A stretch of 32,000 nt of DNA from Candidatus Thorarchaeota archaeon. GTDB lineage: Archaea > Asgardarchaeota > Heimdallarchaeia > Hodarchaeales > Hodarchaeaceae. Location of the stretch: positions 480,001 to 512,000 of the forward strand of contig JBHLRO010000001.1 in assembly GCA_048882505.1 (NCBI GenBank), written 5' to 3'. A program made the position numbers and the translations under genes. This document shows positions 1-32,000 of the stretch, piece by piece (the stretch's first letter is position 1; the number at the start of each line of letters is the position of its first letter). Below the pieces are notes generated by a model. It made no database searches, was not told the origin of the DNA, and was given only the letters and a program-made list of their open reading frames with translations.

Positions 1-1
1 T

Positions 2-361
2 TTTGAAGATTTAACCATTCGGGGACCCCTTCGTAAGGCTCCAAGCAAATATAGGACAAAAACTCCAGCGGTTGGTGCATTTCTAAAGTATTGCACCAGA
101 AACAAACTAGATCCTGAAGAGGAGTGGAAAAGATGGGATGGGTTTCCCTATATCATCGCTAAAGGCCCCATCGGAAAACCACAGTATCTTCGTGCTTTTC
201 ACCCTGACGTTTTTCATGATAAAAGACAGAAACCAGATCGGAGACATTATGTACGGGAGATATTAGGTGCAAGCGAGCGATTTGGGATTGCTTTTTCTGA
301 AAATGAAATCCTACACAAAATCTTTGTTATTCCCTTAACCGAATTTCTGGCTAATAACTAA
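2..361 (+). CDS. polB: 3' fragment of a family B DNA polymerase (thumb domain); gene enters from the left edge
   Basis: Not in the ORF track. My translation of frame 2 reads FEDLTIRGPLRKAPSKYRTKTPAVGAFLKY...FPYIIAKG...LRAFHPDVF...KPDRRHYVREILGASERFGIAF...NN*, with the stop TAA at 359-361. It follows the archaeal PolB C-terminal pattern (L.I...l.k....Y....P.v.A ... YIv.kG ... RA ... D..yY....il.a.eR). Confidence 0.8.
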   Translation, partial: FEDLTIRGPLRKAPSKYRTKTPAVGAFLKYCTRNKLDPEEEWKRWDGFPYIIAKGPIGKPQYLRAFHPDVFHDKRQKPDRRHYVREILGASERFGIAFSENEILHKIFVIPLTEFLANN

Positions 362-600
362 TCTTGCAATTAAATGATTATTGAGGATCTAAGAAGGTTC
401 TTTGATCATTTGTGGGGTAGTTAAAAACCTTATCAGCACGACTAAACTTTCTTGCTAAATTATAACGGAAAAGGATCGGCTGTCTATAATTCCGAACATA
501 AATCCCCACCCGTTCTAATACTTGGTTCTTTATCGGAACCTCCAAAGTAGTGATCACAGTTGGAAATCATTTGATTAAGATCGTTGGAGCATGTTTCAAG

Positions 601-3600
601 ATGAAAATTCGTTTTATTAGTATTATGATCTTATTTATTCTCATAATGGGAGTTTTTCAGTCTGTAAACGCTTCTCAGTTGTCGATATCAGAATCAAAAT
701 ATGGAAACGGAATTGATGACCAAAAATCCAGTGATTCTCTTGATGATCGTTCGTTTGAGGTTGAAATAGAGTCTCAATCATTGGAATCGCTCTCGAGATT
801 TGATGACCCATTGTCTCGTCAAATCAGTCCGCTAGTTGTTAACAACGCATCAACCAATCAAAAGATTGTCCAATCTGTACAGGATGACCTAGTTGTCAAT
901 ATTGATTTAGAAAAAAATACGATTCCGTCTGGAACCCCTCTTTATTTTTCAATTCAAGCTACAAGGGGATTTTTACCAGCTGAAGGAGCTGAATTTTTGC
1001 TGGAAATCATTGATGGCGAGTACTGGGGGTATTATTATTGGTGGGCGGAGGAATACTATAACTACCAAGATCGGGTCATAACAACAGAACAAGTCACAAT
1101 TGGGCCTGATGGGGAGTATCAAGGGATGTTCCTCCCACCAAAGGACGGTATTTTCACGCTAGTTGTCCGAGATCTAAGCTCAAATGTTCTGCAGAGTCGA
1201 ACCTTTACTGTAGCTGATATTGGGATTTTCTGGAGGGTACCATGGGAATATATAATCGGTGAGGAACACTATTCAGTGGCTTATGTTTTGAACACAACTG
1301 ATTTTTCCCCTGTAACGAACGTAGCTGTGGAACTATCTACCATTACCTATGAATACGTTCCGGATAATGCGGATTACGAGGTAAATACAGATTTGGTGTT
1401 TACAGGGGTAACCGATGAATCTGGTGTTGTCGAGATTTCATTTATTCCATCAAGTAGTTTTTCATCAGGTTATTTCCTCGCAAACCTAAGTGCTACCTAC
1501 AACGGTAGATCGGTTTATGTATCCCGAGAGCTTAGACAAGGGGATAACAGGTGGTGGTGGGGTAGTGATCAAGGCTATAACCCCTATGAGTTTATTATAA
1601 CAACCGATAAACCGATCTACACTCCAGGTGAATCGATACAAGCACGGATATTAGTATGGAAAAACGATTATCACAAGGTTACTAAAAAACCAGTGAAGGA
1701 AACTTTCACCCTAAGGTTATTATCTCCGTCGCAGCATATACTTGTCCAGCGTGAATTGACTACTGATACTTTTGGGGTGGCTACCTATTCTTTTCCGCTT
1801 GATACTGATATTGAATTAGGTAAATATACCTTAGAAGCCAAAAAAGGTGAAATTCAGTCATTTCAAGAGATTAGAGTTGATAGATACGAAAAACCTGCTT
1901 TTCGAGTAGATCTTCTATTAGACCGAGACTATGTCCCACCCGGGGAATTAATAACTGGAACCCTTAGTGCAAAATACTATTTTGGCAAACCCGTGGTAAA
2001 CGGGGAGATTGAACTGGCCATTGATGTAATCACAACCTTAACAGGGGCGACTGATTCGAAAGGAGAGTGGAGGTTTGAATATCGTTTGCCTAGTGGATCA
2101 TATCTAGAAGGAAGAGAGTCCATCAAATTAAATACCACAGTGATAGATACAGTAGGCCGTGAAGTAAAGACCTCTACTGAGGTACAGGTGTCAGAATATA
2201 TCTATGTTTGGGCTTATGTCAACCCATGGTTTCCCAAGGCTAATGAAAATATTACCGTGTATTTTGGGGCGTTTCAACAGTCCGAAGATTATCGATTTGG
2301 GTGGTGGCAATATGTTCCCCTTCCTGATGCCACTGTCCGATTGAAGCTCTACTCTCTTTCCAGTTTTGGAACTTCCTATTATTTTTTAACCTTCCAAAGC
2401 GAAACCGATGACAATGGGCAAGGGTCTGTTACCTTTCAAATTTCCCCCTCTATTCTTCGATATTATTCAAATTTCCGGGTAACCGTTGAAGTTGATCCTG
2501 GTGATGGCCGCAAGGTATCCACAGATACCTACTTTTCGGTCAATCGCAACTACCTGGACATTACTCTTTCCGCTGATACGTTTAGTCAAGGTGATGATGT
2601 TGAATTTTTGGCAGAAATCATCAATGGAATCACACAGAATAGAATTGCAGGGACTATCCAAATACGGATTTTTGACCCTGATTATGATCTAATTGGCTCT
2701 GTTACTGCAGAACTAACTTCAGGAGCGCGTGAACTGAAATTTTCCCTCTCTAAAAAAGCTCCACGAGGAAGATATTATATTCATACCTACGTGGAAACCA
2801 GGATTAAGGATAACTGGTGGAACTGGGTTTATTATAGCTATCAGGGAACCTTCGAATTTTCAGTGGGTTCAATAGCTCAATCGGTCGATCTGGTAACAGA
2901 AAAAACGGAATATTCACTGAAAGATCAAATAAAAATCACAGGTTCAGTCCAAGGAATCACCAATACCCCAGTTATGGTTCAACTTGTTAAGCGTGGAATT
3001 GTCTTAACAGAATTCATCCCTAAGGATTCTGTGGCAAGCTTCACTCTGGATCTCAGTGACGTGAGTGCATTAGCACCTCGGTTTTGGGCTTTCGCATTTG
3101 TCATCTTATCAGATGGTACAATCTTAGAGACTTATCTCGAAATTAAGATTGATAGCTCTCTGAAGGTAATGTTTCAGCCAGATAAAGATGTTTACAAACC
3201 TAAAGATACAGTGAAATTGGATATCAATGTGTTTGATGCCCATAATAATCCTATTTCGACGCTTGCAGCTCTTTCATTTGTCGATAGTTCTGTATTTGGA
3301 GTCGAACCTGATCCGGAGACAGAAAGTAGCTCCTTTGAAGACTCACAATACTGGCCATCGGTTTATACTGTTGCATCTTGGAAAAATCGGCAACATTTCT
3401 GGTGGTTTTGGTGGTATGAAGAGGACGTTGTTTTTGGCGGTGACGTTCTTAGGGGAGTAGAGCCAATAGCTTTTGGAAACACTGAAAGCGCGGACTTGTC
3501 CGCCCGGTCGAATCTAGGGACTAAGATTACAAACCTACCTACCACAAGCTTTGATGTAAGAGATTATTTGCCAGAAAACGCTTATTGGAACCCCAAAGCG

Positions 3601-6492
3601 ATCTTAGCGGGAGGAAAGTTAACACTCCAATTGACTCTTCCAGATACAATTGGGGAATGGACAATTAGAGCCGTGGTCACGACTCAGACAGGGCAAGGCA
3701 TTCTAGCAAAAACAACACTAAAAACATTCATTCCTTTCTTTGTGGATCTGGATAAACCTTCCCAAGTCCTTCAGGATGATATGTTCATTCTAAAGGGTGT
3801 GGTTTATAATTATTTGGATGAACTTGTCACTATTCAGGTAAAAATTGAAACAGCTAAGGGACTCCTTCTCTTAGGAAATGTAGATCAGCAATTGCGGCTT
3901 CCTGCAGGATTTATTGGTGCCATTAGCTGGACAACATTGGCACTGGAAACAGGAAACCAAAATGTCACTTTCTATGCTAGTACAAGGCTGATTAATCAGT
4001 CTCTATTCACTGATGCGATACGTAAGCCTGTGTTTGTAAACCCAAACGGAATTACCCAGGAGGTTCACGAAAGTGGATTTATATCGAACGGGGTGATTAT
4101 CAACTACACTCGGTATACTGAGAGGGTTCAAACAAGTGAGTTTTTAGAGCTCTCTTTGGGCTTAGGTTCCGTGGCATTAAACTCATGGGAACGCCTGATT
4201 GGCTATCCTTATGGTTGTACTGAGCAAACAATTTCTCGTTTAATACCTGACGCATTGGTATATCGATATCTTGACAGTACTGGAGAATTACAAAATGATA
4301 CTAAAGCCCTGCTTCGAGATATGATTGCCTCAGGTTTATCCCGTCTTTATAGCCAGCGACACCCCGACGGCGGATGGGGATGGTGGTCGAGTGACACATC
4401 ACGCGTCTATATGACGACCATCGTACTCCAAGGCCTCATAGAGATCAACCGGACTGGTATTTACACGGACTCGAATATTATCAAAGAAGCACTTACATTT
4501 ATCGTCAACCAACAAAATCAGGACGGCAGTTGGAATCAGGACTCTTGGGGTCATATTGACAAGAATGCTTTTACTGGTTTTGTGTTACGCGCAGTTCTCG
4601 CCTGGAAGAATCTTTTGAAAGACGATACGCCAATCAAAAAAGCGGTCGCCTACATAGAAACCAAGTGGACCAATCCTGCAAACCAATCTCCCTACCTTGC
4701 AGGTCTGTACTTGGACTCAATTCCGGGATCAGGGTACGGAACGCCAGGGATTTCCGCTTCTCTCATCGCCTACTTATACCAAGAAGCCGTACCTACATCA
4801 ACGGGATATTATTGGAGATATTCATCTGACGATAAGGTTATATGGAGAGCCCTAGGTGGGGATACAGAAATCACCGCCTTGGCATTAAAAGGTCTTGTAT
4901 TACATGATACCATGGTATCTATGCCTGTTGTTAGAGGTGCCCTCCATTGGTTACTAGAAAGACAGAGCTGGTATGGTTGGGGTAACACGGCTGATACAGC
5001 TGCAGCTATTTCCAGCATTATTGCTATCAGTGAGAGTGCTATCAGTTCAGATGCAGACACAGTTGCGAGCCTGATCATCAATGACGTCCCAATAAGGAAT
5101 TTAAGTCTCTCAATCAATAATTATTCCTCCTTCTATCTCGATATCGAATCCTATCTAATCAACGGGGTAAACACCATTCAGCTCGAAAAAGTCGCGGGAA
5201 GTGGGAATATAAGCTTTTATTTCCAAGCAATCCAAACCCTTAGAGCGTTACCAATAATCGATATCCCCCCAGAGTTTATCAGCGGTGTTGGAGCGATCGA
5301 TACAATAACAATTGATCTAAACCCATCATCTTCATATGTTTTAGCGACGCAAATCCAAATTTCTCCCCTTCCTGGGAGCAAGGTACAACTGACTCCGACT
5401 GTCCAGAACATCAAGCTACTTGCAGATCCGAACCAAGTTTTATTTACATTCCAAGCCCCAAATGAGGTAGGAAGTTATGAAATCCCAGGATTTGAAATTA
5501 AGTATCAGCTAACGAATCCGATCCAGTCTGTTCTGTCTCCAGGGATCATATCACGTTACTATGGTCCAATTCTTATTTCTGTGATCGAAAACTCGGAGTT
5601 CTTCCTACCTTCAGATCTTGGTCCAGCACCTCTTGTACATCGTTCGACAGGTTTTGACTCCAAGATTCAGGAAGACATTCAATCAGAGCTACTGCTAACA
5701 CGTTCATACTCAACAACAGGAAAAACCCGCCTCGGAGACTTGATTACCGTTACCCTAACGATTTCAAACACAAAAGCTCGGGAAAATTTCCTTATGTTGA
5801 AAGATTTTCTCCCTGTTGGATTCTCAATAGACGAGAGCACAATCCAACACCCACAGGTAGCATACACACGAACGGAGTCTGGGATTACGTTCTTTTTCCC
5901 GGTATTAGAGATGGGAGATACCATTGTTAAGTATGGATTAGTTGCTGACAATCCTCGTCAGTCTTTAGCTCCGCCAGCCGAACTATCATCTATGTATGAT
6001 GAATGGATTGTTAAGAGCAACTCGGCCGTTTTAGGGGCTAGCCGTATTCGAATTGATCCTGTCACCAACAGTATTTTGAGAGATCTCCAAAAGCCGATCC
6101 TTGAAGATTTATCAATTGCAGAGGTTTTACTAGAGTTTTCTCCAGCTGTTGCAATATCTGTGAAAGCTACTGACAATTGGAGGATTAGTAGTGTTCGAGT
6201 GTATGCGGGAAACTCTAACGAGGGTAAATGGATTGTTCTGGATTGCGAAGAGCAACCTGACTCCTGGTCTACTCTCACATCCAACTTAGAAGAAGGACAA
6301 ACCCAATTTTATGTTGAAATCATGGATGAGGCTGGCAATGTCTTGGTTACGGATGCTATATCCTATTATGTTGAGTTTAGGGATCTTGTGATACCTTTCC
6401 TCCCAATAATTGGGCTTTTGATCCTAGCCTTTCTGACAGGACTCGGTGCTTCGGCTTTTGTCAGACGTAAGACGAAAGGGAATTTAGGCTAA
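601..6492 (+). CDS. Alpha-2-macroglobulin/complement-family thioester protein (TEP), exported and C-terminally membrane-anchored
   Basis: The likely start is ATG 601 (the track starts at GTG 550), giving the signal peptide MKIRFISIMILFILIMGVFQSVNA. MG-domain motifs: IITTDKPIYTPGE, RYEKPAFRV, KYYFGKPV, FQPDKDVYKPKDTV. Post-bait motif VRDYLPENAYW, then LPDTIGEW. Thioester YPYGCTEQ (Cys codon 4216). TED helices QRHPDGGWGWW, DTEITALAL, WLLERQ...GNTADT. Receptor-binding-like domain ending PPAELSSMY. An Ig-like D..P...ATDN...DEAGN domain, a TM helix (LVIPFLPIIGLLILAFLTGLGASAFV) and a basic tail RRKTK. Confidence 0.93.
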   Translation: MKIRFISIMILFILIMGVFQSVNASQLSISESKYGNGIDDQKSSDSLDDRSFEVEIESQSLESLSRFDDPLSRQISPLVVNNASTNQKIVQSVQDDLVVNIDLEKNTIPSGTPLYFSIQATRGFLPAEGAEFLLEIIDGEYWGYYYWWAEEYYNYQDRVITTEQVTIGPDGEYQGMFLPPKDGIFTLVVRDLSSNVLQSRTFTVADIGIFWRVPWEYIIGEEHYSVAYVLNTTDFSPVTNVAVELSTITYEYVPDNADYEVNTDLVFTGVTDESGVVEISFIPSSSFSSGYFLANLSATYNGRSVYVSRELRQGDNRWWWGSDQGYNPYEFIITTDKPIYTPGESIQARILVWKNDYHKVTKKPVKETFTLRLLSPSQHILVQRELTTDTFGVATYSFPLDTDIELGKYTLEAKKGEIQSFQEIRVDRYEKPAFRVDLLLDRDYVPPGELITGTLSAKYYFGKPVVNGEIELAIDVITTLTGATDSKGEWRFEYRLPSGSYLEGRESIKLNTTVIDTVGREVKTSTEVQVSEYIYVWAYVNPWFPKANENITVYFGAFQQSEDYRFGWWQYVPLPDATVRLKLYSLSSFGTSYYFLTFQSETDDNGQGSVTFQISPSILRYYSNFRVTVEVDPGDGRKVSTDTYFSVNRNYLDITLSADTFSQGDDVEFLAEIINGITQNRIAGTIQIRIFDPDYDLIGSVTAELTSGARELKFSLSKKAPRGRYYIHTYVETRIKDNWWNWVYYSYQGTFEFSVGSIAQSVDLVTEKTEYSLKDQIKITGSVQGITNTPVMVQLVKRGIVLTEFIPKDSVASFTLDLSDVSALAPRFWAFAFVILSDGTILETYLEIKIDSSLKVMFQPDKDVYKPKDTVKLDINVFDAHNNPISTLAALSFVDSSVFGVEPDPETESSSFEDSQYWPSVYTVASWKNRQHFWWFWWYEEDVVFGGDVLRGVEPIAFGNTESADLSARSNLGTKITNLPTTSFDVRDYLPENAYWNPKAILAGGKLTLQLTLPDTIGEWTIRAVVTTQTGQGILAKTTLKTFIPFFVDLDKPSQVLQDDMFILKGVVYNYLDELVTIQVKIETAKGLLLLGNVDQQLRLPAGFIGAISWTTLALETGNQNVTFYASTRLINQSLFTDAIRKPVFVNPNGITQEVHESGFISNGVIINYTRYTERVQTSEFLELSLGLGSVALNSWERLIGYPYGCTEQTISRLIPDALVYRYLDSTGELQNDTKALLRDMIASGLSRLYSQRHPDGGWGWWSSDTSRVYMTTIVLQGLIEINRTGIYTDSNIIKEALTFIVNQQNQDGSWNQDSWGHIDKNAFTGFVLRAVLAWKNLLKDDTPIKKAVAYIETKWTNPANQSPYLAGLYLDSIPGSGYGTPGISASLIAYLYQEAVPTSTGYYWRYSSDDKVIWRALGGDTEITALALKGLVLHDTMVSMPVVRGALHWLLERQSWYGWGNTADTAAAISSIIAISESAISSDADTVASLIINDVPIRNLSLSINNYSSFYLDIESYLINGVNTIQLEKVAGSGNISFYFQAIQTLRALPIIDIPPEFISGVGAIDTITIDLNPSSSYVLATQIQISPLPGSKVQLTPTVQNIKLLADPNQVLFTFQAPNEVGSYEIPGFEIKYQLTNPIQSVLSPGIISRYYGPILISVIENSEFFLPSDLGPAPLVHRSTGFDSKIQEDIQSELLLTRSYSTTGKTRLGDLITVTLTISNTKARENFLMLKDFLPVGFSIDESTIQHPQVAYTRTESGITFFFPVLEMGDTIVKYGLVADNPRQSLAPPAELSSMYDEWIVKSNSAVLGASRIRIDPVTNSILRDLQKPILEDLSIAEVLLEFSPAVAISVKATDNWRISSVRVYAGNSNEGKWIVLDCEEQPDSWSTLTSNLEEGQTQFYVEIMDEAGNVLVTDAISYYVEFRDLVIPFLPIIGLLILAFLTGLGASAFVRRKTKGNLG

Positions 6493-6498
6493 TTCCTC

Positions 6499-6522
6499 GT
6501 CCTTTTCCCTTTTTATTTTCAA
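6499..6522 (+). terminator. Pyrimidine/oligo-T tract, probable archaeal terminator between convergent genes
   Basis: The tract (...cgtccttttcccttttattttc) lies immediately after the TAA of the thioester gene. Confidence 0.45.
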
Positions 6523-6550
6523 CCCAGTCCACTGGATTTTCTGGGATTCG

Positions 6551-8839
6551 TCATCGCGCATCTGCCGTTGAAGTTAGGAGTCCTGTAACTAGCCTGTTTA
6601 GGACTTTGTACTCATGAGTAAGATCAGAGACTATTTGCTTTTGAACCACCAGTTTTTTCCATTTCACTTCTTTAATGGAATTAAATGCCTTTTTTTTGCC
6701 TTTATTATTCATATATTCCTTTTTTTGCCATTCTAATGCAATTTTTCTAGCTTTCAATTCCATTTCACCGCCTAATTTTTGAATTGCCGCATGTGATCTG
6801 TCTTCAGGGTTGTAAATCGGAATATTGATTTCCCAAGGGCGTTTGTGAAGGTTTCGAACCCCGCCACCAGCGCCTTCCGATGACCGTATTCGAACATCTT
6901 CTGCTACGCAGGGTGCATTAAGTATTCCTAAGAGATAGTGCCCTTCGTCTATTGTCGGTACAGGAACATAATAGAGTGATACATCTATGATGGTGCCTGG
7001 CTTGCGGATTAGGGCGGCTTTAACAAAGCCTGCACTTGCAGGAGTAACCACCTTTAATGGAGCTAACTGGGCAGAATGGGTAAGTTTCTTTCGAAAATTC
7101 AAATTTTCCCAAAGGTCTTTAGGCTTTTTTCCTTTCGGCTGTCGGGTTTCATAGATGGAGGTCAATTGCTCATAATGTTTTCGTGCCTTTAGATTTGGAA
7201 CTTTGGGGGAAGTTCCGTCAAAATCCAAGAAGGTGTCGAAAGTGATAGGTAAAAACACGGAAGTCCTATCCAATATCAAGAAAGGAACGCAGAGGTCAGA
7301 TTTTACTGTATAGAATATATGGTCCGATTCTACGGTTGCCTCGTCAAATGGACGAAAATTCCATGGCATTTTGACATGATTCTGTATATTTGGTTCGATA
7401 TGTACCAAATTATGGGTTTGGTTCAAGATATTGACAAAGATCAATGATCGAGGGTAGAGGTCAGCACCTTTGCGACAATGGGCGAAATAATGATTCTTTT
7501 TACTAATTAAGCGAGGTAGAAGATTTTTGTGAGAAGAAACAGGTATTAATTTCTCTGCTCCTTCACGTATTCCATCCAATCCTCTGAGAATTTTGATTGG
7601 GGTGTACTTTTCTTTTTTTCTTTTTATGAATTCGGTCGACCCATCTTTACTAAGAATATCATAGTGAGTTACAAAGACAGAAGGGTACTTGATAGGAGAG
7701 GCTTTAATGTTCTTTTTTGCGATAAAACAGATGTTATGAATTCTAAAAAGATCCCTGGAAAACCTCCATATACGAATATGATCCATATTAAGAAAAGCTC
7801 TCGTCCCATTATGTTGACTCCCGTTTATTATTGCATTACTGATCAAGAATGCAACAGTCCCACCATCTCGCAATGCGTGAGCTATCGATTGATGGAGAAA
7901 AAGAGCAGACACCTCGATGTTTGGTAAATTCCTAGCACGAGGATGTAACCCAAAATGACGGGCCAAATCTCTGAGACTTGATTTGTAGCTAGAAGAACGA
8001 ATTCCACTTAGCACTAGCCATGGAGGATTTCCAATTACGAGATCGAAATTCTCCTCGTCCATATGTTTTACTGAAGGGAAATCAGTGTTGGATGTGGGTA
8101 GAGGAGAAAAGTTGGAAACACTATTCGGAAACAAAAAATCATCCCAAACCACATTATGGGTTAATGGTTGTGAAGTTGTCCTAGCCGTGTGGAGAGCGAG
8201 ATTGACCTTGGTAGTAAAAACTGCAATTGGATTAATGTCCATCCCAAATAAATTTTGAAGCGCAATATCTTTCTTTTTTTGAGTCAATGGAGCAAACAAT
8301 ATTCTGTTTACCAAAGCAAGTAAAAAGGTTCCACTACCACAGGATGGATCTAATACGCGTGCACCTAGCGTGTATGTCTCTTTCACGACCGTTTCCGCTA
8401 GAGAAAACGGTGTATAGTATTCCCCAAGCATTAATCGTGTATTGGGAGGTATTAGTTCCTCATAAAGTTGGTTAAAAACATCTTCTGCATTAATTTTTAC
8501 CCCTCTAAAGAATAGAGCTATACGTTGCTTGATTTCCTTAATTTCATAGGCCCACATGGAGAAATCTAATGGAATTAATAAAAAACTTTGACGAATAAGG
8601 TGGGAGACAGCATTCTTCACTATGAGAATGAAGTAATTGTGTTGAATAAAAAGATCAATTGTGAGAGATTGTTCAGGATAGATTCCCTTGAATAAGCTTT
8701 TCCAGCTTTCATATACTTCGTTCAGTTCATTTTTGTGCCTTTTATAGTGCTGAAATAATGTTTCCTGTGCCCATTCTTTGAATGGAGAACCCTTTCCAAA
8801 GAATTTCTTCATGGTCTCAGAATCCAGAATTCCTGACAT
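6551..8839 (-). CDS. N6-adenine DNA methyltransferase, type IIG/Eco57I-like MTase plus target-recognition region, no nuclease domain recognised
   Basis: LGEYYTP, motif I VLDPSCGSGTFL, GMDINP and motif IV FDLVIGNPPW, followed by a long C-terminal TRD-like region. The likely start is ATG 8839 (MSGILD); the track starts at 8878. Confidence 0.88.
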   Translation of the reverse strand: MSGILDSETMKKFFGKGSPFKEWAQETLFQHYKRHKNELNEVYESWKSLFKGIYPEQSLTIDLFIQHNYFILIVKNAVSHLIRQSFLLIPLDFSMWAYEIKEIKQRIALFFRGVKINAEDVFNQLYEELIPPNTRLMLGEYYTPFSLAETVVKETYTLGARVLDPSCGSGTFLLALVNRILFAPLTQKKKDIALQNLFGMDINPIAVFTTKVNLALHTARTTSQPLTHNVVWDDFLFPNSVSNFSPLPTSNTDFPSVKHMDEENFDLVIGNPPWLVLSGIRSSSYKSSLRDLARHFGLHPRARNLPNIEVSALFLHQSIAHALRDGGTVAFLISNAIINGSQHNGTRAFLNMDHIRIWRFSRDLFRIHNICFIAKKNIKASPIKYPSVFVTHYDILSKDGSTEFIKRKKEKYTPIKILRGLDGIREGAEKLIPVSSHKNLLPRLISKKNHYFAHCRKGADLYPRSLIFVNILNQTHNLVHIEPNIQNHVKMPWNFRPFDEATVESDHIFYTVKSDLCVPFLILDRTSVFLPITFDTFLDFDGTSPKVPNLKARKHYEQLTSIYETRQPKGKKPKDLWENLNFRKKLTHSAQLAPLKVVTPASAGFVKAALIRKPGTIIDVSLYYVPVPTIDEGHYLLGILNAPCVAEDVRIRSSEGAGGGVRNLHKRPWEINIPIYNPEDRSHAAIQKLGGEMELKARKIALEWQKKEYMNNKGKKKAFNSIKEVKWKKLVVQKQIVSDLTHEYKVLNRLVTGLLTSTADAR

Positions 8840-8972
8840 TTTGTCGGAGACGATCAGTCCTACTCTCCATTCTAGCACAGATAACCTATTCGATCATGGT
8901 GGTATCCTCGTTATATTTCGTTGTGTAGACCACGCAACGCGAAGTAGGATTTTTCAGACCTTAATTCAGCCA

Positions 8973-8987
8973 AGAAAAAGTTTTAAG
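8973..8987 (+). promoter_or_regulatory. Putative BRE/TATA promoter of the SPPY methyltransferase
   Basis: agaaaaag-ttttaag lies about 37-43 nt upstream of TTG 9024, in the divergent intergenic region. Confidence 0.4.
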
Positions 8988-9023
8988 CCAAATCTGCCTA
9001 TGTGAAACTACGGAGCCGACTTA

Positions 9024-10331
9024 TTGACCCTTGATAAATATTTAGGAATCGAGCCATCCTTTGGTTTTATCGAAAAAGAATCATATTCCCGATATCGAAC
9101 CATATGGCGAGACCTCTTATCTGGGCGACTAATCGACACTTTTGACTTAGAATTCAAGAAAAGATTTGCAACTGAACGTTACTCTCAAGAATTCTATAAT
9201 TCAAAATACAGAAGAACCCTTCCAAACGCTCTTAGGCATTTGGAGAGTGTGGGGTGGCGAAATGATCCCTATGATAAGCAACATTGGGGGAACTGGTTGC
9301 ACTCCCTATCGCCATATCAAGGTAGAATAACGCCGTCGTTTGCCCATTGGTTGATCAAAATCTTCTCCAAACCTAACGATACAGTATTGGATCCTTTCAT
9401 GGGAGTTGGAACAATTCCCCTTGAGGCAGATTTTCTTAAAAGGAAGGCCATTGGAGTAGACCTGAATAGGTATGCCTGGGTAGTAGCACAAGGTAAATTC
9501 GAACGAAAATCCCTCCATTATTATCTGGATTATTTAGCGGATTTAAGGCATCTCAACACATCTGATATAGATCTTGGAGAAATACCAGATTGGATTCGGG
9601 CCTATTATGATCCCGAAACATTAAAAGAGATCGTAAAATTAAATGCTCTTCTCCAAACCGATGAAGAATGGTTTCTTCTAGGTTGTTTGATGGGCATACT
9701 ACACGGGAACAGACCAGGGTATCTGTCGGTCTATACGGGCTGTATTATTCCAATGACTCCGAGACCAATTACGCATCCAAAATATCGTCCCGAGAAAGAT
9801 AAACCCGAATATCGTGCAGTGATTCCTCGGATGGCTGCAAAGGTAATGAGGATGTTTTCGACTGGAATTCCGTCTCATATGCAAGCTAGAATTTACCTTG
9901 GGGATGCTCGGGCGCTTCCTCTCGAAACTGACTCTGTCGACGTTGTTGTCTCTAGTCCTCCCTACTATAATACCCTTGATTATGTTGGCCAGAACCGAGT
10001 TAGATTATATTTTCTTGGATTTGATAGAAACGCTCAACTTGAGTTGAAAAAATCTCATATCCAGGATACCAAGACCTATCTGGCAGAAATGGCCAAAGTC
10101 GGCAAAGAACTACAACGAGTGTTAATTCCCAAGGCCTTGCTTGTTTATGTCTTAGGGGACGTACATCGTACAAAATCCTCTATTAATACTGCAATGAAGG
10201 TCTCGGAGGCGTATAAAAACCTTGGATTCAAACAGCTCTCTATCGTAGATGATGAAATCCCGCTAAACAAGGTCGCTAGCAGATCTAGAAGGAAGAAATT
10301 CGATCGGGTTTTAGTTCTCAAGAATCCATAA
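9024..10331 (+). CDS. Amino-DNA methyltransferase, probably N4-cytosine (motif I before motif IV)
   Basis: LHSLSPYQGRITP, motif I DTVLDPFMGVGT, GVDLN, GDARALP and motif IV DVVVSSPPYY. SPPY is typical of m4C enzymes. Confidence 0.85.
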   Translation: MTLDKYLGIEPSFGFIEKESYSRYRTIWRDLLSGRLIDTFDLEFKKRFATERYSQEFYNSKYRRTLPNALRHLESVGWRNDPYDKQHWGNWLHSLSPYQGRITPSFAHWLIKIFSKPNDTVLDPFMGVGTIPLEADFLKRKAIGVDLNRYAWVVAQGKFERKSLHYYLDYLADLRHLNTSDIDLGEIPDWIRAYYDPETLKEIVKLNALLQTDEEWFLLGCLMGILHGNRPGYLSVYTGCIIPMTPRPITHPKYRPEKDKPEYRAVIPRMAAKVMRMFSTGIPSHMQARIYLGDARALPLETDSVDVVVSSPPYYNTLDYVGQNRVRLYFLGFDRNAQLELKKSHIQDTKTYLAEMAKVGKELQRVLIPKALLVYVLGDVHRTKSSINTAMKVSEAYKNLGFKQLSIVDDEIPLNKVASRSRRKKFDRVLVLKNP

Positions 10332-10384
10332 GATCCAGAAATTAGTTGCTCTCTCTATTTTGGTTCAAGGAAATTTGTCGTTAT

Positions 10385-10397
10385 AAAAACTTTAAAA
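10385..10397 (+). promoter_or_regulatory. Putative BRE/TATA promoter
   Basis: aaaaac-tttaaaa lies about 28-34 nt upstream of ATG 10425, consistent with a short or absent leader. Confidence 0.45.
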
Positions 10398-10424
10398 TCG
10401 TTACCATCATGCTAATCTTTAATT

Positions 10425-10877
10425 ATGACAGAAAAAGATACAGATAGGCTATTAATGGAGATAAACACGGAATTAGCTGCCAAGATTGATGTTCTAATTG
10501 AGAAAGAATATTACCCGAATCGAACTGAGTTCATCGAAAAAGCAATCGAAGCTCAATTAAATCTTCATGCAGAGACTTTTCAAGAACTTGAGAGACAACA
10601 TAGCTTTGTTATAGGTTTCGTCAATTATTCACGAGCTGATCTAGAAAAAGTAGCTGGATTAGGAAAAAAAATTGATTTGAAGATCATTGGGAGGCTTTCC
10701 TTTTCCAATGATGTGACTCCCGAACTGATCGAGCGGACTATTTCAGAGATTCATATGGCTGGGATTTTAAAAGCACCTAAAACGCTTTTACCTCAGCTTA
10801 ATGCAATAAGATACTCAATTTTAGGAAATAAATTCGATTCTGGGAAAGAGATTGAATTCCACAACCATGAAGATTAA
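10425..10877 (+). CDS. CopG/ribbon-helix-helix DNA-binding protein with an additional C-terminal domain
   Basis: The N-terminal LLMEINTELAAKIDVLIEKEYYPNRTEFIEKAIEAQL fits the RHH pattern (strand, helix, YxNRxEF helix). Confidence 0.75.
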   Translation: MTEKDTDRLLMEINTELAAKIDVLIEKEYYPNRTEFIEKAIEAQLNLHAETFQELERQHSFVIGFVNYSRADLEKVAGLGKKIDLKIIGRLSFSNDVTPELIERTISEIHMAGILKAPKTLLPQLNAIRYSILGNKFDSGKEIEFHNHED

Positions 10878-11250
10878 GTAGAGAGTAAGAGTATTTTCTC
10901 GAGAAAGGCCGAATGGGTTCTAAATCGACGGATATTTGGAACAATGTTTTCAGCACAAGGCGTGGACTCGAAGTTCAATCCCCGGAAACAAGTCATCACC
11001 GACTAATAAGACGATCACTGGGTAGATGAAAAACGGAATTTCAACTGAACCGTGAATATTGAACGGACTGAAAAGGCTGAGATAAGGTCCATTCCGATTG
11101 TTTAATTCCATTGTGCAAAAGCCACGAAATAGGCTGATTTAAAAGGTACCCTTTAAAAAATGGTCTTTTCAACTTATTTACAAATTGAAACATGGAAGAC
11201 TGAGAAGCCAGTCTTCGTGAAAACAGTTTTTCAATTGGTAGGTGTTAATA

Positions 11251-11526
11251 ATGTCACTCTTAGAATTTTTAACCGATCCGGTAGAAGAATTTCCCGTGAG
11301 CAAGAACATCAAAGTTATAGGGGGAAAGCGATTAGCTAAGACATCCACTTGGCTTAAAGCGGTATGTCTGGTTGAAACAGGAGGCAAACACCAAATCAGA
11401 CTGTATGGATGGCAAAAAAATAAAGAAGGCGAGTATAAGGTGAGACAAAAGTTCAATATATCCAAGGGGTATGCCAATAAATTAAGCAATATCTTTAAGG
11501 CCTTTAGCGAGTTTGAATCTGAGTGA
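11251..11526 (+). CDS. Small basic hypothetical protein (possible PC4-like nucleic-acid-binding fold)
   Basis: The RBS-like aggtg lies 7 nt before ATG 11251 (the track starts at 11242). The beta-rich core AVCLVETGGKHQIRLYGWQKNKEGEYKVRQKFNIS is followed by a C-terminal helix. Confidence 0.7.
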   Translation: MSLLEFLTDPVEEFPVSKNIKVIGGKRLAKTSTWLKAVCLVETGGKHQIRLYGWQKNKEGEYKVRQKFNISKGYANKLSNIFKAFSEFESE

Positions 11527-11708
11527 AAAATCGCTCCAGCTACTCAGAATTAACCCCATGATGGTTAAACTATTGTAAATGTCTGGTTTTGAATAAATTG
11601 AAATCTTGATGCTGTTGTACTGTACAAAAGTTGAATTGAAGTGAAAAAGTATTCTTCTTCTCTTCAAACGCTAGTTTTTTATTTGCGAGTGTTCATTACC
11701 AGGGCATC

Positions 11709-12746
11709 ATGGCTATCAAGACTCCAATCACAAAAATGTTAGGTGTTCGACACCCGATCCTTGCGGCCCCCATGGGTCCCTTCTATACGACAGCACTAAC
11801 GATTGGTGTATCGGAGGCGGGAGGACTGGGAGTACTCTCTCACACAGGTCTGATAGACAGGAACCCTGTTGAGGAAATGAAAGAAAACATGCTTTCAGTG
11901 GTCGAACACACTGATAAGCCTTTTGGCTTCAACATTCGAACTAGTAGGATGGAACCTGCATCCGATTTATTATGTCGTGAAATACCAGAATTCATTATGG
12001 AACATGAGAAAATCAGGGATCAATGCGTATATGCTTTAACAAGCGCTGGATCGGCCAAGTCTTTACCGGCCTCAAAGTCATTTCAAGATCTGAAAAACAG
12101 TGGTTCTCCGATAAAGCATTTTCACGTGGCGCCTGCTCTTTGGCTGGCCGACAAATGTGTCCAGGCTGGTGTAGATGGTATCGTGGTGACAGGAAACGAA
12201 GGGGGTGGTCATCAATCCTATGAAAAAGTAAGTACGTTGGTTCTACTTCAACAAATACAGGAAAAATACCCGGAACTTCCCAAAATCGCGTGTGGTGGTT
12301 TTGCCACTGGCTATGGTCTTGCTGTTGCCCTAGCCAGTGGTGCAGGCGCTATCGCAATGGGATCAAGGTTTATCGCCTCAAAGGAATCCGAATTTCATCA
12401 GAACTATAAGGAGGTCATCCCTCCTGCTCGTTCTCAGGATACTACGATGGTAACAGGATTTCTGGGGCCCATACGTCTTTGGAAAAACAAGTATACCGAT
12501 CATATATCCCTCGTTAGAAATAAAGAAGAGAAGATGGCCAAAGAAAGAATGCTGACACAAGATGACATAATAGAAACGGCACGTGCTTATGAGTTAGCTT
12601 ATGAGGGTAATGTAAAAGATGGTGCGGTCCTACTAGGACAATCTATCGGATTGATTAACCAAATAGAATCAGTTTCAGACATTATAGAGCGAATTGTGGA
12701 CGAAGCGTCCGTGGCTTTAAGTAACAGCTATCGTTATATCCACTAG
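11709..12746 (+). CDS. Nitronate monooxygenase / FabK-like enoyl-ACP reductase family flavoprotein
   Basis: KTPITKMLGVRHPILAAPMG, GGLGVL, KPFGFNI, GNEGGGH, ACGGFATGYGLAVALASGAGAIAMGSRFIASKES. Confidence 0.9.
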   Translation: MAIKTPITKMLGVRHPILAAPMGPFYTTALTIGVSEAGGLGVLSHTGLIDRNPVEEMKENMLSVVEHTDKPFGFNIRTSRMEPASDLLCREIPEFIMEHEKIRDQCVYALTSAGSAKSLPASKSFQDLKNSGSPIKHFHVAPALWLADKCVQAGVDGIVVTGNEGGGHQSYEKVSTLVLLQQIQEKYPELPKIACGGFATGYGLAVALASGAGAIAMGSRFIASKESEFHQNYKEVIPPARSQDTTMVTGFLGPIRLWKNKYTDHISLVRNKEEKMAKERMLTQDDIIETARAYELAYEGNVKDGAVLLGQSIGLINQIESVSDIIERIVDEASVALSNSYRYIH

Positions 12747-12836
12747 AACAGAGTTGGTTTTTCTGGTTTAATGAGGGGAAACGTTTTAATCCGTAACAAT
12801 GATTGATAACGAGTTGGTTATTAGGAAGATCGTATC

Positions 12837-13412
12837 ATGGGAACGCTTAAACGTTGCGAATGGACGGGAAATGACCCATTAATGATTGAGTATCACGATA
12901 AAGAGTGGGGAGTTCCTGTACACGATGATAAGGTATTATACGAGTTCCTAGTATTGGAGGGAGCGCAGGCTGGATTAAGTTGGTCCACAATACTCAAGCG
13001 CCGTGAAGGATATTGGCGCGCCTTCGAAGAATTTGATGTCCAAAGGGTGGCTCAATTTGATGAAAAAGACATCGAACGGCTTCAACAAGATTCAGGCATT
13101 ATCCGAAATAAACTAAAGATAAAAAGCGCCATTATCAATGCCCAACGGTTTATCGATGTTCAAGAAGAATTCGGTTCCTTTGACCAATACCAGTGGGGAT
13201 TCGTAGATCACCAACCAATACAAAACTCCTTTAAAACCCTTTCAGAAATTCCCGCAACAACGGGACTGGCAGAACGCTTTAGTAAGGATTTAAAGAAACG
13301 AGGATTTTCCTTTGTCGGCCCAACGATTTGTTATGCACACTTGCAAGCCACTGGGGTGGTGAACGATCATCTGATCCATTGTTTCCGGTATCCAGAGGTT
13401 ATGAAGATATAG
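12837..13412 (+). CDS. tag: DNA-3-methyladenine glycosylase I
   Basis: RCEW, YHDKEWGVP, LEGAQAGLSWSTILKRR, GIIRNKLKI, LKKRGFSFVGPTICYAHLQATGVVNDHLIHC. Confidence 0.97.
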   Translation: MGTLKRCEWTGNDPLMIEYHDKEWGVPVHDDKVLYEFLVLEGAQAGLSWSTILKRREGYWRAFEEFDVQRVAQFDEKDIERLQQDSGIIRNKLKIKSAIINAQRFIDVQEEFGSFDQYQWGFVDHQPIQNSFKTLSEIPATTGLAERFSKDLKKRGFSFVGPTICYAHLQATGVVNDHLIHCFRYPEVMKI

Positions 13413-13425
13413 ATATGGCAGAATA

Positions 13426-14025
13426 TCATCTGATTGTACGTGAGCCAAAATAGTACCCTATGGCGAGTTCTAAGATCTGGTTGAACATAACAATTCGCCC
13501 CGAGTCCATTGGAATGATCACGGATACAATGTTTATTCCACATACACCCATTACCACTAGTAGAATTACAGCTGCTTGAAAATGCTCAAGAATTTCCTTT
13601 ACTTGGCCTTTTTGACCAGTTTTGGGAGGAAAGACTTTAATTACTATTTTTTTGATGATTATGCCTAGTATGAATCCAAAAATCGTCAAAATTACAGTGA
13701 TCATGAAGATAGGGATTTCTTGTTGTTTAAAGAACGTGATAACAACACTTAGGATCACTATGATGGCCAAAGATACACGTACGGTTCGAGTTGGGAGATA
13801 AAGAGGTGGAGGAGACTCTAAGTCAGGTAAATCAGCCTTTTCCGTGAAGAGGGGAGTGCTAGCTCGAGTGCTATAGTAAAATGCCACTGAAACAATCAAG
13901 ACATTCCCTAACGCTCGAGGTATCTGTTCCTTGGTCACCAATACCATAAATAATGTTGTAAGCGCAACGCTTATAGTAAGAAGAGCTCGAATACTCCCTT
14001 TGGGGAGCCATAAAGGATTTGCCAT
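13426..14025 (-). CDS. Polytopic membrane protein with an internal duplication, function unknown
   Basis: About 6 hydrophobic segments. The units PLWLPKGSIRALLTI and PLYLPTRTVRVSLAI are repeated, as are the ends FYYSTR and YYFGSR. Confidence 0.8.
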   Translation of the reverse strand: MANPLWLPKGSIRALLTISVALTTLFMVLVTKEQIPRALGNVLIVSVAFYYSTRASTPLFTEKADLPDLESPPPLYLPTRTVRVSLAIIVILSVVITFFKQQEIPIFMITVILTIFGFILGIIIKKIVIKVFPPKTGQKGQVKEILEHFQAAVILLVVMGVCGINIVSVIIPMDSGRIVMFNQILELAIGYYFGSRTIR

Positions 14026-14271
14026 CAGCCCAGCCTATTATCCTCATGCCTTGATATATTACTACCCTATCATTTTGTATTCTGCTGATGGCATCAATAT
14101 GGGGTATAATCGCCCCCGTTGAAATGTGAAATCGAAAGGCGTTACATGAACAATTTCAGGCTAATATCATCTTCAAGCAGACCCTCCAATGCACTATACT
14201 TGAGATCACTACCTAAGCTTAAGCAATAATCCCATGTGATGTTGTTAAAACGTTTAGAAGGTCTATCTAGG

Positions 14272-14673
14272 TTAAACTTTCTTTTTCAAATCCGCAAACA
14301 ACTCATGGATATTACCATCGGGGTCTGCAAAAAAAGCTGTTCGCTGATTCCATGGCATATTCTCAGGTTTCTTTATAGGAACCGCTCCCTTCTTAATAAT
14401 ATCATCATAAACTATGTCAACCTCTTCTGGGGACTCTAAAACAAAAGCTAATTCAAAGGATTGACCATGACGCCCCTCAGAGTAACTTTGGTGCTTTGTG
14501 GCTTCTTTCATTACTGATCTGGTTGTCAATGCAAATCTCACAGTTTCAGAAAGAAACTCGACATACTGTTCCAATTGTAATTGGATTTGAAATCCTAACA
14601 CGTTTTTATAAAATTCTGTAACTCCCTCTAGATCATCAGTAATCACCGATATAAGGTCTATTTTAGGTTTCAA
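14272..14673 (-). CDS. VOC (glyoxalase/bleomycin-resistance) family protein
   Basis: IDLISVITDDLEGVTEFYKNVLGF, FELAFVL, PENMPWNQRTAFFADPDGNIHEL. Confidence 0.92.
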   Translation of the reverse strand: MKPKIDLISVITDDLEGVTEFYKNVLGFQIQLQLEQYVEFLSETVRFALTTRSVMKEATKHQSYSEGRHGQSFELAFVLESPEEVDIVYDDIIKKGAVPIKKPENMPWNQRTAFFADPDGNIHELFADLKKKV

Positions 14674-15452
14674 TAATTTTTCACCTTAATTCCGTGGATT
14701 CCTAGAACCAATATTAGTATCCCTACCCATTAAAAGAAGCTCTTGGAAATCGGATGAAGTCTTGTTGAATAAAAGGGATCAGAGAAAAAAAAGTTCAAAA
14801 CTGTCGAGCTGGTTTGGTTAGTAAAATAAATATCAGAAAAAGGATCAGGATTCTTATTTTGGATAAATATATTCTGGAAAATTGATCGTAAGTAAAGCAT
14901 TTTCGGGAAAACTCAGGTTTTTAAATTTATAATTTTCGACTGAAAAGGTGGGACTATCTACTTTTACATATGAAATTATAGAGCTAAAACGAGTTTTCAA
15001 TATCATCCGCCCTCAGAAATCTCGTGAAATTGAATTCGCATCAATTAGTGATCGGGAGTATATTCCATCATTAAAAAAAGTGATATCTATACTAAACTGA
15101 CATTTAAGAATAATCTAGGAATTAATAAAAGCATTCTTTAGCTCTACTGAAAGCCATTAGGCCATGCCACAAATCAAAGGGTAACCAATGAATCGCTTAA
15201 TCAACAAAACAGTAAAGAATTAAGAGGATTATACGAAAATCGAGGCTTTTATTATAAAAAGTTTTTTAACTAATTTTACTTCATCGCCGGGGGACGAGAA
15301 CTGACATCATATCACTACCTTTCAATCGTTAGCAAGATTAGACAGTGGGGAAAAATCAGAACTCGTTGCAAATGAGCGTATTCATTGAGAAGTGAGATGG
15401 AATAAGTCTTACTTCAAAAGTGAAAAGCTAGAGGTAAATAGGAGATGAGATT

Positions 15453-15986
15453 GTGAGTACATCACAAATTTTGAATAAAAGAAAAAAACTCTTTGCGGCA
15501 TTGGTGTTCATTGTTTTTTTGTTTTCAATCGCACCAAAAGTAGCAAACGGCGATACTACTGTCACAGTGAAAAAGTTACAGATAAAAATCACCACTGTAT
15601 CACACTCAGGTGGGACATTCGGATCTTATGCATTTGATATTCAAATGAAAGTTTTCTGGAAACGTGTCTATAATAGCTATTGGGGTTACTGGGCGTCAGA
15701 TGGAACTTATGAAGATAACCAATTGGGAGCTACCTATAATACAGGCTTTTCATCTTCTCCATCAGGAACTGACACTTGGAATGTTTATTCCGACATGTGT
15801 TATTCAAAACAAAACTTAAAGGTCGAATTCAGAGTTCGGGGATGGGGCTGGTGGCTTGGTGCATATATTTATGAAACGAGCCACCTCATGGGAACTAGGT
15901 ATTACTATAATTATGATGGTGCCGAGGAAATACCTTATTCATATGGTTCCTTTTCTGTAACGGTCCACTTTCAAGTACTTACATAA
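15453..15986 (+). CDS. Secreted Trp/Tyr/Gly-rich beta-type protein, function unknown
   Basis: RBS-like ggag upstream. Signal peptide KRKKLFAALVFIVFLFSIAPKVANG, no C-terminal anchor, and aromatic clusters YNSYWGYW, GWGWWLGAY and YYYNY. Confidence 0.75.
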   Translation: MSTSQILNKRKKLFAALVFIVFLFSIAPKVANGDTTVTVKKLQIKITTVSHSGGTFGSYAFDIQMKVFWKRVYNSYWGYWASDGTYEDNQLGATYNTGFSSSPSGTDTWNVYSDMCYSKQNLKVEFRVRGWGWWLGAYIYETSHLMGTRYYYNYDGAEEIPYSYGSFSVTVHFQVLT

Positions 15987-16116
15987 ACAAGCAAAACAAG
16001 ACCAAAAATCTAATAGAAGTTGATTTAGTATAGAAAGTATGATGATTTCATTAGAAATAATGATAATTCTTCATACTTTCCTTTATATTTTTTGCTAATT
16101 TAAAAGAAGATGCCAA

Positions 16117-16905
16117 ATGCCTGAAAGAGGAATTATAATGAAAAATATAATAAATCCATCATTCTCATATGCCCTTTTCCTATTAATTGTTCTTAATCCC
16201 TTTATGATTAACTATGAAAACATTAGTGGTAATACACCAGTGTTATACTATGGGAGAACGGTAGAAGAGGGAGTAAACATTCCCCTGAATCTTAATGCCT
16301 TTAATGGATCCCAATCTGTGCTTGATGAGCTCAATCAATCAGACTCAGTCAATGTTACATGGATGACACTGAACGTTTCCTTTTCTCTAAATATGAGTAT
16401 TTGGAATCACGTTGAAATAGTTCATATTAATGCATCGGGATATTTTGGAAGGATCACCGCCTATGATAGTGAATTTAGAAATGTTTGGTATCTTTCAGAA
16501 ATTATAAACGTAACTAACGTCATTGTGTGGAAAGATAATGATCATTCAGGAGAATATTACTATCGAGAAGCCCTAAAATCGAATTCATTACCTAATATCT
16601 CTGGTTCATATGATCAAGAGAAGAATGAATTTGTTATATCAGAGTTTGATGAAAGTGAAAATATTTCTACACGTTTAATTGTTGATACACTAAGAGGTGT
16701 AACTAAAAAAATTGTCCTCTATGAATCTTCTGCATCGTACAAAGGTACCTTTAACTGTGATCGCATAGAAATATCTGTAGGTCTGTATGTGCCGCAAAAC
16801 GATGATGAGAACTTCTTACAGATCATATTTGTTTCGGGTTTTCTTATCGTGATATCGTTTGTTGGATTTCTTTATAAATATCGAAGGATGAGTCAGAACC
16901 AATAG
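16117..16905 (+). CDS. Exported, C-terminally membrane-anchored (probably N-glycosylated) protein
   Basis: N-terminal hydrophobic segment FSYALFLLIVLNPFMI (start may be ATG 16138). Many N-x-S/T sequons (NIS, NGS, NQS, NVT, NVS, NMS, NAS). C-terminal TM FLQIIFVSGFLIVISFVGFLY followed by KYRR. Confidence 0.78.
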   Translation: MPERGIIMKNIINPSFSYALFLLIVLNPFMINYENISGNTPVLYYGRTVEEGVNIPLNLNAFNGSQSVLDELNQSDSVNVTWMTLNVSFSLNMSIWNHVEIVHINASGYFGRITAYDSEFRNVWYLSEIINVTNVIVWKDNDHSGEYYYREALKSNSLPNISGSYDQEKNEFVISEFDESENISTRLIVDTLRGVTKKIVLYESSASYKGTFNCDRIEISVGLYVPQNDDENFLQIIFVSGFLIVISFVGFLYKYRRMSQNQ

Positions 16906-16912
16906 TAGACGA

Positions 16913-19714
16913 ATGACTTATCGAGGAAGGAATTTGTTTAACAAAATCCGTATTCTTCTTTTTCTTCTAATAGGACGGAAAAGAAAGTTATTTTTTACAA
17001 TTTTCTCTTGTACAGTATTTATTGTCAATTTTCAGGCCTTATTATTCTTTAATTTTACTAGTATCAATCCTTTCCAAACCTTTGTGAATGATCTCAGCGA
17101 TGACACGATAACTCTCTATCTGGGTTCTGATGAATTTGACAATACTACTTCTTTTACTGATATTATGAATGCTTACACATATTTTACAAAGAATCTACCT
17201 CAATCTATTCAAAACTATGATGTAAAAAAGACCATATATGCACCTTTTAATGTATTTAATCATCCTAATTTTACTGTGATTGACAAGAACTCTTCTAATT
17301 ATGGTGAGTTCGATAATAGTATTTTTACTTTGGAGAATAGTTTTAGAGATCTTCTTCATCAAATAAACAGTTCTGAAAACGGAAGAATCATAACAGGAAC
17401 AAATAAAATCGAAGGCATAATCTTTTCAGCAGAGCTGGAAAGCTCATCAGTTTATAAAACAGCCGAAATCCAGATTATTGACTACAAAGAAAACAATAGT
17501 AGAATTCTCACAACATTTACTTTCTTAGTGCTAAATCGTCTGCTTTTTGATAGTGCTAATTCAATTTCAAGTAATTTTCCTGAACTTGCTTATAATCCTA
17601 AAATTATCATACCCTTTAATCAATCGTACAAATTGGGTTGGTTTCGTGGTTATTTTTCAACTTTTATCACTTTGGAGCTACAAAAAAACGCCTTAACGAA
17701 TATCGTATTAAATCCTATCCTTAAGGTAAAGTATTTGAATTTTTTAACTGATTTTCATAAGTATTTAGCGAGTTATCAGTGGGAAGGTATCCATAACTTT
17801 CATATTGATAATCAGATTGTTACAATGAGTAAATTAGTGGACGATATATTAGTTATTTTCCTAATATTGCTAGCTTTGACATTGATACCCATAATTATTT
17901 CTATTCTGTTTTTGATTATATATTCTGAAAATATCCGAAATCATACCTTCAAAAAAGATTATTTGAAAAAACTATTGTTTCGAGGATATTCCAGAAACTT
18001 TATTCTCTTTTATTATTCATTTGAATCAATTGTTATCGTATCTTCTTCAATTTTTCTAAGTTTTATCCTCTCATTTGCAGTTTTTGAGACCATTATAATC
18101 CAACTCCCTGACATAATTGAACCAGACGCGATATTGGGATTCATTACTGTAGTAATGAATCCTGTAAATAATGTTGTTTTCCTTTTTTTCCTATTTTTTA
18201 CTCTTATCTTATTGAATGGAAGGGGTTTATTTCTAAATATACATGATCAAGCTTTAAAAACTGAAGAATATACAGATCCACAGATAACTGAATACCAACT
18301 AAATAAAATCCCTATCCTTGTATTTAGTATACTATTGATCTTATTTATTAGCTTGACGGTTATTTTTTCTTCAGGGAAGGAGATACCTCTATTTATTGGA
18401 CTCCTAATCTTCTTATTTGGGATTTGGTTATGGGTAGTTTGTGGACTGTTTTTTCTGAAAAAAATTTATCGATTTTTTTCCGAAAGATATGAATTAGTTA
18501 TTGCTTTGAATCTGTTTCATAAGAATTATTTCTCCCAAAGAAAGTTAACGGAAGCTTTATTCTGGATATTATTGATCTCTTTTACAGTTCCTTCGTTAAT
18601 GGATACCTTTGATTATAATCTTCAGAGAGATGCCTATTATAAAACAGGAGCTGATATTCAACTACAAATTGACCCTTTCATTAACCATGAAGAACTCTTT
18701 TTAAAACTAAATGAGGTTCCCGAGATAACGAACTTTGATCTTGTTTATCAAACGAGCCTTACATTTGGTACTGAATTTACCTCAGTTCCTAATATGTATG
18801 AGATAATAGGACTTGATCCAAGAACTTTCTTTTCAAGAAAAAGTTTTGAACCAAATTTTCTCGAAGGAATTTTGGTTGATGAGGCAATAGAAGAACTGTC
18901 ACGTCAGGGAACGGTTCTTATTCCCAATAAGGATATAATGAGACTAAATTCTGATATAGAAGAGAATTTCTCGATTTTTGGTTATATAGACTATCCTACT
19001 AAAAGTACCAAAGAATATGATCTAAAAATTATAGGGGGTGTGAAACATTGGCCTTCAAAAACCCTTAAACAGCTTACTGATTATCAAATTCAACTTTTCA
19101 CATCAATGCAAACTTTATTTGCCCTTATCGATGATTGGAACGTATCTGTGACACAAATGGTATTAATTGATCTTGTCAATTCAAGTCTCTCTCAAGAATC
19201 ATACAATTATCTCCTCAATAATCTCTCCAGTAGTGTCTTACTAAATGTGAACGTACAATTAGAGAATAAAACCTCTTCATATACATATTCGAATCTACAA
19301 GGTCAAATATTCGAAATTTTTTCAATTATTGTTTCTAATGCTACGATATTAGTTATAGTACCGATTTCATCCATTTTTTTGTTCTATTTGTCCTATAGAA
19401 TGGAGAACAATGTTGGTATACTGGAATCTATTGGATTTAAGAAGAAAAATATTGGTTTAGCTTTTACAGGATACTTTTTTATGCTGTTTGTTATTGGTCT
19501 AACAGGTGTTGGAATACTAGGAATATTTTTACTGGAAGTAATTTCCATTTCAATCACGACTCCGTCCGGCCTCGAGCTAATTCCAAAAATACGAATTGGG
19601 TTTTTGGTTATTATATTTTTCATTGAAGGTTTGGTTCTTTTTTTAATTGCCTTAATTTTCAATAAGCACTACCTAAGAGAGCAACCAGCCAACTTAATAA
19701 TGAGGAGGGATTAG
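16913..19714 (+). CDS. ABC transporter permease, FtsX/MacB family (duplicated architecture)
   Basis: Two large extracytoplasmic loops, each followed by TM bundles with the FtsX-type motifs KKLLFRGYSR and VGILESIGFKK; YYKTGADIQL. The gene is tightly coupled to an ABC ATPase. Confidence 0.82.
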   Translation: MTYRGRNLFNKIRILLFLLIGRKRKLFFTIFSCTVFIVNFQALLFFNFTSINPFQTFVNDLSDDTITLYLGSDEFDNTTSFTDIMNAYTYFTKNLPQSIQNYDVKKTIYAPFNVFNHPNFTVIDKNSSNYGEFDNSIFTLENSFRDLLHQINSSENGRIITGTNKIEGIIFSAELESSSVYKTAEIQIIDYKENNSRILTTFTFLVLNRLLFDSANSISSNFPELAYNPKIIIPFNQSYKLGWFRGYFSTFITLELQKNALTNIVLNPILKVKYLNFLTDFHKYLASYQWEGIHNFHIDNQIVTMSKLVDDILVIFLILLALTLIPIIISILFLIIYSENIRNHTFKKDYLKKLLFRGYSRNFILFYYSFESIVIVSSSIFLSFILSFAVFETIIIQLPDIIEPDAILGFITVVMNPVNNVVFLFFLFFTLILLNGRGLFLNIHDQALKTEEYTDPQITEYQLNKIPILVFSILLILFISLTVIFSSGKEIPLFIGLLIFLFGIWLWVVCGLFFLKKIYRFFSERYELVIALNLFHKNYFSQRKLTEALFWILLISFTVPSLMDTFDYNLQRDAYYKTGADIQLQIDPFINHEELFLKLNEVPEITNFDLVYQTSLTFGTEFTSVPNMYEIIGLDPRTFFSRKSFEPNFLEGILVDEAIEELSRQGTVLIPNKDIMRLNSDIEENFSIFGYIDYPTKSTKEYDLKIIGGVKHWPSKTLKQLTDYQIQLFTSMQTLFALIDDWNVSVTQMVLIDLVNSSLSQESYNYLLNNLSSSVLLNVNVQLENKTSSYTYSNLQGQIFEIFSIIVSNATILVIVPISSIFLFYLSYRMENNVGILESIGFKKKNIGLAFTGYFFMLFVIGLTGVGILGIFLLEVISISITTPSGLELIPKIRIGFLVIIFFIEGLVLFLIALIFNKHYLREQPANLIMRRD

Positions 19715-19719
19715 ATTCA

Positions 19720-20430
19720 ATGGCTAAAGTCATTGCAGAGTTGGAATGTAGTGAATTAGTCAAGATTTTCACCACCGAAAATTCTAATGTTTCAAGAGCT
19801 GTATTAAAAGGGATTGATCTTAAATGTAAAACTGGAGAATTAATATGCATCATTGGGCCAAGCGGTTCTGGAAAAACTACCTTACTTCAAATAATTTCAG
19901 GGTTTTTAAAACCCGATGCTGGATTTGTAAAACACGACACACAAATTATCAACAACTTTAGTCGAAAGAAACTTGAGGAATATTGGAGAGAAACTATTAC
20001 CTTTATTTATCAAGATCCTTATGATAACGTCTTTCCACATCTCCCTATCAAAAGAAATATCCTTATAGCATGTAATCTGAGCAAAAATAGGAGGTTTTTG
20101 AACGATGAATTTATTTCAAGGGTATTACTGGAGGTGGATTTGAAAAAGCATCTATCCACACCTAGTAATCGCTTATCTGGTGGAGAAATACAGAAATTGG
20201 CTTTTGCGATTGCAATTATTCGAAATTCTCAGCTGATCTTACTTGACGAACCTACAGGAGAAATTGATGCTGAAGCAAGCCAGAACATCTTTCAAATACT
20301 CACCTCTTTATGTCACAGAAAAAAAATGATTGGCATTTTAGTGACTCATGATAAACTTGCTTTGAAATATGCAACAAGAGCCTTTTCTCTAACAGAAGGA
20401 AGGCTGAATGAAATAAAATTGAATAAATAA
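19720..20430 (+). CDS. ABC transporter ATP-binding protein (LolD/MacB-like)
   Basis: Walker A GPSGSGKTT, Q-loop FIYQ, signature LSGGE, Walker B LILLDEP, H-loop VTHD; starts 5 nt after the permease stop. Confidence 0.95.
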   Translation: MAKVIAELECSELVKIFTTENSNVSRAVLKGIDLKCKTGELICIIGPSGSGKTTLLQIISGFLKPDAGFVKHDTQIINNFSRKKLEEYWRETITFIYQDPYDNVFPHLPIKRNILIACNLSKNRRFLNDEFISRVLLEVDLKKHLSTPSNRLSGGEIQKLAFAIAIIRNSQLILLDEPTGEIDAEASQNIFQILTSLCHRKKMIGILVTHDKLALKYATRAFSLTEGRLNEIKLNK

Positions 20431-20522
20431 ATTGGTGAATCTAATGAAGTCGACTCTCTTTTCCAAAATTGCCATTTTTTTTCTATTCACATCGGGGATT
20501 CCTTTTTATTTTTGCCTGGGCA

Positions 20523-20600
20523 TCATTTTTTACTGATTTTTCTTCCTGACGTATTTTTTAACAGTACACACGAACGACAGTAATTTTGACACCTGGTCAT
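20523..20600 (-). CDS. Possible 25-aa Cys-rich micro-ORF (MTRCQNYCRSCVLLKNTSGRKISKK)
   Basis: Not in the ORF track. ATG at 20600 is preceded by AAAGGAGGA with 5-nt spacing; TGA at 20525-20523; CxxxCxxC pattern. Confidence 0.3.
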   Translation of the reverse strand: MTRCQNYCRSCVLLKNTSGRKISKK

Positions 20601-20866
20601 CCTGATCCTCCTTTAGGTTTCTTACCAATTGATTTCGTGATGAAATGAATAAAATCATTTTGTGAGAAGATGCTATTTCCTATAAGAAAATATTCAAGCA
20701 GTCACCTACCAAAAACGACTCAACAAGCGACTAATTAACGGCAAAAACAGTGAATGTTTCATTAAGAACTAAAAAATGATTCCTTTGCTATGATTTCCTG
20801 AAAGTCTTTGATTTTTTTCTCTAATCTCTTTTATTCATCAGAAAACGTACATCTGATCTAGAATTC

Positions 20867-21616
20867 CTATTTTTCCTCAGATACCACAGATCTGATCTTC
20901 TTTAATTCGGACAACATCTGTTTTCGAAGAATCGCAATACCGGTCGCTCTGTCTTCCTCTCCGGCAGATCGCTTGGAGCTTCTAAGAGGACTAACTGGGG
21001 ACGGAGGGGTTGGTTTGGTCACGCCAGGAAAAGAAATTTTCGGCACTGAAGGACTTAAATGTTGTTTTTCTGGCATGGGAGGTTTTGAAAGGCTCGATGC
21101 CGTTGACGAAGGAGTAGGCGATGAAGTGGTTGGCTTGGAGATAGAGGCAGTTTCTGGAAACGAAAAACTAATTTCGGGCTTAGAAGTAACAGGGGTGGCA
21201 GGAGGGGAGGGGGAGATTTTGGCTTCAGGAGCTGCGATTTTTGGAATAGAAGCACTGGGAATCGGCTCTGGAACTGGAGCAGGCTGTATTGGTTCAGATG
21301 GTGGTACCTCCCGTTCATGAGGTGACAGTTCTGTTCTCCCTCCAAAAAGCCTAGTCACTGAATCGAACTTCGGAATATCTAGGTCTCGAATCTGCTCAAA
21401 TTGAAACTCTCGCGAAACTCGTTCAAGTGTCGTAGAAGTAATATGACCTTCAAGAAGGCTTTCCTTTAACATATGTTCAAAACGGAGAGCGTTAACTTGA
21501 AATGCGTGTGCCACATGAGCATACTCTTCAAGAGGGAGGCCTCGAAGTTTGAGAGAGGTGTCGAATCGAAAATCTCGTTGCGTCTTGTCTGTCTTTTTCT
21601 TAAACAGCCTTACCAA
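20867..21616 (-). CDS. Protein with a helical N-terminal domain, a long Pro/Ser/Thr-rich disordered linker and a C-terminal amphipathic helix ending LKKI
   Basis: TTG start with gagga upstream. Residues ~100-215 are P/S/T-rich; the C-terminus is RATGIAILRKQMLSELKKIRSVVSEEK. Confidence 0.8.
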   Translation of the reverse strand: MVRLFKKKTDKTQRDFRFDTSLKLRGLPLEEYAHVAHAFQVNALRFEHMLKESLLEGHITSTTLERVSREFQFEQIRDLDIPKFDSVTRLFGGRTELSPHEREVPPSEPIQPAPVPEPIPSASIPKIAAPEAKISPSPPATPVTSKPEISFSFPETASISKPTTSSPTPSSTASSLSKPPMPEKQHLSPSVPKISFPGVTKPTPPSPVSPLRSSKRSAGEEDRATGIAILRKQMLSELKKIRSVVSEEK

Positions 21617-22208
21617 GGTTGGTCAATCCTCGAGCCTATAATGTACCGACGAAAGGGTATAGTTCAATTTTTCGGCTTTAAATCTTAGGATGGATATTCC
21701 ATCCAATTATCATCAAGAGAGTTTAATAGTTATATACTTTTATTATTATACATTCGAATTGTGTTGCCACTCCTCTTCGTGTATTAAGATTGACTAGGTT
21801 CTTTATTCTTCTACCTAAGATTAAATCGCGTTTATCTAATGATTGATCCTGCTTGTGTACTTTTCCCCCTATCTTCCATACATACAGACAATGAATTAGG
21901 ACATACTTGAACGTCAATGCCCCCTCCTAGGCCTAATCCTCGAAAAAATCAAAATTCCATCTGTGGCCATTTGTCATCTAGTAAGACCGAACTTAGTTTT
22001 CAAAGGTCTTATACATACTCCACTTACGATAAACTTGTGAAGGGAGGCTTAATGAACGCTCTAGAGTTCTATGTTGTTCTCTACTTCACATTTTGAAAAC
22101 GGAAGTTAAAGACCCAAATACTGAACACCAAAAGTTAAAAAGAGAAACTAGGACCAACCATTTTACGGGATAGCACCTGGAATTATCGTAAATACTGAGG
22201 TATTACAT

Positions 22209-23273
22209 GTGTCAACAGTTAGAATAGTATTGGTCGGGGTTGGCAACGCCGCTTCATCGCTTACCCAGTCTTTGGTTTATTATAAAGATCGCCCTAGTGG
22301 GACAAAATATGAAACGATTGGAGATCTTCGGATAGGTGATATCGAAATCGTGTCCGCTTTTGATGTCGTTAAAGGAAAAGTCGGGAAAGATCTAGGGGAA
22401 GCGATCTTTGCAGAACCAAATGTTGCCCCGAAATTTATTAATTTCCAACGGCCGACTGGGGTTGAGGTAAAGAAGGGACCTACGCTTGATGGAATATCAC
22501 CATTACTCGCCGAAAGCATTGAATTAAGCCCTGTACCAGAAATGGATATTGTTAAAGAATTAAAATCCGCTGAGGCCGATATGATGGTTTCTCTATTACC
22601 CACGGGTGCACAACAGGCTACATACGCTTATGCGGAAGCTGCCTTAACTGCAGGCCTTGCTTTCATTGAAGCTGCTCCGACACGGATATGTTCCGATGAT
22701 AAATGGGTTAGGAGATTTAAGCAGGCTAATTTACCCGTTGTAGGAGACGATCTTCAGTCTCAGATTGGAGGAACCCGTATTCATAAAGGTATCCTCGAAA
22801 TGCTAGACTCATTTGGGGCCAAGATAAAGAACACTTACCAGCTTGATGTTTCAGGAGGGAGTGAAGGAATGAATACCTTGTATACTGAAAGACGTGACGA
22901 AAAACGGAAAATCAAAACGCAATCTATTAAGCGAACCCTTCCTTATCTTTCAGACGATGATATTGCATCAGGTACGACGGATTATTTAGATTTCCTGGAA
23001 AATGAACGGACAGGATATTTTTGGATATACGGGGGTTATTACTTGGACACCCCATTCAAGATTGACGTCACAGTAAAAACATTAGACGGCCCTAATGGCG
23101 CAGGCACTCTCGTGGATGTCATTCGGGCAACCAAACTCGCATTGAGGCAAGGCATTGATGGTCCACTCATCTCAGTGTCGGCCTACGGATTCAAATACCC
23201 TCCTATTCATATTGGAGAGCACGCTGCGGTGGCTCGATTTGAAGAGTTCATTGCAGGTGAGAGGCAGGATTGA
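22209..23273 (+). CDS. ino1: myo-inositol-1-phosphate synthase family protein (archaeal/actinobacterial type), divergent
   Basis: RBS gaggt. RIVLVGVGNAASS, VSAFDV..GKVGKDLGEAIFAEPN, GPTLDG, PVVGDD.QSQIG, TYQL, D.PN.AG..VDVIRATKLA, FKYPP. Confidence 0.85.
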   Translation: MSTVRIVLVGVGNAASSLTQSLVYYKDRPSGTKYETIGDLRIGDIEIVSAFDVVKGKVGKDLGEAIFAEPNVAPKFINFQRPTGVEVKKGPTLDGISPLLAESIELSPVPEMDIVKELKSAEADMMVSLLPTGAQQATYAYAEAALTAGLAFIEAAPTRICSDDKWVRRFKQANLPVVGDDLQSQIGGTRIHKGILEMLDSFGAKIKNTYQLDVSGGSEGMNTLYTERRDEKRKIKTQSIKRTLPYLSDDDIASGTTDYLDFLENERTGYFWIYGGYYLDTPFKIDVTVKTLDGPNGAGTLVDVIRATKLALRQGIDGPLISVSAYGFKYPPIHIGEHAAVARFEEFIAGERQD

Positions 23274-23316
23274 TATTAATCCACGTCAAATCAATAAAGC
23301 AAAGTTTGGGTTTGAG

Positions 23317-23601
23317 GTGCTGAAGTCAGTAAAAATTTTCGTATCAGGCAGAGTCCAAGGTGTTTTCTTTAGATCTTATACCAAGGAATTTTCAGAAAGA
23401 CTTGATGATGTTACAGGTTATGTGAAGAATCTACAGGATGGAAGAGTAGAGATCTATGCAGAAGGATCCGAAGCTTCTCTTCGTGCCCTTGCAAAATGGG
23501 CTAAAATCGAAGGTTCCCCTGCATCTAAGATACAGGGAACGGAGGAAATCTGGGGAGATCTACCAACGCGAAATTTTGGCGACTTTCGAATCAGGTTTTA
23601 A
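23317..23601 (+). CDS. acyP: Acylphosphatase
   Basis: FVSGRVQGVFFRSY, VTGYVKNLQDGRVEIYAEG, GSPASKI. The real start is near 23317-23320 (gaggtg); the track's upstream extension overlaps ino1. Confidence 0.95.
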   Translation: MLKSVKIFVSGRVQGVFFRSYTKEFSERLDDVTGYVKNLQDGRVEIYAEGSEASLRALAKWAKIEGSPASKIQGTEEIWGDLPTRNFGDFRIRF

Positions 23602-23609
23602 GGGAATCA

Positions 23610-23630
23610 TTTTTCTTTCTTTTTTTTCTT
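23610..23630 (+). terminator. Oligo-T terminator after the ino1-acyP unit
   Basis: tttttctttcttttttttctt begins 8 nt after the acyP stop. Confidence 0.65.
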
Positions 23631-23805
23631 AAATTCCGACCATTCTTTTTCGGTCAGAAAAGACACAGGCTTTTATCTTGAGGCCACTTCGATAATTGAT
23701 CCCCTCTGGTCAATAACCTTGGAACTTCTGGTTCCAATATACAGATAAGGAACTGGCTTATAATCGCAATAAGTTAAAAACTTCGGTTTTTCAAACAAAA
23801 TTTAG

Positions 23806-24744
23806 ATGGAATCTGGAATGGAAAGATCAGTGGAATACGAGGCACGAATCGTTTGTGATGCCGATTGCCGAGTATGTGTAGCAAAGAGAGAGAAGGATGT
23901 AAGTACCGAAGGAGGAGATATACTCCATTTTTGTCGTTCGTGTCAAGAAAAATATCTCTGTCCCGTAATCCTACCAACCACCTCGCGAGGGAAGGAATAT
24001 CAGTGTCCAAAATGCTCTGAGAAATTGACGGAAATGACCCTAGAGCGCGCTCAACAAATAGGCCTGGCCTTTGGAGTCCAGCTCACCCGTATCAAACCTG
24101 AACGACGCCCAGTCGAAGAAATTAAACGAACATGGTTTTATTCGCCATCAGACCAAGGAGTCCTTTCTGAAAACTATGTCAAAGACCTATTGAATTACAA
24201 GGGTTTGGGGGTTTCCCAACTTACGGATTTGATGTACCACGCAGATTTTTCGTACCGTCCAGAGGCTAACCTTGAAAAACGACGTATGTTATGGGACATA
24301 TTTGCTAAAAAACCACAGATTATTAGATCCCTTCATAACAGCTTGATTACTCGCTCTGAACATCGTCGTGTCGACCTAGTTATTCGGACGCTAATGCAGC
24401 ACGAGACGTTAGGATGTACCTATATTAGTTCTATTATCCCCAAGCATCTTGCAGGAACTATTGATCTCATTGGGATAGATCGGAAAACTGGGGGACTTGT
24501 CTGGATTGTTGTTCACGAAGATCGAATTGATGAGCAATTGATCAATACCCTCTTCAACGAAATCTTGAGCCTTCCTCCTCTCGAATTTATGGGTATTGAA
24601 CGTTTAATCTTACTCACCAGAAAATGGATATGGATGGGAGCCGAAATTGCCAGACGGCAAGGTAAGGTCTTAACTAGATGGAAACAACTGACGATGGAAC
24701 TTTGGGAGGAAAATCCGAATTTTACATTGCAAAAGCTTGCGTAG
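23806..24744 (+). CDS. Cys-rich Zn-finger (RING-like) protein with a C-terminal degenerate PD-(D/E)xK-like domain
   Basis: Eight Cys plus one His in the first 70 aa (CDADCRVC, HFCRSC..KYLC, CPKC). The C-terminal GTIDLIGIDRKTGGLVWIVVHE...IERLILLT resembles a restriction-endonuclease fold. TATA-like ttaaaaa at 23774. Confidence 0.7.
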   Translation: MESGMERSVEYEARIVCDADCRVCVAKREKDVSTEGGDILHFCRSCQEKYLCPVILPTTSRGKEYQCPKCSEKLTEMTLERAQQIGLAFGVQLTRIKPERRPVEEIKRTWFYSPSDQGVLSENYVKDLLNYKGLGVSQLTDLMYHADFSYRPEANLEKRRMLWDIFAKKPQIIRSLHNSLITRSEHRRVDLVIRTLMQHETLGCTYISSIIPKHLAGTIDLIGIDRKTGGLVWIVVHEDRIDEQLINTLFNEILSLPPLEFMGIERLILLTRKWIWMGAEIARRQGKVLTRWKQLTMELWEENPNFTLQKLA

Positions 24745-24906
24745 AGGGAGTCATCAGGTACCAATAGAATATTCAAAAATGCATTCCCAACGAAAAAGGG
24801 ATCACTGCAGAAAAATTAAAATTTTAAGTATAGTTGCCCATAGGACGGAAAAATCACAGACTCAAATAGCAAATGCACTAAATTTACTAATGGAGTAAAT
24901 ATTTAA

Positions 24907-24930
24907 AGAAAAGGGTAGAACAGAAAAAAA
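24907..24930 (-). terminator. Oligo-T terminator of the Rab-like GTPase gene
   Basis: The minus strand reads tttttttctgttctacccttttct about 30 nt after the stop. Confidence 0.55.
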
Positions 24931-24959
24931 CTAGGGAGGTGATTCTCGAAATCTTTTGG

Positions 24960-25526
24960 CTAGGTCTGCTGCTGTTGTCGCTCCACATAATCCAGATATA
25001 CATTCCCAAGCATATCAAAGGCTGCAGACACATTTAAACCTGTTTTAGCAGAAGTGGGCATAAATTTCACTGGAAAACCCGATTCCATAGTCTTTTTTGA
25101 AAGATTTACTGAAAATTCCTCTGCCTGACCATCGGTAACGTGGTTGGGAAATTGTTCCCGCAAGTCCACTTTGTTCCCCAGAAGTACGATCGGAATCATA
25201 CCCTTTCCGTTATGTTGGAAAATTTCATCAAGCCAAGCTTCTAAATTTGTGAATGTATCAGGCCGAGTAACATCGAACACCAGAAGGGCACCCAGGCATC
25301 CATAATAATAGACGCTCCGGACTGTCCCAAATCGGGGTTGACCAGCCAAGTCCCATATCTGAAATTTGATGGATTTATCCCTGATTGTAGCTTCTTTGAG
25401 TGCAAAATCGGCTCCTATGGTCATCATATAATTGCTGGAGAATCCTTTCCCAAGGTAGCGCTCTCGGAGGGCGGTTTTGCCGACTGCGCCATCACCTGCG
25501 AGTACTATCTTCATTAAGAATGACAT
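24960..25526 (-). CDS. Rab-like small GTPase (Asgard type, no prenylation motif)
   Basis: G1 GDGAVGKT, G2 T in MTIGADF, G3 WDLAGQ, G4 NKVD, G5 SAK. RabF-like motifs IGADF, KFQIW, RFGTV, YYYGC, LVFDVT. The protein ends ERQQQQT. Confidence 0.95.
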   Translation of the reverse strand: MSFLMKIVLAGDGAVGKTALRERYLGKGFSSNYMMTIGADFALKEATIRDKSIKFQIWDLAGQPRFGTVRSVYYYGCLGALLVFDVTRPDTFTNLEAWLDEIFQHNGKGMIPIVLLGNKVDLREQFPNHVTDGQAEEFSVNLSKKTMESGFPVKFMPTSAKTGLNVSAAFDMLGNVYLDYVERQQQQT

Positions 25527-25688
25527 GGTTATACCTCATTAGAGTATCGCGTGAAATGTATTAATTGGATGGTTCAGAGGGATAGTTCCCCATTCTAATT
25601 GACTGCTGGGGAGTATTGTATTGATTAATCATATTCTTTAATGTCGATATTTAAAGCTGATTATTTGTTTGAAATAAATATTCCACAG

Positions 25689-26387
25689 CTAAACAGCGAT
25701 TTGCTCGATGGAGTTTACAACACGGGCACCCGAAAGACTTGGAATCGTGGCAGTACCCATTAATAGAAAGATGTAGCGGTCTTTTGCGAACTTTTTATAA
25801 CCTTTGGTAAGGTAAGAGATAGTATCTACTTCAGATTCATCCATAGCAAACCAGATGGCCACGCGTTTCTTCTTGAACCCCCCTTTCTCCGCGACCAGAT
25901 CAACGGGAGTCGCTTCGCTTACGATCGCCCGAACATTCTCTTGAACCTTGTACCCAGCCTTAGAGAATCTTGATCGCAGCGCAGCGGTCAGCAAGTAAGC
26001 TTTTATCTCCCCCGCTTTTCGTAAGTATTTTTCTCCTTCAAATTGTTGACCCAAACGATCAAATGCTCCTGCCATCTTCCGAAACACACGGAAAAGAAGT
26101 TCGTTAGGGTGGACAGCGGTGGGGGGAAGCTCGAGAGTTTCTAATTGTGTCATCGCCGCGACTAGGTGGCTCAAGGCTTCTTGATCCTGCCGTTCAAGAA
26201 TCTTTGTGTCCGCTAAACCTTCTTGAATCTCAGATTCGAGTAATAGGCGATCAGTCTGGCTGAGCGTATCAGGAGGTTGAGACTGAAGAGCTGCGAGAGC
26301 ATTGGTAAGGATCGTATGTGCTTGCTCAGTCTGCTTCGCGACTATGAGTTTCTTTGCTTCTTTTAGGGACAATTCAAAATCCATCAT
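25689..26387 (-). CDS. TPR-like helical protein fused to a degenerate PD-(D/E)xK (Mrr/RecB-like) domain
   Basis: Helical repeats such as RVFRKMAGAFDRLGQQFEGEKYLRKA. The C-terminal LRSRFSKAGYKVQENV...VDLVAEKGG...RVAIWFA has WFA where ExK is expected. Confidence 0.68.
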   Translation of the reverse strand: MMDFELSLKEAKKLIVAKQTEQAHTILTNALAALQSQPPDTLSQTDRLLLESEIQEGLADTKILERQDQEALSHLVAAMTQLETLELPPTAVHPNELLFRVFRKMAGAFDRLGQQFEGEKYLRKAGEIKAYLLTAALRSRFSKAGYKVQENVRAIVSEATPVDLVAEKGGFKKKRVAIWFAMDESEVDTISYLTKGYKKFAKDRYIFLLMGTATIPSLSGARVVNSIEQIAV

Positions 26388-26594
26388 AATTCCTCTCGGG
26401 TTATAGCGAAACCTTATCCCATTTTCGATAAATTTCTGCTATTAGGGGAATCCTAAATACTCCATTATAATCTTCTTCCGTGTAGCTGTAGGTATCGAAA
26501 ACAGATCTTGTTAACAATCGGAACTGGTAATTCCTTGGCCGCAAGAATCCAAAGTTTTACGCATTTTATATCTGTTTGATGAAAGATGGTTTCC

Positions 26595-27320
26595 TCATTC
26601 ATGGGTAACAAGGCGCGAAATTTGCGTAAGATATGTTTCGATACTATGTTTAGGTTTAAGGGCAACCAAAAGGATTCTCTCTGCATCCATGGTGTAGAGG
26701 AGGAGTGTATTAGTTCTTCCAGTCACTGCAATACTTTGTGCAGTCCCACCCATGACTTTTGTAGGTAAACTTAAAGCTGAGGAGACCGCAGCCAATTGAG
26801 CTGGGTCAACATCAAGACCAACCAAAAACTCGCTCAGTGGAGCCCCGACAGTTGTGAAGATAAGGATTGCTTCAGCTTCAGGAATAGAACGTTTTAGGCG
26901 CTCAATAAGGCTGTCTTCTATGTCGAGGGTCTTTATGATCGCGTTGATATGATCAGCCGCTTCTCGGAGCTGAGTTCGGAGCTCCGCCATTGGTGGTCGT
27001 TCTTCAAATGATGATTTAGGGACAATAATTCTTGTAATAAGGATTGTGTCTCTTGCAAGGGTTGCCACAACGATCGCATCCTCTTGAAACACAATATAAT
27101 CTAGTGTATGATCATTTAGATTCTCATCCATGAATTTTTCAGATATGGCTAATGCACTGGTAACGGCAGCGGGCAGAACATAAAGTTCATCCCCCGCAGT
27201 TGACCTCCTGGTTCGTTCAACGAGCGGAGACCCGTCTAGTGCGGCCACAATGCATTGATGGACGTGCTGATTGCTAAACAATTTATCTAGGATTTTCTCG
27301 ATTTCTGGATTATCGATCAA
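26595..27320 (-). CDS. Tandem (double) Roadblock/LC7/MglB-like domain protein
   Basis: Domain 1: CIVAALDGSPLV...LPAAVTSALAISEKF...LDYIVFQ. Domain 2: EAILIFTTVGAPL...QLAAVSSAL...QSIAVTG...LLLYTMDAERILLV. Each has the roadblock strand-strand-helix-strands layout. The RBS gaggtg precedes a TTG start. Confidence 0.8.
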   Translation of the reverse strand: MIDNPEIEKILDKLFSNQHVHQCIVAALDGSPLVERTRRSTAGDELYVLPAAVTSALAISEKFMDENLNDHTLDYIVFQEDAIVVATLARDTILITRIIVPKSSFEERPPMAELRTQLREAADHINAIIKTLDIEDSLIERLKRSIPEAEAILIFTTVGAPLSEFLVGLDVDPAQLAAVSSALSLPTKVMGGTAQSIAVTGRTNTLLLYTMDAERILLVALKPKHSIETYLTQISRLVTHE

Positions 27321-27529
27321 TGCCGAATTTCACCTCTTAATAGGATACTTTTGGGGACTCGGAAGATCTGGGCTTGTCTCGTTTAAAAACCTGACGATTT
27401 CAATATTCCGAGACCCTTTGACGAGTACTCAGAGAGTTTGGTATAACCCTAAGTGGGCCGCTCTCTCTTTCTGGGTATGATCCTATTCATACCTGGTCTA
27501 AATATATCACCAGGACAGCAAAACTTCTT

Positions 27530-28612
27530 CTAAGATGAGAATAATTCGTTTAGAAATTCCGGTTTATAATTTCCACTTCTATGGATTCCTAATGCTTCGT
27601 CTGTCTTCTTCATACATTGTCCAACATTTGTTTCCCTAGCTAAAAGGGCGCGGATGGCATCAATGGTCTCGGGGATCGGAATAGATTCCATATGAACATC
27701 GTAAATCAGATACAGATTTTTTTGAGAATCCAAATTCAACGTTTCTTCCCAAATAAAGACCTCTGGGCGATCATATCTAGGTCTACCCAAATCACGAAAA
27801 TACTCTACTAATTGCGCCGAATCGTACAATCCCTGACGGCCGGGCTCAATGAGAATACGAGGCATCTGTTGGAATAGGCTAATTACTTGCTCACGGTTTA
27901 GTTCGGATGCCATAGTCACTTTCAGCATATGAACATGGGAGAGGGTCCAGCTCCCAGCAATTGCTAATGAATAAATCCTGTCTTTCATTTGGGGCATGAC
28001 AGTTACAAGGTCGGGACCATGATGAGAAACTCCAAGGACGGGTGTTACAGCATTGATTGGACCACGGTTCGTTCGAGCTGGATCGCCGGCTCGCCTAGCA
28101 AGGGCGACAAAAGCCTCTGAAACTCCAAATTTGTGGGCTAAAGAGGCGATAATTCGTGTTAACGCGGTCGTATTACACGAGACAACCCGAGTTTCGTCTA
28201 CTCCTATGTTTTCGGCATAATTACCAAAAGTCGAAAACGATCGGTTGGTTAGCGAATGGCTTTCACCCCCGTGCACAATATACTTGACTCCATGCTTTTG
28301 GTAAAGAGGAATATTGTTACGGGGAACTCCTGAGGGAGTACAATCAACCATAATATCTACATTCTTAACCAGATCTTCGAGAAATCCCACGATTTCAAAT
28401 CCTGCATCCCGCATCTTAGGAGCGAAATCGGATACACTGCAATATATTGGATATCCACGTTCGACCGCGATTCGGAGACGAACGTCAGAGATAATATCGG
28501 CTATTCCGGTTAATTCCATATCTTTCTGAGCATAAACTGCATCTGCAACCCTTTTCCCAATAATACCATATCCAACAACCCCTACCTTGGCTTTGTCATT
28601 TGCAGGACTCAC
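27530..28612 (-). CDS. gap: Glyceraldehyde-3-phosphate dehydrogenase, archaeal type II (phosphorylating)
   Basis: KVGVVGYGIIGKRVADAV, VDCTP, catalytic RVVSCNTT, RRAGDP...GPINA...SHHGPD, DLGRPR.D, HMES..IPETIDAIRA. The likely start is GTG 28612 after gagga (the track starts at 28654). Confidence 0.95.
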   Translation of the reverse strand: MSPANDKAKVGVVGYGIIGKRVADAVYAQKDMELTGIADIISDVRLRIAVERGYPIYCSVSDFAPKMRDAGFEIVGFLEDLVKNVDIMVDCTPSGVPRNNIPLYQKHGVKYIVHGGESHSLTNRSFSTFGNYAENIGVDETRVVSCNTTALTRIIASLAHKFGVSEAFVALARRAGDPARTNRGPINAVTPVLGVSHHGPDLVTVMPQMKDRIYSLAIAGSWTLSHVHMLKVTMASELNREQVISLFQQMPRILIEPGRQGLYDSAQLVEYFRDLGRPRYDRPEVFIWEETLNLDSQKNLYLIYDVHMESIPIPETIDAIRALLARETNVGQCMKKTDEALGIHRSGNYKPEFLNELFSS

Positions 28613-28622
28613 AACGCTTTCC

Positions 28623-29060
28623 TCAGAATAAATTTGATGATTTCCTCTCTTCAATAAGTCCCTGAAGGAGTTTTTTCCCTTCCTCGGTCAGATAGAACAT
28701 CCGAATGACGGTGGGATCAGCGATTTCAGTAATACTTTGCCCCAAATAATCCAGGGTTTTCTTTACCATAGCGACGTCATGCCCAACAAGTCCTATGGCT
28801 TCCAACCACCCTAATGAAAGCAATGTTTTCTCAATTGAAAGCTTAGATTTTTCTTTGATTTTTTTGTATGTGACGCCGCGAATCCCGGTAGCCCCATGAT
28901 GGCCTCGATAAAATTCCTCAGGATTTTCCAGTGCAAGGATCACTTTCTTCTGATCGATATTCAGGTCTTTGATTGATGTCACGCTTGCCAACCACCGAAA
29001 TAGGCTATTTTTGTGAAGGTTTTCCTGCAATAAATAAGATGGAAAGTCAGGTACATCCAT
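28623..29060 (-). CDS. Winged-helix-like protein, paralog A
   Basis: YKKIKEKSKLSIEKTLLSLGWLEAIGLV...FYLTEEGKKLL fits HTH, wing and YxLTxxG. It ends 10 nt before the gap start. Confidence 0.72.
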   Translation of the reverse strand: MDVPDFPSYLLQENLHKNSLFRWLASVTSIKDLNIDQKKVILALENPEEFYRGHHGATGIRGVTYKKIKEKSKLSIEKTLLSLGWLEAIGLVGHDVAMVKKTLDYLGQSITEIADPTVIRMFYLTEEGKKLLQGLIEERKSSNLF

Positions 29061-29179
29061 TTTCCTCTCACTAATAAACTAGCATAGGGGTTTAACACAC
29101 GGGTTGTGATCTTCAATATGGGCTTATTGATATGGGTAAGTTTGATGGCCCTGATATCGCTAAGAATTTCCGAAAAATG

Positions 29180-29551
29180 TCAGCTAGAGCTATTAAGGTT
29201 CGACCCAATCGCCATACCTTTTATCATCTCCCTTCCCAAACTAGAAAGCCTAAATATCCTTACGATTTTTTGACCTGCGATCTCAACATTACTTCTGCCA
29301 TGATAATTGATAGTTTGTCTCTGGACGGCAGGTATATGCTCGATCAAACCTTTCGCTTCCAGTCCACCAAGAGAGAGTAACGTTTTTTCGAATGAAAGCT
29401 GGGATTTTTCCATGATTTTCTTATACGGCAGTCCAATGAAAATTCCATTCCCACGCTCTTCGGAAACCAAATATTCAGACGGATCAAAATAATTGAGAGC
29501 AAGGATTTCCAGAATCGTGCGCATATCATTACTTAAATTCATGTACGACAC
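29180..29551 (-). CDS. Winged-helix-like protein, paralog B
   Basis: YKKIMEKSQLSFEKTLLSLGGLEAKGLI...FRLSSLGREMI; about 37/73 identical to paralog A by hand ungapped alignment. Confidence 0.72.
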   Translation of the reverse strand: MSYMNLSNDMRTILEILALNYFDPSEYLVSEERGNGIFIGLPYKKIMEKSQLSFEKTLLSLGGLEAKGLIEHIPAVQRQTINYHGRSNVEIAGQKIVRIFRLSSLGREMIKGMAIGSNLNSSS

Positions 29552-29677
29552 TGATCCCCAGGTTTCACACTTGCTTAATTTTCCTCATAGATTTTTTTTT
29601 AAGCCTTCTTGAGTTCTTGTTTCTGGTAATGAAAAAGTAACCCCTTTCATAATCATGAAGACGGTATAAGGGGTAAC

Positions 29678-30226
29678 TTATTCAACGGAAATAACAAGCT
29701 GGTCAATGGGGATACGTTTACTAGGAATAATATTATCTTCAGCACAGTGGCCAATAGCAATTAGCGCAATAGGCCGTTCAATAAACTGTACTGGTACCTG
29801 GAGCTTAAGAATGTTGATGACTTCTTCTTCTGAAAAGGCCCCCACCCAGACAGAAGCGAGGCCCGCGTTAGTACACGCTAGCTGTAAGTAGGCTGCAAAA
29901 ATTGTAGCGTCCTGAATGGCATATAGAATACGACCCCGTTCATGATATCTTGTGCTGGAAATCGATGGGGCTGCAGACACCACAACCACTATTGGGGCTT
30001 CTGCGAGGAAACTCTGATCACCGGCCGCATGTGCTAGTTTCTCTCGTGTAAGTCTATTCTTGACCAAGATCAATCGTAGGGCTTGTAAGTTACCCGCACT
30101 AGGAGCACGTTGGCTCAATCTGATGACACCTTTAATCGTCTCATCGGGAATTTCTTTTTTTATGAAGAAAGACCGACAGGAAAAGCGTTGTTTGACTAGA
30201 GTTTCAAATTCCATTAGTATTTCCAC
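29678..30226 (-). CDS. Nitroreductase family protein
   Basis: VKQRFSCRSF, APSAGNLQ, LAEAPIVVVV, LACTNAGLASVWVGAF, PIALIAIGH. Confidence 0.93.
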   Translation of the reverse strand: MEILMEFETLVKQRFSCRSFFIKKEIPDETIKGVIRLSQRAPSAGNLQALRLILVKNRLTREKLAHAAGDQSFLAEAPIVVVVSAAPSISSTRYHERGRILYAIQDATIFAAYLQLACTNAGLASVWVGAFSEEEVINILKLQVPVQFIERPIALIAIGHCAEDNIIPSKRIPIDQLVISVE

Positions 30227-30513
30227 GAAACCTTTATTTTTCGGTTATCGGGAGGATTTCGGATCTGTTTTTCGATTTTTCCTAGTTCTGAACAGATTTC
30301 AAATGCATTTGAATGCCAAACTAAAATCGTTCGAGCGGGGTTGATACTTAGAAAGGTATCCTGGGCAGGCCATCAAGGGCCTTATTTTACCTCAACACGT
30401 CATTTCAGATATATAGGCCGATATCCATGGCTTTTGCAGATTTTACGACCAAGATATACATTATTGTAGAATCATGAAGAGGGGTGAGTTTTTATAGAAT
30501 CATCTAGATTGAT

Positions 30514-31803
30514 TTGGATAACAACTTTCGAGGAAGAAATTGGTTGGTTGAGGTGAATAAATCGCTGGCGGAGCAATTACCAAAGAAACGGTCGAACTTG
30601 CTAAGCCGCGCGAAGAGTTTCATTTTCTCAACAGCTGTTGGGGATAGCGCATCAAAATTATGTCGGCTTAACTTTCAGTTTGGATTGGCGAAAATGCATC
30701 TTGTCCAAGAGGATTTGGGGCTTCAAAGTGACGCCTCCTTTATATCGGCCCCAGATTGCACGATTTCCCGGAATGTTCATCGCTGGCGTAATGGAATTGG
30801 CTACGGAGGTAAGGTTACATGGGGAGACGGTTCACAACCTCTCGTTTTCATCGATACGATGCCCAATGCTTGTGGGATGCTAGTAGGGGCTTTAGAAGAA
30901 CCTCCTGATCCTACCAAATTAATACAAAAAATCCATGAAATGAATGATTCATCGGGCGAAGTGGAAATTGCTGGCGTACCCCTCCACTGGAATTATGGGG
31001 CTGGAAATCACTTTATTAACGTATTCGATGTAGTTCCCAATCCAGCCGTACCAACTTCTGTGGAATTTCCACCTCACGCCTTTATTACCCATTCCTCACC
31101 TAGCGAGTTAAAGAGTGATAATAATCCAAAGAATCTTGGATTCTACTATCACAAAAGTGAGCGTCTGCAAGAACTTGCAGAAGTCTTTGAGACCCCCTTT
31201 GGTGACATAAACTACCTTATCGACGATGCAGCATTAAAATATTATGAATTTTATAAATGGGCAGAGGAATTTGGCGCGAAACGTCGGGAATTGGCAGCGA
31301 GTCTCCTTTTTGAAGATGGATACCGCATTATCTCGAATCATTGCCATCAAGGAATGGTTCATCCAAATGAAATCGTCTTGGGGAGCCATGTATTCAAGCC
31401 AAATGATCCGGAATTCTATCCATTAACCTTAAGAGCCGATTTACCCTGTTATTTGATGAGAGGGATCCCTAATTTTACCGAGGAGGCCTTAGAAACCTTA
31501 AATTTTCGAGAAAGAAGCCAACATCTTGGAATAGAAGAACGTCTCCTGAATGCTAACATATTACCGCATGGGGGCGGATATACATTCCCTCATATCGTTT
31601 CAGTTCCGGAAATCTTTGAAACAGTGGAAAAACGGAGGTATTTCTCCGTTGACATGGGAACAGGGATTGGAACCTTGATATTTGAATCTCCTCGGGAGCT
31701 CCAGTTTTCTTATAGGGGCCGTAACGTTGTTATCCATACCGTAGAACTGGGATTAGGTGAAATTGTTGCACAGATGGTGCCACGGTATGCACTGAAGATC
31801 TGA
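30514..31803 (+). CDS. rtcB: Divergent RtcB-family (3'-phosphate/5'-OH, GTP-dependent) ligase-like protein
   Basis: PDC (30754), NACG (Cys 30871), GNHF (His 31009), THS (His 31090), HCHQ (His 31345), PHGGG (His 31567) and C-terminal P...LK. The order and most spacings match the RtcB metal ligands and guanylylated His. Confidence 0.8.
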   Translation: MDNNFRGRNWLVEVNKSLAEQLPKKRSNLLSRAKSFIFSTAVGDSASKLCRLNFQFGLAKMHLVQEDLGLQSDASFISAPDCTISRNVHRWRNGIGYGGKVTWGDGSQPLVFIDTMPNACGMLVGALEEPPDPTKLIQKIHEMNDSSGEVEIAGVPLHWNYGAGNHFINVFDVVPNPAVPTSVEFPPHAFITHSSPSELKSDNNPKNLGFYYHKSERLQELAEVFETPFGDINYLIDDAALKYYEFYKWAEEFGAKRRELAASLLFEDGYRIISNHCHQGMVHPNEIVLGSHVFKPNDPEFYPLTLRADLPCYLMRGIPNFTEEALETLNFRERSQHLGIEERLLNANILPHGGGYTFPHIVSVPEIFETVEKRRYFSVDMGTGIGTLIFESPRELQFSYRGRNVVIHTVELGLGEIVAQMVPRYALKI

Positions 31804-31948
31804 GGAACATTTTCGGACATATTATTGATGTAAATTGGAAATCTGAACATAAATTCCATGTAAACTCCTAGAAAGAACACAGAGGATTTTATTCGGGACA
31901 ATATCTGAGCCCTGTTAAGAAATCCAACCTACTGTTTTCTCCACGCAA

Positions 31949-31999
31949 TTATCGAGAAATGTAATCATCATACTCCCGAAACTTGGTCACAACAGATCT
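31949..31999 (-). CDS. Possible 3' end of a gene entering from the right edge (…RSVVTKFREYDDYISR*)
   Basis: This is the longest minus-strand frame open from the window end (TAA at 31951-31949); the other two stop sooner. It is too short to assign. Confidence 0.25.
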   Translation of the reverse strand, partial: RSVVTKFREYDDYISR

Positions 32000-32000
32000 T

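Follow-up and report, generated by a model that had tools for sequence, protein, structure and literature searches.

A candidate Rab-like GTPase switch module with TPR and tandem roadblock partners in Hodarchaeales

In a genome of the Hodarchaeales (Heimdallarchaeia), the archaea placed closest to eukaryotes, neighbouring genes encode a Rab-like GTPase, a TPR protein and a tandem roadblock protein. On balance, these three probably form a switch module of GTPase, TPR effector and roadblock regulator that is restricted to the order as far as searched. A fourth gene, encoding a zinc/NucS-like protein, is most likely a mere neighbour of the GTPase module. All four open reading frames of the original prediction were present where it had placed them in the window (the whole 32,000-nucleotide stretch of DNA analysed). 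Its estimate of 160-210 bp for the intergenic gaps was right, the gaps measured being 162, 207 and 209 bp, together with a convergent gap of 215 bp. At the locus, neither mobile-element nor repeat nor RNA features were detected. The genes (identified as ORFs) and their domains are, by window position:

23806-24744, plus strand: P0001, 312-aa protein, 8-Cys zinc domain followed by NucS-like domain
23839-24060, plus strand: eight-Cys zinc-binding region of P0001 (C17, C21, C24, C43, C46, C52, C67, C70)
24364-24726, plus strand: NucS-like PD-(D/E)xK-fold domain of P0001, residues 187-307, from structure matches
24960-25526, minus strand: P0002, 188-aa Rab-like GTPase
25689-26387, minus strand: P0003, 232-aa TPR/nuclease-like protein
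25692-25958, minus strand: C-terminal restriction-endonuclease-like domain of P0003, residues 144-232, from topology and atlas shape matches
25959-26387, minus strand: TPR domain of P0003, residues 1-143, six helices, from the AF2 model and structure matches
26595-27320, minus strand: P0004, 241-aa tandem roadblock protein, TTG start
26643-26912, minus strand: second roadblock-like domain of P0004, residues ~137-226, from hhalign
26997-27320, minus strand: first roadblock/LC7 domain of P0004, residues 1-108, from Robl_LC7

Domain architecture of the four proteins

Judged by its sequence, P0002 is an intact Rab-like GTPase, as had been proposed, and its matches place it closer to Rab than to Ras, Rho, Arf or Ran. 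The Pfam Ras model matches with E=6e-43 (146.6 bits versus a 21.6-bit cut-off), and the nucleotide-binding motifs (G1 GDGAVGKT, switch-I T36, G3 DLAGQ with Q63, G4 NKVD and G5 SAK) are intact and invariant across 16 sequences. The closest solved relative is the Thorarchaeota Rab 7ezb (2e-34), then Rab7/8/2/11, and the best 60 of 714 PDB matches are Rab/Ypt/Sec4 proteins with the Thorarchaeota Rab first. The C-terminal Cys prenylation motif of eukaryotic Rabs is absent from P0002, which ends ...VERQQQQT, and a C-terminal Cys is likewise absent from its orthologues. Over most of the genus P0002 is 87-93% identical, the neighbours' proteins being 52-67% identical. There are 51 Ras-family matches in the host genome, where the best paralogue of P0002 is 58% identical. 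An oligo-T run follows the P0002 stop codon on the minus strand.

The AF2 model of P0003 (pLDDT 90.8) has two domains, and the combination of TPR and nuclease-like fold predicted for this protein was borne out. Residues 1-133 match many TPR structures with VIA Z 15-17, and Foldseek returned 2hr2 (E 2.8e-4) for the TPR domain, which consists of three repeats; Pfam TPR models stayed below threshold on P0003. In the model, residues 144-232 adopt an alpha-beta-beta-beta-alpha-beta topology. Searches of solved structures with P0003 were dominated by the TPR domain. Comparison of the C-terminal domain with atlas models gave TM 0.57 for Mrr_cat/NA-iREase1 and TM 0.69 for DUF4143 (both normalised by target), and its nearest language-model feature clusters are all PD-(D/E)xK families (0.85-0.89). 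The further suggestion that this domain is catalytically dead agrees with the alignment: D163 is invariant, and W179 and A181 fill the ExK positions in 25/25 sequences, with an ExK at that position found in none of the family members. The beta2-beta3 hairpin is basic and conserved (K168, K173, R175). No Pfam match, Mrr_cat (PF04471) included, was obtained for the domain at E up to 5, and hhalign detected no profile similarity to the host genome's Mrr_cat-like proteins (prob 0.4%). The family comprises 39 representative clusters, in which the domain is always C-terminal and usually lies behind TPR repeats. Going by the model, the P0003 C-terminal domain is an undescribed family with a predicted inactive restriction-endonuclease fold.

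P0004 is, on sequence comparison, a single-chain tandem roadblock protein and a putative pseudo-dimer, in line with the double roadblock originally called. Robl_LC7 (PF03259) matches the N-terminal half at 1.7e-4 (21.7 bits, just below the 23-bit cut-off) and matches 18/19 orthologues, with a best E of 2.9e-7. The C-terminal half aligns with the host genome's 11 roadblock proteins by hhalign (prob 90%, E 1.8e-6, 89 columns); comparison of one half with the other is weak (prob 20%). By feature search, the second domain lies closest to clusters of ~240-aa Asgard roadblock proteins and to MAPKK1_Int, and the orthologue in genome G022 has a weak Robl_LC7 match at residues 151-200. The host genome has 12 roadblock matches.

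P0001 had been described as a RING-like pseudo-nuclease, of which the nuclease-like fold stands and neither qualifier is supported. Its eight cysteines are conserved in 24-25/25 sequences with the spacing C-x3-C-x2-C...C-x2-C-x5-C...C-x2-C, without His. The zf-C3HC4_3 model gives only E=0.32 (11.3 bits versus a 27-bit cut-off), zinc-ribbon matches are sub-threshold only, and a feature search with the zinc region found small zinc proteins of archaea, none scoring above 0.85. In the AF2 model, pLDDT is 70.5 overall and ~70-85 in the NucS-like domain. This C-terminal domain matches NucS 2vld_B with VIA Z 9.2 (106 aligned residues, rmsd 3.2) and AF1548 with Z 8.8; almost all 50 listed structure matches are PD-(D/E)xK folds, and NucS/EndoMS entries were also returned by Foldseek and the atlas. 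D220 and E238 are each present in 25/25 sequences, and at position 240 eleven have K, ten have R (the host genome among them) and four have L, M or S, the equivalence to NucS D160/E174/K176 being drawn from the hairpin register. Because D220 and E238 are invariant and K or R occupies position 240 in 21/25 sequences, P0001 is perhaps not dead and may retain an active or metal-binding site. Comparison of the nuclease-like domains of P0001 and P0003 by hhalign detected no sequence relation (prob 0.6%).

Predicted contact between the GTPase and the TPR protein

Pairwise complex modelling had been proposed for these proteins, and for P0002 with P0003 a complex prediction gave a contact, with ipSAE (the model's own confidence) of 0.80, 0.84 and 0.79 in three runs compared to 0.00 for the best of 3 controls. 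The ipSAE mark was reached by 58/80 solved complexes and 2/110 mismatched pairs, counts that hold only roughly here because our own alignments were used and GTP/Mg was included. The runs share at least 94% of contacts, with a partner pLDDT of at least 85. On the GTPase side the predicted interface involves residues 37-43, 54-58 and 66-76, covering switch I, the interswitch and switch II, and includes the Rab-type hydrophobic triad F41/W58/Y73. Because many solved structures have helical partners on the Rab switch surface, some memory effect is possible in this placement. On the TPR side, P0003 residues 69-86 and 109-120 are involved; these show stronger conservation than the remainder of the domain (mean entropy 0.55 versus 1.14 bits, Mann-Whitney p=2.4e-4), a comparison partly dependent on the alignment that the model received. 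The original prediction envisaged nuclease folds as effectors or adaptors of the GTPase. This holds insofar as the TPR protein is predicted to sit on the switch surface, but in the prediction it is the TPR domain that touches the GTPase, not the nuclease-like domain.

Gene order and phyletic distribution

The cluster genes are single copy and occupy a fixed locus between MIPS, acylphosphatase and GAPDH genes in all 21 species of the genus. A 12-gene block, from a Pro-rich gene to an RtcB-like gene, is collinear in all of these species, and the region around a long paralogue, unrelated to this locus, is equally collinear; synteny within the genus therefore carries little or no signal. The minus-strand trio had been presented as co-oriented. 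This is true here, in the nearest relative and in G022, but in 17/18 congeneric loci the GTPase gene runs opposite to the TPR and roadblock genes, co-orientation within the genus being limited to this locus and that of the nearest relative. Given this inversion and the gaps of 162-207 bp found here, co-transcription is not the rule.

Outside the genus, the trio recurs. G022, from another family, has the order roadblock-TPR-GTPase, co-oriented, with gaps of 60-93 bp and unrelated flanks, the trio proteins being 67/34/30% identical to those here. Metagenomic contig L047 carries the TPR gene followed by the GTPase gene, co-oriented with a 68 bp gap, and its GTPase is 64% identical to P0002, above the best in-genome paralogue. 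No roadblock gene lies directly upstream on L047; the contig runs out 425 bp upstream of its TPR gene. In two further lineages, G023 (with an orthologous GTPase on another contig) and contig L048, the TPR gene is apart from the GTPase. Every locus that contains both the TPR gene and the roadblock gene has them side by side on one strand.

The three proteins co-occur phyletically: GTPase orthologues (at least 64% identity), the TPR protein and the tandem roadblock protein are present in the order's two families. P0003 is missing from 17 genomes, and P0004 from 57 genomes, of other families in the class, and three other families, sampled with one genome each, have no GTPase match above 53%. The host genome has other roadblock-GTPase clusters on C18 and C2.

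The P0001 gene follows a different pattern. It adjoins the GTPase gene in all genus loci, and in 15 of these it lies directly upstream and co-oriented, with gaps of ~220-570 bp. The G022 and L047 loci lack it, and its family profile found no match in G022 or G023 (85% and 80% complete). Synteny thus upholds the predicted trio in another family and the TPR-GTPase pair on L047, but not the zinc gene outside the genus. Its proposed membership of the module is unsupported, with no linkage past genus-wide collinearity and nothing found in the sister family.

Proposed mechanism and relation to known systems

In the module we favour, P0002 would cycle between GTP and GDP states, and the conserved face of the three-TPR domain of P0003 would bind its switch I, interswitch and switch II. 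With the TPR domain making the contact, the nuclease-like domain would stay available for output or anchoring, with nucleic acid, acidic lipid or another protein as candidate ligands. We infer by analogy that the tandem roadblock protein most likely serves as a GAP- or GEF-type platform, like the MglB dimer or the Ragulator/Rag pairs. The best reading of P0003 is as a new effector family restricted to one order. More tentatively, the locus may encode a dedicated Hodarchaeales Rab-like switch in which the P0003 TPR domain reads the GTP state through the hydrophobic-triad surface used by eukaryotic effectors, the basic-hairpin nuclease domain tethers the complex to nucleic acid or an acidic membrane, and the roadblock pseudo-dimer acts as GAP or GEF.

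The predicted interface spans both switch regions, which regulators use too, so P0003 could act as a regulator of the GTPase (a GAP, a GEF, GDI-like, or a co-GAP with the roadblock protein) and not as an effector, leaving the module without an identified output. The constant pairing of the TPR and roadblock genes fits such a role, as do the bipartite roadblock GAP complexes known in Myxococcus (PMC9481161). However, the GTPase has its own catalytic Q63 and the separate conserved C-terminal domain of P0003 suits an adaptor with an output end, and we consider regulation by P0003 unlikely. It is rather improbable that the locus reflects inherited gene order without functional coupling, with four independent proteins and a false positive complex. 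The collinearity of both the 12-gene block and the unrelated paralogue region within the genus, the variable orientation of the GTPase gene and the general lack of operons joining Asgard GTPases to roadblock genes (Tran et al. 2024, PMC10933270) all speak for this; against it, the trio persists with tight gaps between different flanks in another family, the pair is kept in a third lineage, and the complex score far exceeds that of the controls on a conserved surface.

The nuclease folds suggest two broader readings. That all four genes are one module, with P0001 and P0003 both acting as dead GTPase adaptors, has in its favour the NucS-like fold of P0001 and the adjacency of its gene throughout the genus, upstream and co-oriented in 15 loci. 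We regard it as very unlikely, as the profile did not find the gene in G022 or G023, neither the G022 nor the L047 locus carries it, the P0001 site may persist (D220, E238 and K/R at 240), and no sequence relation is detectable between the two nuclease-like domains. A conflict or defence system coupling a GTPase to a nuclease-fold sensor or effector, McrBC-like or of the NACHT/iREase kind, is brought to mind by the shape matches of P0003 to NA-iREase1 (NACHT-associated inactive REase) and DUF4143, and by a NucS-like neighbour with possible catalytic residues. Single-copy genes at a fixed locus between housekeeping genes in all 21 species, a GTPase that is ~90% conserved and the lack of detected mobile-element, repeat or RNA features make defence highly improbable.

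The three-gene switch module has its nearest parallel in MglA/MglB/SgmX of Myxococcus xanthus, where a roadblock GAP and a TPR effector serve one GTPase (PMC7519303, PMC7668184), the TPR-domain effector SgmX binding the GTP form of MglA (PMC7519303, PMC7668184, PMC9481161). Both sets comprise a Ras-superfamily GTPase, a two-domain roadblock unit per GTPase and a TPR protein. The GTPase here differs from MglA in being Rab-like with a catalytic Gln, and a single chain joins two roadblock domains, unlike in MglB. Compared to SgmX, the TPR protein has just three repeats and a C-terminal restriction-endonuclease-like domain predicted to be inactive. Ragulator-Rag (LAMTOR2/3 and the Rag C-terminal roadblock domains) likewise uses roadblock pairs as a small-GTPase platform, and MAPKK1_Int (LAMTOR3), seen among the feature clusters of the second P0004 domain, is a lead only. 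In contrast to that system, the GTPase here is not Rag-like and has no fused roadblock, the platform is one polypeptide, and lysosome-type anchoring parts are absent.

As for other Asgard Rab-like GTPases, the closest solved relative is Thorarchaeota Rab 7ezb, and the GTPase and roadblock families are expanded. In MK-D1, GTPase genes are generally not in operons with roadblock genes, and partner matching is hard (Tran et al. 2024, PMC10933270); here, one specific GTPase keeps specific neighbours across families. P0003 shares the core fold and the loss of (D/E)xK with inactive REase-fold domains (NA-iREase1 PF22722, Mrr_cat PF04471, DUF4143 and the Rpb5 N-terminal domain), but has no Pfam match and forms a family of its own. 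The NucS/EndoMS C-terminal domain (2vld, 5gke) is the best structural match of the P0001 C-terminal domain, which itself contains a D...E-x-K/R pattern. Unlike NucS, P0001 has no NucS N-terminal domain (the 8-Cys zinc domain takes its place), PCNA-binding tail or sequence-level match, and in place of the Lys it has Arg in this genome and L, M or S in 4/25 relatives.

Asgard genomes encode dozens of eukaryote-like small GTPases, almost none with an assignable partner because they are rarely in operons with regulators (PMC10933270). This locus points to two candidate partners for one Rab-like GTPase, both supported by neighbourhood across families, and one of the two, the TPR protein, has a confident, control-separated predicted interface on the classic Rab effector surface. 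It also defines an undescribed family of C-terminal domains with a predicted inactive restriction-endonuclease fold and no Pfam model. As the GTPase, TPR and roadblock proteins are small and predicted soluble, the hypothesis is directly testable with recombinant proteins. If the more tentative reading holds, with a TPR effector reading the GTP state and a roadblock GAP or GEF, no Asgard Rab-like GTPase would have been assigned a complete regulator-switch-effector set before, and Rab-style effector recognition would be older than eukaryotes.

The locus, its Rab-like GTPase and its roadblock protein

The original prediction placed four genes in one signalling module, and all four open reading frames are found in the table-11 ORF listing:

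23806-24744, plus strand: P0001, 312 aa, Zn-finger/NucS-like protein
24960-25526, minus strand: P0002, 188 aa, Rab-like GTPase
25689-26387, minus strand: P0003, 232 aa, TPR/REase-like protein
26595-27320, minus strand: P0004, 241 aa, predicted tandem roadblock protein (start codon TTG here, ATG in most orthologues)

P0001 and P0002 converge stop-to-stop over a 215 bp spacer, and the remaining spacers measure 162 bp (P0002/P0003), 207 bp (P0003/P0004) and 209 bp (beyond P0004). The four genes are flanked on one side by those for myo-inositol-1-phosphate synthase and acylphosphatase, and on the other by a GAPDH-type dehydrogenase gene, two wHTH genes, a nitroreductase gene and an RtcB-like gene. 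The GAPDH-type gene (27530-28654) shares 32 bp with the first of the wHTH genes (28623-29060 and 29180-29551), which are tandem paralogues of ~40% mutual identity kept as a pair throughout the genus. An AT-rich segment of the window (16000-21000, GC 0.29-0.35 vs 0.41-0.45 in its surroundings) spans genes for a 933-aa protein and an ABC transporter, and no tRNA or Rfam features were found within the window. The genome belongs to Hodarchaeales (Heimdallarchaeia), judging by the organisms from which homologues derive. The 4.3 Mb assembly (94.6% complete) holds 51 Ras-family and 12 roadblock matches in total.

The assignment of P0002 as a Rab-like GTPase is upheld by a Pfam Ras match (E=6e-43) and by its solved relatives. 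The closest of these, the Thorarchaeota Rab 7ezb (2e-34), heads the best 60 of 714 matches to PDB sequences, all of them Rab/Ypt/Sec4 proteins, with Rab7, Rab8, Rab2, Rab11, Ypt7 and Sec4 coming after it. The G1 (GDGAVGKT), G3 (DLAGQ, including Q63), G4 (NKVD) and G5 (SAK) motifs and T36 are invariant in the alignment, and the segments IGADF, KFQIWD and YY.G resemble RabF1, F2 and F4, respectively. As the C-terminus is without cysteine, P0002 is Rab-like rather than a prenylated Rab. Over most of the genus its identity is 87-93%, compared to 52-67% for the neighbouring proteins.

The N-terminal half of P0004 scores 21.7 bits against Robl_LC7, slightly below the 23-bit cut-off, and 18 of 19 orthologues match this model (best E 2.9e-7). 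No Pfam match was found for the C-terminal half; its profile aligns with that of 11 bona fide roadblock proteins from the same genome (hhalign probability 90%, E 1.8e-6, 89 columns). These two sequence-based lines confirm the double roadblock reading, with each half a putative roadblock domain. The language-model clusters closest to the C-terminal half are ~240-aa Asgard roadblock proteins and MAPKK1_Int, the latter taken as a lead only. A BLASTP comparison of one half with the other returned a 14-residue match only, and PDB sequences searched with the P0004 profile yielded nothing beyond Cas9 matches at chance level. Further clusters elsewhere in the genome (G000) take the form roadblock-GTPase-roadblock (C18:14132-16191) and GTPase followed by two roadblock genes (C2:271222-273791).

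Nuclease-like domains of P0003 and P0001

P0003 has no Pfam or NCBIfam match. Its AF2 model, built with 25 homologues (pLDDT 90.8, pTM 0.85), consists of six N-terminal helices spanning residues 4-143 and, after them, beta(147-152)-beta(162-168)-beta(174-181)-alpha(184-193)-beta(203-208)-beta(221-224). These helices make up a TPR domain, with Z of 15-17 against many TPR structures and a Foldseek match to 2hr2 (E 2.8e-4). Together with the long helix 115-143 that precedes the strands, the modelled C-terminal order alpha-beta-beta-beta-alpha-beta is that of the restriction-endonuclease core. Solved-structure searches with the whole model are dominated by the TPR domain. ESM Atlas shape searches matched residues 88-232 to Mrr_cat/NA-iREase1 models (TM 0.57 by target) and residues 81-231 to DUF4143 (TM 0.69), with Mrr/NERD models matched too. 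As a lead only, the named feature neighbours found for residues 128-232 are PD-(D/E)xK families without exception (0.85-0.89). When PDB sequences were searched with a profile of the domain, matches did not rise above chance level.

D163 is invariant, and the basic hairpin formed by K168, K173 and R175 is conserved. At the ExK positions, as assigned by hairpin register, W179 and A181 are present in 25/25 sequences, and ExK was found there in no relative. Exhaustive searching of 1.84 billion representatives with the domain profile identified only 39 clusters with this domain, C-terminal in every one and occurring in three forms: ~230 aa (short TPR), 460-670 aa (long TPR) and ~110 aa (stand-alone). 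As modelled, the domain thus represents an inactive REase-fold family that is small and previously undescribed. The proposed combination of TPR and pseudo-nuclease in P0003 holds.

An example of the long form is the paralogue P0005 (655 aa; L046:6598-8565, plus strand, G000:C12:70597-72564), in which a long TPR region and a disordered linker precede the same inactive REase-like domain. In all genus members, 2.6 kb separates its gene from that of another Ras-family GTPase (L046:11127-11711), an arrangement collinear in 11 congeners. This was rejected as a sign of a general TPR/iREase-GTPase link because three unrelated genes (adenylate kinase, ACT and GT2) lie in between and collinearity extends over the entire region in the genus. 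A separate 182-aa protein (L044:1459-2004, plus strand, G000:C16 ~4280-4825) has an Mrr_cat match (29.5 bits) in its N-terminal half and a C-terminal half resembling the RNA polymerase subunit Rpo5/RpoH; the resulting two-domain architecture would be eukaryote-Rpb5-like, its 'jaw' domain having a restriction-endonuclease fold.

P0001 had been described as RING-like with a catalytically dead nuclease domain, and neither description is supported. The protein has eight conserved cysteines, but the RING model gives E=0.32 and all zinc-ribbon matches are sub-threshold. The AF2 model has moderate confidence (pLDDT 70.5); in it, residues 187-307 align with the nuclease domain of NucS (2vld_B; Z 9.2, 106 residues, rmsd 3.2) and with AF1548 (Z 8.8). 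PD-(D/E)xK proteins make up nearly all of the 50 chains listed for the model, and Foldseek and Atlas concur with the NucS-like match. Unlike P0003, P0001 retains D220 and E238, both invariant among 25 sequences, while position 240 is occupied by K (11 sequences), R (10) or another residue (4); with these residues mostly retained, a catalytically dead domain is not shown. P0001 may be a nuclease-fold protein that is active or binds metal. No sequence relation was detected between the nuclease-like domains of P0003 and P0001 (hhalign probability 0.6%), and hhalign found nothing between either of them and the Mrr_cat-like proteins of this genome.

Predicted contact between the GTPase and the TPR domain

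Complex prediction using the P0002 and P0003 alignments, with GTP and Mg included, gave ipSAE values of 0.80, 0.84 and 0.79 in three runs, compared to 0.00 for the best of three controls. In the tool's calibration this level was reached by 58/80 solved complexes and 2/110 mismatched pairs, counts that are only rough here because the prediction took custom alignments and included ligands. The runs share at least 94% of contacts, with partner pLDDT of at least 85.

On P0002, the predicted contact involves I37, G38, F41, L43, K54, Q56, W58, F66, T68, V69, S71-Y73, Y75 and G76, residues spread over the last part of switch I, the strands of the interswitch and switch II. It includes F41, W58 and Y73, which correspond to the hydrophobic triad read by Rab effectors. 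On P0003, the contact lies wholly within the TPR domain (residues 39, 44, 69-86 and 109-120). The nuclease-like domain is outside it. The P0003 interface residues are better conserved than other TPR-domain residues (0.55 vs 1.14 bits, p=2.4e-4), in a test partly dependent on the alignment fed to the complex model. The modelling supports P0002-P0003 binding; the score may in part be memory of Rab-helical effector complexes.

Gene order and the proposed switch module

Within the genus, P0003 is present in 21/21 species and the whole block, from a Pro-rich gene to the RtcB-like gene, is collinear. The unrelated region around P0005 is equally collinear, so within-genus synteny is uninformative on function. 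The proposed co-orientation of the GTPase, TPR and roadblock genes stands in this genome, its closest relative G016 (the only two in the genus) and G022, a genome of a second Hodarchaeales family; in 17/18 congeneric loci the GTPase gene is on the opposite strand to the other two. The inversion affects only the GTPase gene, which in loci L022-L037 and L040 converges on the TPR gene; no inverted repeats able to explain this were found flanking the gene here.

The informative part of the synteny comparison lies outside the genus. In G022, genes for the roadblock (273 aa), TPR (239 aa) and GTPase (192 aa) proteins are co-oriented with gaps of 60 and 93 bp, amid flanks unrelated to those here and with no Zn-finger or GAPDH gene nearby. 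On the metagenomic contig L047, 68 bp separate the TPR gene from a downstream GTPase gene whose product is 64% identical to P0002, above the best paralogue in G000 (58%). The TPR gene stands alone on contig L048 and in G023, the other genome of the second family. P0003 occurs in both genomes of that family, and in 0/17 genomes from other families. The P0004 orthogroup is single copy, present in 20/21 genus genomes and G022, and in 0/57 genomes of other families in the class. A search with the P0001 family profile returned nothing from G022 or G023 (genomes 85% and 80% complete), and the proposed module membership of P0001 is not upheld; it is most likely an unrelated neighbour. These distant comparisons leave a conserved core in which three lineages have the GTPase and TPR protein and two have the roadblock as well.

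Two further neighbours were observed at these loci. A membrane protein resembling Rce1 (CAAX protease/CPBP family) is encoded 30 bp after the L047 GTPase (L047:1196-2676); a CaaX-processing link was rejected since neither this GTPase nor P0002 ends in a Cys motif. The orthologous GTPase of G023 (65%; L051:1591-2076) is on a separate short contig (G023:C456), ~220 bp upstream of a 132-aa Mrr_cat-like protein (2295-2693) of the D-W-K-R type, of which G000 carries three copies (L042, L043 and L045). This places another REase-fold protein beside the same GTPase, which may be coincidence.

The best-supported reading is that P0002, P0003 and P0004 form a switch module. P0002 would cycle between two nucleotide states, and P0004 would act as a built-in pseudo-dimer, providing a GAP- or GEF-type platform by analogy with MglB and Ragulator and in view of the other roadblock-GTPase clusters in the genome. 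P0003, which may be an effector or a regulator, would bind the active surface of P0002, with its inactivated nuclease-fold domain as output or anchor. Among known systems, MglA/MglB/SgmX in Myxococcus (PMC7519303, PMC7668184) comes closest in logic to P0002/P0004/P0003.

Literature searches (Asgard Rab with TPR effector; inactive restriction endonuclease with TPR) returned no description of the module, and no paper was found on the trio or on the P0003 C-terminal domain family. Tran et al. 2024 (PMC10933270) state that matching Asgard GTPases to their regulators by gene order is difficult. With the trio, an anonymous Asgard Rab-like GTPase becomes a testable three-protein system.
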